This document shows positions 1 through 64,000 of a stretch of 64,000 nt of DNA, in pieces. Within the stretch, counting starts at the first letter, position 1; the number at the start of each line of letters is the position of its first letter. Location of the stretch: sequence record NC_054915.1, one strand, 5' to 3'. A program made the translations under genes and the position numbers. The notes below the pieces were generated by a model, which was given only the letters and a program-made list of their open reading frames with translations, was not told the DNA's origin and searched no databases. Source of the DNA: Escherichia phage vB_EcoM_G8.

Positions 1-2178
1 TTAGGCCGCAAGGGCCTTCATAGTTTTAGCGATTTGGGAAACTTCATCATCACTTAAAGAGTTGCGATAACCGATGAAGTCGGAAACAATACGGAATTTC
101 TTGGTAAACTCAGCAACCATTTTATCACTATTTTTTGAAGCATTACGTGATAATTCATCAAAGAGATTAGTTACTGTCCAGATGTCATGACCGATGGTAT
201 CTTTTCCACCATTAAAATATACACCCTGTAATGAACTAACCATATTAGCAAGTCGTGTATATTCTTCAGAAACTTCATCTACACTGAAGTACTTCATCAT
301 AAAATCTAACTCAGGATACTTGATAATTTTATCAATATATCGTTTAGCTGAACTTGAATAACCTACATACTTATCATAATCTACATCATCAAAAGCATCT
401 ACATATAAATCACGCAAAGCTTCAAAAATACATTGGCACTGACCGAGTTCTTTTACCTTTTTCTGTAAAAGCGGACGAATAACATAAAATTCATTAATGC
501 CAATAAGATTAGCCATACGAATCAAAATATTCATAGATGGATGACAAATAGATGTAGTACCATCCATAGAGAAAATATCAGAACGATGCATATACGCTAC
601 ATAACCAGTAATTTCATCTGCTTCTGACGTAAGTGTAAATAGTTCCTCTTTTTCCCAGCGCCCGTCTTTAATTTCAAATTTAAATGCAGTAGCAGCTTTA
701 GGACGAGGAGCTTTACTTTTAACTACCTTTGGAATATAGCTTTTAACTAAAGCTTCAATTTCTGACAAATAATGAATGTTAACTTCATCACTTTCAAACA
801 TCGCCATAATATCAGGAAGTAAATCAATCTGCGATTCTACTTCTGGATTAATAAACAGAAGACGCTCATTGTGATGAATATTCAAAGTGTTATTAAATTC
901 ACTATCATCTAACGCACGTGCTAATCCACGGACAATATTAACACGATTTTTAATATTATCAATAACGATATTAATTTTTGTTGCATTAATACCAAACAGA
1001 CGATAACTTGATGCAACGGCTGAAGTTTCATGACTTTGCTTAATGCGTTTCAGTCGAGGGTCAAGATTTACTTCATACACAACTCCTGCATTGCATAACT
1101 TACTGTCAGGTTCAAACATGCTCTGCATCTTTTTATATGACAGATTTTTAGTCGTGAATTTGACTGAATTACTAATCATATAATCTCGAGCAGAATATCC
1201 CATCTTCATCAATTCACGATATGTGTGACGAGGAGATGTAGATTCTTTAAATCGTTTTACATCTTCATTAAATGCTTTCTCACTGAGTTCTTTAACCCGT
1301 TCAATAATGTTTTTACGAGTACGATCATCCAGTGAAAGAGCCTCGCGAGATGGAGCAATATCAAGTGAACCCATTGGAAACTTAATGTAATTCACTTCAT
1401 TGCGAATGCTTAGCCAGTTACGGTCTCTAATAACACCATCGATAGGATAAACAATACCGCCATAGATAGCATATAATCCACCACGATCTGGCCAGTATCT
1501 TTCTGGATTTACGCCATAATAATCATCAAAATCCGGAAAATAATCAATTTCGCGGTCAAGACCATTAATGATAGCCAAATCTTTGAACGGTCGCATGATA
1601 TAAGAAACTTCATAAGCAAAGTTTCTAAAGTCTTTTTCTTCAACTGGAACTACAATTTCAATACCAGTTTTATCATCTGGACCCATTTCTTTCACGAATG
1701 TAGGTTTAATCTGTGGGCCATCACCATCCATGTAAGCTACATAACCACGAATTTCACCTTTATGGTATGAAGTAATACTAAACGTATCAGTATAACTAAA
1801 CGGAGATTTAGAACCTAAACCAAATCCGCCAATGAAATCGTTAGATTCAGCCTTAGATGAACTGAAGTATGAATTATACAAACCAGGAGAATTATCATCA
1901 CCCTGAATATCAAAATCACTCATACCCGGACCAAAATCTCGACAAACAAATCGTGGATCTAAACGTCCAGGAACTTGTATGATAAATTTTTCAGGATTTC
2001 CATTGAGAGCATGGGCATCAATCATGTTGGTAATCAATTCACGGACTACTGCGCGAATCTTGTTTGTATACAAATCAGATGACAGAATTTTAAATACTTT
2101 AGGATTTGCTGCGATGCTAAATGCTTTTGATTTAGAACCATTACCAAGAATTGTTTCTTTTTCAGTGGTGATAATCAT
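1..2178 (-). CDS. rIIA: rIIA protein (rapid-lysis / Rex-exclusion locus)
   Basis: 725-aa ORF with stop at window positions 1-3; N-terminus [16 protein letters not shown] and length match remembered T4 RIIA (725 aa). Confidence 0.9.
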
Positions 2179-2188
2179 AATTTCCTCA

Positions 2189-2392
2189 TTAATTCATATT
2201 ACGCTTAATAACTTCAGCAACTTCTAGTAATTCATCTTTAGTTGCGGTGTCGGATTGAATTTTATCTCTAATATCCTTAAAGCGGTTTTTAAATTCTTCG
2301 GCTTCTCCCATATCGAAAAAGCGTTGAATGATTCTATATTCTCGATGAACTGCTTTATCAAAAAGTTCTAAATTTACTTTATATGATTTCAT
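2189..2392 (-). CDS. rIIA.1-like small protein
   Basis: 67-aa ORF immediately upstream of rIIA, served by early promoter at 2418-2447 and a GAGGA RBS; T4 gene order. Confidence 0.6.
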
Positions 2393-2417
2393 TTCAATAT
2401 CCTCATTTGCCCAATTA

Positions 2418-2447
2418 ATTATACCACATCCTTGTGGTAAAGTAAAC
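2418..2447 (-). promoter_or_regulatory. T4-type early promoter (-35 GTTTAC, 18-nt spacer, -10 TATAAT on minus strand)
   Basis: plus strand reads attata...gtaaac; -35 overlaps gene 39 stop codon. Confidence 0.7.
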
Positions 2448-4267
2448 TATTGGCTCATCCATTCTTTACGAAGGTCAGCATTATCTCCCATGAGCATTTC
2501 AAAAAGCTCTTTCCAGTTCTCAGGAAGTTTAACAACATCATATACTGGGTTTTGAATCATCTCACGATATTCAGATTTTTCCAAAGAGCCAAGTCCCTTA
2601 ATATAACGGATGCTATGTTTAGGTAGAGCATCTTTAGCACTCTCATATTCAGCGACTGTATAAAACCATTCTTGTTTTTTACCGACCTGAGCGATGATTA
2701 CAGGAGTTTTGACAAAACGAATTCGTCCTTGCTCAAACAATTCTGGCCAATTACTAAAAAATCCGAGCAGAGAAGGATAAATGCTTCCTAGACCATCATG
2801 GTCAGCATCAGTCATAATAGCAATATTATGATAATTCAAGTTTTCAGCTTTTTCACCAAGAACTAATCCAGTGATTGCGCAAATATCAAATAGTTCTTTG
2901 TTTTTAAGCATATCAGCATATGACATACCCCAACTGTTGAGAACTTTACCACGTAATGGATAACCACCATGAAGTTCTTTATCACGAACATCAATAAGAT
3001 ATCCGATAGCCGAATCACCCTCAGTCAAGAAAAGAGTAGTGTCAGCATCTTTACCACAAAGATTCGCTTTGATATGTTTATGAACCTTAGCTTTAGAAGC
3101 CTTTTTAGCTGCTTTAGTTTCTGCTGCTTTTTCTGCCGCCAATTTACGAGCTAATGCTGCTTCAATAATCGGCATTAAAATTGCTTCATTATTCAAAATA
3201 GCACGTGAAATCTTTTTAGCATCAAGTTGAATATGACTACGGATTTCACCAAATGGAGAAGTCAAACGCTCTTTAGTTTGAGAATCAAATCGCATGTTTT
3301 TCATATCACGAACAAACATAACGATAGTCAAACATTCTTTAACGCGTGCTTTAGTTACATCAATTTTGAACTTGCGTTTGATTTGTGGAATAAGGTCTTC
3401 ACAAATATCATCCATAACACAGTCAATGTGATGGCCACCATTCTTAGTGTGAATGTTATTCACATAAGTTAATTGACGAAAACCGTCGGGTGAACGACCA
3501 ACCGCAATAGAACAATTTTCTTGTTCTTGAACGATAGCATGTTCATCATACTGTCGTGCATATTTCTTAAAATTGCCCTGAACCTTTTTACCATTAAAGG
3601 TAAATTGAATATCAGGATAAACAACAGCAAGTGTCTGGAGACGATCTAGTGTAATGTCAAGATAAACCTGGGACAGCTCATTAGTTTCAAATGACATAAA
3701 ATCAGGAATGAAAGTAACACGGGTTCCTTTCCATTTTCCAGGAATATCTTCCCATGATTTATTTTCCATGCCGTTTGAACAACGAACTACAATATTATTT
3801 TGACCATCGCCAGTTTCACCGACAAACATCACAGAAAAAATGTTTGTCAAACTAGAACCAACACCATTCATACCGCCGGTGACGCGTTCTTTATCATCAC
3901 CGAAGTTACCACCCGCTTTTGGAATAGTCCATGCAGCAACTGGACCAGGAATTTCTTCACCGGTAGGTGTTTTAACCATCGCTTGTGGAATACCACGACC
4001 GTTATCTTCAACTGTTACTTGATTGTTTTTAATAGTAACATTAATTTTATTTGCGAATTTAAACTTAGTACGAATACCTTCATCTACTGAGTTATCGATA
4101 ATTTCATCAATAAGCTTAACAAGACCAGGTACATACTGAACACTTTCCCATTTACCAAACAGAAAGCGCTCATGCATTTCATTAGCAGAAGAGCCAATGT
4201 ACATGCCGCTACGCTTTTTGATATGTTCAATATCGCTCAGAATTTTAATTTCATTCTTAATCATCAC
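2447..4267 (-). CDS. 39: DNA topoisomerase II large subunit, uninterrupted gp39 (GyrB-like ATPase + Toprim; includes the segment that is separate gene 60 in T4)
   Basis: 606-aa ORF; GHKL ATPase and Toprim motifs; C-terminal portion continuous with N-terminal portion; directly adjacent to rIIA.1 with no mobA/gene 60 between. Confidence 0.92.
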   Translation of the reverse strand: MMIKNEIKILSDIEHIKKRSGMYIGSSANEMHERFLFGKWESVQYVPGLVKLIDEIIDNSVDEGIRTKFKFANKINVTIKNNQVTVEDNGRGIPQAMVKTPTGEEIPGPVAAWTIPKAGGNFGDDKERVTGGMNGVGSSLTNIFSVMFVGETGDGQNNIVVRCSNGMENKSWEDIPGKWKGTRVTFIPDFMSFETNELSQVYLDITLDRLQTLAVVYPDIQFTFNGKKVQGNFKKYARQYDEHAIVQEQENCSIAVGRSPDGFRQLTYVNNIHTKNGGHHIDCVMDDICEDLIPQIKRKFKIDVTKARVKECLTIVMFVRDMKNMRFDSQTKERLTSPFGEIRSHIQLDAKKISRAILNNEAILMPIIEAALARKLAAEKAAETKAAKKASKAKVHKHIKANLCGKDADTTLFLTEGDSAIGYLIDVRDKELHGGYPLRGKVLNSWGMSYADMLKNKELFDICAITGLVLGEKAENLNYHNIAIMTDADHDGLGSIYPSLLGFFSNWPELFEQGRIRFVKTPVIIAQVGKKQEWFYTVAEYESAKDALPKHSIRYIKGLGSLEKSEYREMIQNPVYDVVKLPENWKELFEMLMGDNADLRKEWMSQ

Positions 4268-4316
4268 TTATCCTCGTTTGGTTTCGGGAATATTATACTC
4301 CAATAATCATAAAGCT

Positions 4317-4334
4317 AAAGGCCCGAAGGCCTTT
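4317..4334 (-). promoter_or_regulatory. C(UUCG)G tetraloop stem-loop (6-7 bp stem) between lipoprotein gene and gene 39
   Basis: plus strand aaggcc-cgaa-ggcctt; followed on minus strand by ttggagTATAAT -10-like element. Confidence 0.55.
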
Positions 4335-4603
4335 TATTTAAAACGAATAGTCGAATCCTTGAAGAATAGTCCAGAACATACTGTTCCTTCTACTTTCTGC
4401 CCAGTAGGTCCAATAGCACGAAATCCAGTATGCTGGAAATCATTTTCAGAGCAACCGAACCAATTATATCCAGTGATTTCAATATTAGTAAAACCACTTG
4501 AAGACAAAACTTTGGTTGCATTATCAGCATCAGTACATCCTATTAAAGACACTGCTAATACTAATGCTGCAATAGAACGATTAATATATTTCATAATTTT
4601 CAC
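4334..4603 (-). CDS. putative lipoprotein (signal peptide + lipobox LIGC)
   Basis: 89-aa ORF; N-terminal hydrophobic segment ending in LIGC. Confidence 0.6.
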   Translation of the reverse strand: MKIMKYINRSIAALVLAVSLIGCTDADNATKVLSSSGFTNIEITGYNWFGCSENDFQHTGFRAIGPTGQKVEGTVCSGLFFKDSTIRFK

Positions 4604-4977
4604 TTAAATTTAATGGCTTGAAGAAGACTAATAACTCTCAAGCGGCTTCTTTCATCTTTAACTGTAAAGGAAAGAGGGTCACCAGATTTCATAGTGATAG
4701 TGCATTCAAAATCAAAATCTTCAGGAACTTCTTCGAAGAAGTCAAATTCTTCATCATAAATTAGAACATTACTTTGAAAACTGTGAAGAATTTTTCCATC
4801 ATTTCCAGATGCTGTACTAATCATTGTAACATTATTACCTTTCATATCTTCAACGATAAATTCGCTTGTAGATATTACAGCATTAATAGAACCATTCCTA
4901 TAAATAGCAGACATTAGATATTTCTTTTCTTCGCCTTCGCGAATACGATACTTCTTACCGATTTTAAACATAATCAC
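4600..4977 (-). CDS. hypothetical protein
   Basis: 125-aa ORF, start/stop overlap with neighbours typical of T4 early operons. Confidence 0.5.
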   Translation of the reverse strand: MIMFKIGKKYRIREGEEKKYLMSAIYRNGSINAVISTSEFIVEDMKGNNVTMISTASGNDGKILHSFQSNVLIYDEEFDFFEEVPEDFDFECTITMKSGDPLSFTVKDERSRLRVISLLQAIKFK

Positions 4978-5150
4978 CCTTTAAGTAAGTCGTAAAAACC
5001 ACCATTCACATGCTTAGGAGCGGAAACTAACCGAATAGCAATCCGATGACAATCAGGACATACATCAGTATCCCTTTCAGAAATTTTCTTGATTTTTTCG
5101 TATTCTTTTGCGCAGTCTTTGGATTGACATTTATAATCATAAAGAGGCAT
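4974..5150 (-). CDS. FmdB-type zinc-ribbon small protein (58 aa), not in supplied ORF track
   Basis: hand translation MPLYDYKCQSKDCAKEYEKIKKISERDTDVCPDCH...; two CxxC pairs; coordinates approximate. Confidence 0.5.
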   Translation of the reverse strand: MPLYDYKCQSKDCAKEYEKIKKISERDTDVCPDCHRIAIRLVSAPKHVNGGFYDLLKG

Positions 5151-5152
5151 AA

Positions 5153-5572
5153 TTATTCCTTAAAGTGAGCTTTCAACATCTGATACAAGGACCATGCTTG
5201 TTCATTATTTTCAATAGTAACTTTCATTACCGGGAATTCTGTGAAATCTTCTATTTGTTCTTGCTCTTCCTGCTCTTGTTCTTCAGCAGCCTGATATGGA
5301 TTTTCAACTTCATCAAAGAACCCAGCTTCGTTAGTAGAGAGCCAGATAAAGTTTTCGTCAAGGATATCACCGCCGGCACAACGTTTGAGTACACCTATGG
5401 ATGTCATAATTTTAGTAGGACGCCCAAGATAATCAGCATCTAAAATTTTAAAAGGCTCCATACCTAAACGTCGCGCATAAATTCCGTTATCAGTATGGTC
5501 TTTAATAAAATTTTCTTGAGCTTGTTTATTTTTAAATTGATACCATTTATTAACTTCAAATTTAATAGCCAT
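5153..5572 (-). CDS. hypothetical protein with acidic EQ-rich segment
   Basis: 139-aa ORF. Confidence 0.55.
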
Positions 5573-5787
5573 TAATAAATTTCCTTCCAGTAAGTTGTGC
5601 CGTCTTCAGTAATTTCACGAAATACACCGTAAATTGGCTGTTTATCACCGACTTTCTCATACACATAAACAGAAGTCAAGTGAGTAAACTTGCTAGTATG
5701 TTCCTTTTGAACTACTACCAAATTTGGATCAAATAATACATCTTCAAATTCATCATTAGTGCAGTTCTGAACAATTTTACGTTTCAT
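5572..5787 (-). CDS. hypothetical small protein
   Basis: 71-aa ORF, ATGA overlap with downstream gene. Confidence 0.5.
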
Positions 5788-5885
5788 TACAATTTCCTCA
5801 TTAATTAAACATTGGAGCGATGCGTTTCAGAAGAGTATCAGCACCTTTAGCGAATTTCCATTTTATTCTCCAAGTTGTTTTCTGT

Positions 5886-5927
5886 ATCAGTAGTTGATAT
5901 TGATATAGTACCATAATCAACTACTGA
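5886..5927. repeat. 13-bp perfect inverted repeat (atcagtagttgat / atcaactactgat) with 16-nt spacer containing early-promoter-like tatagtacca motif
   Basis: read directly in intergenic region 5788-5958. Confidence 0.6.
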
Positions 5928-5958
5928 TGTATATAGTTTTATGAAAAAATTTTAAACT

Positions 5959-6447
5959 TTATGCATAGAGAGCATTGCTATAGTGTTTAATCCAACTTTC
6001 AGGAATGACTTTGTATGTTCCTAAAAATACCACATTGTACAGCTTAACACCATCTTCTACCCATTGATCAGTAATGTATCCACACATAGCGCGAGTATAA
6101 ACAGCCTTTCCATCATCTTTGATAAATTTAAATTCACAAGGAGCAACGAACTTGATAGCTTGACCGAGTTTCCACTTAAAGTCTACACCTACGTGCGAAG
6201 TATCAATCGTTTCAATTCCTTTAGCGGGAACAGCTTTCAAAAACGCAGATTCAAGAAATTTCGCGCGAACATAACCAAACTGAGGTTTAGACTTTCCATC
6301 TTTAGGAATGATACGCACTTTTACTTCAGAATCTTCATCTTTAACGCCGTGTTTAAGCTGAATGCTTACAATTTCGACCAATTTTCCTGCTGCTTTAGAG
6401 CGGGATTTATCAGATACACGAGCTAATTCACCAATATTAATAATCAT
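5959..6447 (-). CDS. MotB-like protein (162 aa; either motB or motB.1 of T4 order)
   Basis: length equals T4 MotB; position between gene 39 block and dexA; shares C-terminal TDQW-EDGV-L-NVV motif with next ORF. Confidence 0.55.
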   Translation of the reverse strand: MIINIGELARVSDKSRSKAAGKLVEIVSIQLKHGVKDEDSEVKVRIIPKDGKSKPQFGYVRAKFLESAFLKAVPAKGIETIDTSHVGVDFKWKLGQAIKFVAPCEFKFIKDDGKAVYTRAMCGYITDQWVEDGVKLYNVVFLGTYKVIPESWIKHYSNALYA

Positions 6448-6491
6448 AGTTATCTCTCACTTGTTAAAAAGATTTTATACTCCACAGGACC

Positions 6492-6521
6492 ATTATACTC
6501 TGGTCCCAAGAGTTTGTAAAC
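6492..6521 (-). promoter_or_regulatory. T4-type early promoter
   Basis: plus strand attata-18nt-gtaaac upstream of ORF starting at 6447. Confidence 0.65.
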
Positions 6522-6523
6522 TA

Positions 6524-7066
6524 TTAATTCAAAATAGCTACCACTGCACTACGAGGTACTACGCTAAAATCACCCGCATGAACAACGTTCAGAAGTTCAA
6601 CACCATCTTCAATCCATTGGTCTGTTACCCAACCACAGACCGAAATAAATGGGGTCTTAATAGCTACTGCATGAGTCAAAAGGTCAGTAGGATCAACTTC
6701 TTTGAAGAGGATAAGCTCTGCTTCAAAGACTATAGTTTTAATTACTTCATCATTATCTAAACGGTGTACTCGAATCACGTAAGCTTTATTCTTATCATAC
6801 CAGTTACTTTTTGAAAAGCTTTTAACCACAAACTCGCCTTCACCAAAAGCATTAGTCAATGCTTTATAACCCAAATTTAGTTCAGTAGTTTTAATTTCAG
6901 TTTCAACCAGTTTGTAGGTTTTGCCAATTTCGATGGTCCGAGCAGTCATAAATGTTTCCTTAATTTCTAATGGTTTAACAAGAGTGCCGTACATGCTTGC
7001 TATATCCATATCAAACGGTTTAGCTACCGGATTTGGTATGTATTCAGGATTATAATTAAATTTCAT
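6524..7066 (-). CDS. MotB-paralog protein (180 aa)
   Basis: C-terminal 35 aa clearly similar to 5959-6447 product. Confidence 0.55.
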   Translation of the reverse strand: MKFNYNPEYIPNPVAKPFDMDIASMYGTLVKPLEIKETFMTARTIEIGKTYKLVETEIKTTELNLGYKALTNAFGEGEFVVKSFSKSNWYDKNKAYVIRVHRLDNDEVIKTIVFEAELILFKEVDPTDLLTHAVAIKTPFISVCGWVTDQWIEDGVELLNVVHAGDFSVVPRSAVVAILN

Positions 7067-7068
7067 AA

Positions 7069-7608
7069 TTATCTCATTTCAATAAAATCTACGAGTTCAG
7101 CATGCGATTTGCGGAACATTACTTGGTGCCCACCAATGATAACTTCATCTTCAGGAACTTCGTATACAGCGAGATAAAATCCTTTAGAAGATAATTCTTC
7201 CCGCTCTTCTCGCGTGAACCATCTCATCATATCATATTCGCTAGCGAAAGCAAAATGATAAAGACCTATAAACCATCCTGGAATATGATATTCTACTCCA
7301 ACATAATCTTTCTTGAACTTAGTATTAATTACTTTATTAGCGTTTTTAACTAATAGTTTATCTTCGTGTGGTAAAGGAATTCTTTTATTATTATCGCTAT
7401 GATGCATAAAATTAGGTCTGTCATAACCTACGTGTAATAACCACTCTTCGCTCCATGAATCTATTATACTCCTGTATGGCGTTATTTGAACACAAAGATT
7501 TCGACGTATTGTTATAGCATCTTCATAATCAAGAATACTAAACGATGATTCAACGCGATAAATTTTCATTTTATTATCCTCAGTAGCTATGATGTTATAA
7601 TACCACAA
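7069..7608 (-). CDS. hypothetical protein (true start probably internal MKIYRVESS near 7569, downstream of promoter)
   Basis: 179-aa track ORF; early promoter at 7598-7626 lies inside the 5' end of the track ORF; GAGGA RBS before internal ATG. Confidence 0.5.
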   Translation of the reverse strand: MWYYNIIATEDNKMKIYRVESSFSILDYEDAITIRRNLCVQITPYRSIIDSWSEEWLLHVGYDRPNFMHHSDNNKRIPLPHEDKLLVKNANKVINTKFKKDYVGVEYHIPGWFIGLYHFAFASEYDMMRWFTREEREELSSKGFYLAVYEVPEDEVIIGGHQVMFRKSHAELVDFIEMR

Positions 7609-7626
7609 CTAACCGAGGAAGTAAAC
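7598..7626 (-). promoter_or_regulatory. T4-type early promoter (-10 TATTAT)
   Basis: plus strand ataata-18nt-gtaaac just downstream of dexA stop. Confidence 0.6.
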
Positions 7627-7632
7627 AACTTT

Positions 7633-8316
7633 TTATCGTTTTGTTGGAAGAGACAGAGGATCGCACTCTTCCTCTGACGGGGCATCTTCAAGACCCATAG
7701 CATATCGCAAAGCATACTTCATCATCAGGATGTCTTTCGCACAGTCATGAATAGAATTATGCGCAACGAATCCATCTAAAGTTCCTTTTGGAAGAGGACA
7801 TGTGGTCATATCACGAACAAGGAGAAGTGCTTCAATTCTAGTACGAATATCACGCTGATTCCAGAATTTACATGGTTCTAGCTTAAATGTGTCAAGCTCA
7901 TTCTCAGAAACGCCGTTAAGACGTTGAATATCGCGAATGAGATCGACTAAAATTGGAAAATCAAACGACATTCCACGGCACCAACCTTGAGATTTCCAAG
8001 GATCGATATTATGTGCATTGATGTAATCATTAAATTTTGCAATACCATCGATAGTGCTTACATCTTCATCTGATGGTGCAATATTTTTTCGAGCTTCAGG
8101 GGATTGATTCTTCCACCATTCGATAGTGCTTTTAGTAAAAAGACGATGTCCTTTTTGGCTTTTTAAATCAAATTTGATTTTAATGCCGCGTGAAACTAAT
8201 TCATCAAATGTTTCAACTACTTCTGGATTAGGGTCAAAGGCAATAACAGCCAAATCAATAACAGCTGCTTTTTCACCACTTCCCATTGTTTCAAAATCTA
8301 TAATAAAATCAAACAT
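7633..8316 (-). CDS. dexA: exonuclease A (DnaQ-like 3'-5' exonuclease)
   Basis: 227-aa ORF, same length as T4 DexA; DEDDh-type motifs (FDFETMG, HNSIHDCAKD). Confidence 0.85.
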   Translation of the reverse strand: MFDFIIDFETMGSGEKAAVIDLAVIAFDPNPEVVETFDELVSRGIKIKFDLKSQKGHRLFTKSTIEWWKNQSPEARKNIAPSDEDVSTIDGIAKFNDYINAHNIDPWKSQGWCRGMSFDFPILVDLIRDIQRLNGVSENELDTFKLEPCKFWNQRDIRTRIEALLLVRDMTTCPLPKGTLDGFVAHNSIHDCAKDILMMKYALRYAMGLEDAPSEEECDPLSLPTKR

Positions 8317-8573
8317 TAAATTTTCCTTGCTAAATCGCGAATTTGACCTACAGTATAGTCTTGAATATAAACTTTATTAATAGGCTCATCAATAAATTTT
8401 GCCATAGATTCAATATCTTTTTGTATTTCTTCAAGACTGTATACTATCTTTAAAGCTTTTTCGCGAATAGTAATATTTTCAGGACCCTGATTTTCTTGAA
8501 TGACAGCTTTAACATTTGTCATAAGAGATTTAAACTGGTACCAACTTAATTCAATCATTAATAATCGCCTCAT
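8316..8573 (-). CDS. dexA.1-like small protein
   Basis: 85-aa ORF; paralogous to next ORF. Confidence 0.55.
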   Translation of the reverse strand: MRRLLMIELSWYQFKSLMTNVKAVIQENQGPENITIREKALKIVYSLEEIQKDIESMAKFIDEPINKVYIQDYTVGQIRDLARKI

Positions 8574-8811
8574 AAAGATATCTAATTTCGCCTAAAACGT
8601 AATCATTGATTGTAACAGTTTTCACTTCACCACAAAAGAATTCTAACGCAATTAAATCTCGTTCAATTTCTTCTAATTGAAGCATCAACTTACTAGATTC
8701 AATTTTTACAGTTTCACGATTTTTACCATGAGCAATTTCATAAATTTCGCTAACTTTATCCTGAAGAAGATAAAACTGATCTTTAGTTATTTCCACGAAT
8801 AGCTTCCTCAA
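8551..8811 (-). CDS. dexA.2-like small protein
   Basis: 86-aa ORF; shares LEEIxxDL and DYxxGxIR motifs with 8316-8573. Confidence 0.55.
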   Translation of the reverse strand: MRKLFVEITKDQFYLLQDKVSEIYEIAHGKNRETVKIESSKLMLQLEEIERDLIALEFFCGEVKTVTINDYVLGEIRYLYEAIIND

Positions 8812-8817
8812 ATTTAA

Positions 8818-10137
8818 TCATACATAAAATACATCATAACGACCACGGGTAACACCAACATAAAGAAGTTGTTGGGCCAATTCAGCATCTGCATAATGAA
8901 TACAAGGCGTATAGATGAAAGCACGGTCTACAGACATACCCTGAGCTTTATGGAATGTTGATGCAGGAAGTGCTTTCACTTTACTGAACTGTGATTTAGC
9001 ATCCCAAAAATCACTCCATGGAGCTTTTCCGCCTTTATTCCAATTTTTATAAGTTTCTGCCGTTTTACCTAAAAATAAATTAAACTTATATAGCTCTTCA
9101 TCAGATGAAATTATTTTAATCTTTTCACGATAATATTCATCATCGCCGTAAGTTTCTACTGTTAAATCCCAATGACGAATTAAGTATTCTCCAGAAACAC
9201 CACGAGCTTTAACAAAGGTTGATGTATACTCTGCTTCTATAATACGAACTAATTGTCCGTTATTAAAAATAATTTCTGACACAGGCTTTCCATCAATTTT
9301 ATATGTTTTAATTAATGGTTCCTGCATTACAATAATTTCACCAACAATAAAATCTTTATCAGTTTCAAAAATCTTTTTACGAATAATGCTATTTAACTTG
9401 TCAACAGATTTATTCGTAAATGCCATTACGCGATTTTCAAACAAATCATCTAAAGATTTGACGATTGAAAAATAATTTACCATAAAATCGCGTAAAGCGG
9501 TATCACCAGTAAATCCACGTACTCCATGCCCGTCAACAACTTTATCATAAATCCACTTACCGTTACGAACATCAGTAGCTACATCAATAATAGGAGCATT
9601 ACTGCGTTTAACTTCAGTAAGTTCACACTGATAAAAATCTTTGTGTGTAAAGAATGGACTGATATAAGCAGTGTTTTCTCCTGGGTCAACAGGTCTAATT
9701 TGCTTATTATCGCCTATTCCAATTATAGTACACCACGGCGGGATAGTTGAAAGCAGAATTTTAAATAGCTTTCTATCATACATTGACACTTCGTCGCAGA
9801 TTAATACCCTGCATTTAGCTAAATCTGGTACTTCCTTCTGTTCAAAAAGAACGTTTTCTTCATACGTAACTGGGTTAATTTTAAGAATACTGTGAATAGT
9901 ACTCGCTTCTTTCCCCGACAGTTTTGAAAGAATCTTTTTAGCTGCATGAGTAGGAGCTGCTAAAATAATACCAGTTTCACCCGTAGATATTAAAGCTTCA
10001 ATGATGAACTTAGTAAGAGTAGTCTTACCGGTACCGGCAGGTCCATTAATAGTTACATGGTGTTTCTTTTCTTTAATAGCCTTCATAACAATGTTAAAGG
10101 CATTTTTCTGGCCTTCGGTCAAATCATCAAATGTCAT
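8818..10137 (-). CDS. dda: Dda DNA helicase (SF1B)
   Basis: 439-aa ORF matching remembered T4 Dda almost residue for residue (MTFDDLTEGQKNAFNIVMKAIKEKKHHVTINGPAGTGKTT...). Confidence 0.96.
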   Translation of the reverse strand: MTFDDLTEGQKNAFNIVMKAIKEKKHHVTINGPAGTGKTTLTKFIIEALISTGETGIILAAPTHAAKKILSKLSGKEASTIHSILKINPVTYEENVLFEQKEVPDLAKCRVLICDEVSMYDRKLFKILLSTIPPWCTIIGIGDNKQIRPVDPGENTAYISPFFTHKDFYQCELTEVKRSNAPIIDVATDVRNGKWIYDKVVDGHGVRGFTGDTALRDFMVNYFSIVKSLDDLFENRVMAFTNKSVDKLNSIIRKKIFETDKDFIVGEIIVMQEPLIKTYKIDGKPVSEIIFNNGQLVRIIEAEYTSTFVKARGVSGEYLIRHWDLTVETYGDDEYYREKIKIISSDEELYKFNLFLGKTAETYKNWNKGGKAPWSDFWDAKSQFSKVKALPASTFHKAQGMSVDRAFIYTPCIHYADAELAQQLLYVGVTRGRYDVFYV

Positions 10138-10445
10138 CGTAAATTCCCCGCAATTGGTATACTAACAATACGCCCAGTATCTAAAATTCGCTGATATAAT
10201 CTTTGTGTATCTACATCAGGCTTAACATGTTTAACTTCTATTTTATTAAACCAAAACTTGCGTGGAGTCTCAACTAGTCTTGGAATTCCCATACCTAAAG
10301 CTAGTTTATATTGGTCTTTGAGAGTAGTAAAAACTCTATCAGCAATCTCTCTTTCAAAAAACACAGCAGGACGATGTTCATCAAGTGGAACTGGCGCCGT
10401 AAATCCGTCTTTGTCTCGGTAAACTATCGCGTATACATAAACCAT
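10134..10445 (-). CDS. dda.1-like protein
   Basis: 103-aa ORF in T4 dda.1 position. Confidence 0.55.
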   Translation of the reverse strand: MVYVYAIVYRDKDGFTAPVPLDEHRPAVFFEREIADRVFTTLKDQYKLALGMGIPRLVETPRKFWFNKIEVKHVKPDVDTQRLYQRILDTGRIVSIPIAGNLR

Positions 10446-10446
10446 A

Positions 10447-11193
10447 TTATCCTCGGATAAGTTTAAAAATTGAACAATTTAGCGGGTATCCTCTTTTCAG
10501 TTTAAGTTTATCAATAAAAGACAAGTTTTGATACCGCTCTACACCTTGAATAATTTTATCACACATATCATATTGCATTTCTGCTTCTGACAACTTTTTC
10601 ACAATTTTCCAATCCGAGCCTTTAAGAAGAACGTTCAGTTTAACAACTTCAGCGCCTTCTGCTATGCGAGAACCATCAATACGAGCTTTAAGTGCTATAA
10701 TCCTTAGCTTAATGTCAGAGGTCTGTTTTGATTTAGAAAGCTGAGAAATGTGTTCAATTCGATTTTCACGCTTTTTCTGTATAGCTTTAATTTGATTATA
10801 AGTCTTTTTGATTTTAGCCCATTTCTTTTCATCTAAATTTAGTTTATGAACTTTTTTCGCAGATGAACGACCAATTCGCAAAGCAAATAAATCACGCTTT
10901 TCAATCAACTCTTCTAAAGTATAATCAGAACGAAATGTATTATACTTTTTCTTTACTGCAATAACATTCCCTTTAATGTATCCAACGTTATTATCAAAAC
11001 GTTCTAATGATAATTTCTCTCCTTCAATACGATTATCAAAAGGTTCTCCCGAGTAAGCGCAAACTTTCTGATCTAAAATGTTCTTAATGTAATTGAAGTC
11101 TAAGTTAAAATCTTTAGAACGTCTTTTTGCAGATGCCTGAGTATGCTCTAAACGACGTTTAATTTTACGAATTTGATTATTAGACAGCTTCAT
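10447..11193 (-). CDS. srd: Srd-like protein (T4 srd position; basic protein with HNH-like LERFDNNxGYxKGNV segment)
   Basis: 248-aa ORF between dda.1 and modA as in T4; assignment by position and length. Confidence 0.55.
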   Translation of the reverse strand: MKLSNNQIRKIKRRLEHTQASAKRRSKDFNLDFNYIKNILDQKVCAYSGEPFDNRIEGEKLSLERFDNNVGYIKGNVIAVKKKYNTFRSDYTLEELIEKRDLFALRIGRSSAKKVHKLNLDEKKWAKIKKTYNQIKAIQKKRENRIEHISQLSKSKQTSDIKLRIIALKARIDGSRIAEGAEVVKLNVLLKGSDWKIVKKLSEAEMQYDMCDKIIQGVERYQNLSFIDKLKLKRGYPLNCSIFKLIRG

Positions 11194-11229
11194 ATTTTTC
11201 TCACATCTTACGGACGGTTAACTACTTAT

Positions 11230-11259
11230 ACTATAACATTTTTACCTTAACTTGTAAAC
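11230..11259 (-). promoter_or_regulatory. T4-type early promoter (-10 TATAGT)
   Basis: plus strand actata-18nt-gtaaac upstream of 10447-11193. Confidence 0.55.
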
Positions 11260-11316
11260 AACTTTATGTAAAAATGCTTTAAAACTTTCATGGTATAATG
11301 AATCTAAGTCCTTCCA

Positions 11317-11919
11317 TTATAGATTAAATCCTTCAAAATCAAGAGTATAGATAGTGTATGTTGAATACTTTTTATACTCATATCTATTTGCAATTCTAAA
11401 TACACTTCCAGCTGGTATCATTACTTCTTGTTCATCTGAAACTAATTCCATATTACGATAACGATGGCTATCCGGAAACTTAAAGTTTGGATTGTATTCT
11501 TTACAGCGTAGAGCTTTTATAGCATACTCCTGGAAATTGAATACCATAGGAGCTTTGAATTCAAAAATAACCTGTGTGTTATACTCTAAACCGGAAGCAA
11601 AATGTAGAGCTATATTTTTATCATATGAAGCTGATACGACTTTATCAAATGTAATAATATCAATTCCTTGATTTAACACCTGCTTAGTCTCAGCTGGAAC
11701 ACCTCTCCAAAGAGGTTTATCGTTTGGAACCAAACGAGATTTGATTATTTCATTTAACCAAGTATGGTCATCTGGCTTATTAGTAATACAATGAATTAAA
11801 AGTTCAATTTCAGATAAATTAAACCCTTCAGAAAGTAATTCTTCACGAATAGAAGCACGCACCGATGCATCCATTGATTTTATTTTAAAATCTTTTAGTT
11901 GCATTACTGAGTATTTCAT
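11317..11919 (-). CDS. modA: ADP-ribosyltransferase ModA
   Basis: 200-aa ORF (T4 ModA length) paralogous to adjacent 207-aa ORF. Confidence 0.8.
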   Translation of the reverse strand: MKYSVMQLKDFKIKSMDASVRASIREELLSEGFNLSEIELLIHCITNKPDDHTWLNEIIKSRLVPNDKPLWRGVPAETKQVLNQGIDIITFDKVVSASYDKNIALHFASGLEYNTQVIFEFKAPMVFNFQEYAIKALRCKEYNPNFKFPDSHRYRNMELVSDEQEVMIPAGSVFRIANRYEYKKYSTYTIYTLDFEGFNL

Positions 11920-12539
11920 TCAACTACCTCAATATCATACACTTTAAATGTTCCAAATGAATCGTGTAATTTTTCTTTTGAAATAGAAGTTATTCTATAC
12001 TTTCCAATTGGAATCATCCATTCTTGTTCACGCACAATCATCATTAAGTTATCAGTACGCTCTGAATCTAGCCCATCAGTATCTTCATATGTATACTTAA
12101 ACTCAGTATTAGGAGAAGAAAGTATAATATCGCTGATATGGTCAGAATAATTAAAAGCTTTATCAGTTTTTAAGCGAAGTATTATTTTAGTAAAATATTC
12201 AGCGTAAGAAAAAGAACATGCTGTGAGCAAACTAGTAGTAAATGAATCTACTCTATTCGTTGAAAACACTTCTCCAACTTGTAAATCTTTAATAAGTTCT
12301 TCTGTTGATTTTGATATACCACGATATAACTGATAAGGTGATTTAGTTAAATGCTTTTTAATGATTTTATTCAATTGCCGATGAAGAGCTTCATTCTTTT
12401 TAGCTTCCATACATTGCCAAAGAACAGACTGCTCAAAGTCAGTAAATTTTTCACAGACTTTTTTATACATATCATATTGAAAATCAACGCTTTCAGCTTT
12501 TATAGATAACTGTTCAACATCTGCAAGATTAATAATCAT
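11916..12539 (-). CDS. modB: ADP-ribosyltransferase ModB
   Basis: 207-aa ORF (T4 ModB length); GGAGG RBS; tandem with modA. Confidence 0.8.
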   Translation of the reverse strand: MIINLADVEQLSIKAESVDFQYDMYKKVCEKFTDFEQSVLWQCMEAKKNEALHRQLNKIIKKHLTKSPYQLYRGISKSTEELIKDLQVGEVFSTNRVDSFTTSLLTACSFSYAEYFTKIILRLKTDKAFNYSDHISDIILSSPNTEFKYTYEDTDGLDSERTDNLMMIVREQEWMIPIGKYRITSISKEKLHDSFGTFKVYDIEVVE

Positions 12540-12565
12540 GATAGCCTCCGTATACTTCAGAAGCT

Positions 12566-12595
12566 ATCATATCATCGTTGGGAAGGAAAGTAAAC
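12566..12595 (-). promoter_or_regulatory. T4-type early promoter (-10 TATGAT)
   Basis: plus strand atcata-18nt-gtaaac upstream of modB. Confidence 0.5.
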
Positions 12596-12606
12596 AACTT
12601 TTTGAA

Positions 12607-12789
12607 TTATTTTGCCCAGGGAGCCCAGGGCGGAGGGTCAAGATGGTATGAAGCTAGTTCTTCTAGAAGAGCATCTGGGGCTTCAATTCCATAATTCTGT
12701 AATACTATACGGTACTCTTTCTTATAATCACTGGAATCATTCTGGTTATTCGTAGAATGATTATCTTCTAACATCTCAAATAAATCCAT
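12607..12789 (-). CDS. hypothetical small protein
   Basis: 60-aa ORF. Confidence 0.45.
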   Translation of the reverse strand: MDLFEMLEDNHSTNNQNDSSDYKKEYRIVLQNYGIEAPDALLEELASYHLDPPPWAPWAK

Positions 12790-12797
12790 ATTAATTC

Positions 12798-13268
12798 CTA
12801 GCGATAAAAACCAAATTGACGATTAGCTTCAATAATCTTTCTTTCTTCTTCGGACATTCTCCAGCGTAGTCCAACATCAAAATGAGCCCAGACCATCTTA
12901 ACGAATGCATTTATATCTTTAATATCTTCAATAATGAATGTTTTACTTTTAAAAGGTTGACTCGCTAATTTAACTTTATTATCTTCAAACAGGTCAAAAA
13001 GACCGTATTCATGAGCTCTTTTATAGCCTTTAATAGTTAAAGCCTCAGAAGAAGAAAACGGTGAATCGGTATTATGCAAAATATCTTCAGTATGCTTTAT
13101 AATTAGAATAACATTTTCTGGATATTTTCTTTCTTTTATATCTTTAATTAAACTATCTGGATTTTCTGCTAAAGGAATAATCAATGAGCAATTTTTATCA
13201 AGTGTATTTACTGATTTACCTTCTTTAGACATAAATTCTATTGAATAATGTTTTGCTACTTCAATCAT
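12798..13268 (-). CDS. hypothetical protein
   Basis: 156-aa ORF. Confidence 0.55.
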
Positions 13269-13421
13269 GTGATTTCCTTTTGCCTACTAATGGACCGTCA
13301 GGAATTTTGTTTTCCTGAATGTATTTCTCATTTTCTTCCATCATTTTACTACCGATTTTAAGAAGCAAATCTAAGGCTTCATTTGCTTTAGCTTTAGCCT
13401 CTTCTAACGTCATGTTCTTGT

Positions 13422-13625
13422 TCATGATTTATCCCCATAGATGTCTCTCATCAATTTAAGTGCTGAGCGTTCTAATTTCTTTTCTTTCTCGGCACTAATC
13501 ATTGATTTCATCCATTCTTCCGATTCGTTCTGCATTTCTTTATTTGCTTGTTCAACCCAACCATCATCAATGTACATTGAGTTTGGTCTATTGAACCATT
13601 CAAGAATCTTCTTGAGAGCTTTCAT
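13422..13625 (-). CDS. hypothetical small protein
   Basis: 67-aa ORF. Confidence 0.45.
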
Positions 13626-14097
13626 TTATTTTACCTAAAACAATAGTAGGAGCATTGTCAAATTTATGAATTTTTAGCAAATTTGGATTTAAATTATTCC
13701 ATAAAGAGGTAATAAAATATGATAGCGCACTTTCGTCCGTAATTATAAATTTATTTCCTTTATCTATTTTCCAATCATATATTGAATCATATGAATAGAA
13801 GGATAACGGTTTATTATTATAATATGCTTCAGCAACATCAATATAGTTAGATTTAGTAAATGCTTGAATTGCCATAAATGGAGAATTTTGTACAGTTTCA
13901 ATAATTCCGATCTTTTTAAGTTTTATTTCAACATCTTCTGGAATTGGCATTGAAATAAAATCTTCTACTAGATACATGTCATTGTCATATCTTTTATCAA
14001 TCATTACTGCTACGGTAATTGGAACATCCTTGACAAACGCCATACTAATGCTATTGATAGACATTTCAAACAAAATTGCTTCCATAATTTTCCTCAA
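13600..14097 (-). CDS. hypothetical protein
   Basis: 165-aa ORF. Confidence 0.55.
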
Positions 14098-14435
14098 TCA
14101 CAAGATGTAGATGAACAACTAGAATCACAAGAACTTCCACATGAATCGCCCGTCCATACATGAACAGGAACATTTGTATCATATGAATCAGAACTAGACT
14201 GTGTATTCTGTGTGTTAGATGATGTAGTAGGTGTTGACCAGCGCCAAGGATTTTTATAATATTCTTGGGCTTCTTCATAAGTCATAGTAACTGCTTCTAC
14301 TGTTCCATCTCCCATATAAACATATTCAACTACAGTTAAAGGAAGGTAGTCATTTGAAATAGGAACTACACCTTCTCCGGGAGTTGTAGAGAAAAAATCC
14401 GTAAAGAAACTTTTAAACCAATTAAAGATAAACAT
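14094..14435 (-). CDS. hypothetical protein with Ser/Cys-rich C-terminal tail
   Basis: 113-aa ORF; C-terminus [15 protein letters not shown]...[18 protein letters not shown]. Confidence 0.5.
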
Positions 14436-14647
14436 TACAAAAAGCCTCTTTGAAATTCGACTCTTTGAAATCCACCCCAGTCAGTATATCGCATTTCAGC
14501 ATTGAACTCGACTGAACCATCTGCATGCATCATGAATGAATGCGTGACGACATCACAATCCCAGCTTTTCATACCCCATTTATCAGAGATAGCTTTATCA
14601 AGAACCTTCTGAAGGTCTTCATTCGGTTTAATCCAACGATTTAACAT
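14435..14647 (-). CDS. hypothetical small protein
   Basis: 70-aa ORF, ATGA-type overlap. Confidence 0.5.
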   Translation of the reverse strand: MLNRWIKPNEDLQKVLDKAISDKWGMKSWDCDVVTHSFMMHADGSVEFNAEMRYTDWGGFQRVEFQRGFL

Positions 14648-14716
14648 AGTGCTCTCCTCTATAAGATAATTCTATTATACCACACTCATTTTGATATGTA
14701 AACTGCAAAAACGAAA

Positions 14717-14738
14717 AAGGAACCCCGAAGGATTCCTT
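14717..14738 (-). terminator. C(UUCG)G stem-loop followed by U-run on minus strand, downstream of soc
   Basis: plus strand aaaaaggaacc-ccgaagg-attcctt. Confidence 0.5.
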
Positions 14739-14743
14739 AAATT

Positions 14744-14980
14744 TTAACCACCTATTTCTGTGGGCGTAAACATTGCAGCATTCTTAGTTTTCCAGTCAGC
14801 TGCATCAGAAACTACAGTAGAATATGCCGCCTTTTCAGAAGGAAAGGTCTGATAATGAGAATCTGCAATACGATGCTCGTTAGAATAAATTTCAAACGGA
14901 ACAGAAACTTCCATACCTTTAACTTCTTTGCCTTCACCCGCTGGATGAGTAAAGGTCTTGATGTTAACGAAACCACCCAT
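14744..14980 (-). CDS. soc: small outer capsid protein Soc
   Basis: 78-aa ORF; HYQTFPSEKAAYSTV motif matches remembered T4 Soc; late promoter upstream. Confidence 0.88.
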   Translation of the reverse strand: MGGFVNIKTFTHPAGEGKEVKGMEVSVPFEIYSNEHRIADSHYQTFPSEKAAYSTVVSDAADWKTKNAAMFTPTEIGG

Positions 14981-15010
14981 AATAAACTCCTTTATTGTTT
15001 AATTACAGGT

Positions 15011-15018
15011 GTATTTAT
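15011..15018 (-). promoter_or_regulatory. T4 late promoter TATAAATA for soc
   Basis: plus strand tatttata about 30 nt upstream of soc ATG. Confidence 0.7.
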
Positions 15019-15189
15019 ATCAGTCTTCAATGAAAACTTGTGCCAGGAATTCGTGTTCATCTTGAATTTGTTTATATAAAGCCATTACAGCATTTATATT
15101 AGAGCTATCTACTTTAAGTTGATAAGCATACCACTCGTATAAATTAATTAAAGCTTTTTGACGTCTAATAAATTCTTCTTTGGATATTT

Positions 15190-15402
15190 TCATTTTGAAT
15201 GCTCTATAATTAATTTTAAGGCTTCTTCACTGACAAAAATTTCATCAGGACCTTCTTCTACAACCCAATCAACCCAATCAACCGTACGAAGCTGATTAGA
15301 TAAGAGCTCACATACGAGCTCTTTGTCATAATCTTTAAATAGCTGGTTAATACGTTTCTTGCGGGCTTTCTTAAGTTGGCGTTTATTTAAACGAGCCATC
15401 AA
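15190..15402 (-). CDS. hypothetical basic small protein
   Basis: 70-aa ORF. Confidence 0.5.
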   Translation of the reverse strand: MMARLNKRQLKKARKKRINQLFKDYDKELVCELLSNQLRTVDWVDWVVEEGPDEIFVSEEALKLIIEHSK

Positions 15403-15917
15403 TAACCTCGGTCTTGACGTGAGAAATTTTCGGCATTTTTCAGATAATAAAGTTTAAAGATTTCTTCAGCTGACATTCCAAGAGCAATAAATTTATTCAT
15501 GAAAAAGTGAAATTGGTCAATTAGTTCAAATTTAATTTCAAGTTGATCTTCGGGAGATAAATCTTGAATTTTCTTGGATTGCATTTCAGAATAACGTTTC
15601 TTCCAAGGTTTCCATACAGCAGAAGCTTCTTTTTCACCATTACTCATACCACCAAGAGAAGTATATAGCTCGCGAGTTTCGTCTGCGATATAATCGTCTT
15701 GGTTTCGCAACCAAGCAAGAACTTCTCCTGCAGTTTCAAGTGAATCAGGATGACGATTTGTTTCTGGCTTATCATTAGCCAAACGAATCTGTAAAGACCG
15801 CTGCATATCAAGCATAACCTGCAATGGGTCAATATTGTGCATAATATTCTCAGCATATGCACGAGTTGCTTTATCAACACCTTCGATCAAATGAGCACAT
15901 TCATTAAAGTGAGCCAT
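15399..15917 (-). CDS. 56: dCTP pyrophosphatase gp56 (MazG-like)
   Basis: track ORF 177 aa; start set at internal MAHFNECAHLIEG (171 aa, T4 gp56 length). Confidence 0.88.
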   Translation of the reverse strand: MAHFNECAHLIEGVDKATRAYAENIMHNIDPLQVMLDMQRSLQIRLANDKPETNRHPDSLETAGEVLAWLRNQDDYIADETRELYTSLGGMSNGEKEASAVWKPWKKRYSEMQSKKIQDLSPEDQLEIKFELIDQFHFFMNKFIALGMSAEEIFKLYYLKNAENFSRQDRGY

Positions 15918-15977
15918 TATTTTTCCTTTCAATTCATTAATAAGTTAAATAATTATATCATTTGAGTATGTAAGCAA

Positions 15978-16766
<789 letters not shown>

Positions 16767-16867
16767 TCATTTATTGCAGCAAAAATGAATTATACAATTC
16801 TTCATCATATGTATTTGATAGTAATACTAACACGTTTTGCGATAAATATTAATTTAAAGGAGGACAT

Positions 16868-17068
16868 ATGGTACAAAAATTAATGGCACTTGTTAATGCC
16901 ATAAAAGGTAATAAAAAGCGTATAGCTTTTACTATTTCTGCTATGATAGGAATTTTACTTTGGAATTTTGTTTTATCGCCAGTTGCTATTGCTCATGGCG
17001 TTAGTATTCCAGTAGTTACTCTTGATACATTCGTAGATTTAGCATTTGCTTTAGTTGGGTTAATTTAA
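16868..17068 (+). CDS. small hydrophobic membrane protein on the opposite strand
   Basis: 66-aa ORF with strong RBS aaaggagg 5 nt before ATG; no competing minus-strand ORF in 16758-17064; two predicted TM segments. Confidence 0.5.
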   Translation: MVQKLMALVNAIKGNKKRIAFTISAMIGILLWNFVLSPVAIAHGVSIPVVTLDTFVDLAFALVGLI

Positions 17069-18093
17069 ATCTTAGCATATTTAGATAACCGCATTTTAGC
17101 CATCAACCCCTGGGAAATATTATTTTTCATATATTCCATAATTTGTTCAGGGGTTGCACCTTCCTTTCTAATCATATCATTAACATCTTTTGATTTCCAG
17201 GGGGATTTATCCCAAAACATAACCCTTTCTCCTGCATCAACTAATTTAGTCATTCGCTTAATAGTATCAGGATGACGAGGTTCATTATCTAAAACCCACA
17301 CTCGTCTATCTTTAAATGGAACAACTTCTAGGTCTAATTGACCACCTGTAATAGCTATACCATTTTCAATAAAAAGTGAATCTATAGGTCCTTCTAGAAC
17401 ATATACATCACCATCTTTAACTCGTTCGACTCCATAGATTTTTGTTGCCTCAGGATAAGCTTTGATGGTGATATATTTTTGAGGAGCATCTTTCTTTAAT
17501 GCACGTCCTTGAAAAGACTCAGCTTTTCCATTAGCATTATAAATTGGAATAACAAGACGAGGCTCAGAAATTTCCTTTTTGTATGTTCCCGGTGCTATGC
17601 TATTAACTAATTTAGGCCATTCGGTTGTAAACCAAAGATATTTCCATTTATCCTTTGGAATACAACGAGCTTTTACATATTTTATAATTGGATGATCTTC
17701 CGCCAGTTTATCTAATCTAACACATGACGGAAGAGATTTAATTATTTTCTTCTCGGGTTGTTTAGGAAGTTCTTTAGGTTTTTCTACTGGACGACTTTTA
17801 CCTTTTTCTTTTCTTATTTCAAAGATATACTCACGATATAAATCAGGTTCAAACTCCTTTAAATATATTCCGATTGGTGCATGATAGTTACAGTTATAAC
17901 AATGAATATTTCCTTCATTATTATCACCATAATACCATCCACGGGCTTTATTTTGGTCGGTTTTTGAATCTCCACACACTGGGCATCTAAACCGCAATTT
18001 AAAGGTTGAACTATTATTTACTTGTGTGAATTTAGGTAAATGAGCTAATGCACGGTATGCAAACTCATTATCAATCCAAGGTATTGATGACAT
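17065..18093 (-). CDS. 61: DNA primase gp61
   Basis: 342-aa ORF; zinc-ribbon CPVCGDS...CYNC plus Toprim-like region; T4 gp61 length. Confidence 0.95.
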   Translation of the reverse strand: MSSIPWIDNEFAYRALAHLPKFTQVNNSSTFKLRFRCPVCGDSKTDQNKARGWYYGDNNEGNIHCYNCNYHAPIGIYLKEFEPDLYREYIFEIRKEKGKSRPVEKPKELPKQPEKKIIKSLPSCVRLDKLAEDHPIIKYVKARCIPKDKWKYLWFTTEWPKLVNSIAPGTYKKEISEPRLVIPIYNANGKAESFQGRALKKDAPQKYITIKAYPEATKIYGVERVKDGDVYVLEGPIDSLFIENGIAITGGQLDLEVVPFKDRRVWVLDNEPRHPDTIKRMTKLVDAGERVMFWDKSPWKSKDVNDMIRKEGATPEQIMEYMKNNISQGLMAKMRLSKYAKI

Positions 18094-18095
18094 TT

Positions 18096-18260
18096 TTACT
18101 CTTCTTTTTCTTTAGATTCCTCTTTTTTCTTTTTAGGAATCTGCTCAGGACCTTTATTTACTACAGCGCCTGATGTTGTTCCAGTAGAGATATTTTCAGG
18201 ACTACCGCCTGAATCTCCAGCGACCATATCTTCTTTGATAAATTCTTTATATGTTTTCAT
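18096..18260 (-). CDS. 61.1-like small acidic/lysine-rich protein (54 aa), not in track
   Basis: hand translation MKTYKEFIKEDMVAGDSGGSPEN...; coordinates approximate. Confidence 0.4.
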   Translation of the reverse strand: MKTYKEFIKEDMVAGDSGGSPENISTGTTSGAVVNKGPEQIPKKKKEESKEKEE

Positions 18261-18261
18261 A

Positions 18262-18888
18262 TTAACCTCTATTCATAAAAGCATTAAAAATTTGGTCATC
18301 AATAGAAACATTTACTTTAGACTGTTTTTCGGATGGTAATTCATATCCACATATTACAATTTTGTGATCAATATCAAAATACACAGAAGCAATATGATTA
18401 ATGCTGTTTTCAGTAAAGTCTAAATCAACATCAATATCTTTTTGACCAAAGCCCAAAGGATAAATAATGCGAGTAATTCGATTATCTTTAACAAAGATTC
18501 CACCGACATACTCTGTACTGCGTTTAAAGTCTACACGCCGACGAAATGAAAAATATTCAGGCTCTTTATGAGCTCGGCTCATAGGGCACAACGAATAACT
18601 AGAATAAGAGATGTCAAATCCTACGCCTTCAATATGAACTAAATTGTCATGATTAAACCAATTATAATCATATGCCAAGTCCATTAGATTGTCATATGTG
18701 AAAGGCACCGGATTAACATCATTGGTCACAAGCATATAATTAGCAACTGCTATAATTTCATTATTTTTAACGAATACAAACCGTGATTGATGCGAATGGC
18801 CTGGACCTGCGTTTTCACGATTAATGATATAACACTGGGCACCTTTATATTTGTACGTGTCTTTACACTTGTGCATTTGATAAAACAT
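18262..18888 (-). CDS. gp61.2-like protein (reported anti-DarT factor AdfA homolog in T-even phages)
   Basis: 208-aa ORF in T4 61.2 position; function assignment from literature recall only. Confidence 0.6.
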   Translation of the reverse strand: MFYQMHKCKDTYKYKGAQCYIINRENAGPGHSHQSRFVFVKNNEIIAVANYMLVTNDVNPVPFTYDNLMDLAYDYNWFNHDNLVHIEGVGFDISYSSYSLCPMSRAHKEPEYFSFRRRVDFKRSTEYVGGIFVKDNRITRIIYPLGFGQKDIDVDLDFTENSINHIASVYFDIDHKIVICGYELPSEKQSKVNVSIDDQIFNAFMNRG

Positions 18889-19181
18889 TATTCACCTACC
18901 ACTTCAGCAATGATATTTTTGTTATTAAAGTTTTTATCGCAATACAGAACATAATTATACTGCATTACACCACCAGACTTAAGCTGTTTTTGCACTTCAG
19001 CTTTCATTTCAGGACGATCGCGCTCAACGATATTCATAATATCTGCTTCAATTTGGGTTTCAACCTCAGTCTGATCAGCAGTCATAGACCATTCGCACAA
19101 ATCTTTATCATAACCTGCCATAGCAGGCTGAGCAGCACAAGAAGCTAAAGCAAAAATTGTAGCAAAGATAAATTTTTTCAT
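18888..19181 (-). CDS. sp: Spackle periplasmic protein (superinfection exclusion, gp5 lysozyme inhibitor)
   Basis: 97-aa ORF with signal peptide, T4 Sp length and position. Confidence 0.8.
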   Translation of the reverse strand: MKKFIFATIFALASCAAQPAMAGYDKDLCEWSMTADQTEVETQIEADIMNIVERDRPEMKAEVQKQLKSGGVMQYNYVLYCDKNFNNKNIIAEVVGE

Positions 19182-19208
19182 GATAATCTCCTCAGTAGTT
19201 TATGTTTA

Positions 19209-19239
19209 TATAGTATCTCAATTTCCAACAAAAGTAAAC
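19209..19239 (-). promoter_or_regulatory. T4-type early promoter for sp
   Basis: plus strand atagta-18nt-gtaaac; GGAG RBS downstream. Confidence 0.6.
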
Positions 19240-19241
19240 AG

Positions 19242-19541
19242 TTATTTTAAAACTTCTGCATAATCACATGTTACAAACTGTTTCTCTAGCTTGACGATTT
19301 TACGAAAGTATCTTTTGCATTGACGAATCTGCCGCTTCGTAGGACGTACAGCAAACTTAATAAATTCCACTCGACCAAATGGAGGACTTTCTTCTGCTGG
19401 AATATCTAACACCAATTCCCACGTATCTGCAACAAGTGCTTTGAATTGCGTATTTTTCCTGACGTTATACGGAGTAGGTTTAAATAAAACAATATGCATA
19501 TTATCCTCGGCAATCCACTTCACATACTTTCTTGTCATCAA
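19242..19541 (-). CDS. gp61.4-like protein
   Basis: 99-aa ORF. Confidence 0.5.
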   Translation of the reverse strand: MMTRKYVKWIAEDNMHIVLFKPTPYNVRKNTQFKALVADTWELVLDIPAEESPPFGRVEFIKFAVRPTKRQIRQCKRYFRKIVKLEKQFVTCDYAEVLK

Positions 19542-19683
19542 TGAAAGCTTTAACTAATGCTTTATTAACTTCAGCATACTGAGTAGTAGCCCATTGAACG
19601 TCATCTTTCATCATTGTGGTTTCTTTAGTAAACATGCTTTCATTCTTAAACCACCCCATAAAAACTACCTTTACCAATTCCAT
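19501..19683 (-). CDS. dmd: Dmd (antitoxin against RnlA/LsoA)
   Basis: 60-aa ORF MELVKVVFMGWFKNESMF..., T4 Dmd length and position next to gene 41. Confidence 0.75.
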   Translation of the reverse strand: MELVKVVFMGWFKNESMFTKETTMMKDDVQWATTQYAEVNKALVKAFIDDKKVCEVDCRG

Positions 19684-19712
19684 AACAATCTCCTCATTTA
19701 ACCAACAAGACT

Positions 19713-19742
19713 ACTATACCATAGTCTCGTTAGCTTGTAAAC
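19713..19742 (-). promoter_or_regulatory. T4-type early promoter for dmd (-10 TATAGT)
   Basis: plus strand actata-18nt-gtaaac overlapping gene 41 stop. Confidence 0.65.
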
Positions 19743-21169
19743 TAAAATTTTAATTCATTCGCCAAAGCATCTAACTGAGCTCGAGTGGATTCATTTCTTT
19801 GATAGCGATTCTGTTCAGCCTGAATCTGCTGTGAACCTGCTACTTCACTCACTTCAGTTGGAGTAGAATCTTGTTCAATTTCTACCCATTTCTGATTTCC
19901 CTTTTGAACACCCATCAAAAACTTATTCCACTTATTCTTATCACCATATCGTGATTTGATTTGCTTAATGAGTTGTTGTTCAGCAGCTGCTAGCTCCTCG
20001 GTTTCAATGACCGCAAGCATAAAATCAGCTGTCGCTGGAAGACCAGCAGATTCTGCGATATCACTCATGTTAACATCAGAAGAATCCCAAGCTTGTTTGC
20101 CGACCTGCGCTGCAGTCCAAAGAACAGTTTCGGTTTCAACAGCCAAAGCACGCAATTCCTCTGCAATAGCTTTAACAGTTGTGTAACTATTTTCTGAATA
20201 AACTCTAATGCGGCAAGATTTACAAATACCTAGATAGTCGACAATAATGATTGTTGGAACAAAATTCTTTTTGAGCTTTAATTCATTTAAAAGTGATCGA
20301 AATGTATTAGCGTCTGCTCCACCAGTAGGATATTGCTTAACGATTAAACGACCAAGGGTAGATTTCTCACGCCATTTTTCCATTTTTCCTTTATACTCGG
20401 CGTAAGAAATATGTCCATCATCAATATCGTCAAGAGAAACATCGAGCATATTAGCATCAATACGTTTAGCGCAGACTTCTTCTGCCATTTCCATGGAGAT
20501 ATAAAGAACGTTATGACCAAGCTGCAAATAATCTGCTGCTAATGAACACAATCCTAATGATTTACCAACGTTAACGCCAGCCATTAAAACGTTCAATGTT
20601 CCAGTTTCAGCTCCGCCTTTCGTAATTTTGTTTAGAATTCTGAGTTTAAATGGAACTTTACGAGCTTTATTCATATAAGATAGCCAACGTGCTTCATAGT
20701 CATCCATCCAATCATGACCAACGTAACTATCAAATGAAATAGATAATGCTTGCCGCATGATGTCAGGAATAGCACCAACATCCGGCATTTTCTTATTTCG
20801 TTTTTCCGGAGGAAGCTCAGCATTAGTTTGAATTTCGATTATTTTAGACGTAGCATTAAACATCGCCCTTTGCTGAACATATTTTTCTGTTTCTTTTATT
20901 AACCAACTGTGGTCTTCTGGAGAATCAGCCAGTTTTGAAATAAGTGTTTTTACACCAGAATATTCTGTTTCAGTAAATGAACTATTTTCTAATGCAACAT
21001 TTAACGCATTAATAGATGGAACGCTATGGTACTCATTAACATGAGATTTAATTAATTTGAATGTATTTTTAGCTGGACCACTTTCAAAATATTCTGAATC
21101 CATATATGGCCAAACTTTTGAAAAATAAGCTTGATCAAATATGAGATGAGAAAGAATAATTTCTACCAC
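19742..21169 (-). CDS. 41: replicative DNA helicase gp41 (DnaB-like)
   Basis: 475-aa ORF; Walker A GVNVGKS; T4 gp41 length. Confidence 0.95.
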   Translation of the reverse strand: MVEIILSHLIFDQAYFSKVWPYMDSEYFESGPAKNTFKLIKSHVNEYHSVPSINALNVALENSSFTETEYSGVKTLISKLADSPEDHSWLIKETEKYVQQRAMFNATSKIIEIQTNAELPPEKRNKKMPDVGAIPDIMRQALSISFDSYVGHDWMDDYEARWLSYMNKARKVPFKLRILNKITKGGAETGTLNVLMAGVNVGKSLGLCSLAADYLQLGHNVLYISMEMAEEVCAKRIDANMLDVSLDDIDDGHISYAEYKGKMEKWREKSTLGRLIVKQYPTGGADANTFRSLLNELKLKKNFVPTIIIVDYLGICKSCRIRVYSENSYTTVKAIAEELRALAVETETVLWTAAQVGKQAWDSSDVNMSDIAESAGLPATADFMLAVIETEELAAAEQQLIKQIKSRYGDKNKWNKFLMGVQKGNQKWVEIEQDSTPTEVSEVAGSQQIQAEQNRYQRNESTRAQLDALANELKF

Positions 21170-21178
21170 ACTTACTCC

Positions 21179-21541
21179 TTAAAAGAATTTAAATTTTTTC
21201 TTTGACCTTTTATTAAATGCATCTTGTAGTTGCATTGTAATACATTTTTCTACATGAGGAGCTAACTCAGCTTTTCTTTCTTGGTCAAGAACAGCAAAGT
21301 CCATTACAACCTTTCCATCAACCCAATCCAGTTTAGTTACATACACTATATGTGTAGAACCATCTTCTAGTTTAATGACAATCTCCTGGATAACATTTTC
21401 CATAGCGGATTTAATTATCTTAAGAGACTCATTAAAAAGACGTTCTTTTCTTTCTTCTTCCCCCTCCGAAGAGGGGGATTCATCGATAATTTCTAGATCT
21501 AAGTCTAAATCATCTTTATTCATTAAATTCTTCCATATCAC
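21179..21541 (-). CDS. 40: gp40-like protein (head vertex assembly)
   Basis: 120-aa ORF between 41 and uvsX as in T4. Confidence 0.6.
   Translation of the reverse strand: MIWKNLMNKDDLDLDLEIIDESPSSEGEEERKERLFNESLKIIKSAMENVIQEIVIKLEDGSTHIVYVTKLDWVDGKVVMDFAVLDQERKAELAPHVEKCITMQLQDAFNKRSKKKFKFF
21460..21477 (-). other. perfect 7-bp GC-rich C(UUCG)G hairpin embedded in gene 40 coding sequence
   Basis: plus strand ccccctc-cgaa-gaggggg encoding ESPSSEGEE. Confidence 0.6.
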
Positions 21542-22697
21542 TTAACTGTTCTAGGTCAGTTTCTAAATCAGCTGCTGATTTACTTTTACTTTCTGGAGAT
21601 TTAAATTTTTCAACCTTTGAGTTAATCAATTCATCAACTTCAGCTTCAACAATTTCATTACTATCAATAGCACCTAACTGATAAGCACGTTTAATAGCAT
21701 CTCGGAATGGTTGATGCTTAAATAAAGGACCCCAGAATGTAGTGCAGTTAGTATCTTTTGCACGCCAAGATTTTTCTTCGCGAATCATCTCGCCAGTTTC
21801 TTCGTCAAGAAATTCACGAGCATACCAACCATTTTTAGGTTTTACTACAAATCTTAATTCTAGAGCCATATCTAACAATCCAGAATAAGGATCGATACCA
21901 CCGTCAAATTTAACATCAATAAAGAATTTACTTTTTTCTTTAACGGTACGAGATTTTTCTACATTTAGAACAAATTGATACCCCTGAAGATCAGAACCAT
22001 CTTTAATCTGGCGTTTACCGATAATGAATACGGTATCAGCCGAATACATTACGCCTGTACCACCTGTCATCACGGTTTTACTAAACATTTCAATTGTTTC
22101 AATTGTATGGTTAACCGCAACGCACGGAATATTTTTAATGCTAAAATAAGGAGTAACAATACGGAATAATGACTTCAGTGATTTAGCACGAGTCATATCT
22201 GCCACAGATTTTTCATTCAAGGCATCTTCCGTTTCTTTCTTAGAAGCCATATTACCAATTGAGTCGATGAATACTATAACCTTTTCACCACGCTCAATAG
22301 CTTCAAGCTGATTCACCATATCAATTTTCAGCTGTTCAACTGACTGGATTGGCGTATGAATTACTCGTTCCGGGTCAACTCCCATGGATCGCAAATAAGC
22401 TGGAGTAATACCAAATTCGCTATCATAGAATAGACAAACCGCGTCAGGATATTTGTTCAAATACGCTGCAACCATAGTCAAAGACATATTTGATTTAAAG
22501 TGTTTAGAAGGACCTGCAAAAATAGTTAAACCCGACTGCATGCCGCCATCAATCGCACCAGAAATAGCAATATTAAGCATTGGGATTTTTGTACGGATTA
22601 CATCCTTTTCATTAAAGAATTTAGATGTAGTCAGTTCAGCAGTCATTTTAGAAGTGGAAGCTTTAATCAAACGGGATTTTAAATCTGCAATAGACAT
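21516..22697 (-). CDS. uvsX: UvsX recombinase (RecA-like)
   Basis: 393-aa ORF closely matching remembered T4 UvsX. Confidence 0.95.
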   Translation of the reverse strand: MSIADLKSRLIKASTSKMTAELTTSKFFNEKDVIRTKIPMLNIAISGAIDGGMQSGLTIFAGPSKHFKSNMSLTMVAAYLNKYPDAVCLFYDSEFGITPAYLRSMGVDPERVIHTPIQSVEQLKIDMVNQLEAIERGEKVIVFIDSIGNMASKKETEDALNEKSVADMTRAKSLKSLFRIVTPYFSIKNIPCVAVNHTIETIEMFSKTVMTGGTGVMYSADTVFIIGKRQIKDGSDLQGYQFVLNVEKSRTVKEKSKFFIDVKFDGGIDPYSGLLDMALELRFVVKPKNGWYAREFLDEETGEMIREEKSWRAKDTNCTTFWGPLFKHQPFRDAIKRAYQLGAIDSNEIVEAEVDELINSKVEKFKSPESKSKSAADLETDLEQLSDMEEFNE

Positions 22698-22774
22698 TCA
22701 TTTTTTCCATAGGCATCATTATATTTTCCTCACTGGTTAAAGATAGAGTAATTATAACACAATAAATTTAGGCA

Positions 22775-23623
22775 TTAATCAACTGCTATTGGATGAATAG
22801 CATTAAACTTATGAAATGCTTCTGATTTTTCTTTACGCGAAACACACATGCGAAGAACCTTTAATGGCTCGTCTTCTTCACCCAACGATTTTCGTTTTTC
22901 AATATTCGATGTTTTCCAACGAGCTTGCTCTGGAAACTCTCTATTAATCTGCTCAAGCGCTCTATTATGTTTAGAATTACTACGAATTGAACTGCACCCG
23001 CCAGGAGCTTGTGCTTTTCCAGATACAACTAGATATTTGAACAAGGCCAAATGCGGATAACCTTGATTAATTAAATTGAGAAATGCATACATATCTTCGC
23101 ATAAATCAATTTTTCCATACCCAATTTGTTCTGTCGTAAGTTTTCCGAGGTCATACCACGTATTCGTGAATCCATATGAGTTTTCACGATAATTACCCCA
23201 AGATGAAGTAATTTTAAAAATTGGTAGACGAGCATGGCCATGATAATACCCGCAATCCATGGCATCCTCAACGTATTGAATCAATTCATAGAACTGTTCA
23301 CGAGTTAATTGATTAATTTTATCTACGCGCCGTTTATCGTCTCTCTTTCGTATTGAACTCATACGAATAGTAGTATCATCATCAATCATCCAGATTCGTT
23401 GACCTGCATACATATCAGTAATTGCTTTACGAGTACCGGCAATTCCATTAACATCATCAGGAATAGCTATAATTTTAGCTCTAGACCCATAAGCATCATA
23501 ATAAGCTTTTTCTTCATGTTCACGCACTACAATATGGGGTTCATAATCAGTCGGAAACATATTAAGGGCAGAAACTGCCCCGACGCGCTGATAACTTGGA
23601 ATTACGAATTGAATCATTTCCAC
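22775..23623 (-). CDS. GT-A fold glycosyltransferase at the beta-gt locus (candidate T2/T6-type beta-glucosyl-HMC-alpha-glucosyltransferase)
   Basis: 282-aa ORF; VIPSYQR and DDD (DxD) motifs; sits between uvsX and gene 42 where T4 has 351-aa beta-gt. Confidence 0.65.
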   Translation of the reverse strand: MEMIQFVIPSYQRVGAVSALNMFPTDYEPHIVVREHEEKAYYDAYGSRAKIIAIPDDVNGIAGTRKAITDMYAGQRIWMIDDDTTIRMSSIRKRDDKRRVDKINQLTREQFYELIQYVEDAMDCGYYHGHARLPIFKITSSWGNYRENSYGFTNTWYDLGKLTTEQIGYGKIDLCEDMYAFLNLINQGYPHLALFKYLVVSGKAQAPGGCSSIRSNSKHNRALEQINREFPEQARWKTSNIEKRKSLGEEDEPLKVLRMCVSRKEKSEAFHKFNAIHPIAVD

Positions 23624-24354
23624 TCACCGTTATAATCTTTTTTCACAATATGAGTTTCGCCAGTATTCCACCAATGATCAACCAAGTAAAAATGACGAGA
23701 ATATACATGAAGACTTCCAACATTCCATATAATAGAACCTGCTTTATACTGACGAGTTGAATCGCCGGCATTCAAATCAGATACTAATTTATCTAATACG
23801 TATTTTTGCCATGCATAATCATTACGGAATCCGAAGACCACGTCATTTGAGCGCATGCTTACTACTGCATTGACTTTCTTATCACGAATCAGATACTGTA
23901 CTGTATTAGTACACATGAAATCTGACATGCCATCTTTATTATAGTCAAACTGCATAGATGGACGAGTATAAATCATGATACCACGTCGAGAATCAGGATT
24001 TTGACCAAGTTCAGCTAAACACATATCATACTGGGCATAGTTATCTTCTGACCAGATAGCCCAACCATAATTCGAGTTAATTTCGCCTTTAGAAGATGCT
24101 ACTTGCTGCCAAATCTTCGGTGTTTCACCCGGAATATCTTTAACGAACAAGCTCTTAGATTTATACCATTCAAGTTCACGCTGAATGTATTCATCATTAA
24201 GAGCGCCAAAAATAAACGGTTCATCTGCTACAAATGATGCGCCAATAATTTCAATAGTTTTAACACCAGTTTTATCAACTACGAAATCTTTTTCCTTTAA
24301 TGCAGTTCCCAAATGAAGACGGATTTCTTCAACTGTCATAGAGTCACTAATCAT
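23614..24354 (-). CDS. 42: dCMP hydroxymethylase gp42
   Basis: 246-aa ORF; thymidylate-synthase-like fold motifs; T4 gp42 length. Confidence 0.93.
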   Translation of the reverse strand: MISDSMTVEEIRLHLGTALKEKDFVVDKTGVKTIEIIGASFVADEPFIFGALNDEYIQRELEWYKSKSLFVKDIPGETPKIWQQVASSKGEINSNYGWAIWSEDNYAQYDMCLAELGQNPDSRRGIMIYTRPSMQFDYNKDGMSDFMCTNTVQYLIRDKKVNAVVSMRSNDVVFGFRNDYAWQKYVLDKLVSDLNAGDSTRQYKAGSIIWNVGSLHVYSRHFYLVDHWWNTGETHIVKKDYNGEWK

Positions 24355-24507
24355 TTAAACCTCAATTGATATATTCATATTTAACTTGTAACAGTAATAA
24401 ACCCCAACCTAAAATAATAGTTGGAATCATAAGAGGAACCGTTACACTATAGTATATACTTATTATAATCATCAAGATTAAAAGCAATGCTGCTATAATT
24501 TTGCTTT

Positions 24508-24759
24508 TCATTCCTTCTCTCTGATGATAATTACCTGATTTGGCTGCGCAGACTTTTTAGTTTCACCTGCAATTGACCAAATAAATGTAATAAACCAACC
24601 AATAATTGACCAGTTAAACAGTAAAGACGTGAAAAAGATTCCTACTGTCGATTTTGACCCACGCATCAAGGCGATAAACCATGGAAGCATGTATATAATA
24701 ATAGCCAACACACCTGAAACTAAAACCATAAAAATTGAACCTGCTACTAAAGTTTCCAT
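24508..24759 (-). CDS. imm: Imm superinfection immunity membrane protein
   Basis: 83-aa ORF with two TM segments, T4 Imm length/position. Confidence 0.85.
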   Translation of the reverse strand: METLVAGSIFMVLVSGVLAIIIYMLPWFIALMRGSKSTVGIFFTSLLFNWSIIGWFITFIWSIAGETKKSAQPNQVIIIREKE

Positions 24760-24766
24760 GTTTTCC

Positions 24767-25147
24767 TCACTTAGTCAAATTTTTTACACATGAATTATAA
24801 GAATTCACTACATACTCCATCGGAGCATTTTTACCGGTACGCCATTGGTAATTATTAGCCCAATTAGCCCAAATTTCGGCGCAGTAGTTTTCAATTTTTT
24901 CTTCGCGTGTAATTACATCCGAATTACGATATGCTTGAGCAGATTCATCTGGACGAATAGCTTCGTCAAAATTCGCCTGCATTTGTTCGACTGTTTGCTT
25001 TGGAGCTTCTTTATAACACTTGACATTAGGATTATAAAATTTGCTTGAACAGTTTACAATTTTTCCTACATTAGACTGATTTACTACCGGTCCTTGAGCT
25101 ACACAACCAGTAAGACCTAATGCAATAACCAAAATAGCGATTTTCAT
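24767..25147 (-). CDS. putative lipoprotein (signal peptide + lipobox LTGC)
   Basis: 126-aa ORF. Confidence 0.6.
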   Translation of the reverse strand: MKIAILVIALGLTGCVAQGPVVNQSNVGKIVNCSSKFYNPNVKCYKEAPKQTVEQMQANFDEAIRPDESAQAYRNSDVITREEKIENYCAEIWANWANNYQWRTGKNAPMEYVVNSYNSCVKNLTK

Positions 25148-25157
25148 AATAATTTCC

Positions 25158-25406
25158 TCAAATGCAAGTAGTAATTACTCCAGTAGTGCTTATGCAGGTA
25201 TTACCTAATTGAACACCCAGCGTTCCATTAGTATTCATATGAAGATTATCATCAATTTTTGTTGATACTTTACCATTCATGTGAATAACAGTATTAGATT
25301 CAATCACATTCTGAGTATCATTTTCAATATCAATAAATGGAACAGCTGCTAATGCAACTAAACAAACTGCTAAGCATCCCATAACAATTTTCATTTTATT
25401 CTCCAA
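25158..25406 (-). CDS. small secreted protein (signal peptide); true start probably M5 MKIVMG
   Basis: 82-aa track ORF; GGAG RBS lies inside first codons; downstream of early promoter. Confidence 0.55.
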   Translation of the reverse strand: MENKMKIVMGCLAVCLVALAAVPFIDIENDTQNVIESNTVIHMNGKVSTKIDDNLHMNTNGTLGVQLGNTCISTTGVITTCI

Positions 25407-25428
25407 ATCCGTATTAGTTGATAGTTGT

Positions 25429-25458
25429 ATAGTACCATAGAAGAACAGGGATGTAAAC
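25429..25458 (-). promoter_or_regulatory. T4-type early promoter within repeated promoter cassette
   Basis: plus strand gttgatagttgtatagtaccat...gtaaac. Confidence 0.65.
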
Positions 25459-25545
25459 AGTTTTGTGAAAAATTTTTAGGGAATCCAAAGGGTCCAGAAT
25501 CATCTCTTTTTCATAAGTATAGATTTATATTACTTGTATGAAAAA

Positions 25546-25561
25546 GGGACCTGGAGGTCCC
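25546..25561 (-). terminator. intrinsic terminator downstream of gene 43 (GC stem gggacc/ggtccc followed by U5 on minus strand)
   Basis: plus strand aaaaa-gggacc-tgga-ggtccc. Confidence 0.6.
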
Positions 25562-25574
25562 TAGATTTATTCTA

Positions 25575-28271
25575 TCAGCCAAACAGGAAGTCTAACGAAG
25601 CTTTTTCTTCATAGTCCATGCCAGCCGATTCACACATACCCGCAAGCGGTTTAACAAACGATTTTTGGAACAAAGTTGAGTGGTCAATCCAAGATAGTAC
25701 ATCAGAACGAATTTCTTTTGGAAGTTCTGTACCCGACGGCCAAGCAATGCACTTGTCACCAAATGGATTTCCTTCACGTAATGGAAGAACCATTACTTTA
25801 TTTCCATCCAAAATTGGAGCTACACCCAGACCACTAACAGCTCGACGATAAGTTAGCACCCCACGAATGTGGAACGGGCATTTAAATCCTGGCCAACCTT
25901 TATCATCATATTTCGCTATATCGTTCGCAGTTTTTACTTCAGCAATAACTTTATAGTCAAGTTGACGATATTCTTTCTCGAAGTTCTTGTAATATTCTTG
26001 GACAGACTCTTCACCTTCCTGAAGAATACGACGAATACTTTCTTCGAGAGCTTCTTGCACTGCTTTTGGTGTTGAACTCTGCTGAGTTTCCATACCCATG
26101 ATTTTTAGATGCGGTTCAGCAAATCGTTTATCTTCCATATCATAAACGTTCAGAGCATAACGCTTTTTCGCTTTCCAAAATCCACCTACGCCCTTTGAAC
26201 CAAGCGGAGGGCAAGAAATAGCTTCACGGTCCATATGCATCAGATGCTCGCGGTTATTCATATAATCACATAACTCACGATATGCAACATCAATCATAGG
26301 TTCCATCTTTTTCTTACCGAACTGATTCATGAATTCAACTAAATCGTTCTGCTCTTTGAATCGGTCAAGACCAACTTTTTCAATAACTTTATCTACGCAA
26401 ACATATACCGAATCAGTATCACCTGCTGCGATGAAATCTTCACCGTTAGTTCCGCATACTTTATTCAGATATTCATTAATTTTACGAGCAATCCACTGAA
26501 TACCGACTTGACCAAAAATTGTGATAGCAGTAGCATTTCGCAAATCATAGTAACGGAAATGAATATTACCAAGAGCACCATAAAGACTGTTAATAAGAAT
26601 TTTACGGTTCAGCTGATTTGTGTTAGCAAGTGTAGCTGCTTTTTCACATTCCTCAATCAGACTATTGAGAACAGATTCAGTATAATTCGATAGTTCATTT
26701 AAGAAATCATCACTGAACTTAACATATCGTTCAACTTCTGGTTTAGTTGAACAAGACCCTGCGCCTTTCATAATAATCTTTTTAATAGCTTCGGCATTCA
26801 TTTCTTCAGCGAACATTTTCTTTTTCCAGTCTTTACGCTGGAAAAATACTTTAGCAATTTCCTTTGGAATGATACCTTCTTGATGCTTATCATACATCCA
26901 TCCATTCGGAGAACAAGAATATTCATCACTCGGTTTAGGAGCTGTTCCTGCGATATATTCATGAATTGGATGAACTTTAAACTGACCACGAATAGTTTCA
27001 GGACTAATGTTAACCTGGCGAATAATGCTCGGATACAGAGAAGTCAAGTCAAAACTCATAATGTATCGACGAGCAATTGGCTTAGGTTCAAACACAAATG
27101 CACCCGGAAAACTCTGTTTAACATGCGAACCTTGTTGAGGAATAACCTTATGTTCACCTTTCAATGAGTTAAAAATAATAGCATCCCAAGTTTTAATAGG
27201 ACTCATTACACCAGAAAAAGGCATTTTAGCATAATAAGACATACTTAAAACTAGATCGATAAACCCGCGAATTTTATCAATTGCTTGAACTGATTCTACG
27301 TCAATGATGTTATAACTAATGTATCGTTGATGATTAGTCTCACGAAGTTTATTAATAGGACCGTCGTATGGTAATTTACCTTTTTTGGTTTCATGTTGAG
27401 CAACTGATTCCAAAGAGAATGACGGCAAATTAGTAAAAGCGAATTTCTTGTACAAATCTAAATAATCAAGAATAGATACGCCATCAATAGAATAAATTTC
27501 TTTGCTACCGTACATATTTTGAATTAGTTTAGATTTTACCCGACCGATTGGAGAGAAACGTTTCATACTGCGTTCGCCCAGAATCATTTTAACACGATTC
27601 ATGATATACGGAACGTCAAACCCCTCAATATTCCAACCAGTAAAAATAGCAGGTCGTTTCTGTTCCCAGAGATTGATATATTCCATGAGCATATCACGCT
27701 CATTATCGAATGGCATATAAATTACTCGGTCAAGAATTTCTTGAGGAACTTCATCACCACCTTCACAGTCAAGCTTAGCAGCTAACTTTGCATCCCATTT
27801 TGATACTGAACCATACATTGAATTCAAAAGGTCGAAAACATAAAAACGATCGTCAATTGAATCGTAATGAGTGATAGCATCAATTTCATATTCAGCTTTC
27901 ATTGGGTCAGGAAATTTATCACCAGTAACCTCAATGTCACAGTTAGCTACACGAACAAATTTTCGGTCATAAACAATTTCTGAACCATACGTATCACTGA
28001 TATAAGCGAGTTTAAAATCGTTCATACCGAGAGCTTCGAGACCGATGTCTTCCATTCGCTTCATCCAATCTCGAGCATCTTTCATTGATGGAAATTTTTG
28101 AGGAGCGCAATTTTTACCATAAATGTCTTTGTATTTTGACTCTTCCTTACAATGCCTAAACATAGTTGGAAGATATTCTACTTCACGAGTACGTTCCTTT
28201 CCGTTTTCATCAATATAACGTTCAACAATGTTATTTCCGACTGTTTCGATAGAGATATAAAATTCTTTCAT
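25575..28271 (-). CDS. 43: DNA polymerase gp43 (family B)
   Basis: 898-aa ORF, T4 gp43 length; exonuclease and polymerase motifs (DTDS, YGG). Confidence 0.97.
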   Translation of the reverse strand: MKEFYISIETVGNNIVERYIDENGKERTREVEYLPTMFRHCKEESKYKDIYGKNCAPQKFPSMKDARDWMKRMEDIGLEALGMNDFKLAYISDTYGSEIVYDRKFVRVANCDIEVTGDKFPDPMKAEYEIDAITHYDSIDDRFYVFDLLNSMYGSVSKWDAKLAAKLDCEGGDEVPQEILDRVIYMPFDNERDMLMEYINLWEQKRPAIFTGWNIEGFDVPYIMNRVKMILGERSMKRFSPIGRVKSKLIQNMYGSKEIYSIDGVSILDYLDLYKKFAFTNLPSFSLESVAQHETKKGKLPYDGPINKLRETNHQRYISYNIIDVESVQAIDKIRGFIDLVLSMSYYAKMPFSGVMSPIKTWDAIIFNSLKGEHKVIPQQGSHVKQSFPGAFVFEPKPIARRYIMSFDLTSLYPSIIRQVNISPETIRGQFKVHPIHEYIAGTAPKPSDEYSCSPNGWMYDKHQEGIIPKEIAKVFFQRKDWKKKMFAEEMNAEAIKKIIMKGAGSCSTKPEVERYVKFSDDFLNELSNYTESVLNSLIEECEKAATLANTNQLNRKILINSLYGALGNIHFRYYDLRNATAITIFGQVGIQWIARKINEYLNKVCGTNGEDFIAAGDTDSVYVCVDKVIEKVGLDRFKEQNDLVEFMNQFGKKKMEPMIDVAYRELCDYMNNREHLMHMDREAISCPPLGSKGVGGFWKAKKRYALNVYDMEDKRFAEPHLKIMGMETQQSSTPKAVQEALEESIRRILQEGEESVQEYYKNFEKEYRQLDYKVIAEVKTANDIAKYDDKGWPGFKCPFHIRGVLTYRRAVSGLGVAPILDGNKVMVLPLREGNPFGDKCIAWPSGTELPKEIRSDVLSWIDHSTLFQKSFVKPLAGMCESAGMDYEEKASLDFLFG

Positions 28272-28274
28272 AGA

Positions 28275-28309
28275 TATTCCTTAGTTTATAGCCCGAGTTA
28301 TTAGGCTCT
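28275..28309 (-). promoter_or_regulatory. gene 43 translational operator (hairpin plus adjacent RBS region bound by gp43)
   Basis: minus strand reads AAGAGCCUAAUAACUCGGGCUAUAAACUAAGGAAUAUCUAUG, matching remembered T4 operator. Confidence 0.7.
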
Positions 28310-28331
28310 TGATATATTATACTCCAAATAA

Positions 28332-28345
28332 GGGGCCGAAGCCCC
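28332..28345 (-). promoter_or_regulatory. C(UUCG)G stem-loop between regA and gene 43, followed by ttggagTATAAT
   Basis: plus strand ggggc-cgaa-gcccc. Confidence 0.55.
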
Positions 28346-28349
28346 TTGC

Positions 28350-28718
28350 TTAATTACCAATCGTATATTTAGGAACGAGTTTCCATTCATGTTTTTGTTT
28401 AAAAGAAATAACTCGGAAGTTATTAGTTAAATCTTTCATAAAAGTTCTTTGACCAGGAACGATTTCAATCAGTCCCCAATCTTCTAACAACCATGCAATC
28501 GAATCACGACGAACTTCATCTTCTTCTGTCATTTCAACTTGGCGACCATCCATACGAAGCATTTCTTTAAAATGAACGATATAGTATAGTCCTTTTTTCT
28601 GAAGAATATGACAGGACTGATACAGAACTTTATCTTTATTATTAGCAATTCCCATACGAGTCAAAGTTTCTTTTACTTTCAGAAAATCTTCAGGTTTTTT
28701 AAGAGTAATTTCAATCAT
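28350..28718 (-). CDS. regA: RegA translational repressor
   Basis: 122-aa ORF, T4 RegA length and position. Confidence 0.9.
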   Translation of the reverse strand: MIEITLKKPEDFLKVKETLTRMGIANNKDKVLYQSCHILQKKGLYYIVHFKEMLRMDGRQVEMTEEDEVRRDSIAWLLEDWGLIEIVPGQRTFMKDLTNNFRVISFKQKHEWKLVPKYTIGN

Positions 28719-28719
28719 T

Positions 28720-29283
28720 TTACCATTCCAATGCTAGTTTTTTGAGTTGTTTCTGTTCTTTTACGTTCTTAGTCACTTCTTTCAAAAAATCATCCGTGAC
28801 TAAACCTTTAAGTTCTTTTAATACTAAAGGAAGTTTTCCATTTTTAGTAAGAATTGATTTATAGTTAATTGCATCATTTGTATTAACTTGATACCGCTTA
28901 GCAAGTAACTTAATAATCAATACTTCGGTGGAATCTTCAACTAGTTTTGCCCATTTACCATATCTTTTACCACGAGGAACTGCAGCCATTAGATAATTAA
29001 AATGAGCTTCATCACTTAAGCCTGATCCAATTAAATTCATAGCATATACAGCTGGCATGCACTCTGGAAATTGTGATAATGCATTTTCAACCATGAATTT
29101 TGAATAATCTTTTTGAGCAATAGAGCATTTAGTTTTATTATTAATAGCTCCAATTATTTCAAAAAATTCATTTTCAGCTTTTTCTTTAAAAGTATCAGCA
29201 GCAGATTGGACAGCTGTCCAATCTTTAGAATACCAAGCAACTTGATGCTCGTTTAATTGAATATCATCTTCAAATAAGCTCAT
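28720..29283 (-). CDS. 62: clamp loader subunit gp62
   Basis: start set at internal MSLFEDD (187 aa, T4 gp62 length). Confidence 0.85.
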
Positions 29284-29284
29284 A

Positions 29285-30244
29285 TCACTTCCACTGCATT
29301 TCACATGCTAATTGAATGAAAAGATAAGCTAAATGCAATTCAGTATTAGCTGCAATACCATGATACTGATTATTTTCGCCGACAATTTCGTACATACGAA
29401 TAATACTCTGTGGAGTTACACGTGAATAGATTTCTTCGGCAAGTTTACCTACGAACCACGAATAATCGGCTGCATATTTTGGTGCTAAAGCTCTGAGTTG
29501 TTTAACATCTTTATTTTTGAGAGACTCAAGAACATCATCAATAGCACCACGATCGTTAGTAACCAGTGATAAAATACCAGCATCCAAAACACCTTTAGAT
29601 GAATAACTATCGAGCTCGCCAATAGTTTTACGAAAATCAGGAAAATTCTTTTTAACCAAAGCTGCTACAACTTTCATATCAGCTATAGCAATACCTTCAT
29701 GTTTACAGATTTCGGTCAACCGACGAATCATCTGCTTCATCATTTCAATTTTATCTTCATCGGTCGGTTGACCGAATGTGATAACTCGGCAGCGTGACTG
29801 AAGCGGTTTAATAATACCATCAATATTGTTAGCAGTAATAATAATACTACAGTTTGAGCTGTAAGCTTCCATAAAGGAACGAAGATGTCGCTGAGATTCT
29901 GCTAAACCTGAACGGTCAAATTCATCAATAACGATTACTTTTTGACGACCATCAAATGAAGCGGCGCTGGCAAAATTAGTCAAAGGACCACGAACGAAAT
30001 CAATTTTACAATCTGAACCATTCACAAACATCATATCAGCATTTACATCATGACACAATGCTTTTGCTACAGTTGTTTTACCTGTTCCTGGAGAAGGAGA
30101 ATGAAGAATAATATGTGGAATCTTACCTTTACTTGTAATAGATTTAAAGGTTTCTTTATCAAAGGCGGGAAGAATACATTCATCGATAGTAGATGGACGA
30201 TATTTCTGTTCAAGAATGTGTTCTTTTTCATTTACGGTAATCAT
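29285..30244 (-). CDS. 44: clamp loader ATPase gp44 (AAA+)
   Basis: start set at MITVNEKEH (319 aa); Walker A GTGKTT. Confidence 0.93.
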
Positions 30245-30275
30245 AATTTCCTCATTCAAGTTTTAGTGTAAATTA

Positions 30276-30295
30276 TAGAGGGCCGAAGCCCTCTA
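30276..30295 (-). promoter_or_regulatory. 8-bp C(UUCG)G stem-loop between genes 45 and 44
   Basis: plus strand tagagggc-cgaa-gccctcta. Confidence 0.55.
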
Positions 30296-30982
30296 TTAAA
30301 AATCGTGGGTAGAATCAGCTTCAAGAGCTACTACATAATTCGCGTGTTCACCTTCAAATTTAGCAGCGCCTTGTTTACCTTTTGCCCAGAGCAGAAGTTT
30401 ATAATTTCCTGGTTGCATTTTCATATTTGCCATATTGATAATGAAATTAAATGTATTTTCACCATCATAATCACCAAGAGTCAAAGAATATTTAACACGG
30501 GTCAGAGCAGAATCTTCTACTTTATTAAAACCGTTAATTACGATTTTACCTTCTTTTACCGTGATAGCAATTGTATCAATTTGCAGACCACGAGATACAC
30601 GCAACAGTTGTTGAAGGTCTTCAGCTTTAATTTCAGTAACAACAGATGCTACCGGGAATGGAATTGGTTTATTAGGAGCAACTACTGTACTCGGATCGGC
30701 TGCTGGCCAAAAAATTGTTGAGCGGGCATCAGCAATTTTAATATTTCCATCTTCTGACTGGGAAATTTCTGCATCATCATTAACTAGAGACAGAATACCG
30801 AGAAAACCATTCAAATCGTAAATTGCTACATCAAAATCAATAACGTCAGAAATATTTGCTTCCGCATAAGTTGTACCATTAACTGCGCGAGTCATAATAA
30901 ATTGACCGGATTTAAGCATAATTCCAGAGTTAATAGTAGCGAAATTTTTCAAAATATTCAGTGTATCTTTAGACAGTTTCAT
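30296..30982 (-). CDS. 45: sliding clamp gp45
   Basis: 228-aa ORF matching remembered T4 gp45. Confidence 0.95.
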   Translation of the reverse strand: MKLSKDTLNILKNFATINSGIMLKSGQFIMTRAVNGTTYAEANISDVIDFDVAIYDLNGFLGILSLVNDDAEISQSEDGNIKIADARSTIFWPAADPSTVVAPNKPIPFPVASVVTEIKAEDLQQLLRVSRGLQIDTIAITVKEGKIVINGFNKVEDSALTRVKYSLTLGDYDGENTFNFIINMANMKMQPGNYKLLLWAKGKQGAAKFEGEHANYVVALEADSTHDF

Positions 30983-31007
30983 GTAATTTCCTTCAATTCA
31001 AATGAGA

Positions 31008-31037
31008 TTTAATTTTATAACTAATTTAATAAAGCAA
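31008..31037 (-). promoter_or_regulatory. candidate MotA-dependent middle promoter for gene 45 (MotA box TTGCTTTA, -10 TATAAA)
   Basis: minus strand TAATTGCTTTAT...TATAAAAT about 25 nt upstream of gene 45 ATG. Confidence 0.5.
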
Positions 31038-31427
31038 TTAACGATTAAAATCAGCAGCAATTGTTTCCGCAACAATTTGAGCAGCAACAATTAGACGTTC
31101 ATCTGCATTACCGCAATAATCATCTTCAAGACGTTCACCGCATGAAGTCATAATAAATTTAGCACCGGCGTTTAGGGATTCTGTAGTATGTTTGCGCATT
31201 AGTTCAATCCATTTATTACTTACTTCACGATCGATAGCTTCATAATACGCATGACGAGCAGGTGCAGATTTAATTTTGTTCTGAATAACTTCCATTGCGT
31301 TATCAGAAAGAGACAAAACCCATGCTCGACGAATTTTATTTTGGTTTTGTGGATTTGATTCAGAACGCACGTGTTTTGGCTGAATATCTTTTACGTCAAC
31401 AGTATAATTCACAGTAATTTTAGTCAT
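31038..31427 (-). CDS. rpbA: RNA polymerase binding protein RpbA
   Basis: 129-aa ORF in T4 rpbA position/length. Confidence 0.75.
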
Positions 31428-31436
31428 AATACACCT

Positions 31437-31625
31437 TTAGTCATAATAATCAGTAACAGTCCAAGATTCATTTCTATTGGACATTATTTTTGTATATTCT
31501 GCTTTAAATGCATTCCTAAGCATAGATTCAGTAACTATATGCTCTTCATTAGAAAAATTATTTCTCAGAATATATCGTTTTATTTCAGGAATAGTTAATA
31601 GATGCTGTCCAGTTGAATATTCCAT
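31437..31625 (-). CDS. 45.2-like small protein
   Basis: 62-aa ORF. Confidence 0.5.
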   Translation of the reverse strand: MEYSTGQHLLTIPEIKRYILRNNFSNEEHIVTESMLRNAFKAEYTKIMSNRNESWTVTDYYD

Positions 31626-31680
31626 GTTTTTCCTCCATAGAGATTATACTCTAATAAATTAAAGCATAATCTCTTATAAA

Positions 31681-33363
31681 TTAAACCATTACAGTAAATC
31701 GACCAACTTTCTTCATTTGAAGATGCTGACCATATTCTTGCGGGTCATGGTCTTTATGCGAAATTATAAAAACATTAGTGTTTTTCATTGAATTTATAAT
31801 ATTAGCTACACCTTTAATACCTTCGGCATCAAATGACCCATCAAACACTTCATCGAGTATTAATGTACTAATACTAACACCAGATACAATAGAAGCAATA
31901 TCACGCCAAGTAAATAAAAGAGCAATATCAATTCTTGCTTTTTCACCTTCACTAAATGAAGCATAACTAAAATCTTCGCGACCACGGGATTTAATTGTCT
32001 CATTAAATTCTTCATCTAATGTAAACACATAATCCGCTTCCATTATTTTAAGATAATGGTTAATCTGCTTATTAAATAATGGAATGTACTTTTTAATAAT
32101 AGCACCTTTAATACCAGAATCTTTGAGCATATCAGTCAAAATTCCTCGGTGGTATTTTTCCATTACTAAATTAGTTTTTGTCTTAACAATTTTATCAAGT
32201 TCTTCTTGAAGCAGTGCTATTTCATCAGCATGGTCAATAAACTCAGAAGATGCTTTTTCTATAGCCGCTTTAACTTTTTTAGCTTTATCTACTGCTGCGA
32301 TCAGAGATTGCTTTTTATTGCGAATATCATTTGCCAACGACTGCTGAGTTTTAATATTATCTCGGTATTCATCAACAAGAACTTTTAAATTATCACGATG
32401 TGTTGAAAGCTGTTCAAACGAATGCGTGCATTCAGAAACTTTATCTTTAATTTTAGAAACAACTTTATCACCGGAACTCAATTGTGACAAACAGGTTGGA
32501 CATAATCCACCTTCGTGATACATATTAATGACTTTATTATACGAGTCAATTTTTGATTTAATTAAAACTGCTTCTTGACCGATTTTATTAAATGCATCAG
32601 TCGGGTCTTCATCTAAAACAATATTAACTAATCTTTCATTAGCTTCTTCTATTTCCGATTTTAGCGTTCTAGCTTCTTTTGCCAAATCATCATACATATT
32701 TTGCAGACGAGTAAGGTTGTCACCAGTTAATTTTTTCTGGCGTTCAACATTATCATTATATATTTTAATTTGTTGGATAATACTATCTTTTTTAACATCA
32801 AGCACTTGGTTTTGTGAATTTAATTCACGTATTAGTGCTTTATTAAGCTTATCCATTTCAGCTAATGTTCCTACCTCAAGCAGGTCTTCCACAAGCTTTC
32901 TTCGTGCAGGGGTCGACAAACCCATGAAAGGGGTATACCCTGCTGTACCAAGGACAACAATCTGCTTGAAACTGGCATATGACATTCCGATAAGCTGTTC
33001 AAATTCTGCTTGGAAATCTTTACTGCTGGCAGATTCATTAAGACGTGTACCGTTAACGGTGATTTCAAAAACGTTCGGTTTTTGTCCTCTTTTGATATAG
33101 TACTTTTTCTCATCATATTCCATCCACAGTTCAACTAAAAGTTCTTTCTTATTTGTGCTGTTTATTAATTGACCTTTCTTTACATCACGAAATGGCTTGC
33201 CAAAAAGCCCAAATGTGATGGCTTCTAACATAGTAGACTTACCACCGCCATTTCGGCCAGTAATAAGAGTTTTTTGAACCTTATCTAATTGAATGTCAAT
33301 CCCATTTTGACCAACTGACATTATATTTTTATATTTTACTCTATTAAGTTTAAAATTCTTCAC
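31681..33363 (-). CDS. 46: recombination endonuclease subunit gp46 (Rad50/SbcC-like ATPase)
   Basis: 560-aa ORF; Walker A GRNGGGKST, coiled-coil middle, signature/Walker B at C-terminus. Confidence 0.95.
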   Translation of the reverse strand: MKNFKLNRVKYKNIMSVGQNGIDIQLDKVQKTLITGRNGGGKSTMLEAITFGLFGKPFRDVKKGQLINSTNKKELLVELWMEYDEKKYYIKRGQKPNVFEITVNGTRLNESASSKDFQAEFEQLIGMSYASFKQIVVLGTAGYTPFMGLSTPARRKLVEDLLEVGTLAEMDKLNKALIRELNSQNQVLDVKKDSIIQQIKIYNDNVERQKKLTGDNLTRLQNMYDDLAKEARTLKSEIEEANERLVNIVLDEDPTDAFNKIGQEAVLIKSKIDSYNKVINMYHEGGLCPTCLSQLSSGDKVVSKIKDKVSECTHSFEQLSTHRDNLKVLVDEYRDNIKTQQSLANDIRNKKQSLIAAVDKAKKVKAAIEKASSEFIDHADEIALLQEELDKIVKTKTNLVMEKYHRGILTDMLKDSGIKGAIIKKYIPLFNKQINHYLKIMEADYVFTLDEEFNETIKSRGREDFSYASFSEGEKARIDIALLFTWRDIASIVSGVSISTLILDEVFDGSFDAEGIKGVANIINSMKNTNVFIISHKDHDPQEYGQHLQMKKVGRFTVMV

Positions 33364-33623
33364 AAAAGATTCCTTTTAATGTATCTTTTAGACCATTCTA
33401 TCATATCATCATAATCTAAAAAGTATTCATCAAATTCAGCCATGCAAACAACACCTTGTGCTGCTTTTGATGTGATATAAATTATTCCAACATATCTAGA
33501 ATCTTCTTCGGTATAATCAATATTTGCTATGAATTCATCATTAATGTCAAATGTCGAAAACTTCACAGTATGCATCCTTAATACAAGATACAGCCATATC
33601 TCGTAATGATTTAGGCGTGTCAT
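33360..33623 (-). CDS. 46.1-like small protein
   Basis: 87-aa ORF. Confidence 0.5.
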   Translation of the reverse strand: MTRLNHYEIWLYLVLRMHTVKFSTFDINDEFIANIDYTEEDSRYVGIIYITSKAAQGVVCMAEFDEYFLDYDDMIEWSKRYIKRNLL

Positions 33624-33810
33624 TATCTAAAATGTTGAAGTTAAAAGATACAGCCCAGTCAGTGCAGACTGTAACCTTTTTAATACAATTATCTTCAACC
33701 TCTAGTGGTTCAAACCAATATTCAATAATTTCTTTATGACCAATATCATCTTTTACTTCACATTCAAAATGCTGACTCATCACAACATTTTTAAATTCAT
33801 CAAAAGTCAT
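33547..33810 (-). CDS. 46.2-like small protein
   Basis: 87-aa ORF (overlaps 46.1 ORF in another frame; one of the two may be shorter). Confidence 0.45.
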   Translation of the reverse strand: MTFDEFKNVVMSQHFECEVKDDIGHKEIIEYWFEPLEVEDNCIKKVTVCTDWAVSFNFNILDNDTPKSLRDMAVSCIKDAYCEVFDI

Positions 33811-34826
33811 TGTGTTGCCTCTACATATAGCTGATTTGCATATTGAATAAGTGCTTCACGGTCAGAATCAGTGATGTCTGGAATTGCATTAATATACTCT
33901 TCCATCAACGTCTGAAGAGATTGAACTTCAACTTCTTCACTGTCATCTGACTCGACAGAGTTATCAATTTTTGACACAACTCGTAATGAATGCACAACTT
34001 TTTCTAGTTCAGATTCGAACTTCGTCAGATTTTTGTCTACCTCAGTTACTATAACACGTACTGATAGATTTGTAAAATCTTTATAGTCAATTTTTCCTTT
34101 AAATGGATAATGAATTCTACGATGCCAGGTAGTATTGTTTGGAATAAATTCCATTCGTTCTGTTTCTGTATCAAACATCCAGAACCCACGAGGGTCATTC
34201 TCGTCACCTGCAGTTAGTGTCCATGGTGTCCCAATATATCTGACGTTAGCAGCCTCAGAGATAGTATGGAAGTGACCAGACCACACTTCTTTATAAGTCT
34301 TAAGGAAATCAGGTTCAAGACCATGAGATTTCATTCCTTTATAAAAATAAAATCCGTTCAGTTCCCAGTGACCAACGCAAAAAGAAGCAGATGAAGTTTT
34401 GATGTGTTCAAGAATTTCACCAGTATTTTCTTCACACATCCAAGGAATTAAATCAATTAAACATCCGTCAAAATCTACTGTAGTAGGCTTATCATATACT
34501 TTAACATTAGGATATTTAGCCAAAAGCTCAGTAGAGGCATTTGGATGCATTACATTTTTGTAGTGGAGATCGTGATTTCCTACAATAGTATGTAATGTGA
34601 TTCCAGCATCATCAAGCATTTGAACTATTTCGCGAGCGAACTCCATAGTTTTATGCGTGATTGCTTTTCGCACATCAAAAATATCGCCGTATTGAATCCA
34701 TGTAGTAATTCCATTTTTCTTAGAATATTCTATTGCTTGTTTAATTCCATCAATTTGAATACCGCGAATCCACTCATCATCAGCTTTAACGCCTAAATGC
34801 CAATCACCTAAATTTAAAATTTTCAT
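33807..34826 (-). CDS. 47: recombination nuclease subunit gp47 (Mre11/SbcD-like)
   Basis: 339-aa ORF; calcineurin-like phosphoesterase motifs (GDWH, GNHD). Confidence 0.95.
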   Translation of the reverse strand: MKILNLGDWHLGVKADDEWIRGIQIDGIKQAIEYSKKNGITTWIQYGDIFDVRKAITHKTMEFAREIVQMLDDAGITLHTIVGNHDLHYKNVMHPNASTELLAKYPNVKVYDKPTTVDFDGCLIDLIPWMCEENTGEILEHIKTSSASFCVGHWELNGFYFYKGMKSHGLEPDFLKTYKEVWSGHFHTISEAANVRYIGTPWTLTAGDENDPRGFWMFDTETERMEFIPNNTTWHRRIHYPFKGKIDYKDFTNLSVRVIVTEVDKNLTKFESELEKVVHSLRVVSKIDNSVESDDSEEVEVQSLQTLMEEYINAIPDITDSDREALIQYANQLYVEATQ

Positions 34827-34986
34827 ATATCAAGAACCGTCATTGAAATGCAAAATAAAATTATTGAAATAAATCCATCTGGAGTGCTAAAGAACCCAAT
34901 CCAACATGCTTTAGTGAATAGATAAAATGCAAGAAAAAGTATCACATATCCAAGAAATATCATTATATCAAACTCCGTATAAAGCT

Positions 34987-35004
34987 AAAGGGCCGAAGCC
35001 CTTT
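34987..35004 (-). promoter_or_regulatory. C(UUCG)G stem-loop downstream of agt
   Basis: plus strand aaagggc-cgaa-gcccttt; same flanks as the 4317 copy. Confidence 0.55.
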
Positions 35005-36205
35005 ATTTTGTAATAATGTCAAACTGTTCTTTAAAGCAGAAGCTTGAATCTTGATGCTGATACAAAAATTCATAAGCTTTTTCGCGTTCACGGTCATAAA
35101 GAGTTCGGTCAGATGACAGTTCTTTAATACGCTCGAATGTTGATTCCATGTCATTTTCATCAAACCAAATGATACCGCTATCATGCGAGGTCAAAGGAGT
35201 ATTATCAACACGGAATTTTAAATTTTCGCCAGTAGATTTCCAAAATACCGGAATTGTTCCACATGCACCAAGCTCGAGATGAGTATATTCTAAAGAGCGC
35301 TGTAGATATTTTTTATCCAACTTACTCAACTGATAACCAAATCCGGATTTACTCATGCGTTCAAGCATTTCGCTATTTACATAACGGTCAAGAATTTGCG
35401 TTGGCAAATTAGGAGCAATTTTAATTTGGTCTACTTGATGAAGACGATAATACTCGTATGGAATTCCTTTTTCTTTAATAGGAATGAACGCTGGAGAACG
35501 TTCCAGACCTTCCATAATAGTACTTAGTCCTGCAGGTTTAAGATGTTTTTCATGAAAATCAAACATCTGATAAAAACCTTTCCATGTAGTCGTACGACCA
35601 ATCCAACGGTTGATATTCATGTTAATTTCAGAAACATCTTTCCAGTAGGTTGATCGAACCTTCGCAATATCCATAGGAGGCTGAAAGTTGTATACAGTCG
35701 GTGCTTCTTCAATATCATCAAACAGAGAAACTGTTTCTGGATACCATTCTTTCATCAGAACTTTATTAAAATCGCCATTATCAGAATGACTAAAAATAAC
35801 ATCAGCTCGACGAACAGTTTCTTCTAATCCCAAATTTCGGCGCAAAGAAAGAGAAGAATGGTCATGTTGATAAACTACAACACGAACCGAAGGTTTAATG
35901 TTATCAATAATTTTTTTATAGTTATTAATAGTGTCTTCTTCAACTGAAGTAGCAGGAACTGAATTGATAATTAGAATATCACAATCATTTACCAGCTTAA
36001 GTGTTTTATCGTATTCTTTTGCCAATAAAACCGGAATTGAAAATGATTTATAATCATGCGCACAGTTACGAGTAAATGATTTATCTTTAGCATAAACCAA
36101 AGTTACTTCATGACCATTTTTAATAAACCAATCACGCTGCTCAAGAGAAAATTTAGTTACACCGCAACCTTCAAGACCCCGAGCCATAAAAATGCAAATA
36201 CGCAT
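35003..36205 (-). CDS. agt: DNA alpha-glucosyltransferase
   Basis: start set at MRICIFMARGLEGCG (400 aa) matching remembered T4 alpha-gt. Confidence 0.9.
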   Translation of the reverse strand: MRICIFMARGLEGCGVTKFSLEQRDWFIKNGHEVTLVYAKDKSFTRNCAHDYKSFSIPVLLAKEYDKTLKLVNDCDILIINSVPATSVEEDTINNYKKIIDNIKPSVRVVVYQHDHSSLSLRRNLGLEETVRRADVIFSHSDNGDFNKVLMKEWYPETVSLFDDIEEAPTVYNFQPPMDIAKVRSTYWKDVSEINMNINRWIGRTTTWKGFYQMFDFHEKHLKPAGLSTIMEGLERSPAFIPIKEKGIPYEYYRLHQVDQIKIAPNLPTQILDRYVNSEMLERMSKSGFGYQLSKLDKKYLQRSLEYTHLELGACGTIPVFWKSTGENLKFRVDNTPLTSHDSGIIWFDENDMESTFERIKELSSDRTLYDREREKAYEFLYQHQDSSFCFKEQFDIITK

Positions 36206-36263
36206 AGTTTTCCTCTTTTCATTCAATAAATCATGTAAATAATATTTTATTTTCTATAAAACG

Positions 36264-37058
36264 CTACGAATAGGCCCAAACATATCCATAAGCAATTTTG
36301 CTTTTTCCAGATATGCACTTTTTAATATTAGACATGCATCCTTTAACGGATACAGCTGCGTCTTTAATTTTAGGAAATACTCGTAATAATTTTCCAGTAG
36401 TATCATATTGAAATACTGGCACATTTCTTTTCTGAGTTATCCCACGTTTAGATTTAGACATTTTTTGTTTAGTTGCATTAGACATCCTAGAGGGCTTTCC
36501 TATGTTATCAGAATAATAATATTTCCATTGAAATCCTCCAGCGGTTTTCCTTTTCCCATCTACACATTGTTTAATTGAACTTGAACAGCTATATGACATA
36601 TCTTCTGCAGCATCTGTAATACATCTATATTTGCGAATAAAATTTCCATTTAAATCATATTGATAAATTGGTTTTCCAGCATTTCGTCTAGCGTTAGACA
36701 TGTATTTTTTATTATCATCATCTTTCCAGAACTCTTTCATGCCTTCCGATATTGAGGAAGATACGGCTGTTTTAATCCATCCATACATTTTATTATTTAG
36801 TCTTGTTCCGTCAGAACTATAACACATCATACGAATAGCTAAAGCCAATTTAGGAAGTCTATAAATTTTAAATAATAATAAATGCGCGGTAAAATGTTCT
36901 TCTGGTGTCAAAAGAACTAAATTAGTTTTATCATCTGTACCACCCATACATCTAGGAATTATATGATGAGTTTCAGTATAGTATGTTAAAAGACTTTTAT
37001 CATTGCCTCTGTTTAGTCCTTTTTCGATCAGTAAATTATATATGTTTAAATAATTCAT
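36264..37058 (-). CDS. HNH homing endonuclease with tandem NUMOD-like DNA-binding repeats
   Basis: 264-aa ORF; HNH core HHIIPRCMGGTDDKTNLVLLTPEEH; two repeats of ...QYD..G..+..+.+I.DAA... Confidence 0.8.
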   Translation of the reverse strand: MNYLNIYNLLIEKGLNRGNDKSLLTYYTETHHIIPRCMGGTDDKTNLVLLTPEEHFTAHLLLFKIYRLPKLALAIRMMCYSSDGTRLNNKMYGWIKTAVSSSISEGMKEFWKDDDNKKYMSNARRNAGKPIYQYDLNGNFIRKYRCITDAAEDMSYSCSSSIKQCVDGKRKTAGGFQWKYYYSDNIGKPSRMSNATKQKMSKSKRGITQKRNVPVFQYDTTGKLLRVFPKIKDAAVSVKGCMSNIKKCISGKSKIAYGYVWAYS

Positions 37059-37091
37059 TTTAATTATTTTACCAAAAATTTATAAAGCAAT

Positions 37092-37111
37092 ATAGGAGCC
37101 GAAACTCCTAT
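37092..37111 (-). promoter_or_regulatory. stem-loop upstream of HNH endonuclease gene
   Basis: plus strand ataggag-ccgaaa-ctcctat. Confidence 0.4.
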
Positions 37112-37284
37112 CCGCATAATACGCCATACAAAGGCTCGTTAGAGCTTCTAAATTTTATACGCTTATATGTTATAGTTCCTTCTGCTTTAGCTTTATCATG
37201 AGACTCTTTAAAGCGTCTCATCATTTCTACTTTAGAGGAACGAATTTTATTATAATCTATTTCAGAAGTTTGGGTGTTCATCTT

Positions 37285-37491
37285 TCACAGTTGCCACCAA
37301 TTTTTGACTTGATAAGAATCAACCCACACTTTCATATTAGGGTCTGCTCTTACAATAGGAGGATTAACTTCTTTAATTGAACTATCATGGTATTCTTTTT
37401 CAGAAATTTTCACACAAAGATGACCATTCAAAGATTCAGTAAATCCTGCATTAATTTTAAGACGCTTGAATTTTACGTGTGTAAGCATCAA
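37285..37491 (-). CDS. hypothetical small protein
   Basis: 68-aa ORF. Confidence 0.4.
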   Translation of the reverse strand: MMLTHVKFKRLKINAGFTESLNGHLCVKISEKEYHDSSIKEVNPPIVRADPNMKVWVDSYQVKNWWQL

Positions 37492-37774
37492 TCATATCCT
37501 CAATCTGCGATCTAGTAGTCTTCCAAAGAATACTGATGAGTTCATCGTTATATGGCTGTTTTAGAATATCCCGACTTTTCTTGATAGCATATTCGTATTG
37601 AGCAAAATTATTATTTTCAGCTGCAATCTGAGCGTGCTTATAAAGACGATTCAGTTCGCGTTTGTTTTTAGACAATAACTTATTTGCTTTTCTTTCTGCT
37701 TCAAGACGGTTCTTTTCTTCAATAGAAGAAATAAGCTTTTCCACTTCATCATTAATTTCGGGTTTATCAGTCAT
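37457..37774 (-). CDS. hypothetical protein
   Basis: 105-aa ORF. Confidence 0.5.
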   Translation of the reverse strand: MTDKPEINDEVEKLISSIEEKNRLEAERKANKLLSKNKRELNRLYKHAQIAAENNNFAQYEYAIKKSRDILKQPYNDELISILWKTTRSQIEDMIDAYTRKIQAS

Positions 37775-37775
37775 A

Positions 37776-38021
37776 TTATTTCTCTAATATAAAATAAAAA
37801 TCATCATCTGTTAAATGATACCGATAGTTTAATTCTACACCATTAGATTTAAAAGCGGTATCATACGGATTTTCTGGATCAATATCAATGTCAAGAGCTA
37901 AAACTTCCCTGAGATACATTTTAAGTAAATAGGGAATAGCTTCAACTTCAGGTATTTCTTCCAAGAATCCGGAGAGGTTAATCGTTAGCCTCATATAAAA
38001 AATCCAAACTAGGAGAATCAT
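37776..38021 (-). CDS. hypothetical small protein
   Basis: 81-aa ORF. Confidence 0.45.
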
Positions 38022-38535
38022 CTACAACACTTTTCTTTTCAGCCCCCGGTGTTCTATAGGTTGATTCTTCGTAATGCGTCATTTTATCGTAGATGTCTTG
38101 AATAAAAGTTTCATCTACTAACGCAACCATATCGTCGTCACGACTGTCATAGACATTGTGAACGAAGTAACTATATTTCTTTGCAACTTCCTTACGTTCT
38201 TTTTTAATACGTTGGACGAATGCATTAAAACAAGCTTGAGTTATATACGCATGTGGGTTTTTATATTTCGTTTCATCAAAATTATGAAGCCCCTTAATAG
38301 AAGCTTCTATACCATCTGCAATCATTTCTTGTTTCCAAGACTGGGTGTATCCTGAAAAGTTGAAACGTTTAGATAAGCCTTCTGCAATAAGCATAATGGC
38401 TAATCCGATAGTATCATTCTGACGAACTACTTTATTTGGGTCTTTATTATTTGCTAATTCTGTTTTCCAATCAATAATAGCCTGTAAAAGCTCTTTATTG
38501 TTTACGTAATTATATTTAGGCTTAGTTTCTGACAT
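37978..38535 (-). CDS. 55: late-transcription sigma factor gp55
   Basis: start set at [23 protein letters not shown] (185 aa), matching remembered T4 gp55. Confidence 0.95.
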
Positions 38536-38613
38536 TTTCACCTCTTAGCTCAATTCATAGATCTATTATATCATAATATTTGAAGATCTATCTTAAAGCA
38601 TAGAGGATATCAG

Positions 38614-38883
38614 TTATCTAAGTAAGCAGTATGCTTGGAACACTTTCTCCATCATCTTTTTAAATTCATGAATATCTATGTAATGATCATTAATATCAGC
38701 GCGATATAAAAAGTCTAAAAACTTTTTATGGGTATTAGAATATTTACTTCCAGTTAATTCAGAAACATGGCTTTCCCAATATCCAACACCAGTTTTATTT
38801 GGGAAAAATGAAATTTTCATGTATTGGTCAACATAGAAAATACCAAAATTTTCAATAGCAATAGAAATATTAATTAATTTCAT
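38614..38883 (-). CDS. hypothetical protein (55.x series)
   Basis: 89-aa ORF. Confidence 0.5.
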   Translation of the reverse strand: MKLINISIAIENFGIFYVDQYMKISFFPNKTGVGYWESHVSELTGSKYSNTHKKFLDFLYRADINDHYIDIHEFKKMMEKVFQAYCLLR

Positions 38884-39095
38884 ACATTCATCAACTTAGC
38901 CGCTTCAAGAGCTGCATCTAGTGAATCAAATTGGTCAACATATTCAATCAATTCGCCGTAATTGGCATATAACCACCATTGGCTAAATTCATACTCAAGG
39001 ATGAATCCATTTCCTTCAATTTGAGTTAAACCAATGCCATTTGTATTTACTTCATATCCAGCAAGACGCAAATCGTTAATAAGAGCTTCGTTCAT
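38880..39095 (-). CDS. hypothetical small protein
   Basis: 71-aa ORF. Confidence 0.5.
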   Translation of the reverse strand: MNEALINDLRLAGYEVNTNGIGLTQIEGNGFILEYEFSQWWLYANYGELIEYVDQFDSLDAALEAAKLMNV

Positions 39096-39097
39096 AA

Positions 39098-39424
39098 TTA
39101 TACCTTAGTAATTTTCAGGTCTGCAAATTTTTTCTTGCGTTGATTTTTCATACGACGAATAGTTTTATCGGAAATTTCATGCTTTTGATAAGCTTTAGAT
39201 TCTACGCCAAAAGCTTTAACATCAAATTCTGACAAGATATATTGAACCAACAATTCACGGACAGTGTTGCGTCCAATCTTCTGATCATTCTGTTTCATCA
39301 TTTGATGAAGCTCTTTTTCCCATTTATCCAAAATTTGAGGAGTTACAATATCGCCTTTTTCTAGCAAAGAAACTACTTTATCATATGCGTAAGAATTAAT
39401 GACGTTTTTAATTTGAATAGTCAT
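39098..39424 (-). CDS. hypothetical protein
   Basis: 108-aa ORF with GAGG RBS. Confidence 0.55.
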   Translation of the reverse strand: MTIQIKNVINSYAYDKVVSLLEKGDIVTPQILDKWEKELHQMMKQNDQKIGRNTVRELLVQYILSEFDVKAFGVESKAYQKHEISDKTIRRMKNQRKKKFADLKITKV

Positions 39425-39463
39425 ACATTATCCTCAATTACGTTAAAATTTTATTATCCAAAA

Positions 39464-39479
39464 AAGGGCCGAAGCCCTT
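39464..39479 (-). terminator. intrinsic terminator: C(UUCG)G stem-loop followed by U6 on minus strand
   Basis: plus strand aaaaaa-gggcc-gaa-gccctt. Confidence 0.6.
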
Positions 39480-39678
39480 AGCTAAACTTTTTGGCACCCT
39501 TCCAGCCTTCGTACATCATTGCGGCTGATATTAATATTGCTCCTGAGCAACTTGAATATTTGTGATTCCAAAACCAGTTTAGAAAAACTTCGTCATCAAT
39601 ACCTTGTGCTATCATATTTTCAAAGAACTGACGACGAGCTTCAGCAATTCGCTGCGATAATTTAGATTCAGGATTCAT
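39478..39678 (-). CDS. hypothetical small protein
   Basis: 66-aa ORF. Confidence 0.5.
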   Translation of the reverse strand: MNPESKLSQRIAEARRQFFENMIAQGIDDEVFLNWFWNHKYSSCSGAILISAAMMYEGWKGAKKFS

Positions 39679-39894
39679 TTAAATTTTCCAGTTACCGTTT
39701 TCATCAATAAATTTAATCCAGTCATTTACTGACCACTTGGTCGTATCGCCTTTTGGAGCAATATTTAAAGTGTATAATCCTTGTTTAAAAAGCATTCGTT
39801 TGATATTCATATTTTCCTCAGCTGTAACGATAACACTCGTTTGATTTACGTTTAGCAACTCGTTGAGAAGTATTATAATCAAAATCATCGTCAA
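39679..39894 (-). CDS. hypothetical small protein
   Basis: 71-aa ORF. Confidence 0.45.
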   Translation of the reverse strand: MTMILIIILLNELLNVNQTSVIVTAEENMNIKRMLFKQGLYTLNIAPKGDTTKWSVNDWIKFIDENGNWKI

Positions 39895-40156
39895 TGTAAA
39901 CTGATTTTTTCAACTTTCTTACTTCACCACGTAATTGGCGATTTAGCTCATCTTTAACTTCTGAATCAATACCTTTCATTCTACGCCATTTATCTGAGCG
40001 AAAAATGTTTTCAACCATATCTTTATGACTTACACCATCAGGAGCTTTACGCTTTCCGAAATAGTCATAATCACGTACTTTTAAATCTTTACGACGATAC
40101 GTTTTACCCATGGAGTTTAATTTCCTTAGCAACTGAACTAAATACAGCACGATCAC
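39818..40156 (-). CDS. basic protein (true start probably internal MGKTYRR near 40109 with AAGGA RBS)
   Basis: 112-aa track ORF. Confidence 0.5.
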   Translation of the reverse strand: MIVLYLVQLLRKLNSMGKTYRRKDLKVRDYDYFGKRKAPDGVSHKDMVENIFRSDKWRRMKGIDSEVKDELNRQLRGEVRKLKKSVYIDDDFDYNTSQRVAKRKSNECYRYS

Positions 40157-40280
40157 AAACCATGCGTTTGTTCCATTTAATCACAGTATAATGAACATCT
40201 AGATCATCGACTGCTGTAACAATAACGATATGTCCGTTAACACGATAGTACTGGTCAATTTTAATCTCTTTATCAACCAT
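40107..40280 (-). CDS. small ORF (about 58 aa) downstream of early promoter, not in track
   Basis: hand translation MVDKEIKIDQYYRVNGHIVIV...; GAGG RBS; coordinates approximate. Confidence 0.4.
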
Positions 40281-40310
40281 ATCAATTCCTCAAAGGTAAT
40301 TCATATGTTA

Positions 40311-40340
40311 ATAATACCACGGTTTGAACTTGTTGTAAAC
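40311..40340 (-). promoter_or_regulatory. T4-type early promoter (-10 TATTAT) in repeated cassette
   Basis: plus strand ataata-18nt-gtaaac followed by conserved gtaaacaactttgtgaaaaat. Confidence 0.6.
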
Positions 40341-40421
40341 AACTTTGTGAAAAATATTTTAGGGAATGATAAGAAAGGAACGATAGCTTAGAATGGTAAT
40401 ATACAGAATGTGAGAAAGAAA

Positions 40422-40435
40422 GGCCCAGAGGGCCC
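40422..40435 (-). terminator. GC stem-loop immediately downstream of nrdH-like gene
   Basis: plus strand ggccc-aga-gggcc. Confidence 0.45.
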
Positions 40436-40438
40436 GTC

Positions 40439-40762
40439 TTAATCTTCTATGATATCTCTATCATATCCAAGTGAAATGAGAGTTTCTTTGAAGTGTTTAA
40501 TGTTCTTTTGTCTAGAATCATTAATGAAAATGACTGGATAACGAATGTTAAGAGATGTGAATCCAGCGCGTTTAGCAAGAGATACAATCAGTGGACGATC
40601 ATACTCAATCTTACCGTTATTTGTAAGAACTTTATAGAAAGTAAAAGGAGCATTGAGCTCCTTTAGAAGTTTTGTAACTGATTGACATCCAGGACAACGA
40701 CCTACTTCATCTGGAATTCCATAGACTTCAATCTTATTCTTTAAGTTCGAGTTTTGTTCCAC
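40439..40762 (-). CDS. nrdH: NrdH-like glutaredoxin; start uncertain (possibly GTG at about 40762)
   Basis: C-terminal about 95 aa of track ORF has glutaredoxin CPGC motif; N-terminal part of the 150-aa track ORF is low-complexity and overlaps a better ORF in another frame. Confidence 0.55.
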   Translation of the reverse strand: MEQNSNLKNKIEVYGIPDEVGRCPGCQSVTKLLKELNAPFTFYKVLTNNGKIEYDRPLIVSLAKRAGFTSLNIRYPVIFINDSRQKNIKHFKETLISLGYDRDIIED

Positions 40763-41045
40763 GAGAAATAATTCCTTGGTAAGCCCAATAAGGAGGATTA
40801 ACAGAATCCTCACCAGAGTTTTCTTCAGGAAAATAAACCTGGATAACAAATCCAGACGCATCAAAGGTAAAATAAACCGTAGGTAGTTCACCTAACAATT
40901 CGGCACGAGTATTAATTTCTTCGAGATCTCGTTCACGTCCAGCCCAAAAACTAGGATTTAGACTACATTCGTAAAAATAATAGTCATTACCGAACATATC
41001 AAAACCCTTCCAACTCTCTACCACATACCGCTCAAAACTAATCAT
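40734..41045 (-). CDS. hypothetical protein
   Basis: 103-aa ORF. Confidence 0.55.
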   Translation of the reverse strand: MISFERYVVESWKGFDMFGNDYYFYECSLNPSFWAGRERDLEEINTRAELLGELPTVYFTFDASGFVIQVYFPEENSGEDSVNPPYWAYQGIISRGTKLELKE

Positions 41046-41047
41046 AA

Positions 41048-41263
41048 TTAAGCCTTTTTATCAAGAACAGAATTCAGCTTGTTAGTAATTTTATCCAGAC
41101 GCTCATTGAACTCACTAGAAGATAAGCCCTTTTCTGGAGAAATCAAACTAATCACGAAAAATATAGCAATAAAAGGAATAAGGAAAATAGCTCCAACTGC
41201 CATAAACAAAAAGAATGTTACAGTTGTAAGAAAATCAGCTAAACCTTTACGAAATTTATACAT
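41048..41263 (-). CDS. small membrane protein
   Basis: 71-aa ORF with one long hydrophobic segment. Confidence 0.5.
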   Translation of the reverse strand: MYKFRKGLADFLTTVTFFLFMAVGAIFLIPFIAIFFVISLISPEKGLSSSEFNERLDKITNKLNSVLDKKA

Positions 41264-41378
41264 ATTTTACCCTTAATTGATTAACCAAGCATTGATAAGC
41301 ACTAAACTATATTGCGAATAAAATTCTGGACCAAAATGAAAAATCATATCATTTATAGTATCCATAATGCAATTCAAT

Positions 41379-41849
41379 TTAATCATGTTTCCACACCCCA
41401 TCGGTATTTGACCAAAGTCGCTGATTATCTGATCCTCGCCACAGCTTTTTAGTCGGAAGATTTTTCTCATACTTCCCATCAATAATAACATCAACATATT
41501 TAAGCATTTCTAGTTGTTTAATATCTTCAAACTTATATCCTGCCCACAACCAAATGCTTTTATTGGGATAAAGATTTTTAATAGTTTGAACCACAGAGTG
41601 AATCACGTCTCTGTTATCAGGATAAAGAGGGTCACCTCCGGTTATAGTCAATCCTTCTATATAATCATTATTCAAACATTCAATTAATTGTTCTAGTGTT
41701 TCACCAGTGAATGGAATACCATTTCTAGCATTCCATGTTGATTTATTATAACACCCTTCACATTTATGCAAACAACCCGTAACGAAAAGAACGACCCTGC
41801 AACCAGGGCCATTCACAAAATCGCAAGGATAAAATCTATCGTAATTCAT
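41379..41849 (-). CDS. nrdG: anaerobic ribonucleotide reductase activating protein (radical SAM)
   Basis: 156-aa ORF; CxxxCxxC cluster in FVTGCLHKCEGCYN. Confidence 0.9.
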   Translation of the reverse strand: MNYDRFYPCDFVNGPGCRVVLFVTGCLHKCEGCYNKSTWNARNGIPFTGETLEQLIECLNNDYIEGLTITGGDPLYPDNRDVIHSVVQTIKNLYPNKSIWLWAGYKFEDIKQLEMLKYVDVIIDGKYEKNLPTKKLWRGSDNQRLWSNTDGVWKHD

Positions 41850-43119
41850 TGATGCTTAACCCTATGCATGATTTCTTTATTTTTACCGAGATTAAATCCG
41901 CGTTCGTTCGGGTTTCCAAGATATCCGCATGTTCTTCTTATTGTGTTCATCTTTTTAGGATCAGTTTCTCCACAAATAGAACAAACAAATCCGTTTTCAG
42001 TAGGAGTCATTTCATGGGTACTTCCGCATGTAAAACATTTATCTACCGGCATGTTAACACCAAAATAATCTAAATGTTGTGCAGCATAATCCCACACAGC
42101 CTCAAGACCTTTTAAGTTATTTTTCATATCAGGAAGTTCAACATAAGAAATGTGACCACCTGTCGCAATGAAATGATATGGCGCTTCACGAGAAATCTTT
42201 TCAAACGGAGTAATATTTTCTTCTACTGAAACATGGAAACTGTTAGTGTACCAGCCTTTATCGGTAACATCTTTTACACTTCCATATTTTTCTGTATCGA
42301 GTTTACAGAAGCGATAACAAAGGTTTTCAGCAGGAGTAGAATATAAACTAAAAGCAAATCCGGTTCTTTCAGTCCACTGTTTAAGATGAGCATTCATTTT
42401 AGTTAAAATTTCTCGTCCAATACCACGACCAACAAGAATATTCAATTCGTGAATACCTATGTATCCTAGGGACACTGAACTTCTACCGTTTTTAAATAAC
42501 TCAATTATATCGTCATCAGGTTTAAGACGAACCCCGAATGCACCTTCTTGGTAAAGAATAGGAGCAACAGTCGCTTTAACTCCTTTTAAGGAATTGATTC
42601 TACACATCAATGCTTCAAAACATAAATCCATTCGTTCATTGAACAATTCGGCAAATTTCTGTTCATTGAACTGTGTTCCAATATAAGAATCTAACGCAAT
42701 ACGAGGAAGATTCAATGTTACAACGCCAAGATTATTACGTCCATCAAGAATTTCATTACCAGTCGAATCTTTCCATACGCTCAAGAAACTACGGCAACCC
42801 ATTGGAGAAACAGGAATAGATGAACCAGTGATAGCTTTATTATTCTTAGCTGAAATAATATCAGGATACATTCTTTTGCTTGCACACTCTAGAGCAAGCT
42901 GCTTAATATCATAGTTCGGATCGTCTTTATAAAGATTAACACCTTCTTCAACGAACATAACAAGTTTAGGGAAAATAGGAGTTATCCCGTCACGACCAAG
43001 ACCTTTAATACGATTTTTCAGAATTGCTTTCTGAATCATTCGTTCAGTCCAGTCAGTTCCCGTACCAAATGTAATTGTTACAAAAGGTGTTTGCCCGTTT
43101 GAACTGAATAACGTGTTCA
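41846..43119 (-). CDS. nrdD: anaerobic ribonucleotide reductase NrdD, exon 2
   Basis: contains glycyl-radical motif RRTCGYLG and C-terminal Zn-ribbon cysteines; joined to exon 1 gives 605 aa. Confidence 0.88.
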
Positions 43120-43146
43120 CTTCATCAATGTGTTCAGTAGAGTTCG

Positions 43147-43923
43147 CTACTTCTCTACCCGTTTATATGAAACAATGTAATTTGGATAATTGTCATCTAA
43201 ACACAAATCTTTAATACGACTTGGGTGGAGTTTTAAATCTTTAGCAGCATCCACAAATGATTTATAGATATTGTCATTTATTTTAACATATTCTGGGACG
43301 GGATGAATTGTTATTTTTATATCTATAACATTTGGATGATTACTAACCTGTTCTTCAGAGCATTTAAGAAATTTTGCAGCTGATTTAAAACTTCTAAATT
43401 TATTTCCGGATTTTAAAGCTATAGAAACAGTCTTTTTAGCCGTTCTACTACCAATATTATTTTTAACATGAGCTTCACTTCTACTATTATTTTTATAATG
43501 CTCAATCAATTTCTCTCGTATCTTATCTTTATGTTTTAAAGATAAGATTTTACCTTTATGGGCATTACTAAGTTTTTGCTTATGTTCTTCTGAATCCGGA
43601 TATTTGTTAAATTTATATCCACCTATAGATTTATTAAGAATAAATTCGTTATTAAAATATTTCCTAATAAGCATTTCTTCATGTTTAAGGGCCGATTCAT
43701 AAGAATCAAAAACTTGAAGAATTATCCACTTAGCTTTATAATCTTTAAGCTTTTCTTTAACAAGCTTAGATGACGAATTGTATTCTTTCCAATTTGTATC
43801 TTTACCATATATAGTTTTGAATTTTTTAAAACCTATATAAAAAGACTTATCAGGAAATCTTACCATATAGGTAAATGCTACAGAATTGGCAAGTTTTAAG
43901 CTTTTTCTTAATTTCCATTTCAT
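43147..43923 (-). CDS. intron-encoded GIY-YIG homing endonuclease (I-TevII-like)
   Basis: 258-aa ORF inside intron; GIY-YIG-like FTYMV...FYIG N-terminus; length equals I-TevII. Confidence 0.8.
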   Translation of the reverse strand: MKWKLRKSLKLANSVAFTYMVRFPDKSFYIGFKKFKTIYGKDTNWKEYNSSSKLVKEKLKDYKAKWIILQVFDSYESALKHEEMLIRKYFNNEFILNKSIGGYKFNKYPDSEEHKQKLSNAHKGKILSLKHKDKIREKLIEHYKNNSRSEAHVKNNIGSRTAKKTVSIALKSGNKFRSFKSAAKFLKCSEEQVSNHPNVIDIKITIHPVPEYVKINDNIYKSFVDAAKDLKLHPSRIKDLCLDDNYPNYIVSYKRVEK

Positions 43924-43930
43924 CGTTTCA

Positions 43931-43955
43931 CCTCGTATTCATATTTATACGAGGA
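43931..43955 (-). promoter_or_regulatory. late promoter TATAAATA inside an 8-bp hairpin that would sequester the I-TevII RBS in read-through transcripts
   Basis: plus strand cctcgtat-tcatattta-atacgagg; tatttata at about 43942-43949. Confidence 0.65.
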
Positions 43956-44152
43956 TAAACAGCTGCATGTCACCATGCAGTTCAGACTATATCTTCAACT
44001 CTTAGAGTTGTCTGCCGTTTCGGGTCGCTTGACCCTACTCCCTTACATTCATCAGGGATAGTCGTTGGGCATTTACAGCTACTGCTGATTTAGCAACGGA
44101 TTGTCTCAGTGAGAGTTTCCCGTTTTAGGCAGATTTTACATGAGCTTGACTT

Positions 44153-44696
44153 ACGTTAACTCATAAGCTTGGAATGCATCGTATACGTCTTTTTCTGTTT
44201 TAGATTGAGCATAATTCAACGCATCAGCGATTTGCCATTTTTCTGCATCCTCAATATGTTTTGCATAGGTGCGTTTAACATAAGGAGAAAGTACTTTATC
44301 TACATTCGCAAATGTAGTTCCGCCATACTGGTGTGAAGCAACTTGTGCAGTAATTTGTGCCATAATTGCAGTAGCAACACCAATCGATTTAGGCGTTTCA
44401 ATTTGAGCATTGCCTAATTTAAATCCGTTCTCAAGCATCCCCTTTAAATCGACTAAACAGCAATTAGTAAAAGGCAATGATATACTGTAATCTAAATCAT
44501 GAAAATGAATTAATCCAACATTATGGGCATTTACAATATGACTTGGAAGAATACGACAAGCGATATGTTTAGAAACAATACCGGCCATTAAATCTCTTTT
44601 TGTTGGAAAGACGCGAGAATCTTTGTTGGCGTTTTCTGTATTTAATTCTTTATCTTTATTTGAAATAAAATTTAAAACATCTTTTTCTAAAGACAT
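44153..44696 (-). CDS. nrdD: anaerobic ribonucleotide reductase NrdD, exon 1
   Basis: 181 codons from MSLEKDVLNF... to ...AYELT before the inferred 5' splice site. Confidence 0.85.
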
Positions 44697-45508
44697 AATT
44701 CTAATTTATCCTTTTGAAATTCTTCGTCTAAATATGGGTTCCAACCCATTTTAAACCTTTTGATGAAATTATCAATTCTAAATTTCGGTAAGTTTAAATC
44801 CACAAAAATAGATGATTTACTTTTAAAATCTGGACTTAAATAATCATATAAAATTTCTGCGTATTTTAACCATAATATACAAGTACCAGATTTAATTGCT
44901 CTCGGAGTTTTCCAAGGTTTTACACCATACATCGGATTTCCACTTCCTTTATGCCTGATAGAAGATGAAATTCCAATTTTAATTTTAGCTTCCTTTGTAT
45001 GCGAAAATCCACGATGTGGATTTTCTTTCCAGTATTTTTTAGAAGCTTCTGATATTTTCTTTCTGGCTAAATTAGTATGATGCTTTCCATAAAATCCATG
45101 ATTTTTGCCTTTATTACGATTTCTTTTAATCATGGTTATTGATTGCTTTTCTCTAGTTTCTTTAGAAGGAGAAACACCGTACGTTGTAAATTGACCATCA
45201 GCATATGCTAAATTAAAATACTCTTTATTCCATATATCTTTTTCTATATTCTTTTGAAATTCAGCTTCAATGCTAGTTATTTGCTCATCTCCGACTAATT
45301 GAAAATATAATATTTCAACTTTCGGCGTTTCTTTCAACAGGGCTTTTTGAAATTCGGAAGATGACGAAGACGAATAATAAAATTTACCATTTTTATCAAT
45401 AATATTCGTTCCGTCAAAAGTGCAATTAGTTTTACTTCCAATGTAATAATATGGCGGGGTTTTAGCATTAATTCTATTAATAAATGATAGTTTATATACT
45501 ACATTCAT
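44687..45508 (-). CDS. Seg-like GIY-YIG homing endonuclease with NUMOD3-like motifs
   Basis: 273-aa ORF; VYKLSFINRINAKTPPYYYIGSKT GIY-YIG module; overlaps gene 49 start side and nrdD start. Confidence 0.75.
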   Translation of the reverse strand: MNVVYKLSFINRINAKTPPYYYIGSKTNCTFDGTNIIDKNGKFYYSSSSSSEFQKALLKETPKVEILYFQLVGDEQITSIEAEFQKNIEKDIWNKEYFNLAYADGQFTTYGVSPSKETREKQSITMIKRNRNKGKNHGFYGKHHTNLARKKISEASKKYWKENPHRGFSHTKEAKIKIGISSSIRHKGSGNPMYGVKPWKTPRAIKSGTCILWLKYAEILYDYLSPDFKSKSSIFVDLNLPKFRIDNFIKRFKMGWNPYLDEEFQKDKLELCL

Positions 45509-45978
45509 TTTAAACTCTTTCTAAGCTGCTTCTTGAATGAAGCTATTAATTGTGTTTTGGTGTCAGATTCATTATATTCAAATCCTCTTTGAAGCATCTC
45601 GGCCATCATTTCCTCTTTTCCTAAACGAGAAAATTCCTTTGATTTATCTCCAACGAAGTTAGGGTGAATATTATTTTGGGTGTAATCGGATTTTAAATAA
45701 GTAAGTAAATTTTCTAACCATTCAAGATAATCAACACCTTGCCCCTTTAAGCCAGAACGATTAAATTTATGTTTCATTTGACCTTCTGCGGCATTGCAGA
45801 GATTACAAAGCAATCCACGTACCTTTCCTGCTTTTGGTCCATTTAATTCATGGTCATGGTCGAGGTGATTAGCTTGAACATCAGGATTTAGTTCTCGTTG
45901 GCAAATTAAGCATTTACCATTTTGTGCATCATAAAATTTCTGTTTTTCTTCTTTATATAATTTGCCAGTCAATAACAT
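45505..45978 (-). CDS. 49: endonuclease VII (Holliday junction resolvase) gp49
   Basis: 157-aa ORF; zinc-binding CxxC..HLDHDH..CNLCN; T4 gp49 length. Confidence 0.9.
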   Translation of the reverse strand: MLLTGKLYKEEKQKFYDAQNGKCLICQRELNPDVQANHLDHDHELNGPKAGKVRGLLCNLCNAAEGQMKHKFNRSGLKGQGVDYLEWLENLLTYLKSDYTQNNIHPNFVGDKSKEFSRLGKEEMMAEMLQRGFEYNESDTKTQLIASFKKQLRKSLK

Positions 45979-46019
45979 AATAAACCCTTACCTTAAATAG
46001 ATAAGGGTATTTATTATTT

Positions 46020-46523
46020 TCAAGTATTGTAAAACATTTGATTCAATCGCTTATATTGCCGAATCTTTTGGTCAGAAAAAGAAATTTGAGTTTCAAGCCA
46101 TTCAATATATTCTGCCGCAGCTTGCATCAAATTTCCTTCATAGCCATCGTTATTTTCTTGTGCAGCTAATTTAGCTAATGCGTATGAAATACGTTCACCT
46201 TGAAAATCGGCTTTAGGTTTATGAATAGCTTGATCAACTCGTTCTACAACTTCTTCAATTTCGCCATTTTCGACTGATTCAGTATTCCACAAACACCAAT
46301 ACGTAATTAGCTTATCGTAGATGTTAATAATCTTTCCATCAGAAAGTTCAATTTCAATAATTCCAGTATCAGGTTCTATATCATCTTCACATTCTTTTAC
46401 AAGTTCACGAACTTTAAAGACAGTACCTGCACTAAGTTCCGGCCAGTAATTACATAGCTCTTTATCAGCACGATTAATTCTAAACCACTTATCTACTGTA
46501 ATCATGTCCCATCTCCATATCAA
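46020..46523 (-). CDS. hypothetical protein (possibly pin-like by position)
   Basis: 167-aa ORF. Confidence 0.5.
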   Translation of the reverse strand: MIWRWDMITVDKWFRINRADKELCNYWPELSAGTVFKVRELVKECEDDIEPDTGIIEIELSDGKIINIYDKLITYWCLWNTESVENGEIEEVVERVDQAIHKPKADFQGERISYALAKLAAQENNDGYEGNLMQAAAEYIEWLETQISFSDQKIRQYKRLNQMFYNT

Positions 46524-46627
46524 TTAAGTCATTTATCGTTGGTTCATTATATACTGTTTCTTCATCAGTGTAAACCGGTTCTTCCGGCTCTGGCTCTACA
46601 GTTTCCCATCTAGCCGCCCACCAAGGT

Positions 46628-46837
46628 TTAACCCCGAAGCTTATTAAGTTCTTCATAATCAATCCAGGATTCTAATCCTGATGGCAAATCAGATTCAATT
46701 TCCCAAAGAAGTTCTTCAATTTTATGAAGACGATCTAGTTCTTCAGCAGGAATAGTAACCACTGACGGAGCTCTTGCTACATTAATATCGTAAATCATAT
46801 TTACCCCAGTTTGACCATACAATCGCCGTATTTCCAC
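46628..46837 (-). CDS. hypothetical small protein
   Basis: 69-aa ORF. Confidence 0.45.
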   Translation of the reverse strand: MEIRRLYGQTGVNMIYDINVARAPSVVTIPAEELDRLHKIEELLWEIESDLPSGLESWIDYEELNKLRG

Positions 46838-47016
46838 TTAGAAATAGACTTTTCACCATTAGAATAATAAACTTCAAGTTTAGCACGATTATTTTTAATT
46901 TGAATAACCTTTGCTGTCATCAAAGTTCCATACCCATAATAAACTGCAACTTCATCACCTACATATACCGCGCTTCCGCGGTAGTCATGGATATAATCAG
47001 TTCCTTCAAGCATCAT
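46801..47016 (-). CDS. hypothetical small protein
   Basis: 71-aa ORF. Confidence 0.5.
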   Translation of the reverse strand: MMLEGTDYIHDYRGSAVYVGDEVAVYYGYGTLMTAKVIQIKNNRAKLEVYYSNGEKSISKWKYGDCMVKLG

Positions 47017-47276
47017 TTAAAGTATTCCCGCAATTGGTCAAATCCACCAATATGACTTCCATCAGGAGCAAATACCTGAGGCATTGTTAAGCCGATTTGA
47101 GTATCACGACCTAGTTTAGTCAGAAGCTCAGCAATTTTCTCATCATCAAAAACACCTTTTTCCGGCATAATGTTGATAAATTCAAACGGTTGTTTCTTCA
47201 CTGTCAAAAGACGTTTTGCATTATCGCAATACACGCATTTGTGGATGTTGCTATCATAACCATATACTTTAAACAT
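47013..47276 (-). CDS. nrdC: thioredoxin NrdC
   Basis: 87-aa ORF MFKVYGYDSNIHKCVYCDNAKRLL... matching remembered T4 thioredoxin. Confidence 0.95.
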   Translation of the reverse strand: MFKVYGYDSNIHKCVYCDNAKRLLTVKKQPFEFINIMPEKGVFDDEKIAELLTKLGRDTQIGLTMPQVFAPDGSHIGGFDQLREYFK

Positions 47277-47277
47277 A

Positions 47278-47535
47278 TTATTCCTTAATTCCTAGTACTT
47301 GTTTAAAAGTCTCGTCGTAATCAAGACTTTGGCCCGTTTGTTCTTTATGTTTGTATATAATATCACTTACTTCCGATAGCATATTTTTATATGAACGAGT
47401 TAAAGCTGATTTAAGCACGCTGTATCTATCAGGAAATTTACCGTGTTCATTATAATAAGCTATTGCTAATTCACGGACTGCCTTTTCAGCAGTCTCCATA
47501 TATTCTTTACGCTTTGTCATTTTCTTCTCGGTCAA
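47278..47535 (-). CDS. hypothetical protein
   Basis: 85-aa ORF. Confidence 0.5.
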
Positions 47536-47803
47536 ATCGGTGTTTACAATGGCGACATTTATAACGAAGATTACTAGTCTGCCAATGAACTAATTGTACC
47601 TGTTCAGTACCGCATTCAGGACAATTAGGAACGTTTTTAGAAGCCCTTTCGCGACGTTTAACCATAGCCATAATGGCATCCCATGCTGGAGGTTTAAAAT
47701 CTAAATCGTCAGTAACTAGCAGTCCTTTATCAAACCCAACGCATGGAGTCCATTCAGGAAAATCTGAAGCTTCGGCAATATCTTCTAATAGACGCTTTTT
47801 CAT
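47507..47803 (-). CDS. zinc-ribbon protein
   Basis: 98-aa ORF; CPECG...CRHCKHRF. Confidence 0.5.
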
Positions 47804-48729
47804 TTCAATACCTCAATAGCATTGCGTAAACCATTTGCTTTTGCATTAAGAGCTTTTAACAATTTGGTGTGTTCTGCAATTTGGGCTTCAACTTCAATCA
47901 AACGAGCATTGAGATATTCGCGTTCTTCACTCAGATTATCAGCCTTTTCTGCTTTAGGTTCTTTTACAACTTGCTTATATGTATTAGGGTTCTTCAGTTT
48001 AATTAGAATGCGTGAACTGTATAACATTGAACCATTATCTTCGGTTTCGTCATACATTTCCACTACGTCCATCATCTCCACCATCGTGCAGAGTTTATAA
48101 GACAACGAACGAATAATTTTGTTGTGCTTATTAATTTCTCTAGCTGTCATGGTGCCGAGATTACGTGAGTAATAATAAGGAACCTGGATATTAATTAATA
48201 CTGATGAACCACCTGGCTTGTGTGTTACTTCATCAGCAATAACCCAATCCTTAACATGAACTGTATTTGTACGGTCATCGCCCGCGGTAAATAGTTTACG
48301 AGCATGCTTAAAAAGCATATTCACTTGGTCATTGAATTGACAAGCGAATTTATCAGCAAATTTAGTTTCGGGAATGGTAGATAACCAATCAGCCAAATGG
48401 GTCTTTTTAACATCGTTAACAATAGTAAATTCAACCAAATCGGTTATAGATGTCTCAGATTTAATGAAGCTCGGCTTCATAAAGTTTTTAATGTTATCAC
48501 TAGCTACAGTAGAAGATAACAGACGAGAACGTTTAAACCATTGAAGCAAATTGCCTAACGAATGAGAATAAGCGTTTTGAGTATCTTTACAGATATGATT
48601 TTCCTGGCCAACATATTGAAGGAAATCACGAAGAATATTATTGATTACTGCCCTGTGTCCTATCTGATAATTACGATGTTTAGTAATAAGACTGTCAAAA
48701 TAATCAATATAATGTTTACGAGTTTTCAT
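47800..48729 (-). CDS. hypothetical protein with C-terminal coiled coil
   Basis: 309-aa ORF. Confidence 0.6.
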   Translation of the reverse strand: MKTRKHYIDYFDSLITKHRNYQIGHRAVINNILRDFLQYVGQENHICKDTQNAYSHSLGNLLQWFKRSRLLSSTVASDNIKNFMKPSFIKSETSITDLVEFTIVNDVKKTHLADWLSTIPETKFADKFACQFNDQVNMLFKHARKLFTAGDDRTNTVHVKDWVIADEVTHKPGGSSVLINIQVPYYYSRNLGTMTAREINKHNKIIRSLSYKLCTMVEMMDVVEMYDETEDNGSMLYSSRILIKLKNPNTYKQVVKEPKAEKADNLSEEREYLNARLIEVEAQIAEHTKLLKALNAKANGLRNAIEVLK

Positions 48730-48781
48730 GTTCTTCTCACTTTGTTAATGATTTGTACTCCGAGCTATCCTTGGCTTTAAA

Positions 48782-49258
48782 TTACTTAATTAACTGTAAA
48801 GCTTGTTCTAGACGATCAAGACGATTAACGGATTCTTCCCAAATCTTTTTAGCCTGCTCATATTCTTTCTGCGCTTTATTAGAAATTTCTAGAACTTCCT
48901 TATAAGCTTTTTCTAATGCAATAACTTCTGGACGAATTTCTACCGGTTCAGGTGAATCATCAAGACATTCCATTAGTTCCTCAAGGGTAGTTTCTTCTTT
49001 AGGAGTATTCACAATTTCATCACATTTTTGTTGGTAAATTTCTTTATCAGTAGGTGAATAAGCACATTTCACTTCACGAAGACTAATTACAATTTTATAT
49101 CCTTCCCAACCGCATATATTCTTAAAAGGATAAGTATGAATATTTTCTACTGTTTCCATACAAAGTAATGCGGTCTCTAATTGACGAGTTATAGTGCTAG
49201 CAATTGAGAAAAATTTATTAATGTTCTTTTGGTTAGCTTCTGGTGTAAAAAAATCCAT
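48782..49258 (-). CDS. hypothetical acidic protein
   Basis: 158-aa ORF. Confidence 0.55.
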   Translation of the reverse strand: MDFFTPEANQKNINKFFSIASTITRQLETALLCMETVENIHTYPFKNICGWEGYKIVISLREVKCAYSPTDKEIYQQKCDEIVNTPKEETTLEELMECLDDSPEPVEIRPEVIALEKAYKEVLEISNKAQKEYEQAKKIWEESVNRLDRLEQALQLIK

Positions 49259-49835
49259 AATTCACAAAAATAGATACTTTATTTTTATCAAGTTCATATT
49301 CTTTTATGATAATCATATCAGAAGCCAAAGGATGAATTTGACGATAATCGCCATAACATAATTTAGAAGCTGATTTTAGAATTTGTCCTTTGAAAAGTCT
49401 GAAATTACTAATCCAACGACGAGTAAAAACATTCTCAGGGTCTTCTTTGACATTAAGATGATAAGAATTAACATCACCGAACCAATTATATCCTACTACA
49501 TCTTTGGTTCGTTTAATTTCTTTCCCAAAATTACCAAGAATATCCCGATTAACCAAATATGAAAGAAGACGAGACTCTTTAAAGGTTTTCTTGATAACAT
49601 CTTTATCTACACGGCTAGAAATTTTACGAATTTCATGAATAAATTTAGTAGAAGAAACAATACTTGCATCAACACTATTGAGCCATTGATTTATAATAGA
49701 AAGAACGATATTTTGACCAAACATCGGTATAGCTTTATCATCAATAACGCTATTGAATGATTTGATATATTCGTTACGAGTCATAATAATCTCCTCAGTA
49801 GAAAGTAAAAACATTATACCACATCCTTGTGGCAA
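49233..49835 (-). CDS. hypothetical protein (true start probably internal MTRNEYIKS near 49784)
   Basis: 200-aa track ORF; promoter overlaps its 5' end; GAGGAG RBS before internal ATG. Confidence 0.55.
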   Translation of the reverse strand: MPQGCGIMFLLSTEEIIMTRNEYIKSFNSVIDDKAIPMFGQNIVLSIINQWLNSVDASIVSSTKFIHEIRKISSRVDKDVIKKTFKESRLLSYLVNRDILGNFGKEIKRTKDVVGYNWFGDVNSYHLNVKEDPENVFTRRWISNFRLFKGQILKSASKLCYGDYRQIHPLASDMIIIKEYELDKNKVSIFVNYGFFYTRS

Positions 49836-49842
49836 AGTAAAC
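49813..49842 (-). promoter_or_regulatory. T4-type early promoter, near-identical to the 2418-2447 copy
   Basis: plus strand attataccacatccttgtggcaaagtaaac. Confidence 0.65.
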
Positions 49843-50867
49843 TAGTTCAGTGCATTTAGTGCATTGTTCAGTTTAGAACGTTGCTTTGTCAGATTTTGAA
49901 CCCTTGACTGAGCTTGTTCTAACGCCTTTTCAGCTTCTAGCACTTCATTGGTCGCTTTAACGAGTTCATCATCTACTGCCTTAAGAGACTTCTCAATCGC
50001 GTCAGCGTGCCATTTTTCTACAGGTTTAAAATTTGAATTTTCAGTAGGAAGAAAATTCACTTTATTGAATTTCCATGCATCCTTATTACCTGAACTATAC
50101 ATCCAAAATTTAGGATCGTTTGATAAGTAATTGGATAAATTTAAATTTAAGTTATCTTGTACTTCTTGCTTTTTCTCTTGCGGGACTTCGTCCTTTCTCA
50201 AAAAATCGTATTTAAATGAAACGATCATATCAAGTTCATATGATGTTGTATCTAACTTAAATCGTTCAAAACGATGTAAAATCTTAGATTGAACAGCAGC
50301 AACAACATCCATATACTTAAATGCTTCTGTCAACTGTGATTTAAGGCATTCACAAATTGAAAGAGAATTTTTTGTATTAGGTTTAAAGCTAATTTGTGCA
50401 GTTCTATTATTTTCTTTAGATGGTCTTACTTCCATCTGAAGAGTATAACCATCAAATTTCAGATTCTTTAAGTTAATATCAGAACCTTTTAATCGACTAG
50501 CAGTAGACAAAATTTGCTTTAATTGTTTACGGAATAGAGCAATAAATCTCCATTCAAGACGATAATGATTTGGATTAAAAAATCCTGTTGATAAATCGAC
50601 CTTACTCTGACCAACGCCTTGAACAAATAGAGGATTTTTATAATCAATAGTTTTACAGAAATCGGTGAGCTGCTCACGAGCAGTCATTTGTGTAATATAT
50701 CCCGCTTTACTAAAATGACGTAACCATTCACTGCTATTCATATACTTAAAGTGAATGGAACTATTAACTCTATCAGGGTCTAAATTATTTTCACACAAAA
50801 ATGTCATAACATTACGGGTATAGCTGGCATTACGAACCATATCTTCAATTTGAGAACGAGTTTTCAT
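49842..50867 (-). CDS. hypothetical protein with C-terminal coiled coil
   Basis: 341-aa ORF. Confidence 0.6.
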   Translation of the reverse strand: MKTRSQIEDMVRNASYTRNVMTFLCENNLDPDRVNSSIHFKYMNSSEWLRHFSKAGYITQMTAREQLTDFCKTIDYKNPLFVQGVGQSKVDLSTGFFNPNHYRLEWRFIALFRKQLKQILSTASRLKGSDINLKNLKFDGYTLQMEVRPSKENNRTAQISFKPNTKNSLSICECLKSQLTEAFKYMDVVAAVQSKILHRFERFKLDTTSYELDMIVSFKYDFLRKDEVPQEKKQEVQDNLNLNLSNYLSNDPKFWMYSSGNKDAWKFNKVNFLPTENSNFKPVEKWHADAIEKSLKAVDDELVKATNEVLEAEKALEQAQSRVQNLTKQRSKLNNALNALN

Positions 50868-50875
50868 GGTGTTCC

Positions 50876-51799
50876 TTAAGATTTAAGTAAATCAACAATT
50901 TTAATTAATTTTTCACGTTCAGATTTAGCTTTACTACTCAATCCAGATAGTCTGAAAATTTCATCGTCATATTGTTGAATAGAAATATTCAGCTCTTCAA
51001 TTTGCTTATTAAAATAATCAATTTGTTCAGAATGTTTTTCGTTACTACGAACTGGTGCAGGTTTTGTAGGCAATTTAGTTGAACTGGATTCATCCGGGCG
51101 ATAAATTAAAATACAACTTGAACCAATCGGACATTTAGCACCAGACACATATTCTAATGTTCCAGCTTCTTTTAAAATTTCAAAAGCTAAACAGAGATGA
51201 TGACCCATATTGGCATAATCTGTAGAGTGAGCTCTGACGTAATAATCATCTCCACGAGTGCTAAATTTAAAGCATTTAAGGTCTTCTGTATTATTGGTCT
51301 TAAAAATCATTTGTTTATCTAGACCTTTAGCCAATCGAGCGCCTAATGCTAATAATCGTCGTTGATTTTCCCACAAATCTGCGATCATTTGGTCAAATGA
51401 TAATTTTGGCATTAGTCGACCATAAAGGTCATATCCTTTATTATAATTGCGAAGAATTTCACTCGCGTTAATGCGAGACAACGCTCCAATTTTATTAAGG
51501 GCTTTCATGATGCGATTAGATAAAAGCATTCCAGATCCGTTTGTTCGTTGTAAATGTTTTTCTAATCCAAATCCAATATCAACTTTAAACTTATCTAAAA
51601 TTTCGGCGTGAACATCTTTATCAATAACATTTAAATTTAGTACTGGGTTAAATTTATGAAAAAATTTATCTGACTCGTCGCGTTGAAGTACAGTCCATTC
51701 ATTTGATTTTTTATTAACTAAAGATTTAATTACTGCATTGACATTATTAATTGCTACTGACATATTTTCCTCACTCAATTTCAATTTTACTAAATACAC
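50876..51799 (-). CDS. hypothetical protein with C-terminal coiled coil
   Basis: 307-aa ORF. Confidence 0.6.
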   Translation of the reverse strand: MYLVKLKLSEENMSVAINNVNAVIKSLVNKKSNEWTVLQRDESDKFFHKFNPVLNLNVIDKDVHAEILDKFKVDIGFGLEKHLQRTNGSGMLLSNRIMKALNKIGALSRINASEILRNYNKGYDLYGRLMPKLSFDQMIADLWENQRRLLALGARLAKGLDKQMIFKTNNTEDLKCFKFSTRGDDYYVRAHSTDYANMGHHLCLAFEILKEAGTLEYVSGAKCPIGSSCILIYRPDESSSTKLPTKPAPVRSNEKHSEQIDYFNKQIEELNISIQQYDDEIFRLSGLSSKAKSEREKLIKIVDLLKS

Positions 51800-52178
51800 A
51801 GAATATGATGGAACAGACTATATAAGCACCACACACAGATTGAACTAATACCATTCCAAAGAACCAAATAATATTATCAAACAATGTCTGTTTTACGTCG
51901 AAAGGACGTAAACTTACAGTAATATTATCGCCTTTTTCTATTGAAGAATACATCTCTGGTGAAATATATTCACTAAATCTATAACCGTCATTTAGTTCAT
52001 ATACAGCAATAAACGATAAACTAGACCCCTTTCCTTGAGTTCCTGTAAGGGTATTAACTACAGTAACATCATAATCTTTATAATGCATATAATCATTAAT
52101 AGCATAATAACCATATGCAATTACTATACATAAACAACATATCAATAAATTCAATCTTTTAATTATCAACTGTTTCAT
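51771..52178 (-). CDS. membrane protein (N- and C-terminal TM segments)
   Basis: 135-aa ORF. Confidence 0.5.
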   Translation of the reverse strand: MKQLIIKRLNLLICCLCIVIAYGYYAINDYMHYKDYDVTVVNTLTGTQGKGSSLSFIAVYELNDGYRFSEYISPEMYSSIEKGDNITVSLRPFDVKQTLFDNIIWFFGMVLVQSVCGAYIVCSIIFCVFSKIEIE

Positions 52179-52233
52179 AATAATCTCAATTAAAAGGGCT
52201 TAGAACCATTATACCATCCTTGGTATAAAGCGG

Positions 52234-52761
52234 TTATGCGAGTACCGTCTTTAACCGTTCTTCAAATTTCCGAAGAGTATTCTGGCGTTCAGCTCTTTGC
52301 TTTTTGTAAGTTTCAATACGCTCTGAAATGAGAGTGTATCGTTCATTTACTGATTCTTTCATAAAATCAGGAATTTCACGAGAAGCTTTAATCTCGTCAA
52401 ATTTATCAATAACAGCTTGCTCTTCAGCAATTAAGTTATCATACATCAAAATATCTTTCTTGATGAACTCAATATCTTCTTGAGTTACACGAGATAATTT
52501 AGATGCTTTATCCTTTTTGTACTGTTCATTAGTATCACGAGACCAGTGTAATGTACGATTTTTATTCGTATTCTTGTAAATTTCTACAATACCAATCTCA
52601 TCAATAATAACGATCCAATTCCAACGGGATTTGTAAATTTGTCCTCCATCAACCGTGATTTCACCTCCGATTGAGATGTCATTAAAGAACTTGCTTTGCG
52701 CTTCAGATTTAAATTTACCATCATTGTAATTTACCAAGTTGAAAATATCTTTAGCGTTCAT
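52234..52761 (-). CDS. hypothetical protein
   Basis: 175-aa ORF with GGAGG RBS downstream of early promoter. Confidence 0.6.
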   Translation of the reverse strand: MNAKDIFNLVNYNDGKFKSEAQSKFFNDISIGGEITVDGGQIYKSRWNWIVIIDEIGIVEIYKNTNKNRTLHWSRDTNEQYKKDKASKLSRVTQEDIEFIKKDILMYDNLIAEEQAVIDKFDEIKASREIPDFMKESVNERYTLISERIETYKKQRAERQNTLRKFEERLKTVLA

Positions 52762-52789
52762 TTTGTGTTCCTCCGTAGTTGATAGTTGT

Positions 52790-52819
52790 ATAGTACCACA
52801 GAGGAACGGTCTTGTAAAC
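52790..52819 (-). promoter_or_regulatory. T4-type early promoter in repeated cassette
   Basis: plus strand gttgatagttgtatagtaccaca...gtaaac. Confidence 0.65.
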
Positions 52820-52821
52820 CA

Positions 52822-53136
52822 CTAAAAGAAACTTCTTTCACAATTTTTTCCACTGAACCAAGCGCTCACTGCTTTCTTAGTCTCAGGAGCAGTGTTATCC
52901 ATAAACCATTCAAAGGCAGCCTTTTTATGATTCTGGAGGGCTTCTCGGGCTTTAATCTGCTCACGGTCTATTAACACTAACATATGAGCCTTTCTTGTCA
53001 CCATGGGCTTCTTATGATTTTTTGAATACTCCCAATCATTTGTCCATCGCATCGTTGTTGCGAATTGAAGTACAGCTTCTTTAATTTTAGTTTCGTAAAT
53101 TTCACGAGCCTTTGAGTATAACATCATTACCTCCAT
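52822..53136 (-). CDS. hypothetical protein
   Basis: 104-aa ORF. Confidence 0.5.
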   Translation of the reverse strand: MEVMMLYSKAREIYETKIKEAVLQFATTMRWTNDWEYSKNHKKPMVTRKAHMLVLIDREQIKAREALQNHKKAAFEWFMDNTAPETKKAVSAWFSGKNCERSFF

Positions 53137-53226
53137 TTACCAGTTTAATTCTAGTCATCTTTTTAATGGCAGTCCATATAATCTATTTCTGAACTGCCTT
53201 TTTGTCTTAGAAGTCCTCTTATGAAT

Positions 53227-54207
53227 TTATTTCAGAAGAGTAACCGTAGCAATTTCTTCCCAATGGTTTTTGTCGGTCATAATAAAGTCAGCAAGATAAA
53301 GAGCAGTACGCAGTGAAACATTGCGTAAACGATTAACATTGACTTTCATCCATGATAATGCTTTATAAGTTTCTTCATCAGAAAGACCGCGCTTTTGCAT
53401 CATGTCGGTTGAAAGAATAACATCTTCAACCCTGACCATAATTTCTTCATTAGTGTGAACACCCAAATCCAAATAAACTGAGCGGGACACTAATGCTTGT
53501 AAATGTGGAGCAAGTTTAGTACCACGGTCTAATTCGCGGTCAATGTCAACGTTTGTGATAAAAACAATCGTTCCTTTAAATTCAAACTCACGCTCAATGC
53601 CTTTTTCTTCTAAGTAAGAAGATGCAGTGCTCCAGCAGACTTTACGGGTCTCTCCAGTGTCCAGAGCGGCTTTTAGAAGATTAAGAATGTCCATATCAGA
53701 GAAAACATCCACATCATCAATCAAAAGGACAGAATTCTCTTCACGATTATTCCAAAGCTGTTCATAAAGACCGATACCAGAGATTTTACCATTAATGCTT
53801 TTATACTCAATGTATCCATTATCATTTGCTTTATTTAAAGCTTTATCTAAAGAATATGTTTTACCAATACCTGCTGCACCAGAGATAATTAATGAACGAA
53901 TGTTTCCGTTAATAATACCATTCGTCATCATTCCCATAACATTAAATCTTTTATTAATGCGGGTTTTCATATCTTCATACGATTCTTTAACTTCTTCAAC
54001 TTTTACACCATCATATGAAATGTCTGATTTGTAAACCCAAACACCGCGACGTTTACCGTCAATTTCAACAAAAACTTTACCATCTCCTTGTGCATCTACC
54101 GGAGCATTATCTGGGAACCATTCACCTAAGAGCTCAAAAGTTCCAGAGATTTCTTTACCAAAGTAGATACCCTTATTGATAGTTACAGTTTTCATTTTAT
54201 TCTCCAA
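53227..54207 (-). CDS. P-loop (AAA-like) ATPase; true start probably M5 MKTVTIN
   Basis: 326-aa track ORF; Walker A GAAGIGKT, Walker B LLIDDVD. Confidence 0.65.
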   Translation of the reverse strand: MENKMKTVTINKGIYFGKEISGTFELLGEWFPDNAPVDAQGDGKVFVEIDGKRRGVWVYKSDISYDGVKVEEVKESYEDMKTRINKRFNVMGMMTNGIINGNIRSLIISGAAGIGKTYSLDKALNKANDNGYIEYKSINGKISGIGLYEQLWNNREENSVLLIDDVDVFSDMDILNLLKAALDTGETRKVCWSTASSYLEEKGIEREFEFKGTIVFITNVDIDRELDRGTKLAPHLQALVSRSVYLDLGVHTNEEIMVRVEDVILSTDMMQKRGLSDEETYKALSWMKVNVNRLRNVSLRTALYLADFIMTDKNHWEEIATVTLLK

Positions 54208-54229
54208 ATCCGTATCAGTTGATAGTTGT

Positions 54230-54259
54230 ATAGTACCATAAAGCTTTATGCTTGTAAAC
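54230..54259 (-). promoter_or_regulatory. T4-type early promoter in repeated cassette (about 85 percent identical over about 95 nt to the 25390-25480 copy)
   Basis: direct sequence comparison. Confidence 0.65.
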
Positions 54260-54289
54260 AGTTTTGTGAAAAATTTTTGAAATAAAAAA

Positions 54290-54307
54290 GGGAGCCCGAA
54301 GGCTCCC
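54290..54307 (-). terminator. intrinsic terminator: 7-bp C(UUCG)G stem-loop plus U-run, downstream of nucleotidyltransferase gene
   Basis: plus strand aaaaaa-gggagcc-cgaa-ggctccc. Confidence 0.6.
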
Positions 54308-54309
54308 TA

Positions 54310-55320
54310 TCATTTATAATAACTTCGGTGGTTTTCAAGATAGACCTTCTCAAGGAAGTCATCCCAGAAACTCATGTCTACTGTTTTAGGCATACCATTC
54401 TTAGAAGCTTCAGTAGATGCTGCTTCTACTTGATCGACCACATCTTCCAAAAACTCTTGAACTGTTTTAAATGGATGTTTACCCAACTTCACGTCGAGAA
54501 TAAATGGAGCATCTTGGAGTGGATAAATCAAGTCGCCAGTTTTGTAAATTTCCAATAGTTGAAGTCCACCACGACAAGCATGACTTAGTGCTTTCCAATC
54601 AATACCTTCATTAGCTTCGGCCTTACGAGCACGTTCACCATATTCAGCATCTAATTTGTTCAGTGACTGCTTAAGCTCAATAAGAGAAAGCGTTGTCTGA
54701 TATTTACGACCCAGCACTGTATAGAACGTTTGTGGACCTGTTTTCTCATGATTATGGAACACCCATTCACAGAATTCGTTTTCTGGAAGACGATGCTTAA
54801 TATCTTCAACTTTAGTACGACGCTGCTTAATGGAACCGTCTTCTTGGTAATCAACCCATTGCTCAGGGATTTGATTAACTACTTTCAATACATCATGTAA
54901 TGCAGCCAAACGAGAACCCTTGACGCCGTATTTAGAAGCTTGCTTGCGGACATATCCTAAATAGGATTTCATGTTAGTCGTATAAAAACGAGAACGGTTG
55001 TCTTGAATAAACTTCCACACATCAGGCAAATCAGATTTAACTACTAGTTCAGGTGGAGTGTGAAGCATATCCAATGCTACAGTTTCACCATCTGCTGCTA
55101 ATTTAAAGAAATATTTAAGACTGTATAGTTCATGGTCAATATCATCTTTAGTGTTTTTAGATGATGTGTTGTTGGTGTTTTTACTCATGTGCTCTTTAAC
55201 GTTACCGGTCAAGATATCACGAGCATGAGGGACATAAATTTCTTTAAAATCGACGTCAGATTCAGGAGTAGACGTTCCATAAAGGTGGCTACCAAAATAA
55301 GACTTAACTACAGTTTTCAT
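54310..55320 (-). CDS. nucleotidyltransferase-fold protein (Pol-beta superfamily GS...D.D motif)
   Basis: 336-aa ORF; N-terminal YFGSHLYGTSTPESDVDF. Confidence 0.6.
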   Translation of the reverse strand: MKTVVKSYFGSHLYGTSTPESDVDFKEIYVPHARDILTGNVKEHMSKNTNNTSSKNTKDDIDHELYSLKYFFKLAADGETVALDMLHTPPELVVKSDLPDVWKFIQDNRSRFYTTNMKSYLGYVRKQASKYGVKGSRLAALHDVLKVVNQIPEQWVDYQEDGSIKQRRTKVEDIKHRLPENEFCEWVFHNHEKTGPQTFYTVLGRKYQTTLSLIELKQSLNKLDAEYGERARKAEANEGIDWKALSHACRGGLQLLEIYKTGDLIYPLQDAPFILDVKLGKHPFKTVQEFLEDVVDQVEAASTEASKNGMPKTVDMSFWDDFLEKVYLENHRSYYK

Positions 55321-55504
55321 TATTCCACCTAATCATTTCAAGATATTGAACTAACTTAGCTTTAGATTTATCCAAATCCTTTTTAGCTGCTTCTATACCG
55401 TCGTATGAATATCCTTCACAATGCTCAACTGCTAATTGATATGAATCTATTTCAATATCACGTGCTAATTTAATGATTTTTTCAAACTGTTCGCGTGTTA
55501 GCAT
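55304..55504 (-). CDS. small helical protein (MxTREQ family)
   Basis: 66-aa ORF. Confidence 0.5.
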   Translation of the reverse strand: MLTREQFEKIIKLARDIEIDSYQLAVEHCEGYSYDGIEAAKKDLDKSKAKLVQYLEMIRWNNENCS

Positions 55505-55506
55505 AC

Positions 55507-55746
55507 TTAAACTCTCGTATTATGATCGATAATTTCATCAAGAAACATATCTAACGCTTCTACAGCATTATTAACTTTATCTTCAAGTTCTTCAATACTT
55601 TTATTTGCAATGCCTGACGAAAACCAAGCAAAGTCACTAAGTTCCTCATCTGCTTTACGAATTAAAGCTACCAATTCCTTAATTTTATCCGCTTGTTCGA
55701 TACTAATCATTATTCCACCACATATGAAAGAGAGAATATTGCACAC
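55507..55746 (-). CDS. small helical protein (paralog family; start probably internal MISIEQ)
   Basis: 79-aa track ORF. Confidence 0.5.
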
Positions 55747-55943
55747 GCCATGTGAGTTGCAACTTCATCACACATATTATAACGTTTCTTAAGAAGTTCT
55801 ACAAGTTCTTCACTAGTAACTTCATCCATGTCGACGAAAAAATCACCATTAATGATGACGTAGATATTTCCTTCTTGATTGAGTGCTTCAATTTTCATGA
55901 TGTTCTCCTCTTTATCCGATAGTTGTATAGTACCACAGCTCAA
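55710..55943 (-). CDS. small protein (start probably internal MKIEALNQ, downstream of promoter)
   Basis: 77-aa track ORF; promoter overlaps its first codons. Confidence 0.45.
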
Positions 55944-55956
55944 ACGGAAAGTAAAC
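55927..55956 (-). promoter_or_regulatory. T4-type early promoter in repeated cassette
   Basis: plus strand gatagttgtatagtaccaca...gtaaac. Confidence 0.6.
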
Positions 55957-55970
55957 CGGTAAAATGAAAA

Positions 55971-55988
55971 AAGTCTCCCGAAGGAGAC
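55971..55988 (-). terminator. intrinsic terminator: 7-bp C(UUCG)G stem-loop plus U6
   Basis: plus strand aaaaaa-gtctcc-cgaa-ggagac. Confidence 0.6.
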
Positions 55989-55993
55989 TAACG

Positions 55994-56380
55994 TTATTCG
56001 AGGGAAAGAAGATATTTACTCTGGTAAAACATTCCAGTAATATCATCTATCGTGCTTTGAATGGCTGGAGGCATTTCTTTGTAAATGCTGTTAGATTGGT
56101 CTAGTATGCGATCAATCATTTTAATTGTGTCGGTAGGAAGTTTACTAGCATCTGGAATTGAAGGTGTGTATTTTCTACCAGAATACCCCAAATATTGCTC
56201 ACCAAATTTATCAATCAAATCTGGCAACTCGGAAAAAATAAAATCGTATGCTTTGTGTCTAGCATAACTTTTAGTTTCAAAATGTGCAGAATGAAAATAA
56301 GCTTGTGCAGCCATTAATAAACCTAAGTATTCATCTGCCTTTGAAGGTTTTCCACTTTGTGAAAAGTCGCTGAATTTCAT
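55994..56380 (-). CDS. hypothetical protein (rI.-1 position)
   Basis: 128-aa ORF. Confidence 0.55.
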
Positions 56381-56670
56381 TCAGTCTCCAATTTAATGTT
56401 CATAATTCTAGCGTATGATTGTGCCATCTCCGCGCCTCGCTCTATACATTCAAAATCAGAAGAGCACGGGTCATTTTTATAGGTCGTTCTCATAAAACTA
56501 TAGAATTGTTCAGACGATTCTACGCTTTTATTTTCAAAAAGCATATAAACGTGCCTAATACCAGATTCCATAAATTTATCAAAATGAGGATCGACATTCG
56601 CTTCAATCGATGGAGATAAAACAAATGACAATCCTAGCATGGCAAATAGTGCCGTTGCTTTTAAGGCCAT
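56377..56670 (-). CDS. rI: lysis inhibition regulator RI-like periplasmic protein
   Basis: 97-aa ORF with N-terminal signal-anchor, T4 RI length, located just upstream of tk as in T4. Confidence 0.7.
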   Translation of the reverse strand: MALKATALFAMLGLSFVLSPSIEANVDPHFDKFMESGIRHVYMLFENKSVESSEQFYSFMRTTYKNDPCSSDFECIERGAEMAQSYARIMNIKLETE

Positions 56671-56682
56671 AAAGGCCTCCTA

Positions 56683-56895
56683 TCATTTTTGCCCTGTATT
56701 TACTTTATGCCGGTGCACGGCCTTAACTTTATCAAGGTATTTTTCAAAATTTCGCAATCTAGTATAGTCTGCCGGAGATTGGTTGAGTGATACTTCTCGA
56801 CGCAAAGCTGAAATGATATTTCCAACTTCCCTACGAATTTCATCTAATTGAAGAACAGTAAGATTGCGAAGTTGCTTTTCAGTTAATTGTAGCAT
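56683..56895 (-). CDS. hypothetical small protein (rI.1 position)
   Basis: 70-aa ORF. Confidence 0.5.
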
Positions 56896-56937
56896 ATATA
56901 CCCCTTTAGTTAGATAAACCTATTTATAACTTTTGCA

Positions 56938-57519
56938 CTAACCGAGCTTTTTAGTTAATTCATTCCAATGTTTTCTACACAAAGAAACATAAATTTCATC
57001 ACCAATACAGATTTGATTACCTTCTTTAACTGGTGTTCCATCTTCCATTAATCGAGCTGTCATAATCGCTTTTTTACCGCAATGACAAACTGCCTTTAGT
57101 TCAATAAGTTTATCTGCAATCGCCAAAAGTTCTTTAGAACCTTCAAACAATTTTCCAGCGAAATCAGTCCTTAATCCATAAGCCATAACAGGAACATTAT
57201 ATGTATCAACAATTCGGCTCAATTGATGCACCTGTTCAGTTTTTAAAAACTGGGCTTCATCTACAAATACGCAATGAATATCTTTTTGTGCTTCAGCCCA
57301 TTTATAGAACTCGAAAATATCCATATCATCTGTAATAATATTCGCTTCCTGTTTAATTCCAATGCGAGAAACAACTTCACAGACAGAATCGCGAGTATCA
57401 ATAGCAGGCTTAAGAACTAATACACTCATTCCACGTTCTTTATAATTATGTGCAGCAGTCAAAAGAGAAGCAGATTTTCCAGCATTCATTGCTGCATAAG
57501 TAAAAATTAAACTCGCCAT
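56938..57519 (-). CDS. tk: thymidine kinase
   Basis: 193-aa ORF; P-loop AAMNAGKS and zinc-ribbon cysteines; T4 Tk length. Confidence 0.95.
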   Translation of the reverse strand: MASLIFTYAAMNAGKSASLLTAAHNYKERGMSVLVLKPAIDTRDSVCEVVSRIGIKQEANIITDDMDIFEFYKWAEAQKDIHCVFVDEAQFLKTEQVHQLSRIVDTYNVPVMAYGLRTDFAGKLFEGSKELLAIADKLIELKAVCHCGKKAIMTARLMEDGTPVKEGNQICIGDEIYVSLCRKHWNELTKKLG

Positions 57520-57520
57520 C

Positions 57521-57709
57521 TTAGTCCTTAGTTAAATTTTCTAAATATGTTTCTAAATCATTTTCAGCTTTATCGATAGATTTTACTAATTCGTAATATG
57601 TTTCGTCATCTCCGTATTCAGAAGATAATTCAAAAGACAAATCCTTTTCTAAACTAATAATTTCACTAACTAAAAATAATATTTCGTTCTTTTGTTCGCG
57701 AGTAATCAT
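57521..57709 (-). CDS. tk.1-like small helical protein
   Basis: 62-aa ORF; paralog of next ORF. Confidence 0.5.
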   Translation of the reverse strand: MITREQKNEILFLVSEIISLEKDLSFELSSEYGDDETYYELVKSIDKAENDLETYLENLTKD

Positions 57710-57891
57710 AAGGAATTTATATAATCAATGAGTTCTTGTTCTTTATTATCGAATTCTTTAGAAAGTTCTTCGTACTCGTTTGCACTAAAAGGACCGCATT
57801 CATTACAAACTTTTTCCAATTCACTATTTTTATCCATAACTTCGTGGATAAGAGAAAAGAGTCTGTCTTTTTGTTCTTTACTTAAACTCAT
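57706..57891 (-). CDS. tk.2-like small helical protein
   Basis: 61-aa ORF. Confidence 0.5.
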   Translation of the reverse strand: MSLSKEQKDRLFSLIHEVMDKNSELEKVCNECGPFSANEYEELSKEFDNKEQELIDYINSL

Positions 57892-58057
57892 ATATTAATT
57901 TCCAGAAGTTTTAAAATAATTCGCTTTTGCTTAAATATTTCCATAGTTAAATGATCAGTATCTTTTTGGCCAATTCCAATGGCAAAACCTTTATTAGCAG
58001 CGAGTTCAATTAAATTATCAAGTTCACGTGACACTTCATATTGTAACTCAGAACTAT

Positions 58058-58270
58058 TCATTTCGGTTTACCTTCTTTAACGAAATCTGGATAAGGATAA
58101 AATCCCGAATAAAATCCTTCACCTTTATGATTGATGCATCCTTTATTAGAACAATAGCACCAATAATCGAAATCACAAGCCATTTCATCGTTGCATAAAG
58201 CAAAAACAACTGGCCATTTACACTTTTCACAGTGGGCATTTTTAAGAATACTAGTTTGGCTCATAACCAT
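58058..58270 (-). CDS. cysteine-rich small protein (putative metal-binding)
   Basis: 70-aa ORF with 9 Cys; preferred over overlapping 58054-58239 frame. Confidence 0.45.
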   Translation of the reverse strand: MVMSQTSILKNAHCEKCKWPVVFALCNDEMACDFDYWCYCSNKGCINHKGEGFYSGFYPYPDFVKEGKPK

Positions 58271-58488
58271 GTCACCTTTAAGCAGTATTCTTCTACATGC
58301 TGTTTACGACCTTTCTTATCAATAAAGGTATATTCAACGAATGTTCCAATGTAGTCTTTATCTACATCATGTGGACTATTAATTGGACATTTAGTACGGC
58401 AAATGCGCTCCCATTGACGAATAATTACTGCCTTATTCTTTGGGTCATATGGATGTGGATAATGTATATTCATAATAATGGTTCCCAA
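58261..58488 (-). CDS. hypothetical small protein
   Basis: 75-aa ORF. Confidence 0.45.
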   Translation of the reverse strand: MGTIIMNIHYPHPYDPKNKAVIIRQWERICRTKCPINSPHDVDKDYIGTFVEYTFIDKKGRKQHVEEYCLKVTWL

Positions 58489-58937
58489 TCAACAATCACA
58501 ATTTCTAATTTAGAGGAATATGTATCTAAAATCCCCTCAATAATATCCCAGTTCCCTTTACCTATGCCTGCACCAATCCTAGGCATATAGATTGTAGGTT
58601 TAATCAGTTTATTTTCACCAAACTCATTTAATTCTAACATACAATTCATTAAAGCGGAATATTCAAAATTTGGTCCTGGTTGAAATTGAGTATAAAGATT
58701 AAAGCAGTAAGCTTTATGAGTCCTAAAGTATTTTTCATAGACTGAATAAGAACCAAGTTTAGTTACATCACCCCATTCAGTCTGTAATTTATCAGCTTCC
58801 AAAATTTTAGGGAAAGCTTTGGTTAATTGACCTGCGACTCCAGCTTTCATCGTATGAAAACAATTGCATCCATGCGCAATATTTTTACCTTCAGTGAAAA
58901 GGGCGACAATATCGCCCTTGATATATTTTACAATCAT
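58470..58937 (-). CDS. macro-domain-like protein (putative ADP-ribose binding/hydrolase)
   Basis: 155-aa ORF; glycine-rich motifs GCNCFHTMKAGVAGQ and IGAGIGKG resembling macro domain loops. Confidence 0.5.
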   Translation of the reverse strand: MIVKYIKGDIVALFTEGKNIAHGCNCFHTMKAGVAGQLTKAFPKILEADKLQTEWGDVTKLGSYSVYEKYFRTHKAYCFNLYTQFQPGPNFEYSALMNCMLELNEFGENKLIKPTIYMPRIGAGIGKGNWDIIEGILDTYSSKLEIVIVDWEPLL

Positions 58938-59275
58938 TTAGTACTCAATCCTCGATTATAAGAATCTACCAAACGGTCAACCATTGAATGACAAGCGGCT
59001 TTATCTTTCTCCTCCGCAACTGAACATTCTAAGGTATTCCACTTTTTAGCATATCGTTTTAATAATGTATCGTTTTTGTATCTGCTTGATTTATCTCTTT
59101 CTCCGTCTTTATATGCATATATTAATTTCTGCGCAAATTCAGCTTGGCATGCTTTATTTTTCCCACAATAATCTGCCGCAGTGCGATTTACATATTCTCT
59201 AATTTCAGTATATGATGTATCTGCTAACGCAGAAAATGAAATTAATCCTATACATAAAACCAAAATTTTAGTCAT
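58934..59275 (-). CDS. secreted protein (signal peptide, 4 Cys)
   Basis: 113-aa ORF. Confidence 0.55.
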   Translation of the reverse strand: MTKILVLCIGLISFSALADTSYTEIREYVNRTAADYCGKNKACQAEFAQKLIYAYKDGERDKSSRYKNDTLLKRYAKKWNTLECSVAEEKDKAACHSMVDRLVDSYNRGLSTK

Positions 59276-59813
59276 TTACTATTTCCAAAAGTTTATTATT
59301 TTTAAGGTAATTAGCCTTTTCTAGGACTTCAGAAGCATATTTAGAACCTGCTTTAACATTCCATCCCGAATTATAAGAGGATATTGCTTTTCTTATATCG
59401 CCCTTATGTATATTTAACCAATAAGAAAGTTCAATGTACGCCCAGGAAGCTGAATTGGACCGTTTATTCAACATTCTTTTTATTTCAGCATCGGTCATAT
59501 TATAACCAAGTTCCTTAACTCTTGCTCGCATAGTAGGCAAATAATTTTGGAACATTCCGTAGGCGTGATGCTTTGGTTTAGATTTTAAATTAACTCCGCC
59601 AGAGCTTTCTTGCCATAAAATAGCAGCCATTATATGACCTAATCCGCTCTTGTGGATATTTTTGTGTGTTTTATATTTTCCATCCTTAGAAAATTGTTCC
59701 CCGAATTGATACGCGTAACGCATGTTATCGAGTTGGACATTACTGAAAGTATGCTCGGAGCTATGTGCCATCATTGAAATGGCCAATAGACCAGCGAGTA
59801 GTGCTTTTCTCAT
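59268..59813 (-). CDS. secreted lytic-transglycosylase-like protein
   Basis: 181-aa ORF; signal peptide; ESSGG...YGMFQ resembling SLT catalytic motif. Confidence 0.5.
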   Translation of the reverse strand: MRKALLAGLLAISMMAHSSEHTFSNVQLDNMRYAYQFGEQFSKDGKYKTHKNIHKSGLGHIMAAILWQESSGGVNLKSKPKHHAYGMFQNYLPTMRARVKELGYNMTDAEIKRMLNKRSNSASWAYIELSYWLNIHKGDIRKAISSYNSGWNVKAGSKYASEVLEKANYLKNNKLLEIVND

Positions 59814-59820
59814 GCTTACC

Positions 59821-60282
59821 TCATTGAGTTTTAATTACTGCTTTAGAAGCCTTTCCTGGTAAACGACGACTGTTGATAATTGCCATCCTGCATTGAAGTG
59901 ACGGGTTTTTGAACTTCTCATTAGGCTTACAAACCGTAAATCCAAGCCAAAGATTTCCATCTGTAATTTCCAAACGCCCAGGACGATATTCAACCCCATC
60001 AATAAAATCCTCGTCAATGTCAGGACGCGGAGGCATACTCAGGAATTCATTAACTTCTAAAACATGGTCTTTTATTTTATGGAATAATTCAAAAACATAT
60101 GTCTCATCAATCTCCCGTTGAATTGCACGATCAAGAAGATGTTGAGAATATTTTAGATGAAACGATGAGACTCCTGCTGCTTTTGATGCCTCACGAATCT
60201 CATTGTTAATTTGACGAAACTCCGACTCAAAGTGACGACGAAGCTTATTTCGACGGATAAAAACTTCTGTATTGATAGTCAT
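59821..60282 (-). CDS. regB: RegB endoribonuclease
   Basis: 153-aa ORF, T4 RegB length; early promoter and GGAG RBS upstream. Confidence 0.88.
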   Translation of the reverse strand: MTINTEVFIRRNKLRRHFESEFRQINNEIREASKAAGVSSFHLKYSQHLLDRAIQREIDETYVFELFHKIKDHVLEVNEFLSMPPRPDIDEDFIDGVEYRPGRLEITDGNLWLGFTVCKPNEKFKNPSLQCRMAIINSRRLPGKASKAVIKTQ

Positions 60283-60309
60283 GTTATTCTCCTCTTAACT
60301 GATAGAAAA

Positions 60310-60339
60310 ATTATACCACAGTCAAGAGGAAAAGTAAAC
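60310..60339 (-). promoter_or_regulatory. T4-type early promoter for regB
   Basis: plus strand attataccacagtcaagaggaaaagtaaac. Confidence 0.65.
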
Positions 60340-60341
60340 AG

Positions 60342-60662
60342 TTATTCTTTAAATCTGATCAATTTATTCATAGACTTTGAAACTTCTGCACGAACCTCAT
60401 GTAAGTTTTTAAGCTGTTCAAGACGCTGTTCATAGTAAGCAATTTCATCTTCTTCGAGACAGTCCTGTGAATCTTCTTTAAGATAGCGTGCATAGTCCTG
60501 GAAAGCTTTACGGACTACTTCCTGGAAGTCATCAAGACTTTGAATTTTCTTAGGAGCGGCAGATACACGACGAGGGGCAGTATAATACTCATAACCAAAC
60601 CCTGCACTTAATTGAGCCATTAGTATTTTTCCTCTGGTTGGAACACAGCACGGCAAGCCCAC
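60342..60662 (-). CDS. hypothetical protein (vs.x series)
   Basis: 106-aa ORF. Confidence 0.5.
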
Positions 60663-60922
60663 ATACTTGCTTCTTTGAGTTTCGTTTTAGCAATAGTTAA
60701 CTGATCGAGGCTTTCGGCGTAATTCTTCGCGAGTTCATCATCTTCACAGCTATCAAATGCTTCCCAGAATTCATCGTATAAAGCGTCAAAGATAAGTCCT
60801 AAACGAACTTCAGCGTCTTTGATAGCATTCACTTTACCGATTTTCTCTTCAGTATGCGGCTTATAACCCTTAATATCTTCAATCATATTTGACTTCCTCA
60901 CCAGTACATAAATCATATTCAA
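60620..60922 (-). CDS. hypothetical protein (vs.x series)
   Basis: 100-aa ORF. Confidence 0.5.
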
Positions 60923-61100
60923 CTAAACGAATAGGTTCATGAATGCCATATCCCTGAACAGAAATTTCTGTCGTAGGATAAATTCCATCAATATCACCCA
61001 TATTCCACGCTTCGTTAAATTGCTGTTCGCCTGAATTACTAAACCATTCGGCGAAAGCATTTAGCACATCTTCAGAACCTTCAATAATTATCTTTGCCAT
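60879..61100 (-). CDS. hypothetical small acidic protein
   Basis: 73-aa ORF. Confidence 0.5.
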   Translation of the reverse strand: MAKIIIEGSEDVLNAFAEWFSNSGEQQFNEAWNMGDIDGIYPTTEISVQGYGIHEPIRLVEYDLCTGEEVKYD

Positions 61101-61462
61101 TACAAACTCTCGGTAAAGGTACGAGCGATAACGTCGCGCTGCTGTTCCGGAGTCAGAGAGTTAAAGCGAACTGCATAACCGGATACACGGATGGTCAGCT
61201 GCGGATATTTTTCCGGATGCTTAACTGCATCTTCCAGAGTTTCACGACGCAGAACGTTAACGTTCAGGTGTTGACCACCTTCAATTTTAACTGTAGGCTG
61301 TTGCTCAATTTCAATTTCACGGGCATGCAAACCATAGAAAATTTCTGGGTCTACAAAAGAGTCCTCTTTAAAGGTTTTAGAGACAATAATTCGTGCTTGA
61401 ATACCATCTTCAAAATAAATAGTACCTTTATGTGTGCCTTCAAGAATTTGATATGCTTTCAT
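61100..61462 (-). CDS. autonomous glycyl radical cofactor (GrcA/YfiD-like; T4 Y06I-type)
   Basis: 120-aa ORF; C-terminal 60 aa ...[59 protein letters not shown] matches remembered E. coli GrcA and PFL glycyl-radical domain. Confidence 0.9.
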
Positions 61463-61469
61463 ATAAACC

Positions 61470-61850
61470 TCAATTAGAAAATAAATTTATCCAAGATTGT
61501 TCTTTAATTAAAAATGGCTCAGAATCATATGCCATTAAACTCTGTGTGATTAGTCCTTTAAAAGGCCCATCAATAAATTCCATGGTAAAATATGGAATTT
61601 TATTCATTAGCCGTGCATTAGGAGCAGTACATAAAACTCTGCATCCTTTGAATACACCTTTTTGTAATTTGTATTGCTTGGGATAAAATTCGCTCAAAAT
61701 GTTATTATTTGCTAAAATTTCAAAATGATTCACCAATTTATTTTTAATAGTTTTTGGCGAAAAATAAAGATATTCGAAAAGCTGAGTGTCTGTCATCATT
61801 GCATTCCGATTACGAAAAACTGTGGACGAGTAATACCACCAATACAACAT
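61470..61850 (-). CDS. hypothetical protein
   Basis: 126-aa ORF. Confidence 0.5.
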
Positions 61851-62338
61851 TTAATATTACAGCAGCAGCAGTGTACAGTGTCAATATGGACACTATAAAT
61901 CTTATCCATATCAGGAGATTTGACAGGCTCATCAATTATATACAAAATTCGCGAAAGCGATAAACCTCTGAACTTGCTTCCTTTATTACCAATAAAACTG
62001 CGTACAGAATCAGTAAATAAACGAAAACGTATATCATCATTAGAATAACGCGAAAATTCCTTTTTAATGTTATTTGCAGAAATTTTAGCGTAAGCTGAAG
62101 TATTAGAAAGAACAATAACTGTTCCGCCATCATACAACCAATTAGCAGCAAAGTTAGTCACAGCAATTGATTTACCGGATTGACGTCCACCGTCTAGTCG
62201 AAGTGTGCAATACTGTTTAAGTAAGTCTTCAAATGGCGGGATATATTCGTTTTTACAAATTTCTTCTACTCTAGCATCAGAATGGTGTGTAAAAGCATTC
62301 ATCAGGGATAGATAAGGACCAGTTAAAAATGTTCTCAT
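61796..62338 (-). CDS. hypothetical protein with P-loop-like GGRQSGKS and C-terminal CCCC cluster
   Basis: 180-aa ORF. Confidence 0.5.
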   Translation of the reverse strand: MRTFLTGPYLSLMNAFTHHSDARVEEICKNEYIPPFEDLLKQYCTLRLDGGRQSGKSIAVTNFAANWLYDGGTVIVLSNTSAYAKISANNIKKEFSRYSNDDIRFRLFTDSVRSFIGNKGSKFRGLSLSRILYIIDEPVKSPDMDKIYSVHIDTVHCCCCNIKCCIGGITRPQFFVIGMQ

Positions 62339-62503
62339 TTCTTCTCTCTAAATTTGGGCCATTCCGTGGCGCATGAATTGTCCATTTCTGTATTTACCCA
62401 TTACCGCACTTGGGCTCGACCTTATTACAGGTTGGCGGGAATCCCTCATAGAATCATGAGGTCCAGGTTGTTCCCATTTTATTTGAATGTAAATAGGTCT
62501 GAG
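62339..62503 (-). other. GC-rich structured intergenic region (nested stem: GGGAA...CCUCAU-loop-AUGAGG...UUCCC)
   Basis: read directly; no ORF on minus strand; composition contrasts with AT-rich flanks. Confidence 0.5.
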
Positions 62504-63082
62504 TTAGGAATTACGGGCTGCATTAGCAACGGCGTAAGCGTACTGGACATTAGCGTCTTTAAACGTACCTTTAGAGGTATCTATTTCTGCCTTAAAGCCG
62601 CCTTTAGCCATAACATCGGCAAATTCTTTACGGAAAGCCATTGCATCAAGACCTTTCCATGATGATTTATGCTTGGCAAATTCAAGACCAGCGTAGTTGA
62701 CAGCCTTAGCTAATTTATTATCAATAACCCATTTACCGGCTTTAGGCACAAACTTCGGGCCTTTTTGTTTAGAGAACAGTTTTAAATTCCAGCGACGAAG
62801 GTCACTGTCGGCTTTAACAAAAGCTGCGTCTAAGTTACTAGCAACAACATCTTCAATATGGGCAAATTTAAGTCCGTCAACTTCAATATTTAGATCGTTA
62901 CGCCAGCGAAGTCCTTCCCAAGCGAAGGCTTTAAAGTCGGAAGCCTTTGTAGCTAAGTACCGTTCAATAGGAGCTGTTTTAGGGTCAAAGCCGTTTCCCG
63001 ATCGGTAGGTCCACTCATCTTTATTAATGCCTTTGGCCTTTACTATAGAAGCTTCGGCAATAAATTCTTGATAGGTTTTCAT
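62504..63082 (-). CDS. internal protein, IPIII-like, with N-terminal capsid targeting sequence
   Basis: 192-aa ORF starting MKTYQEFIAEA (CTS shared by T4 internal proteins). Confidence 0.75.
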   Translation of the reverse strand: MKTYQEFIAEASIVKAKGINKDEWTYRSGNGFDPKTAPIERYLATKASDFKAFAWEGLRWRNDLNIEVDGLKFAHIEDVVASNLDAAFVKADSDLRRWNLKLFSKQKGPKFVPKAGKWVIDNKLAKAVNYAGLEFAKHKSSWKGLDAMAFRKEFADVMAKGGFKAEIDTSKGTFKDANVQYAYAVANAARNS

Positions 63083-63143
63083 GTGTTTCCTTGTTTGTTT
63101 TGATAGAGTAATTATACCATATTAATACTTAAGCGTAAACCGT

Positions 63144-63404
63144 TTAAGCTTTACTGCCAGAAATAATTCCGAAGTTGTTAAAATCATATCCAATATCGTC
63201 AACATCTACTTTAGGACTTGCTACAACATAAGCAATTTCACTACGTTTTGCACAGGTGTTGATTTCTTTACCATCGCCACCTAAGAAAGAATACCCATTA
63301 CGTTTTAATGAGCCAAAGTCTTCCGCATCACCAATGAAAGCTTTAACTTTAAATTTAGAACCTCTGGCATCTGCTTCAACGATAAATTCTTGATACATTT
63401 TCAT
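63144..63404 (-). CDS. internal protein with capsid targeting sequence
   Basis: 86-aa ORF starting MKMYQEFIVEA. Confidence 0.7.
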   Translation of the reverse strand: MKMYQEFIVEADARGSKFKVKAFIGDAEDFGSLKRNGYSFLGGDGKEINTCAKRSEIAYVVASPKVDVDDIGYDFNNFGIISGSKA

Positions 63405-63410
63405 TTTTCC

Positions 63411-63524
63411 TTAGTAAATTGATTTACCAAAGTATTTGTACCAAGTCGGACGTTGATCAATTTTTTCATCTAAGCGTGCTTGATTTATCGCAATGGACGC
63501 TTCGGACGGGTCATAATTTCCTCC
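63411..63524 (-). pseudogene. denV: 3' remnant of denV (endonuclease V / pyrimidine dimer glycosylase), last about 37 codons only
   Basis: frame reads ...[37 protein letters not shown] matching remembered T4 EndoV C-terminus ...[38 protein letters not shown]; upstream part replaced by promoter sequence. Confidence 0.6.
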
Positions 63525-63541
63525 AAGTAGTTGATGAATGT

Positions 63542-63571
63542 ATAGTATCAAAACCCTTGGAGGAAGTAAAC
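63542..63571 (-). promoter_or_regulatory. T4-type early promoter immediately upstream of denV remnant
   Basis: plus strand atagta-18nt-gtaaac. Confidence 0.6.
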
Positions 63572-63573
63572 AA

Positions 63574-63855
63574 CTATTTTTCTGAAGCGCCTGAAATATA
63601 TTTTTCAAGACGTTGTTTCATCAGTGAGCCGTTCTTAGCGATTTCTTCCGGTTTATCGCACATACGCAACAAGGCTTCAAGCTTAACGATATCACTGGTG
63701 CGCTCAAATTTGCGAGTATCTATCTTACTAGCAAGTTCAGAAATACGTGCTAATAGACTTTCAGCTTCAACCAAAGCTGCACCTAGCTTAGTTGCAAATG
63801 TGTCAGTAGCTTCGTTAAGAATAGATTCTGATAAAAATTCACTATATGTTTTCAT
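63574..63855 (-). CDS. internal protein with capsid targeting sequence
   Basis: 93-aa ORF from [11 protein letters not shown]; ATGA overlap with stop of gene e. Confidence 0.65.
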
Positions 63856-64000
63856 ATATACGCTTTCCAAGTTCCTGTTTTAAATGTTGAGATTACGCGT
63901 TTCGCGCGATTAGGTGTCTGACGATACCATTTAGATTGGGCTAGATTTACTGCTGCTTCATCCCAGCGTTTTTGTTGGAGCATACGTAAAGAATTAGTAA
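63852..64000 (-). CDS. e: lysozyme e, C-terminal 49 codons (gene continues beyond window end)
   Basis: translation ...[47 protein letters not shown] matches remembered T4 lysozyme C-terminus. Confidence 0.85.

Follow-up and report, generated by a model that had tools for sequence, protein, structure and literature searches.

Positions 2447..4264 on the minus strand of Escherichia phage vB_EcoM_G8 (numbered along the window, i.e., the whole 64,000-nt stretch of NC_054915.1 that was analyzed) can be assigned with great confidence to an intact, uninvaded allele of the Tequatrovirus gene for the large subunit of topoisomerase II, with a 64-nt empty homing site at 2783..2846. The basis of this reading is the continuity of the frame, the end-to-end alignment with gp39 and gp60, the shared break points, and the absence of the cassette, and none of the data speak against it. 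Judged by its sequence, the locus corresponds to the empty site that was called “parental” by Bonocora et al. 2011 and Manning & Atkins 2022.

An uninterrupted gene 39 is already known, given that RB32 has it under the annotation “60plus39”, that the structure of the T6 protein has been solved, and that the literature includes a detailed analysis of the arrangement. The finding matters little beyond correct annotation, in which the locus should appear as gene 39 (or “60plus39”), encoding the large subunit of topoisomerase II as one protein of 605 aa, with its ATG at 4264. It is also a textbook empty homing site, and the phage could serve as a recipient control for MobA homing or the transfer of the bypass cassette, like hundreds of other sequenced phages.

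Reading Frame and Start Codon

The mechanical list of open reading frames gives a minus-strand frame of 2447..4267 at this locus, which amounts to 606 aa when counted from a GTG, and it was as an ORF of 606 aa that the preliminary description presented the gene. The single uninterrupted frame stands, but the length does not, as the upstream GTG had been counted. The product is almost certainly of 605 aa (MIKNEIK...EWMSQ), followed by a TAG stop, and the gene ends at 4264, not 4267. The GTG (4265..4267, minus strand, in the sequence GAGGATAAGTGATG) lies in frame one codon 5' of the ATG, which comes right after it at 4264..4262, and it is probably not the initiation codon.

It is very unlikely that the GTG at 4267 is the true start, which would yield a protein of 606 aa. 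This codon is a permitted start and is in frame, but the GAGGA in the sequence 5' of the gene (...GAGGATAAGTGATGATTAAG...) is just 3 nt away from it, in contrast with 6 nt from the ATG, and the annotations in T4, T2, T6, and RB32 all begin at the equivalent ATG, with the genes of T2, T6, and RB32 lying at the same coordinates, 2447..4264. The solved T6 chain, in turn, aligns from residue 1 (MIKNE). The preference for the ATG is thus drawn from the spacing of the GAGGA and the annotation of the homologues, rather than from protein data.

Relatives and Domains of the Protein

The product was identified from the ORF, Pfam, phrog_543, its identity with RB32 YP_802945, and the T6 chain 8ylu_C. It is the same as the RB32 “60plus39” protein (YP_802945.1) at 605 of 605 positions, the same as T2 gp39 (BBF63163.1) at 604 of 605, and the same as T6 gp39 (BBF63428.1) at 603 of 605, and all three represent the same gene, with the same length of 605 aa and the same position relative to rIIA. 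Nucleotide identity inside the gene varies from 96.8 to 97.7% against these three phages, and our comparison of the genes described their DNA as differing from that of G8 by synonymous changes only, which is to be read beside the one (T2) and two (T6) residues just counted.

The Pfam domains found in the protein were HATPase_c (48-150), DNA_gyraseB (251-385), and TOPRIM_C (520-605); the Toprim model itself fell below the default cut-off, TOPRIM_C alone having scored, and the translation itself was used to locate the Toprim motifs. All of the acidic residues of this domain are on one chain, that is, E415 in LTEGDSA, and D486, D488, and D490 in MTDADHDG. The order of the domains on this single chain is thus a GHKL ATPase, a GyrB transducer, and Toprim/TOPRIM_C, as in the bacterial GyrB/ParE and in the N-terminal half of the eukaryotic Topo II, and full-length alignments were also obtained with human TOP2A/B, yeast Top2, and ParE.

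In the PHROGs, the protein matches phrog_543, “DNA topoisomerase II large subunit”, over its full length (E 2.4e-295). The NCBIfam gyrB/parE models match as well, with scores far under their equivalog cut-offs (217 versus 882 bits), which is expected of phrog_543, a branch of the type IIA family that is specific to phages and has gp52 as its partner. Among the solved structures, the T6 gp39 chain from cryo-EM (8ylu_C, from 8ylu and related entries) aligns over the full length of the protein, and the artificial T4 gp39-gp60 fusion, 8yo3, aligns in two stretches.

Gene 39 is translated collinearly into one GyrB-like chain of 605 aa, with no need of either the reassembly of subunits or ribosomal bypass, and the ATPase gate, the transducer, and the unbroken metal site of the Toprim domain are all located on gp39. 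Together with gp52, this chain is predicted to form a two-subunit (heterotetrameric) type IIA topoisomerase like that of T2 and T6, because the protein is nearly identical to that of T6 (2 aa differ); the partner gene, 52, lies outside the 64-kb window. The gp39 and gp52 of T6 make up an active ATP-dependent type IIA topoisomerase, and the T2/T6 enzyme has two subunits, whereas that of T4 has three (PMC11461880).

Correspondence with T4 gp39 and gp60

In T4, the parts of the enzyme that are homologous to the G8 gene 39 are found in an arrangement of genes 39, mobA (a pseudogene), 60.1, and 60, with a translational bypass of 50 nt. When T4 gene 39 and the joined gene 60 were translated from NC_000866 and compared with the window protein by BLASTP, residues 1-473 of gp39 matched residues 1-473 of the latter (98.5%, no gaps), and residues 27-160 of gp60 matched residues 472-605 (95.5%, no gaps, E 1e-95). 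A counterpart of gp39 474-516 or of gp60 1-26 was sought in the window protein in the same BLASTP comparison, and none was found.

One ORF does cover what T4 expresses from genes 39 and 60, as had been proposed in the preliminary description, given that gp39 1-473 and gp60 27-160 both align on it. The C-terminus, which had been expected to match gp60 over some 90 residues, aligns as foreseen, although the stretch is of about 134 residues.

On the minus strand, the part equivalent to T4 gp39 1-473 occupies 2846..4264 and carries the ATPase, the transducer, and the first half of the Toprim domain, including the EGDSA glutamate, E415, as delimited by the BLASTP match over 473 aa and by the resumption of the blastn homology at 2847. 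The part equivalent to the chromosomal (non-cassette) portion of T4 gene 60 occupies 2447..2782, on the same strand, i.e., codons 495-605 plus the stop, and carries the rest of the Toprim domain and the TOPRIM_C tail, as delimited by blastn, by BLASTP against gp60, and by the Pfam TOPRIM_C match.

The 64-nt Parental Segment

By blastn, the homology of the window with T4 is continuous over 1..2782 (97.7%) and begins again from 2847 (96.2%), and the 64 nt of the window at 2783..2846 are faced, at the same place, by 1117 nt in T4 (2794..3910). The break points, 2782 and 2847, are identical in the comparisons with T4, e11/2, and HY01. The segment between them (minus strand, AENLNYHNIAIMTDADHDGLGS) corresponds to nt 1419-1482 of the gene and to codons 473-494, and it is the “parental” segment that is replaced by the MobA cassette in the mobA+ phages. 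The same 64 nt are found in T2 and RB32, and nt 1402-1500 of the gene are identical to T2.

The codons of the window run unbroken through this region as GAC CAT GAT GGT CTA GGA AGC ATT, versus GAT CAC GAT GGA in T4, followed by a gap of TAG plus 47 nt, ending in GGA, and then TTA GGT TCT ATT. The copy of the target that is carried by the cassette itself matches window 2793..2838 over 46 nt at 76%, and this is the sole resemblance of the T4 insert to the window beyond chance-level matches and an HNH paralogue.

These limits coincide with those of the published element (Manning & Atkins, bioRxiv 10.1101/2022.08.31.505936), which was described as having 64 nt deleted from the parental gene, with its 5' end at nt 1399-1419, its 3' end at G491 + 9 nt in the clade of E. 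coli phages, and a homologous region, borne by the cassette, that shares 67-81% identity with the parental sequence. In particular, no difference was detected from the uninserted, “parental” alleles of Topo2L in clade 1 (Manning & Atkins 2022), which have the same 5' boundary at codon 473 (nt 1419), the same 3' boundary 9 nt past G491, and the same 64-nt segment. In T2, the parental segment holds the MobA nick region, as well as the point after G491 at which T4 has the 50-nt gap (bioRxiv 10.1101/2022.08.31.505936).

The 64-nt junction also bears on the quality of the record. The probability that a real split of the T4 type was present, and that the cassette was collapsed during the assembly, is negligible, given that the 64 nt of the junction are absent from the T4-type genomes and are shared at at least 99% identity with 168 independent records, and that the gene has the same coordinates and frame in T2, T6, and RB32. 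A collapsed cassette could not have given such a sequence, and nothing specific speaks in favor of an artefact of assembly or annotation.

Absence of the MobA Cassette

In the phages of the T4 type, the same 64 nt are replaced by approximately 1.1 kb, which adds a C-terminal tail to gp39 and a new N-terminus to gp60 and brings in mobA, the 50-nt gap, and a copy of the target that has diverged. The cassette measures 1106-1117 nt in T4, e11/2, and HY01, with its gp39 tail, mobA, gp60 head, and 50-nt bypass gap, and the 1117 nt of T4 include a 43-aa gp39 tail, a remnant of mobA, a new gp60 head of approximately 30 aa, and the diverged target copy. In these phages, the cassette splits the Toprim domain between E415 and the DxDxD motif, and the added tails are thought to help in its reassembly (PMC11461880; bioRxiv 10.1101/2022.08.31.505936).

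The reference insert of T4 (NC_000866), with its 1117 nt and a mobA annotated as a pseudogene or as fragments, is 10-12 nt longer than that of most of the other cassette-bearing records (about 1105-1107 nt). An intact MobA of 272 aa is encoded by HY01 and e11/2. The annotation of the element is uneven, and in several records mobA carries a wrong label (e.g., “MobE” in e11/2) or gene 60 is not annotated in its joined form.

No part of this cassette was recovered from the G8 locus. A tblastn search with the intact 272-aa MobA of HY01 returned nothing in 2447..4267, and its sole significant match elsewhere in the 64 kb was a distant HNH paralogue at 36720-37058 (41.6%). The sequence of the 50-nt gap, searched over the same 64 kb, gave only chance-level matches (≤14 nt, E ≥0.1), and a search with the whole T4 insert gave, besides the paralogue and the 76% target copy, only chance matches (≤23 nt, E ≥0.1).

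The T4 gap, led by UAG and placed between Gly46 and Leu47, is likewise lacking at the G8 locus. The frame contains no untranslated 50-nt stretch after a GGA take-off codon followed by a stop, and simply reads GAT GGT CTA GGA AGC. The C-terminal extension of ORF1 and the N-terminal extension of ORF2, both encoded by the cassette, are absent from the window protein. Given the continuous frame and these negative searches for MobA and the gap over 64 kb, the preliminary description was right that the locus has no gene 60 split, no mobA, and no bypass element.

A second way of arriving at the same structure would be secondary loss, in which an ancestor carried the MobA/bypass cassette and then lost it through precise deletion or recombination with an uninvaded relative, restoring the one-piece gene. 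In other clades, the element has been described as being lost progressively, and “hit and run” cases have been reported (Manning & Atkins, bioRxiv 10.1101/2022.08.31.505936). The flanks of the G8 locus, moreover, resemble those of T4 and e11/2, both of which bear the cassette, slightly more than those of T2 and T6, which points to frequent exchange among these phages.

Secondary loss is nonetheless unlikely here. The 64 nt are the parental sequence of T2 and RB32, not the 76% copy of the cassette, no added residues of the gp39 tail or the gp60 head are left, and a search of gene 39 for a scar of the cassette, in the form of codons of the T4 type or of residues remaining from the tail or the head, found none. 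A deletion inside a T4-type allele would leave cassette-type codons and is thus ruled out by the parental ones, so that the exchange of the whole allele for an empty one is the only fitting route, and this would be traceless and would make no functional difference. There is accordingly a low probability that a cassette was once present and was cleanly restored to the one-piece state by recombination with an empty allele, as a natural purging of the mobile element; if true, such a restoration would be a small addition to a cycle of gain and loss that has already been described.

On the reading preferred here, that of an uninvaded allele, we infer that the G8 gene was never invaded, although the locus would look the same if it had been invaded long ago and recombination with an empty allele had since removed the cassette. 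The idea that the locus is of the ancestral type, put forward in the preliminary description, is borne out by the parental 64-nt segment, which is not the diverged copy, and agrees with Manning & Atkins (bioRxiv 10.1101/2022.08.31.505936).

The same allele may also be open to invasion. According to Bonocora et al. 2011, as cited in bioRxiv 10.1101/2022.08.31.505936, T2 is nicked by MobA and converted in mixed infection. The invaded allele, on the other hand, is shielded from MobA by the 50-nt gap, approximately 20 nt from the nick site (bioRxiv 10.1101/2022.08.31.505936). Since the site of G8 is identical to that of T2, for which the nicking is reported in the literature, the G8 phage would, as a recipient in mixed infection, be susceptible to MobA homing.

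Occurrence Among Related Phages

In a search of the phage collection, the parental 64-mer was found at at least 90% identity in 410 phage records, of which 168 had at least 99%, and the T4 insert was found in 43. About nine in ten cases therefore have the gene in one piece, which is the usual state, and the T4 arrangement is the exception. A further count, of 518 records that covered at least 80% of a 2.6-kb query, was set aside, as the BLAST pieces flanking the 1.1-kb insert had been joined and records of the T4 type were included.

The DNA of the first 6-8 kb (approximately) of the window was compared with T2, T6, RB32, T4, e11/2, and HY01. Over the first 6-7 kb, of the phages that carry the cassette, T4 is 97.7% and 96.2% identical to the window on its two flanks, and e11/2 is 97.5% and 97.1% identical; of those that do not, RB32 is 96.5% identical, T6, 95.9%, and T2, 95.8%. 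Over 1-25000, the closest records are vB_Eco_BGP and vB_EcoM_FT (96.7%), with the mobA+ e11/2 among the top matches, and over 39001-64000 the closest is vB_EcoM_PTE-Eco15 (96.7%). The window is thus a mosaic Tequatrovirus sequence that is identical to no deposited genome (at most about 96.7%).

As far as these comparisons of DNA go, the presence or absence of the cassette is uncoupled from overall relatedness, as would be expected of a homing element. The uninterrupted gene 39 was also considered as a marker of the T2/T6 lineage, and was rejected in view of the 410 versus 43 records and of flanks that are nearer to T4 and e11/2. The preliminary description had held that this gene marks the genome as T2/T6-like, and this has to be abandoned, since the one-piece gene is the majority state, the DNA is nearer to the cassette-bearing T4 and e11/2, and the protein is identical to that of RB32, not to those of T2 or T6. 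What does stand is that T2 and T6 share the one-piece arrangement at the coordinates 2447..4264. In general, lineages should not be told apart by the presence or absence of the MobA/bypass cassette, because even very close relatives differ in this respect.

Neighboring Genes

The order rIIA, rIIA.1, 39, 39.1 is conserved in comparison with T4, RB32, T2, and T6, and downstream of gene 39, on the same strand, the window has rIIA.1 at 2189..2392 and rIIA at 1..2178. The former encodes 67 aa (Pfam PF24210 T4_RIIA1, E 1.4e-33) and is the next gene downstream, as the preliminary description indicated, but it does not directly abut gene 39, from which it is separated by a spacer of 54 nt (2393..2446, minus strand) between the stop of one and the start of the other. 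As the spacing between gene 60 and rIIA.1 is the same in T4, the adjacency of rIIA.1 does not tell the two arrangements apart.

The promoter scan and the sequence of this spacer revealed a promoter-like TTTACT-17-TATAAT, which is TG-extended, and a GAGGA ribosome-binding site for rIIA.1. The candidate promoter is a 10/12 sigma-70-like site with an extended -10 (TTTACT-17-TGgTATAAT), located directly after the TAG of gene 39. The scan of 2100-4700 for promoters and terminators showed no enrichment over shuffled sequences, and is used here only as a description.

On the other side of the gene, between 39.1 and gene 39 (4268-4333, minus strand), a GC hairpin, AAAGGCCTTCGGGCCTTT, precedes the sequence GCTTTA-12 nt-TATAAT, which has no entry in the simple scan. 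This last arrangement resembles a T4 middle (MotA-box) promoter.

Farther upstream, an ORF of 125 aa lies between 39.1 and 39.2 (4600-4977, minus strand), which T4 does not have (the blastn gap corresponds to window 4597-4968), and which is also found in RB32 (as “similar to RB69ORF005c”), T6, and e11/2. This ORF matches phrog_622, a family of unknown function, and its N-terminal part weakly resembles goF. The cef-motB interval (window 5857-6530, in comparison with T2, e11/2, and T4) is polymorphic, with an extra small ORF in T2 and e11/2 and an identity of approximately 92% downstream.

Finally, the paralogue found in the MobA search is part of a free-standing HNH homing endonuclease of 264 aa (36264-37058, minus strand; phrog_655, “homing endonuclease”, E 1.6e-52), whose N-terminal 107 aa (36720..37058) are 41.6% identical to MobA, and which represents a different mob-type element.

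Follow-up and report, generated by a model that had tools for sequence, protein, structure and literature searches.

UUCG-capped RNA hairpins at gene boundaries in the early region of Escherichia phage vB_EcoM_G8 and their probable roles in transcription

Genomic setting

The DNA analysed here, referred to as the window, is a stretch of 64,000 nucleotides from Escherichia phage vB_EcoM_G8 (NC_054915.1). It is a Tequatrovirus early-gene region, collinear with approximately 1–66 kb of T4, and positions 3000-7000 match hundreds of Tequatrovirus genomes with 93-98% identity by megablast. The gene order is rIIA, 39, dda, soc, 41, uvsX, 43, regA, 62, 44, 45, 46, 47, a-gt, 55, nrdD, nrdC, tk and regB, with essentially every gene on the minus strand and a G+C content of about 34%. 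Gene 39 forms one open reading frame of 605 amino acids, so the T4 gene 60/mobA insertion is missing from this phage. When the entire window was scanned against Rfam, a group I intron was the sole match and no family spanned the hairpins described below.

Hairpin census

Ten GC-rich stems capped by UUCG, perfect or near-perfect in their pairing, are encoded on the minus (coding, mRNA) strand of the window (Table 1); they are named here by their first coordinate. Nine are intergenic, and the remaining one (21459) lies within gene 40. The loop is closed by a C-G pair in all except 37092, where the closing pair is U.G in this phage and C-G in T4 and close relatives. The eight sites at which the original prediction had placed GC stems closed around UUCG on the transcribed strand are all real. 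Among the three further sites that it offered as variants, 37092 does carry UUCG, with U.G closure, whereas the loops at 25545 (UCCA) and 40421 (UCU) are not UUCG; the former is UCCA in T4 also and UCCG in close relatives. Nine of the ten UUCG hairpins had thereby been listed, and the one inside gene 40 had been overlooked.

Table 1. Coordinates of the hairpins, promoters and related motifs in the window (G8, 1-based). "Canonical" marks a hairpin that is a canonical intrinsic terminator by sequence; arms are given as 5' arm-loop-3' arm.
Feature	Coordinates	Strand	Sequence or elements	Remarks
Middle promoter P39	4292..4315	-	MotA box GCTTTA, 12-bp spacer, -10 TATAAT	begins 1 nt past the 4317 hairpin
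C(UUCG)G hairpin	4317..4334	-	AAAGGCC-UUCG-GGCCUUU	39.1|39; -10.7 kcal/mol; T4 orthologue 5381-5398
Early-type promoter	14674..14702	-	TTTACA-N17-TGgTATAAT	directly after the soc terminator; PeSL-type cassette
C(UUCG)G hairpin after soc	14717..14738	-	AAGGAAUCC-UUCG-GGGUUCCUU, then UUUUUCGUUUUU	canonical
C(UUCG)G hairpin in gene 40 coding sequence	21459..21478	-	UCCCCCUC-UUCG-GAGGGGGA	-16.7 kcal/mol; T4 orthologue 22329-22348
Non-UUCG hairpin, terminator-like	25545..25562	-	AGGGACC-UCCA-GGUCCCU, then UUUUUCAU	12 nt after gene 43 stop
Gene 43 translational operator hairpin	28290-28308	-		3' of the P43 -10; operator described in PMC3014915
P43 -10	28316..28321	-	TATAAT	T4 +1 at 29933, window ~28311
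C(UUCG)G hairpin	28330..28347	-	AAGGGGC-UUCG-GCCCCUU	2 nt after regA stop; spans about -19 to -36 of P43
C(UUCG)G hairpin, 45|44	30275..30296	-	AUAGAGGGC-UUCG-GCCCUCUAU	-15.8 kcal/mol, z -5.9
Middle promoter P47	34962..34985	-	GCTTTA, 12-bp spacer, TATAAT	starts right after the 34986 hairpin
C(UUCG)G hairpin	34986..35005	-	UAAAGGGC-UUCG-GCCCUUUA	T4 orthologue 36607-36626
Middle promoter PmobB (Pa-gt.1)	37066..37088	-	GCTTTA, 11-bp spacer, TAAAAT	3 nt after the 37092 hairpin
UUCG hairpin, U.G closure	37092..37111	-	AUAGGAGU-UUCG-GCUCCUAU	a-gt.2 stop codon within 5' arm
RegB-type motif	39449..39459	-	GGAUAAUAAAA	right after the 39464 terminator U-tract
C(UUCG)G hairpin	39464..39479	-	AAGGGC-UUCG-GCCCUU	canonical; overlaps 55.3 stop; six U after GC core
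Non-UUCG hairpin, terminator-like	40421..40435	-	GGGCCC-UCU-GGGCCU, then UUCUUUCU	3 nt after nrdH stop
Early-type promoter	54230..54258	-	TTTACA-N17-TGgTACTAT	downstream of the 54289 terminator; PeSL-type cassette
C(UUCG)G hairpin	54289..54308	-	AGGGAGCC-UUCG-GGCUCCCU, then UUUUUUAUUU	canonical; 1 nt after nrdC.11 stop; -17.7 kcal/mol
Early-type promoter	55927..55955	-	TTTACT-N17-TGgTACTAT	downstream of the 55972 terminator
C(UUCG)G hairpin	55972..55989	-	AGUCUCC-UUCG-GGAGACU, then UUUUUUCAUUUU	canonical; 4 nt after rI.-1 stop

The motif is strongly enriched. CTTCGG occurs 32 times in the window against 12.3 expected, a count reached in none of 100 shuffles, and UUCG caps stems of at least 5 bp 12 times on the minus strand and once on the plus strand (shuffle mean 1.9, maximum 8 in 200 shuffles). 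Among stems of at least 6 bp it is the top-ranked tetraloop. Position is equally marked: nine of the ten stems start between -4 and +5 nt relative to a stop codon, and the zone from -4 to +12 makes up only 3.8% of the window (binomial P ~2e-12). The stop codon is incorporated in the stem at four of the ten. At 4317, the first base of the hairpin is the final base of the 39.1 stop codon, the first three nucleotides of the 34986 stem are the UAA of a-gt, and the 30275 hairpin, upstream of gene 44, overlaps the gene 45 stop by 1 nt; the hairpin in gene 40 begins 37 nt past the uvsX stop. Folding predictions are stable throughout, with energies from -10.7 to -17.7 kcal/mol and z-scores against shuffles from -1.9 to -5.9, the 30275 hairpin being the most stable of the set relative to shuffles.

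A chance origin of the hairpins is ruled out by these shuffle, strand and position statistics. Placement at the 3' boundaries of genes, on the transcribed strand, was predicted correctly, but the word "family" applied to the hairpins is misleading because the stem sequences are unrelated, sharing only GC-richness and the loop. Descent as a repeat family is therefore ruled out, and the motif is better described as convergent and structural.

Predicted termination signals

An intrinsic terminator was defined here as a GC-rich stem-loop followed by at least 5 U in 8 nt. Five UUCG sites (14717, 37092, 39464, 54289 and 55972) carry such a U-tract, as do the two non-UUCG hairpins at 25545 and 40421, and a terminator scan called the same five UUCG sites. 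Four of them (14717, 39464, 54289 and 55972) form, together with the non-UUCG hairpin at 25545, which the scan likewise calls terminator-like, a first class with 6-7 U over the 8 nt past the GC core. The proposal that some of the hairpins are terminators holds by sequence criteria for this class, and it gains a depositor-predicted terminator at 4317: GenBank annotations place a terminator at the core of this hairpin in phage G50 and a promoter just after it in phage Lutter.

The other sites are less clear-cut. The scan rejected 4317, 21459, 28330, 30275 and 34986, which have no contiguous U-run. With the basal A-U pairs counted, four of these (4317, 28330, 30275 and 34986) reach 5 U each over the 8 nt past the GC core, although the scanner rejects them all, and the nine intergenic UUCG hairpins all have 4-7 U over that stretch. 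A second class consists of 4317, 34986 and 37092, with tails after the GC core of UUUAGCUU (the tail at 4317), UUAUUUGG or UAUAUUGC and 4-5 U in 8 nt. The U-tract at 30275 is weak. The hairpin at 21459, inside the gene 40 coding sequence, has no U-tract, its A/G-rich tail AAGAAGAA containing 0 U in 8 nt.

Published work on T4 is compatible with terminators of this type, since the UUCG tetraloop is frequent in T4 intergenic stem-loops such as terminators (PMC1702504), and the stem-loops of promoter-early stem-loop (PeSL) cassettes act as terminators in reporter assays (PMC2839356). A literature search for Term-seq, long-read or 3'-end maps of T4 found none that was usable and none for these sites, and a search on T4 intrinsic terminators and tetraloops likewise returned nothing usable.

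Adjoining promoters

Several hairpins are immediately followed by promoters. A canonical MotA box and -10 element, in the form GCTTTA-N11-12-TAtAAT, begins 0-3 nt downstream of 4317, 34986 and 37092; the window contains this pattern 26 times where 7.3 would be expected. MotA-dependent middle promoters were recognised by the sequence (a/t)(a/t)TGCTT(t/c)a located 11-13 bp upstream of a TAnnnT -10 element, together with a start mapped in T4, and P39, P47 and PmobB (4292-4315, 34962-34985 and 37066-37088) have all of these features. The mapped T4 +1 positions are 5349 for P39, 36576 for P47, 38682 for PmobB and 29933 for P43 (Hinton 2010, PMC2988021 Table 1). Converted to the window, these starts fall at ~4285, ~34955, ~37059 and ~28311, which is 7 nt downstream of the -10 elements of P39, P47 and PmobB and 5 nt downstream of that of P43. 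This agreement identifies the TATAAT elements that had been noticed downstream of two hairpins (ttggagTATAAT at 4300 and 28315, present as GGAGTATAAT at 4292-4301 and 28316-28325) as the genuine -10 regions of the mapped MotA-dependent promoters P39 and P43 (PMC2988021 Table 1). In the P47 region, GGAG at 34973-34976 provides the Shine-Dalgarno sequence for 47.1, whose ATG overlaps the -10.

P43 is the irregular case. A canonical MotA box at 11-13 bp spacing was not found there, and the sole GCTT core nearby belongs to the loop of the hairpin, at a distance of 15 bp from the -10. The DNA of the CTTCGG loop may itself be a displaced MotA box, a suggestion that has to stay tentative given that P43 has no canonical one.

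Early-type promoters (TTTACA/T-N17-TGgTATAAT or TGgTACTAT) follow 14717, 54289 and 55972 at a distance of ~15-30 nt. PeSL cassettes of T4-like phages (PMC4122927, PMC2839356) combine, within one intergenic region, a stem-loop with an early promoter, whose sequence in the PST/T4 pair is TTTACW-N17-TAYWAT (PMC2839356, PMC4122927), and this combination is found at all three sites. A general sigma-70 scan was uninformative because its counts equalled the shuffle expectation in such AT-rich DNA; the promoters given here are individual sites with support from the literature or from extended early-promoter features.

RegB sites and RNA processing

The hairpins had also been proposed as processing signals, and for the hairpins themselves no supporting evidence was found: RegB-type sites adjoin them and do not lie within them. 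GGAG or GGAU occurs 8-13 nt downstream of 4317, 28330 and 34986 and 4 nt downstream of 39464. The last of these sites, GGAUAAUAAAA, equals the 11-nt RegB/S1 consensus GGAGAAUAAAA except for U in place of G at position 4. The same study that gives the consensus reports RegB cleavage of a GGAU site at "orf 55.2" and, moderately, of a 47.1 site (PMC1702504), and these cuts may correspond to the GGAU at 39456-39459 and the GGAG at 34973-34976. Hairpins as RegB substrates are not supported, as structured, GGAG-containing intergenic stem-loops, often with UUCG, were reported to resist RegB (Durand et al., PMC1702504).

Conservation in T4

All ten hairpins have an orthologue in T4, at 5381, 15303, 22329, 29952, 31899, 36607, 38715, 40823, 55414 and 58797. 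The complete T4 genome contains 22 GC-stem UUCG hairpins, the gene 60 bypass hairpin included, and every one lies on the local coding strand, 19 on the minus strand in minus-strand gene blocks and 3 on the plus strand after the late plus-strand genes 18, 23 and 37. Among the tetraloops on GC-rich stems of T4, UUCG leads by a wide margin, with 19 cases on the minus strand against 5 for the next loop. At soc the difference between the two phages preserves pairing: the T4 hairpin (15303-15324) has the arms AAGGACUCC and GGAGUCCUU where the window has AAGGAAUCC and GGGUUCCUU, and the changes are compensatory.

Conservation in more distant relatives

Loci around gene 45 and around gene 39 were compared in other T4-like phages. 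Between genes 45 and 44, in phages whose gp45 is at least 59% identical, every one of the 15 distinct junctions has a GC hairpin at most 32 nt from the stop codon. The loop is UUCG in eleven, UACG in two, UUUG in one and GAAA in one, and at least nine unrelated stems are represented. None of 64 more distant T4-like phages has a UUCG hairpin at this junction, most having no hairpin at all (Fisher P 1.5e-10). The motif is thus not universal among T4-like phages, since the distant environmental ones (gp45 identity at most 47%) have no UUCG after gene 45. When eleven of the 45|44 hairpins are aligned, five of six stem pairs vary on both sides and 98.5% of cells pair, a level of covariation reached in 0 of 500 shuffles, to be read with the ascertainment bias that the aligned sequences were picked because they form hairpins.

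The same behaviour is seen at regA|43, a-gt.2|mobB, a-gt|47.1 and 39.1|39, where position is conserved, stems vary and loops are mostly UUCG, with occasional UCCG, UACG, GAAA, GCAA, UUAC, CUCG or CGUG. Relatives keep the regA|43 hairpin (28330) with other stems and loops, and in several of them extra open reading frames are inserted between regA and the hairpin. At a-gt.2|mobB, it is the hairpin followed by TGCTTT that is retained. The 21459 hairpin retains its stem in divergent phages, with UCAG as the loop. P39, by comparison, is not preceded by a hairpin in about half of the lineages, so the hairpin is dispensable there. Counted over the 20-kb loci of the relatives, 51 UUCG hairpins lie on the strand that carries the genes and 3 on the opposite one, and in the window and seven divergent loci together UUCG caps 20 of 56 stop-proximal GC hairpins compared to 4 of 91 in coding sequence.

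Position and a stable loop therefore persist while stems change by compensation, a sign that selection acts on the RNA structure and its loop. Read in this way, the comparisons indicate that the UUCG hairpins are maintained as RNA structures, and would be neither a repeat family nor DNA palindromes with a function of their own. Quick and stable folding of a short stem under a UUCG cap in an AT-rich genome would explain why the loop is kept and the stems drift.

Probable function of the hairpins

The hairpins are the classic CUUCGG hairpins of T-even mRNA, and they probably punctuate early and middle transcription as terminators or attenuators, as protectors of 3' ends and as promoter insulators. 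The results above establish how they are built, on which strand and where they lie, that they are enriched and conserved with covariation, and that promoters adjoin them; termination and stabilisation at each site, and the efficiency of both, are what this reading would predict. Each hairpin would be an independently evolved short GC stem with a very stable, fast-folding C(UUCG)G cap, encoded on the sense strand immediately past a stop codon. It would fold as RNA polymerase transcribes the stem, leading to intrinsic termination. High efficiency would be expected of the sites with five to seven U behind the stem (14717, 39464, 54289 and 55972), and partial termination, as in an attenuator, of those with an interrupted U-tract (4317, 28330, 30275, 34986 and 37092). 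A hairpin at or near the 3' end of an RNA, whether that end arises by termination or by cleavage downstream, could block 3'-to-5' exonucleases and so stabilise the upstream message; a role as RNA stabiliser, which had also been proposed originally, is therefore plausible. Finally, its position just ahead of the next promoter would allow the hairpin to shield that promoter (early sigma-70, or the MotA-dependent P39, P43, P47 and PmobB) from incoming transcription.

A narrower explanation, distinctly less probable, is that the hairpins with no full U-tract (4317, 21459, 28330, 30275, 34986 and 37092) are not terminators and only protect 3' ends. Read-through RNA would be cut downstream by RegB (at GGAG/GGAU) or RNase E and trimmed back to the hairpin by exonucleases, and this trimming would set the differential stability of the upstream cistrons. 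The missing contiguous U-runs fit this explanation, as does the 45|44 hairpin, which is strongly conserved and yet has no good U-tract in any lineage examined, so that little or no termination may occur at this junction. T4 mRNA is degraded by E. coli 3' exonucleases (PMC3014915), and GGAG or GGAU lies near 4317, 28330, 34986 and 39464, with RegB cutting reported at the 47.1 and 55.2 leaders. However, three to five proximal U follow the GC core at every intergenic site, as in weak terminators, GGAGUAUAAUA is a poor match to the A-rich RegB consensus, and no mapped processed 3' ends were found in the literature searched. Moreover, protection and termination are not mutually exclusive.

The preferred reading, in which the hairpins punctuate transcription, could be extended at the middle promoters. 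For the second class (4317, 34986 and 37092), weak termination or attenuation is plausible, with the U-rich tail doubling as the MotA box. A more specific and rather doubtful version is a dual-use module of ~45 bp, conserved across the Tevenvirinae, in which the RNA of the MotA box (UUUGCUUUA) would serve as terminator U-tract, attenuating early transcription, and the same element would launch middle transcription. Stems that begin between -4 and +5 nt from a stop codon would be kept from folding by a ribosome close behind, and read-through would become dependent on translation. If this were true, the classic sensitivity of delayed-early RNA to chloramphenicol would have an alternative contributing cause.

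A role at the DNA level, with the hairpins as PeSL or PmSL recombination linkers for gene shuffling or as cruciform palindromes and the RNA hairpin as a by-product, is unlikely. Hairpins are indeed paired with early or middle promoters, early-promoter intergenic segments recur around the genome, several relatives carry the extra open reading frames between regA and the hairpin, and PeSL cassettes are described as flanking variable open reading frames and as mediating insertions, deletions and mini-circles; recombination through them is documented, with one crossover in the loop (PMC2839356). A palindrome in duplex or cruciform DNA would have no reason to prefer one strand, though, and UUCG is on the mRNA strand in 22 of 22 T4 cases; stems that diverge while pairing is kept are the signature of RNA structure and leave little homology for recombination, the repeated homology lying in the promoter parts instead of the hairpins. 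Very improbable is a role as sites of protein binding or translational control (for example by RegA or gp43), or in ribosome termination or re-initiation at the adjacent stop and start codons. Several hairpins do lie in the RegA-regulated replication cluster (45|44, regA|43), stop codons are embedded in stems, and the UUCG hairpin beside a stop codon in T4 gene 60 acts on the ribosome during translational bypassing (PMC3014915). Yet the stems have no sequence in common that a protein could recognise, a different hairpin forms the gene 43 operator, the C(UUCG)G loop is said neither to bind proteins nor to make RNA-RNA contacts (PMC4371310), and the sites are scattered over functionally unrelated genes.

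Relation to known elements

This is the system in which the UUCG tetraloop was discovered, the composites are in the PeSL/PmSL papers and the promoters in Hinton 2010, so the finding is already known in its essentials; no new kind of element is described, and the results mainly confirm textbook biology. The CUUCGG hairpins of bacteriophage T4 mRNA were reportedly the subject of work by Tuerk and colleagues in 1988. Unusual thermodynamic stability, evident as reverse-transcriptase stops and high melting temperatures, marks that group, and for the window hairpins the corresponding values are the predicted energies given above. The window contains the same elements, as orthologous C(UUCG)G stems on the sense strand in intercistronic positions of T-even mRNA, and the differences are at strain level only: the compensatory changes at soc, the U.G pair at 37092, and the lack of the gene 60 bypass hairpin, which is absent here because gene 39 is unsplit. 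In T4 mRNA, UUCG was first recognised as an extraordinarily stable hairpin (PMC4371310). The T4 gene 60 bypass hairpin (2834-2857; PMC3014915) is likewise a C(UUCG)G stem beside a stop codon, but it works within a coding gap, on the ribosome.

The hairpins can also be compared with intrinsic terminators of E. coli, in which loops of 4 nt, UUCG especially, are said to be over-represented according to d'Aubenton Carafa and colleagues (1990). Common to both is a stop codon followed by a GC stem with a stable tetraloop and then a U-tract, the fit being full for 14717, 39464, 54289 and 55972, whereas five intergenic phage hairpins have interrupted U-tracts. The stems in the window overlap or nearly abut the stop codon, and typical bacterial terminators are farther off.

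What the comparative data illustrate is selection on RNA structure and loop type with stem sequence left free, restricted to the T-even-like clade, and the map of hairpins and promoters helps to delimit the transcription units of this phage. Three points appear mildly new. One is that the RNA of a MotA box could double as a terminator U-tract, and another that the near-invariable overlap of stem and stop codon could make read-through sensitive to translation. The third concerns layout. PeSLs and PmSLs share with the window the joining of a stem-loop terminator to an early or a Mot-box middle promoter (Arbiol 2010, PMC2839356; Comeau 2014, PMC4122927), but these papers stress recombination at the DNA level and do not discuss the UUCG loop, and PmSLs were described for nt-1. 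The arrangement of hairpin and MotA box at four mapped T4 middle promoters, kept in relatives, would add to that picture; in the window it is found at the mapped promoters P39, P47 and PmobB and, in a non-canonical form, at P43.

The hairpin and promoter upstream of gene 43

The translational operator hairpin of gene 43, which encodes DNA polymerase, begins about 3 nt past the mapped start site of the MotA-dependent middle promoter P43. In the P43 segment (window 28316-28347, - strand) no canonical MotA box was found 11-13 bp from the -10, and the sole GCTT core near P43 lies within the loop of the UUCG hairpin (GGGGCTTCGG), 15 bp upstream of TATAAT. In several relatives (L004, L007, L011, L012 and L017) a single additional small ORF separates the regA stop from the region of the UUCG hairpin and P43, and the UUCG hairpin goes with the gene 43 upstream region and not with regA. 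The operator loop is also the one in the first SELEX experiment.

Features located in the window (all on the - strand)
Feature	Window	Details
Hairpin upstream of motB	6485-6508	UGGGACCA-GAGUAUAA-UGGUCCUG
Gene 43 translational operator hairpin	28290-28308	GAGCCUAAUAACUCGGGCU, loop AAUAACUC
GGAG Shine-Dalgarno of 47.1	34973-34976	9 nt past hairpin 34986
RegB/S1-like site	39449-39459	GGAUAAUAAAA; immediately past the 39464 terminator U-tract
Terminator-like hairpin past nrdD	41789-41814	GAAUGGCCCUG-GUUG-CAGGGUCGUUC, then UUUUCG
Group I intron	43963-44194	Rfam, 105 bits

Possible processing sites and reading frames at the hairpins

RegB is reported to cut '55.2' and '47.1' sites (PMC1702504), and the RegB/S1-like site in the window matches the consensus GGAGAAUAAAA except for U in place of G at position 4. 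At the adjoining UUCG hairpin, T4 (40799-40838, L002) differs from the window (39464-39480) by a 1-nt indel, reading AGCCUAAGGGC against AGCUAAGGGC. Because of this indel, the annotated T4 55.3 ORF reads through the hairpin and is about 13 codons longer, whereas the window ORF ends at the hairpin base. A further difference from T4 concerns gene 39, which in the window is a single unbroken ORF of about 605 aa (2447-4267, - strand) that lacks the mobA/60.1/gene 60 insertion and, with it, the gene 60 translational-bypass hairpin, likewise a C(UUCG)G hairpin (T4 2834-2857).

The nrdD region

The group I intron adjoins a 258-aa ORF (43147-43923, - strand) equal in length to T4 I-TevII, which suggests the nrdD (sunY) intron that T4 also carries. 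The terminator-like hairpin, about 35 nt past the nrdD stop and within the nrdG coding sequence, is kept in divergent relatives with GAUG or GCUG loops, and it has the same layout as the UUCG hairpin at 21459, which lies past uvsX and within gene 40.

Early-promoter segments and the motB upstream region

The motif AAAAAUUUUUCACAAAAC..GTTTAC is common to intergenic segments at about 25470-25500, 40340-40370 and 54250-54280 (- strand) and resembles an extended consensus for early promoters with an UP element. Copies of these segments, 72-91% similar, were found by BLAST at several T4 intergenic sites, consistent with repeats of the PeSL type (stem-loop plus early promoter). Upstream of motB, the hairpin loop holds a -10-like GAGTATAAT and GUGGAGUAUAA comes after the hairpin; a TTTACA-N17-TATAAT match at 6520-6492 overlaps it.

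What the first reader, a model, noticed from the sequence alone, without database searches (positions are those of the whole stretch)
16868..17068. Only well-supported plus-strand gene: a 66-aa membrane protein converging on primase gene 61
In a 64-kb window otherwise coded on the minus strand, this ORF has a near-perfect RBS, two hydrophobic helices, and occupies a 300-nt gap with no minus-strand ORF. Its stop overlaps the gene 61 stop. Small opposite-strand membrane proteins in phages are often toxic or regulatory.
Basis: seen in the sequence. Interest (0 to 1): 0.45.

Follow-up and report, generated by a model that had tools for sequence, protein, structure and literature searches.

The report
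Conserved late small membrane-protein gene (dam.1)
The plus-strand ORF is a real, conserved T4-family gene for a 66-residue inner-membrane protein, probably switched on late in infection; many phage records already list it as a hypothetical protein, the T4 reference annotation omits it, and nobody knows what it does.

Summary
Window 16868-17068 (+) is an intact 66-codon ORF with an AAGGAGG ribosome-binding site. It lies in the 307-nt dam/gene 61 gap, and its stop overlaps the primase stop by 4 nt. It is the only credible plus-strand gene in the 64 kb.

It is a real gene. About 690 T4-like records carry it, always converging on gene 61, in at least seven Tevenvirinae genera. dN/dS is about 0.12-0.15 within Tequatrovirus. 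Between genera synonymous sites are saturated, yet W32, N33, P38 and G44 are invariant.

It matches PHROG 2024 (unknown function). It is called dam.1 in RB55 and RB69ORF029w in RB69. T4 carries it intact, but the T4 reference annotation omits it.

Two points are new here:
- A T4 late-promoter core (ATAAATA, or TAAATA in two genera) sits 13-20 nt upstream of the ATG in every genus examined. This heptamer is five-fold depleted in the window.
- The protein has one confident membrane helix (residues ~19-42), not two. The N-terminus is basic and probably cytoplasmic. The C-terminal tail is short and acidic.

The "holin" labels in a few records fail the tests I could run. Function is unknown. My best guess is a late inner-membrane modulator of envelope events.

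The parts
16841..16848 (+). Late-promoter-like box GATAAATA (T4 consensus TATAAATA at -13 to -6). The predicted transcript start is near 16854, giving a leader of about 14 nt.
   Evidence: Sequence. An ATAAATA or TAAATA core sits 13-20 nt upstream of the ATG in all genera although the flanks have diverged. ATAAATA occurs 8 times in the window against 41.7 +/- 7.6 expected. Five of the 8 copies precede an SD plus ORF, including soc, gene 49 and rI.-1/rI. The consensus and its tolerated -13 variants come from PMC2988020 and PMC1524935.
16857..16863 (+). Shine-Dalgarno sequence AAGGAGG, 4 nt before the ATG (6 nt in T4).
   Evidence: A GGAGG or GGAG is kept in every ortholog.
16868..17068 (+). Coding sequence of the 66-aa protein (dam.1 / RB69ORF029w / PHROG 2024 family), stop codon included.
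16868..16921 (+). Residues 1-18: basic amphipathic N-terminal segment (five K/R, no D/E), predicted to be cytoplasmic.
   Evidence: Charge count and hydrophobic moment. AF2 helix 2-12. The cytoplasmic location follows from the positive-inside rule and is an inference.
16922..16993 (+). Residues 19-42: the single confident transmembrane helix. It carries the invariant W32-N33 and P38.
   Evidence: TMHMM places a TM at 21-41 in RB69ORF029w.
16994..17065 (+). Residues 43-66: conserved loop (G44, P48, V50), then a short acidic amphipathic helix (52-63). Predicted to be periplasmic or at the membrane interface.
16873..16902 (-). Terminator-like hairpin (16902..16883) followed by a T-run on the minus strand, inside codons 6-12 of the ORF. 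It is a candidate intrinsic terminator for gene 61 transcripts ahead of dam.
   Evidence: dG is -8.9 kcal/mol, z = -2.1. The same site is annotated as a rho-independent terminator in phage SA21RB. Non-homologous hairpins lie at a similar place in Gelderlandvirus and Moonvirus, but none in four other genera.
17065..18093 (-). Gene 61 (DNA primase), convergent with the ORF. The two stop codons overlap by 4 nt.
   Evidence: The same convergent arrangement occurs in seven genera.
15978..16757 (-). dam (DNA adenine methyltransferase), the variable left-hand neighbour.
   Evidence: dam is absent in the Mosigvirus, Gaprivervirus, Kanagawavirus, Jiaodavirus, Gelderlandvirus and Moonvirus loci examined, which still keep the ORF.

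Best explanation
This is a genuine protein-coding gene of the T-even phage lineage, named dam.1 in RB55 and RB69ORF029w in RB69.

Expression (inferred): it is most likely transcribed only late in infection. Host RNA polymerase carrying the phage late factors gp55/gp33/gp45 would start from a variant late promoter (GATAAATA) about 14 nt upstream of a strong ribosome-binding site. This explains why the gene can sit on the opposite strand inside an early/middle minus-strand region.

Product (inferred): a 66-residue single-pass inner-membrane protein.
- A basic N-terminal helix stays in the cytoplasm.
- One transmembrane helix carries an invariant Trp-Asn pair and a Pro.
- A conserved Gly/Pro loop and a short acidic helix lie on the periplasmic side.

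Mechanism (inferred): I think it works by helix-helix contact inside the membrane, through the invariant polar Asn. The partner would be a phage or host inner-membrane protein, and the effect would be on an envelope event of the late period. My rough split among roles is:
- blocking genome entry of superinfecting phages, about 0.2;
- tuning lysis timing or lysis inhibition, about 0.15;
- a membrane-bound assembly step, about 0.15;
- something else for the remainder.

Side effect (inferred): there is no room for a terminator between the two convergent genes. The late transcript must therefore run antisense into primase gene 61.

Shown here: the ORF, the RBS, purifying selection, synteny, motif conservation and hydrophobicity. 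Inferred: late timing, topology, partner binding and biological role.
For: Coding:
- tblastn finds the protein in 696 phage records, 684 of them at 80% coverage or more.
- T4 itself has it intact.
- Window versus T4 shows 9 synonymous and 4 conservative changes, dN/dS 0.12.
- Within three genera, second codon positions vary least (2, 0 and 3 sites). The annotated frame gives the most synonymous-only codons in Tequatrovirus and Mosigvirus.
- Between genera dS is saturated and dN is about 0.4. W32, N33, P38 and G44 are invariant, and P48 nearly so.
- The protein matches PHROG 2024 over its full length, E = 8e-31.

Synteny:
- The ORF is on the plus strand and abuts the 3' end of gene 61 in Tequatro-, Mosig-, Gapriver-, Kanagawa-, Jiaoda-, Gelderland- and Moonvirus.
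- The other neighbour varies.

Late promoter:
- An ATAAATA or TAAATA core lies 13-20 nt upstream of the ATG in all lineages. One lineage (Q7622) has a perfect TATAAATA.
- The heptamer is five-fold depleted in the window.
- The composite pattern ATAAATA-N-GGAG-N-ATG hits only soc and this ORF, 2 matches against 0.18 expected.
- The other copies of the heptamer that are followed by an SD and ORF precede soc, gene 49 and rI.-1/rI. From my own knowledge these are late-expressed genes.
- Position -13 is the most variable position of the consensus, and late transcripts run in either polarity (PMC2988020, PMC1524935).

Membrane protein:
- Hydrophobicity and charge asymmetry.
- AF2 helices at 2-12, 16-42 and 52-63, mean pLDDT 78.
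- A published TMHMM result for the RB69 ortholog.

Function independent of primase:
- Distant homologs (hhalign probability 97%, E = 3e-11) lie inside tail-gene clusters of siphovirus-like contigs, on the same strand as the structural genes.
Against: - No transcript, ribosome or peptide data could be examined. The T4 omics papers I checked do not mention this region.
- The late box deviates from consensus: G at -13 in T4 and the window, and ATTAAATA (two deviations) in Gelderlandvirus and Moonvirus.
- The HMM late-promoter list for RB69 in Nolan et al. 2006 has no site upstream of RB69ORF029w.
- Topology and the number of membrane spans are predictions. The motif P38-x-A40-x-A42 could instead be a signal-peptidase site.
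- Nothing links the protein to a partner. It matches no Pfam, NCBIfam, PADLOC or PDB entry.
- One record (T4_ev240) has a frameshift in the ORF, so the gene may be dispensable in the laboratory.
Confidence: 0.8

Rival explanations
1. It is a holin or pinholin. This is how a few records label it: 'holin family protein' in EAWsc9, 'putative holin' in KP1079, and UniRef 'Holin' for OE5505. On this reading it forms the lethal membrane lesion that releases endolysin.
For: It is small, has a transmembrane helix and is probably late. Three database labels say holin. Weak structural matches (E > 5) to two proteins named holin appear in BFVD.
Against: None of 29 family members matches any Pfam family at E below 0.03, and no match at all is to a holin family. 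The C-terminus is hydrophobic and acidic, whereas the typical holin has a charged hydrophilic tail; here the charged segment is N-terminal. No genus examined has an endolysin or spanin gene next to it. From my own knowledge, T4 already has an essential holin, gpt, whose loss abolishes lysis. The structural matches are not significant.
Confidence: 0.07
2. The main product is RNA rather than protein. On this reading the late plus-strand promoter exists to drive antisense transcription through primase gene 61, or to collide with early transcription, so that gene 61 expression falls late in infection. The peptide would be secondary.
For: The stop codons overlap, so no terminator can separate the convergent genes. 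No plus-strand terminator is predicted until 21256. Two other genera have annotated plus-strand terminators just beyond the 5' end of gene 61. The gene converges on gene 61 in every Tevenvirinae genome examined.
Against: The peptide is under clear purifying selection and has invariant residues. A strong SD is kept everywhere. Distant homologs occur with no primase nearby. Antisense regulation could be an added effect but cannot explain the protein conservation.
Confidence: 0.1
3. The first 42 residues are a cleavable Sec signal peptide. The active product would then be a 24-residue hydrophobic, acidic peptide released at the periplasmic face.
For: The layout resembles a signal peptide: a basic n-region, a hydrophobic core, then P38-x-A40-x-A42 before H43. 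This pattern is kept as P-x-A-x-[A/T/S] in most members. That reading is my own interpretation of the alignment.
Against: The hydrophobic core is about 20-23 residues, which is signal-anchor length. The strongest conservation (W32, N33) lies inside it, which is unusual for a discarded signal peptide. SignalP gave no signal peptide for RB69ORF029w in Nolan et al. 2006.
Confidence: 0.1
4. It is not a gene. On this reading the open frame is accidental, and the conservation reflects overlapping cis elements: the gene 61 terminator, the dam promoter and the 3' end of primase.
For: A minus-strand terminator-like hairpin does lie inside codons 6-12. The T4 reference annotation lists no gene here.
Against: The hairpin covers only 20 nt and is absent in four genera that keep the ORF. 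dam is absent in six genera that keep the ORF. The codon-position pattern, dN/dS and amino-acid motifs kept despite saturated synonymous sites all point to translation. The frame is intact in 684 of 696 records.
Confidence: 0.03

Closest known systems
PHROG 2024, also annotated as RB69ORF029w (RB69), RB32ORF030w (RB14) and 'dam.1' (RB55): hypothetical proteins of T4-like phages
   Same: It is the same family. The HMM match covers the full length (E = 8e-31). The members share size, convergent position at the 3' end of gene 61, and the motif W-N-x4-P-x5-G-x3-P.
   Different: Nothing substantive differs. The window copy is 100% identical in protein to JEP6_140. No function is attached to the family, and I found no paper that names it.
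T4 late genes embedded in the early region behind a TATAAATA box (soc, the late start of gene 49, rI.-1/rI)
   Same: The architecture is the same: a late box, a short leader, an SD and an ATG. These are nearly the only places where the depleted ATAAATA heptamer survives in the window.
   Different: Those genes lie on the minus strand and have consensus boxes with T or A at -13. This one is on the plus strand and has G at -13. Its late expression has not been demonstrated.
T4 Imm, and from my own knowledge HK97 gp15: small inner-membrane proteins that block genome entry of superinfecting phage
   Same: They are small phage-encoded inner-membrane proteins. In the distant siphovirus-like homologs, the gene sits among or after tail genes. 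From my own knowledge, exclusion morons such as HK97 gene 15 sit in that kind of position.
   Different: There is no sequence relationship to Imm (hhalign probability 0.1%). From my own knowledge Imm is an early gene with two membrane spans. No exclusion phenotype has been tested. This is a guess about how it might work, not a claim of family membership.
Small holins and pinholins (for example the class II S21 type)
   Same: They are of similar size, are membrane-embedded and are probably late-expressed.
   Different: This protein has no holin family match, no charged C-terminal tail and no adjacent lysis genes. T4 has its own holin. See the membership test.

Membership tests
PHROG 2024 / dam.1 / RB69ORF029w family | Full-length match to the family profile | tested here: met
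   phrog_2024 matches with E = 8.1e-31, protein residues 2-66 against profile positions 1-65 of 65.
PHROG 2024 / dam.1 / RB69ORF029w family | 60-75 residues with the conserved core W-N-[FLY]-x3-P-x5-G-x3-P | tested here: met
   W32, N33, P38 and G44 are invariant, and P48 and V50 nearly invariant, in a 29-sequence alignment. The core is kept in more distant members.
PHROG 2024 / dam.1 / RB69ORF029w family | Plus-strand position converging on the 3' end of primase gene 61 in Tevenvirinae | tested here: met
T4 late genes (gp55/gp33/gp45-dependent) | TATAAATA box at -13 to -6, closely upstream of the gene | tested here: met
   GATAAATA lies at 16841-16848. It has a single deviation, at the least conserved position (-13). 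The ATAAATA/TAAATA core is conserved across genera, and the variants are described in PMC2988020 and PMC1524935. Caveat: the RB69 site is not in the published RB69 late-promoter list.
T4 late genes (gp55/gp33/gp45-dependent) | Transcript appears late and depends on genes 55, 33, 45 and DNA replication | not testable with these tools
   No expression data are accessible. The papers I checked do not cover this ORF.
Holins | At least one transmembrane domain in a small protein | tested here: met
Holins | Sequence membership in a described holin family | tested here: not met
   The window protein has no Pfam or NCBIfam match. None of the 29 members matches a holin family.
Holins | Charged, hydrophilic C-terminal cytoplasmic tail | tested here: not met
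   The C-terminus is ...FALVGLI, with no K/R after residue 18 and two Asp. The basic cluster is N-terminal.
Holins | Encoded in a lysis cassette beside an endolysin or spanin gene | tested here: not met
   The neighbours are dam, gene 56, homing endonucleases and primase in all seven genera.
Holins | Forms lethal membrane lesions that release endolysin | not testable with these tools
   This needs an expression and lysis assay.
Type I toxin-like small membrane toxins | Match to a known toxin family | tested here: not met
   The only hit is one of 29 members to Ldr_toxin at E = 0.1, which is not significant. PADLOC gives no hit.
Superinfection-exclusion inner-membrane proteins (T4 Imm) | Homology to Imm | tested here: not met
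   hhalign probability is 0.1% against the window's own Imm.

The most novel reading that the evidence does not exclude
dam.1 is a component of T-even late envelope control that classical genetics missed. One form of this is a late-acting inner-membrane factor that blocks entry of superinfecting genomes. Another is a factor that tunes the holin/antiholin clock through its invariant Trp-Asn transmembrane face. In either case its convergent late transcription would also silence primase gene 61 by antisense RNA once structural gene expression starts.
Probability: 0.15. Interest if true: 0.6.

Novelty: already known. Interest (0 to 1): 0.3.

Why it matters
T4 is the reference organism for its whole phage family, yet its reference annotation (NC_000866, AF158101) leaves this 310-nt stretch empty. 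Proteomic and transcriptomic tables, and knock-down screens built on that gene list, are therefore likely to miss a gene that selection has kept across at least seven genera.

Adding it to the T4 gene list is a cheap correction. So is flagging it as probably late and membrane-bound. Small late membrane proteins are candidates for lysis timing, superinfection exclusion or membrane-linked assembly, so a simple knockout could be informative. Its position also gives a clean natural case of convergent early versus late transcription over an essential replication gene.

As a discovery the value is modest. The ORF is already in public records as a hypothetical protein, and nothing here reveals a new kind of system.

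Tried and rejected
Family searches: Pfam, NCBIfam and PADLOC gave nothing for the window protein. Pfam on all 29 aligned members gave only insignificant single hits. A profile search of PDB sequences gave nothing below E = 0.29.

Structure: a Foldseek search of the AF2 model against viral structures returned only the protein's own family plus noise. A helical hairpin of this size is too simple for fold search to inform.

Literature: searches for 'dam.1', RB69ORF029w, RB32ORF030w, phrog_2024, T4 ribosome profiling, unannotated ORFs and antisense late transcripts found no paper dealing with this ORF. Miller et al. 2003 (PMC150520) is not held. Two T4 omics papers do not mention the region.

Rejected readings:
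- I tested the holin labels against the holin hallmarks and rejected them.
- Homology to T4 Imm was rejected.
- I considered whether the minus-strand terminator hairpin alone explains the conservation. It does not: it spans 20 nt and is lineage-specific.

Other points:
- The published RB69 late-promoter list has no site for the ortholog. I count this as evidence against late expression, not as a refutation.
- My first hairpin scan was too strict and missed the window's own hairpin. I repeated it with looser rules.
- A tblastn search with one distant metagenomic homolog (P0133) found nothing in cultured phages.

Full report
WHAT IS THERE. The window is a T4-like (Tequatrovirus) genome segment. 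Gene 56, dam, gene 61, 61.1, 61.2 and sp are all recognisable on the minus strand. The window is colinear with phage JEP6 at 93-98% identity.

Between the start of dam (16757) and the stop of primase gene 61 (17065) lies a 307-nt gap. It has no minus-strand ORF of 30 aa or more. On the plus strand it holds an ATG-initiated 66-codon ORF at 16868-17068. AAGGAGG lies at 16857-16863. The ORF's TAA (17066-68) and the primase TAA (17065-67 on the other strand) share a palindromic TTTAAA, so the two genes overlap by 4 nt.

In JEP6's 64-kb equivalent, the ortholog JEP6_140 is the only plus-strand CDS. In the window, only three plus-strand ORFs of 45 aa or more lie mostly outside minus-strand ORFs, and only this one has a Shine-Dalgarno sequence.

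IS IT A GENE? Yes.

tblastn finds the protein in 696 phage records, 684 of them at 80% coverage or more. About 500 records are 80-100% identical and 195 are below 60%.

T4 itself carries an intact 66-codon copy (L001 3239-3439, which is T4 17738-17938). Neither NC_000866.4 nor AF158101.6 annotates anything between dam and 61.

Window versus T4 shows 13 substitutions in the ORF: 9 synonymous and 4 conservative, dN/dS 0.12. Other within-genus pairs give 0.12-0.22 in Tequatrovirus and 0.16 in Mosigvirus. Across eight Tequatrovirus, four Mosigvirus and four Gaprivervirus sequences, second codon positions vary least (2, 0 and 3 sites). The annotated frame gives the most synonymous-only codons in Tequatrovirus and Mosigvirus, compared with the five control frames.

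Between genera synonymous sites are saturated while dN is about 0.4. A 29-sequence alignment keeps M1, W32, N33, P38 and G44 invariant, and P48 and V50 nearly so.

The protein matches PHROG 2024 ('unknown function') over its full length at E = 8e-31.

An exhaustive HMM search of 1.84 billion cluster representatives finds only 17 clusters, all 33-70 aa. The family is real but narrow.

CONTEXT IN RELATIVES. In every Tevenvirinae genus examined, the gene is on the plus strand and converges on the 3' end of gene 61. The stop-stop overlap is usually 4 nt. The genera are:
- Tequatrovirus;
- Mosigvirus, including RB69, where it is RB69ORF029w;
- Gaprivervirus;
- Kanagawavirus;
- Jiaodavirus;
- Gelderlandvirus;
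- Moonvirus.

The other neighbour varies: dam, gene 56, a homing endonuclease or a MazG-like gene. The RB55 record names the gene 'dam.1'. VR26 and VR25 carry two diverged tandem copies.

More distant homologs also exist (P0131 and P0142; hhalign probability 97%, E = 3e-11; phrog_2024 E = 6e-11). They sit in siphovirus-like contigs with no primase nearby. The order there is a J-like tail-tip gene, a 94-aa TM plus coiled-coil protein and an endonuclease VII, then the homolog and two small ORFs. After those comes either a serine recombinase or a tail chaperone and tape-measure gene. The protein's job therefore does not depend on gene 61.

WHY A PLUS-STRAND GENE IN AN EARLY REGION? In the window and in T4, the octamer GATAAATA (16841-16848) lies 8 nt upstream of the SD. 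The T4 late promoter is TATAAATA at -13 to -6 (PMC1524935). Of 50 listed T4 sites, 32 are perfect, nine have A at -13, and the rest carry single deviations apart from two exceptions. Late transcripts run in either polarity (PMC2988020). Position -13 is poorly conserved in T4 relatives.

The upstream regions of the orthologs have diverged beyond recognition. Each still keeps the core at the same distance from the ATG:
- AATAAATA in Mosigvirus and a second Tequatrovirus type;
- CATAAATA in Gaprivervirus, Jiaodavirus, KLB31 and L016;
- a perfect TATAAATA in Q7622;
- ATTAAATA in Gelderlandvirus and Moonvirus.

ATAAATA is five-fold depleted in the window, 8 copies against 41.7 +/- 7.6 expected. Five of the 8 copies are followed by an SD, an ATG and an ORF. 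These are soc, gene 49, a 258-aa ORF, rI.-1/rI and this ORF. From my own knowledge, soc, 49 and rI have late promoters.

The composite pattern ATAAATA-N(8-22)-GGAG-N(4-10)-ATG hits only soc and this ORF, 2 matches against 0.18 expected. No sigma-70-like promoter better than chance lies upstream on the plus strand.

I therefore infer a late gene whose transcript starts near 16854 with a leader of about 14 nt. There are caveats. No expression data were available. The RB69 ortholog's box is absent from the published HMM list of RB69 late promoters.

THE PROTEIN. Residues 1-18 carry five K/R and no acidic residue. Residues 19-42 are the only segment with a membrane-insertion score near zero (simple-sum Hessa +0.4 kcal/mol). 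The C-terminal 18 residues contain D53 and D57 and score about +4.3.

AlphaFold2 with the 29-sequence alignment gives helices at 2-12, 16-42 and 52-63, with a loop at 43-51. Mean pLDDT is 78. Nolan et al. 2006 reported one TMHMM helix (21-41) and no signal peptide for RB69ORF029w.

By the positive-inside rule the N-terminus is cytoplasmic, and the acidic tail is periplasmic or at the interface. This is an inference.

The invariant residues cluster at the outer half of the membrane helix (W32, N33, P38) and in the loop (G44, P48). A conserved acidic residue follows at position 53. A conserved Asn inside a transmembrane helix commonly mediates helix-helix association. This is general knowledge and was not tested here. 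It is why I favour action through a membrane partner.

An alternative reading of P38-x-A40-x-A42 is a signal-peptidase site. I cannot exclude it, but the long hydrophobic core and the conservation inside it make it less likely.

OVERLAPPING ELEMENTS. On the minus strand, a hairpin at 16902..16883 plus a T-run lies inside codons 6-12. Its dG is -8.9 kcal/mol with z = -2.1. Phage SA21RB annotates the same site as a rho-independent terminator. It is a plausible terminator for gene 61 transcripts ahead of dam.

Non-homologous hairpins occupy a similar place in Gelderlandvirus and Moonvirus. Four other genera have none. The hairpin is therefore a lineage-specific overlay and not the reason for the conservation.

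On the plus strand, no terminator-like site is predicted before 21256. A late transcript should therefore run antisense into gene 61. In Moon and KLB31, the annotators placed plus-strand terminators just beyond the 5' end of gene 61. Antisense down-regulation of primase late in infection is thus a possible side effect. It is unproven.

WHAT IT IS NOT. Three records call the protein a holin. It has a TM helix. However, it matches no holin family in any of 29 members. It lacks the charged C-terminal tail. It is never next to lysis genes. I do not file it as a holin.

It has no similarity to the window's own Imm, to PADLOC defence models or to any solved structure. Fold search was uninformative.

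VERDICT. The finding is real and correctly located. It is a conserved, probably late-expressed, single-pass inner-membrane protein gene of T-even phages.

As an ORF it is already known: it is in hundreds of records, in PHROG 2024, and carries names in RB55 and RB69. Its function is unknown, and I found no paper that discusses it.

This analysis adds the following:
- the gene's absence from the T4 reference annotation;
- the conserved late-promoter box;
- the corrected topology;
- the embedded minus-strand terminator;
- the tandem paralogs;
- the primase-independent distant homologs.

Interest is modest at 0.3. It would rise if a knockout showed a role in lysis timing, exclusion or assembly.

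Noticed in passing
L029 4260-6082 and L030 4260-9097 (Logan contigs SRR23468712_11944 and SRR25820363_22495): Distant homologs of the ORF (69 aa, at 5001-5210) sit in siphovirus-like contigs. They follow a J-like tail-tip gene, a 94-aa TM plus coiled-coil protein and an endonuclease VII. The endonuclease VII DNA is about 68% identical to that of a Proteus T4-like phage. The endonuclease VII plus small-membrane-protein pair may therefore have moved between phage types.
   Followed up: partly
window, whole 64 kb; copies at 4900+, 15018-, 16842+, 18460+, 43948-, 46014-, 56927-, 61415+: The late-promoter core ATAAATA is five-fold depleted (8 copies against about 42 expected). All four minus-strand copies precede an SD plus ORF: soc, gene 49, a 258-aa ORF and rI.-1/rI. 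Three plus-strand copies (4900, 18460, 61415) have no ORF behind them and could drive late antisense RNAs.
   Followed up: partly
L004 1995-2401 (VR26), L013 (VR25), L015, L005 2193-2310: Gaprivervirus phages carry two diverged tandem paralogs of the gene, type A then type B. The second copy is truncated in L015. In EAWsc9 it is reduced to a 118-nt remnant gap. Kanagawavirus and many Klebsiella phages keep only a type-B-like copy.
   Followed up: partly
L021 372-917 (phage T2, LC348380 16006-16551): T2-type phages have an extra 546-nt minus-strand ORF (T2_032, hypothetical protein) inserted between dam and the small ORF. This splits the DNA match into two pieces in about half of the Tequatrovirus records.
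   Followed up: no
L028 (T4_ev240, LR597657) about 450; window equivalent 16914-16918: A one-base deletion in the A-run of codons 16-17 frameshifts the ORF in this record, and the annotated CDS is shortened to 41 aa. This could be a homopolymer sequencing error or a real loss in a laboratory-evolved phage.
   Followed up: no
window 15020-15193 (-): The window lacks the homing endonuclease gene segF that T4 has between soc and gene 56. A 57-aa ORF occupies the place, as in JEP6 (JEP6_137).
   Followed up: no
window 16785-16883 (+): A 32-codon ATG ORF (MNYTILHH...) overlaps the late box and the start of the main ORF. It has no SD. In T4 it differs in length (37 aa) because of the 2-nt indel. It is most likely not a gene.
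   Followed up: partly
L018 and L027 (JEP6, MT764206): Many JEP6 product names look like mis-transferred automatic labels. Examples are 'molybdenum ABC transporter' for the modA.x ORFs, runs of 'thioredoxin' for the nrdC.x ORFs, and 'DNA primase/helicase' for both gene 61 and gene 41. Product names from such records, including 'holin' for this family, should not be trusted.
   Followed up: no

Follow-up and report, generated by a model that had tools for sequence, protein, structure and literature searches.

Whether the region between the primase gene (61) and the helicase gene (41) of Escherichia phage vB_EcoM_G8 (G8) is an accessory island of anti-defence genes, and whether the small gene 61.1 belongs to such a set, was investigated in a window of 64,000 nucleotides of the phage genome (NC_054915.1). 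Positions 18096-19683 harbor five ORFs on the minus strand, which are colinear with 61.1, 61.2, sp, 61.4 and dmd of T4 and are flanked by gene 61 downstream and gene 41 upstream. The gene content that had been proposed for this region in the initial annotation was confirmed by alignment to T4 for all five ORFs. From position 17000 to 19800 the two genomes are colinear and 98% identical at the nucleotide level with zero indels, and the island proteins are 94-99% identical to their T4 counterparts. The closest relatives of the 41-61 cluster were found in the phages G50 and PST (T4 is about 98% identical). The matches obtained in Pfam and PHROG extend over the full length, and a search of positions 16500-21500 against Rfam (E<=1) gave zero matches. 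Compared with the T4 region, which has been described as an "anti-TA island" (61.1 to dmd), genes, order, strand and promoters are the same and the alleles are of the T4 type. No gene was gained or lost, and the few amino acid substitutions comprise L2F, L62P, I162S and P190S in AdfA, I22T in Dmd, K53E in Sp as well as I23V and I83V in TifA. The features of the locus are listed in Table 1.

Table 1. Genes and early promoters of the 41-61 region of phage G8 (positions refer to the window)
Feature	Position	Strand	Agreement with T4 and further evidence
Gene 61, DNA primase, downstream flank	17065..18093	-	339/342 aa identical to T4 gp61
Gene 61.1, 54-aa protein	18096..18260	-	52/54 aa identical to T4
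adfA (61.2), anti-DarT factor A	18262..18888	-	204/208 aa identical to T4; PF23813
sp (61.3), spackle	18888..19181	-	96/97 aa identical to T4; PF25676
T4-type early promoter upstream of sp	19210..19239	-	T4 early signature match
tifA (61.4), 85 aa, ATG start	19242..19499	-	83/85 aa identical to T4; PF23945/DUF7279
dmd (61.5)	19501..19683	-	59/60 aa identical to T4; PF17587; GAGGAG ribosome-binding site
T4-type early promoter upstream of dmd-tifA	19713..19742	-	T4 early signature match
Gene 41, replicative helicase, upstream flank	19742..21169	-	473/475 aa identical to T4 gp41

To describe the transcription of the cluster, promoter sequences were searched in the window. A generic sigma-70 scan performed no better than on shuffled sequences (23 vs 18.8), and the T4-specific early signature GTTTAC-N16-18-TANNNT was used instead. 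This signature was detected 20 times where 2.5 occurrences are expected, an 8-fold excess, and a count of 20 was reached in 0 of 100 shuffles of the window. Nineteen of the 20 sites are located on the minus strand, which is the transcribed strand. The promoter upstream of dmd and tifA consists of a GTTTACA -35 box and an extended -10 element (TGgTATAGT), and with its TG it also scored 10/12 in the generic scan. The promoter between 61.4 and sp has a GTTTACT -35 box and a TACTAT -10 box, and was missed by the generic scan because it matches the consensus at only 8/12 positions. Two early promoters had been assigned to the interior of the island, and both are present; only the one in front of sp is strictly internal, however, since the dmd promoter lies about 30-60 nt beyond position 19683, where the island had been taken to end. 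It was described previously that an early promoter upstream of dmd drives dmd and 61.4 (Srikant 2022, PMC9391042), and in transcriptomic and proteomic studies of T4 the RNAs of 61.1, 61.2, sp, 61.4 and dmd are classed as early. Neither terminator-like sites inside the island nor a TATAAATA late promoter between 16 and 22 kb nor a MotA-box middle promoter between 17 and 21.5 kb were found. The cluster would be transcribed as two early units, active immediately after infection and both directed towards the primase gene, with dmd and tifA under the control of the dmd promoter, and with sp, adfA, 61.1 and finally gene 61 under that of the sp promoter.

The reading of dmd as the antitoxin against RnlA and LsoA is borne out by its product, which differs from T4 Dmd at a single residue and is covered by Pfam family PF17587 over its full length (residues 1-60 of 60, E=1.8e-45). 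Dmd would bind and block both RNases. The neighboring gene 61.4, the product of which matches PF23945/DUF7279 (E=4.7e-20), had been counted among the uncharacterised ORFs. This is no longer appropriate, as 61.4 was renamed tifA in 2022 and encodes a published inhibitor of the endoribonuclease ToxN, an RNA-binding protein that traps ToxN on RNA (PMC9391042, PMC10853763). In G8 the RNA-binding residues K55, R56 and R59 are all present, as is the C-terminal extension, and residue 41 is a Phe, i.e. the weak T4-type allele and not the potent Ser or His. Residue 41 bears on the potency of TifA and not on its membership in the family. TifA would bind ToxN together with RNA, by which ToxN would be trapped in an inactive ribonucleoprotein. 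For 61.4 a mechanical list of ORFs gives a frame of 99 aa with a TTG start, which was regarded as an over-extension, and the 85-aa ORF with an ATG start was preferred, as in T4.

The initial annotation had named the 61.2-like ORF a homolog of AdfA and had made this dependent on similarity to reported AdfA proteins. Such similarity was found, with 98% identity, a Pfam match to AdfA (PF23813, E=2.8e-137) that spans residues 1-208 of 208, and a His at position 165. His165 aligns with R164 of RB69 AdfA, and it is known that a His at this site enables binding to DarT1 and decides on neutralisation (PMC11825919). AdfA of G8 would bind the DNA ADP-ribosyltransferase DarT1. AdfA of T4 is reported to act weakly against DarT1 and to be dispensable, and resistance to DarTG1 rests on AdfN/gp30.3, which is encoded elsewhere in the genome (PMC11825919). 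The sp product matches T4_Spackle (PF25676) with E=1.3e-44 and harbors a signal peptide, a mature start at Gly23 and the Cys pair Cys29 and Cys81. These features were described for spackle, which inhibits the gp5 tail lysozyme in the periplasm and acts in superinfection exclusion (PMC7677548). Once exported to the periplasm, spackle would inhibit the tail lysozyme of T-even phages that superinfect the cell. As spackle mediates superinfection exclusion via inhibition of the gp5 lysozyme, it is not an anti-defence protein, and its earlier grouping with the anti-defence genes has to be withdrawn (PMC7677548).

From the T4-type allele states we infer T4-like behavior of G8 on hosts that carry the respective toxins. 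Like T4, the phage should be resistant to RnlAB and LsoAB, and with the F41 allele of TifA it should be restricted by toxIN on a plasmid as long as tifA is not amplified. Its AdfA should be a weak binder of DarT1 and dispensable for resistance to DarTG1.

With dmd, tifA and adfA, several counter-defence genes are clustered within 1.4 kb, in a locus of which the content varies between genera. The number of ORFs between genes 41 and 61 is 5 in G8, 11 in RB69 and 1 in L042, and such variable gene content among T4-like phages is expected of an accessory island. The RB69 region shares dmd, tifA, sp, adfA and 61.1 with G8 in the same order, but its 11 annotated ORFs include imm, imm.1 and four ORFans. 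Furthermore, RB69 TifA is shorter and more potent (H41) and RB69 AdfA is inactive (R164), whereas G8 has F41 and His165, and 61.1 of RB69 is a long form, which is split into two ORFs in the annotation of the reference record, whereas G8 has the short form. With high confidence, we describe the 41-61 cluster of this Tequatrovirus as two predicted early units that encode inhibitors of three TA toxins together with spackle, with the biochemistry transferred, given the 94-99% protein identity, from experiments on T4 and RB69. In an alternative explanation, which we consider rather improbable, the clustering is functionally meaningless, i.e. a hyperplastic region of T4-like genomes has collected unrelated small early genes, for which "island" is no more than a convenient name. 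This would fit the mixture of the three anti-TA genes with the superinfection exclusion gene sp (in RB69 also imm and imm.1) and the near-core gene 61.1, and also the location of adfN/30.3, the gene on which T-even phages mainly rely against DarTG1, outside the 41-61 gap. However, validated inhibitors of three classes of TA toxins within 1.4 kb exceed, as judged informally, what would be expected if early genes were drawn at random, and paralogues of tifA are found again in the 41-61 gap of other genera.

The cluster with its three toxin inhibitors and spackle is already known, and functions have been published for four of its five genes. In T4 it was described by Srikant, Guegler & Laub (2022, eLife) and LeRoux et al. 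(2022), and Srikant et al. (2022) introduced the name "anti-TA island" and regarded the other genes as candidates (PMC9391042). The proposal that the uncharacterised members are candidates for further counter-defence functions had already been published in 2022; 61.4 has since been characterised, and 61.1 does not resemble an accessory gene. The label "anti-defence island" has its limits, given that superinfection exclusion by spackle is not counter-defence, that DarTG1 resistance does not depend on the weak T4-type AdfA, and that 61.1 is near-core. One modest new lead is provided by 61.1.

The explanation of the full 41-61 cluster leaves its fifth gene, 61.1, unaccounted for. This gene was found in 1,439 phage records, which makes it the most widespread member of the island (485-902 records for the known island genes), and it occurs across phages of Escherichia, Klebsiella, Aeromonas, Acinetobacter and Vibrio. 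In all 40 loci that were retrieved by a 61.1 motif, a selection that presupposes the presence of 61.1 but not its adjacency to gene 61, 61.1 is located directly upstream of gene 61, and the same arrangement was observed on one distant T4-like contig. Purifying selection acts on the protein sequence encoded by a core of 29 codons (pN 0.157 vs pS 0.708). In its behavior 61.1 is near-core, and its classification as an accessory anti-defence gene is not supported by the evidence.

The 61.1 protein is small and predicted to be disordered, with a Lys-rich tail, and at lax thresholds Pfam did not yield a match for either 61.1 or its long form. Its sequence looks like a part of the capsid protein gp23 and not like any toxin or antitoxin. 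Residues 2-38 resemble residues 57-93 of gp23 (about 58-94 in the wider comparison) including the LxE site of the prohead protease (BLASTP E=1e-8), with 41% identity over 37 residues and the [LIVM]-x-E site in register. When a profile of the 61.1 family was compared with all PDB sequences, gp23 was the sole match (E=3.9e-5). In gp23 this segment comprises the cleavage site LTE65/A66 and the first part of the gp23* N-arm. Unlike gp23, 61.1 is without the HK97-fold body and predicted to be disordered, and the gp23 and 61.1 versions of the segment are conserved separately. Since only gp23 58-94 is matched, a capsid domain is not found by Pfam in 61.1 even at E<=10, and disorder is predicted, 61.1 is not a capsid protein but, judged by its sequence, an ancient paralogue of a gp23 segment. 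Some sources label 61.1 as a "major capsid domain-containing protein", which was rejected, as an HK97-like fold is absent.

A second likeness concerns the N-terminus of 61.1. The internal proteins IPI, IPII and IPIII of T4 carry a capsid-targeting sequence (CTS), are cleaved by the prohead protease gp21 and are injected with the DNA, and the restriction enzyme GmrSD is blocked by IPI*. Residues 1-10 of 61.1 (MKTYKEFIKE) are a near-perfect match to the CTS of internal proteins (MKTYQEFIAE), and all four experimentally defined CTS positions are occupied, namely Y4 and F7 (targeting) as well as I8 and E10 (processing). The BLOSUM score of 61.1 against the CTS is 42; three ORFs of the internal-protein locus score 41-51, and the other 640 ORFs of the window do not exceed 20. 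Like 61.1, the genes of the internal proteins are under early promoters. In contrast to the internal proteins, the CTS likeness of 61.1 is not family-wide, and the mature part would comprise 44 aa only. The long form of 61.1 has a 105-aa N-terminal domain in place of the CTS-like start. In Dhakavirus PSD2002, covariation between the 61.1 N-terminus and the CTS of internal proteins was not observed, as at least six ORFs with a canonical CTS are retained and yet 61.1 starts with MKSFKEVMNE (score 23). CTS-based packaging is therefore weakened as a property of the whole family.

As a tentative explanation we propose that gp61.1 may be a free-standing, near-core paralogue of the gp23 segment that in T4-type phages is targeted to the prohead by its CTS and cut by gp21 after Glu10. 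T4-type 61.1 would have exchanged the 105-aa N-terminal domain for a functional CTS. In the prohead, cleavage of gp61.1 after Glu10 would generate a peptide of 44 residues, which would either be kept in the head and injected with the DNA, as the internal proteins are, or act on capsid assembly or maturation. In the time-course proteome of T4, gp61.1 was not detected. A published link of 61.1 to the gp23 segment or to a CTS was not found in an incomplete literature search.

Two other roles of 61.1 were considered besides that of a prohead-targeted gp23-segment paralogue. An accessory factor of primase and helicase, or an ORF that mainly sets up the translation of gene 61, appears unlikely. The location directly upstream of gene 61 in the 40 motif-retrieved loci and on the distant contig would be consistent with a link to the primase, and in G8 the stop codon of 61.1 lies 2 nt ahead of the gene 61 ATG, with the gene 61 ribosome-binding site within the last codons of 61.1. 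Remote relatives of the N-terminal domain of long 61.1 are also located among early, replication and nucleotide-metabolism genes, with DUF7207 as a recurrent neighbor, and capsid genes were not found near them. On the other hand, the sequence of 61.1 gives no hint of binding to DNA or to the replisome. A gap of 40-80 nt separates 61.1 from gene 61 in most other genera, and tight coupling of the two is therefore not conserved; the protein-level selection on the 29-codon core argues that 61.1 is not merely a leader ORF. It is quite improbable that 61.1 is a further counter-defence gene, e.g. a cytoplasmic decoy of the gp23 N-terminus that would occupy a host sensor or factor before gp23 is synthesized: its place in the island, early RNA, small size, predicted disorder and likeness to gp23 about 58-94 would fit, and Lit is known to be triggered by gp23, namely by a short EF-Tu-binding peptide in the first quarter of the protein, with several further defence systems also responding to capsid proteins, but known counter-defence genes are patchy and fast-evolving, whereas 61.1 is near-core and has a fixed place by gene 61. 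T4 is still excluded by Lit, which makes an effective anti-Lit role of 61.1 unlikely; the Gol peptide presumably starts at about residue 94 of gp23, directly past the 61.1-like segment.

Taken together, G8 carries a standard T4-type allele set as a relative of T4, which predicts its behavior on hosts with RnlAB/LsoAB, ToxIN and DarTG, and the island itself adds nothing beyond the publications of 2022-2025. If the proposed targeting of gp61.1 to the prohead is true, 61.1 would be a previously unrecognised small head component of T4-like phages that is encoded in the replication region, or a regulator of maturation. As a conserved paralogue of a capsid segment and a substrate of the protease, it should then be dropped from lists of candidate antitoxins.

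The limits of the accessory island placed between the primase gene (61) and the helicase gene (41) by the initial annotation, 18096-19683, are exactly those set by the stop of 61.1 and the start of dmd. Comparison of window 17000-19800 with T4 (AF158101 17870-20670) revealed 98% nucleotide identity and zero indels, and the closest records were phages G50 and PST. The five minus-strand ORFs map one-to-one by coordinates onto T4 61.1, 61.2, sp, 61.4 and dmd (52/54, 204/208, 96/97, 83/85 and 59/60 identical residues, respectively), and full-length Pfam matches to AdfA, T4_Spackle, DUF7279 and Dmd were obtained, with which the PHROGs assignments agree. T4 colinearity, protein identities and Pfam thus confirm the gene content, while the interpretation given to the island is partly supported and already published. 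A 99-aa version of 61.4 starting from TTG, taken from a mechanical ORF list, was rejected since T4 uses the 85-aa ATG form; this ATG (19499) sits one base past the dmd stop codon. Beyond gene 61 lies a conserved ORF of 66 aa, containing hydrophobic segments, that converges on it with a 4-nt overlap at the gene 61 stop. It matches phrog_2024 (E=8e-31), has homologues at the equivalent position in RB69 (ORF029w, 54% identity), G50 and Dhakavirus PSD2002, is unannotated in the T4 record AF158101 and contains a terminator-like hairpin.

Little was learned from a generic sigma-70 scan, which gave 23 sites where 18.8 were expected. When the T4 early-promoter signature GTTTAC-N16-18-TANNNT was compared with 100 shuffles, 20 matches were detected in the whole window against 2.5 expected, a number reached by none of the shuffles, and 19 of the 20 point the way early transcription runs, along the minus strand. 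Signatures precede both dmd and sp, and therefore the two internal early promoters proposed earlier are real, although the one ahead of dmd is positioned just beyond 18096-19683. No terminator-like site, late promoter or MotA-type middle promoter was found inside the island, and Rfam gave no match in the region. The transcription units are likely dmd-tifA and sp-adfA-61.1-61; in T4 omics data the RNAs of all five island genes are classed early. Separately, a GTTTAC -35 box followed by an extended -10 (TGGTAnnAT) predicted promoters in this genome far more sharply than did the sigma-70 consensus.

Features at the island and at the internal-protein locus (CTS, capsid-targeting sequence)
Feature	Position	Strand	Remark
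66-aa ORF	16868-17068	plus	convergent with gene 61
Terminator-like hairpin	16902..16883	minus	within the 66-aa ORF
Gene 61, primase	17065-18093	minus	island flank
Early promoter signature	19239..19210	minus	60-nt gap 61.4/sp
Early promoter signature	19742..19713	minus	58-nt gap gene 41/dmd
Gene 41, helicase	19742-21169	minus	island flank
Internal-protein locus	62504-63855	minus	three ORFs beginning with CTS-type decapeptides
IPIII	62504-63082	minus	starts MKTYQEFIAE
86-aa ORF	start 63404	minus	CTS-type start MKMYQEFIVE
93-aa ORF	start 63855	minus	CTS-type decapeptide start
Early-promoter signatures, internal-protein locus	63140..63111 and 63571..63542		

That 61.2 is the anti-DarT factor AdfA, as the initial annotation proposed, is borne out by its full-length Pfam match and its identity to T4. 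RB69 mutants escaping DarTG1 carry AdfA R164H; T4 AdfA has a natural His at this position and rescues RB69 when overexpressed, its binding to DarT1 is weak, and T4 without adfA is still resistant (PMC11825919), because the work is done by AdfN (gp30.3), a NADAR-type enzyme encoded outside the island (PMC11825919). In the window, AdfA His165 aligns with RB69 R164. The 61.4 gene, already characterised, is named tifA and encodes a ToxN inhibitor, the name coming from T4 that evolved toxIN escape via dmd-tifA amplification (PMC9391042). TifA binds ToxN and RNA, holding ToxN in an inactive ribonucleoprotein (PMC10853763). The window TifA keeps K55, R56 and R59 and has Phe at residue 41, the weak T4 allele; F41S and F41H lead to stronger inhibition. 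According to work cited in PMC9391042, RnlA and LsoA are inhibited by Dmd. Spackle, an exported protein whose mature form begins at Gly23, blocks the tail lysozyme (gp5) that superinfecting phages carry (PMC7677548); signal peptide, Gly23 and Cys pair are all present in the window protein. The idea that the remaining island genes are counter-defence candidates is right, but has been in print since 2022. Almost certainly, the known model holds for the whole island: its two early units would supply small proteins that inhibit host TA toxins stoichiometrically, with Dmd directed against RnlA/LsoA, TifA against ToxN via RNA trapping and AdfA against DarT, and Spackle would cause superinfection exclusion as periplasmic lysozyme inhibitor. 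T4-like phenotypes are predicted for the island alleles.

The island is accessory for most of its members. Forty viral loci were collected via the 61.1 motif, so that presence of 61.1 in them is ascertained and adjacency alone is independent. Among these, AdfA was restricted to T4-like and RB69-like phages, and Sp, TifA (two paralogues in some) and Dmd were patchy; the 41-61 gap of RB69 holds 11 annotated ORFs, including imm and imm.1, and in L042 the 61.1 homologue is the sole gene. In the phage collection, tblastn record counts were 2,431 for gp61, 1,439 for 61.1, 902 for Sp, 799 for Dmd, 675 for TifA and 485 for AdfA, 61.1 being the most widespread island gene despite the shortest query. 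Two distinct TifA-like ORFs, 35-47% identical to the window TifA, occur within the gap of seven loci (L007, L009, L011, L013, L014, L016, L017) with gp41 ~65% identical to that of the window; tifA thus has within-island paralogues in other genera. The 61.1 of L011, L013 and L014 is identical to that of Dhakavirus PSD2002.

No paper assigning a function to 61.1 was found; it appears in gene tables only. Gene 61 is its immediate downstream neighbour in 40/40 loci and likewise in a distant T4-like contig, and purifying selection acts on the 29-codon core of 61.1 (MVAGDSGG..NI..GTTSGAVVNKGPE; median pN 0.157 versus pS 0.708, 120 pairs). Some databases label its homologues 'major capsid domain-containing protein', and by sequence comparison the underlying similarity is real but local. 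[quoted passage not shown] The aligned stretch includes the gp23 maturation site LTE65/A66 cut by the prohead protease gp21, opposite which 61.1 has I8-K9-E10/D11. Hydrophobic-x-Glu immediately before the MVAGD core is present in all 40 loci and in the 32-member long-form alignment, insertion variants included.

The ten residues ahead of this cleavage-type site in T4-type 61.1, MKTYKEFIKE, resemble the CTS. This corresponds to IPIII residues 1-10, in which positions 4 and 7 determine targeting and positions 8 and 10 processing (PMC9026906); 61.1 retains Y4, F7, I8 and E10. CTS similarity was scored for the 644 window ORFs that start with ATG and reach 40 aa or more: IPIII had 51, 61.1 had 42, two other internal-protein-locus ORFs had 41 each and the next best had 20. 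The two ORFs scoring 41, of 86 and 93 aa, appear to be alternative internal proteins, not T4 IPII. Early expression of 61.1 is no objection to packaging, because an early-promoter signature lies directly upstream of IPIII and T4 omics data class internal proteins as 'early RNA, late protein'. Several observations speak against simply reading 61.1 as a further internal protein. It was undetected in a T4 proteome time course, although this is unsurprising for a Lys-rich protein of 54 residues. Dhakavirus PSD2002 has at least six ORFs with canonical CTS, yet its 61.1 begins MKSFKEVMNE, with targeting residue 7 changed, and an unrelated ORF begins MKTFKEVIQE, so the 61.1 N-terminus does not track the phage's CTS. 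For the T4 N-terminus, homology with '..QKEIFKELPLFE/D' of the long form is a possible alternative to a grafted CTS. Whereas the gp23 similarity, the conserved cleavage-type motif, the purifying selection, the wide distribution and the fixed position of 61.1 are observed, its packaging, cleavage and any phenotype are inferred; among the readings considered we tentatively favour, at less than even odds, a prohead-targeted gp21 substrate, i.e. a small capsid-related protein.

A primase-linked or translational accessory is a less probable reading. The short form (51-56 aa) occurs in T4-type phages and some other genera, and the long form (~155 aa, phrog_2086) has a helical N-terminal domain of ~105 aa from a very large phage family (1,837 representative clusters, function unassigned). 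As a further point against the simple internal-protein reading, distant members of this family have early genes and genes for replication or nucleotide metabolism as neighbours, frequently with a DUF7207 gene just ahead, and no capsid genes were seen near them. In an AlphaFold2 model this domain had moderate confidence, the 61.1-like tail was predicted disordered, and no solved structure resembled the model. In five non-T4 contigs (L048-L050, L052, L053), a DUF7207 (PF23837) gene repeatedly precedes distant N-domain relatives (phrog_18642), and the pair may be a conserved two-gene module. The RB69 reference record (NC_004928, L003) divides the long form at 3318-3784 into ORF032c and a 92-aa '61.1' in different frames; the close relatives L021 and L022 have one intact 155-aa ORF, a pattern that points to either a reference error (frameshift or sequencing) or a true pseudogene in RB69.

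That 61.1 acts as a counter-defence factor or, in the cytoplasm, as a decoy of a capsid segment is unlikely. The nature of 61.1, with the prohead-targeted substrate as favoured reading, is one modest new lead, and it argues against listing 61.1 as a mere further candidate antitoxin.
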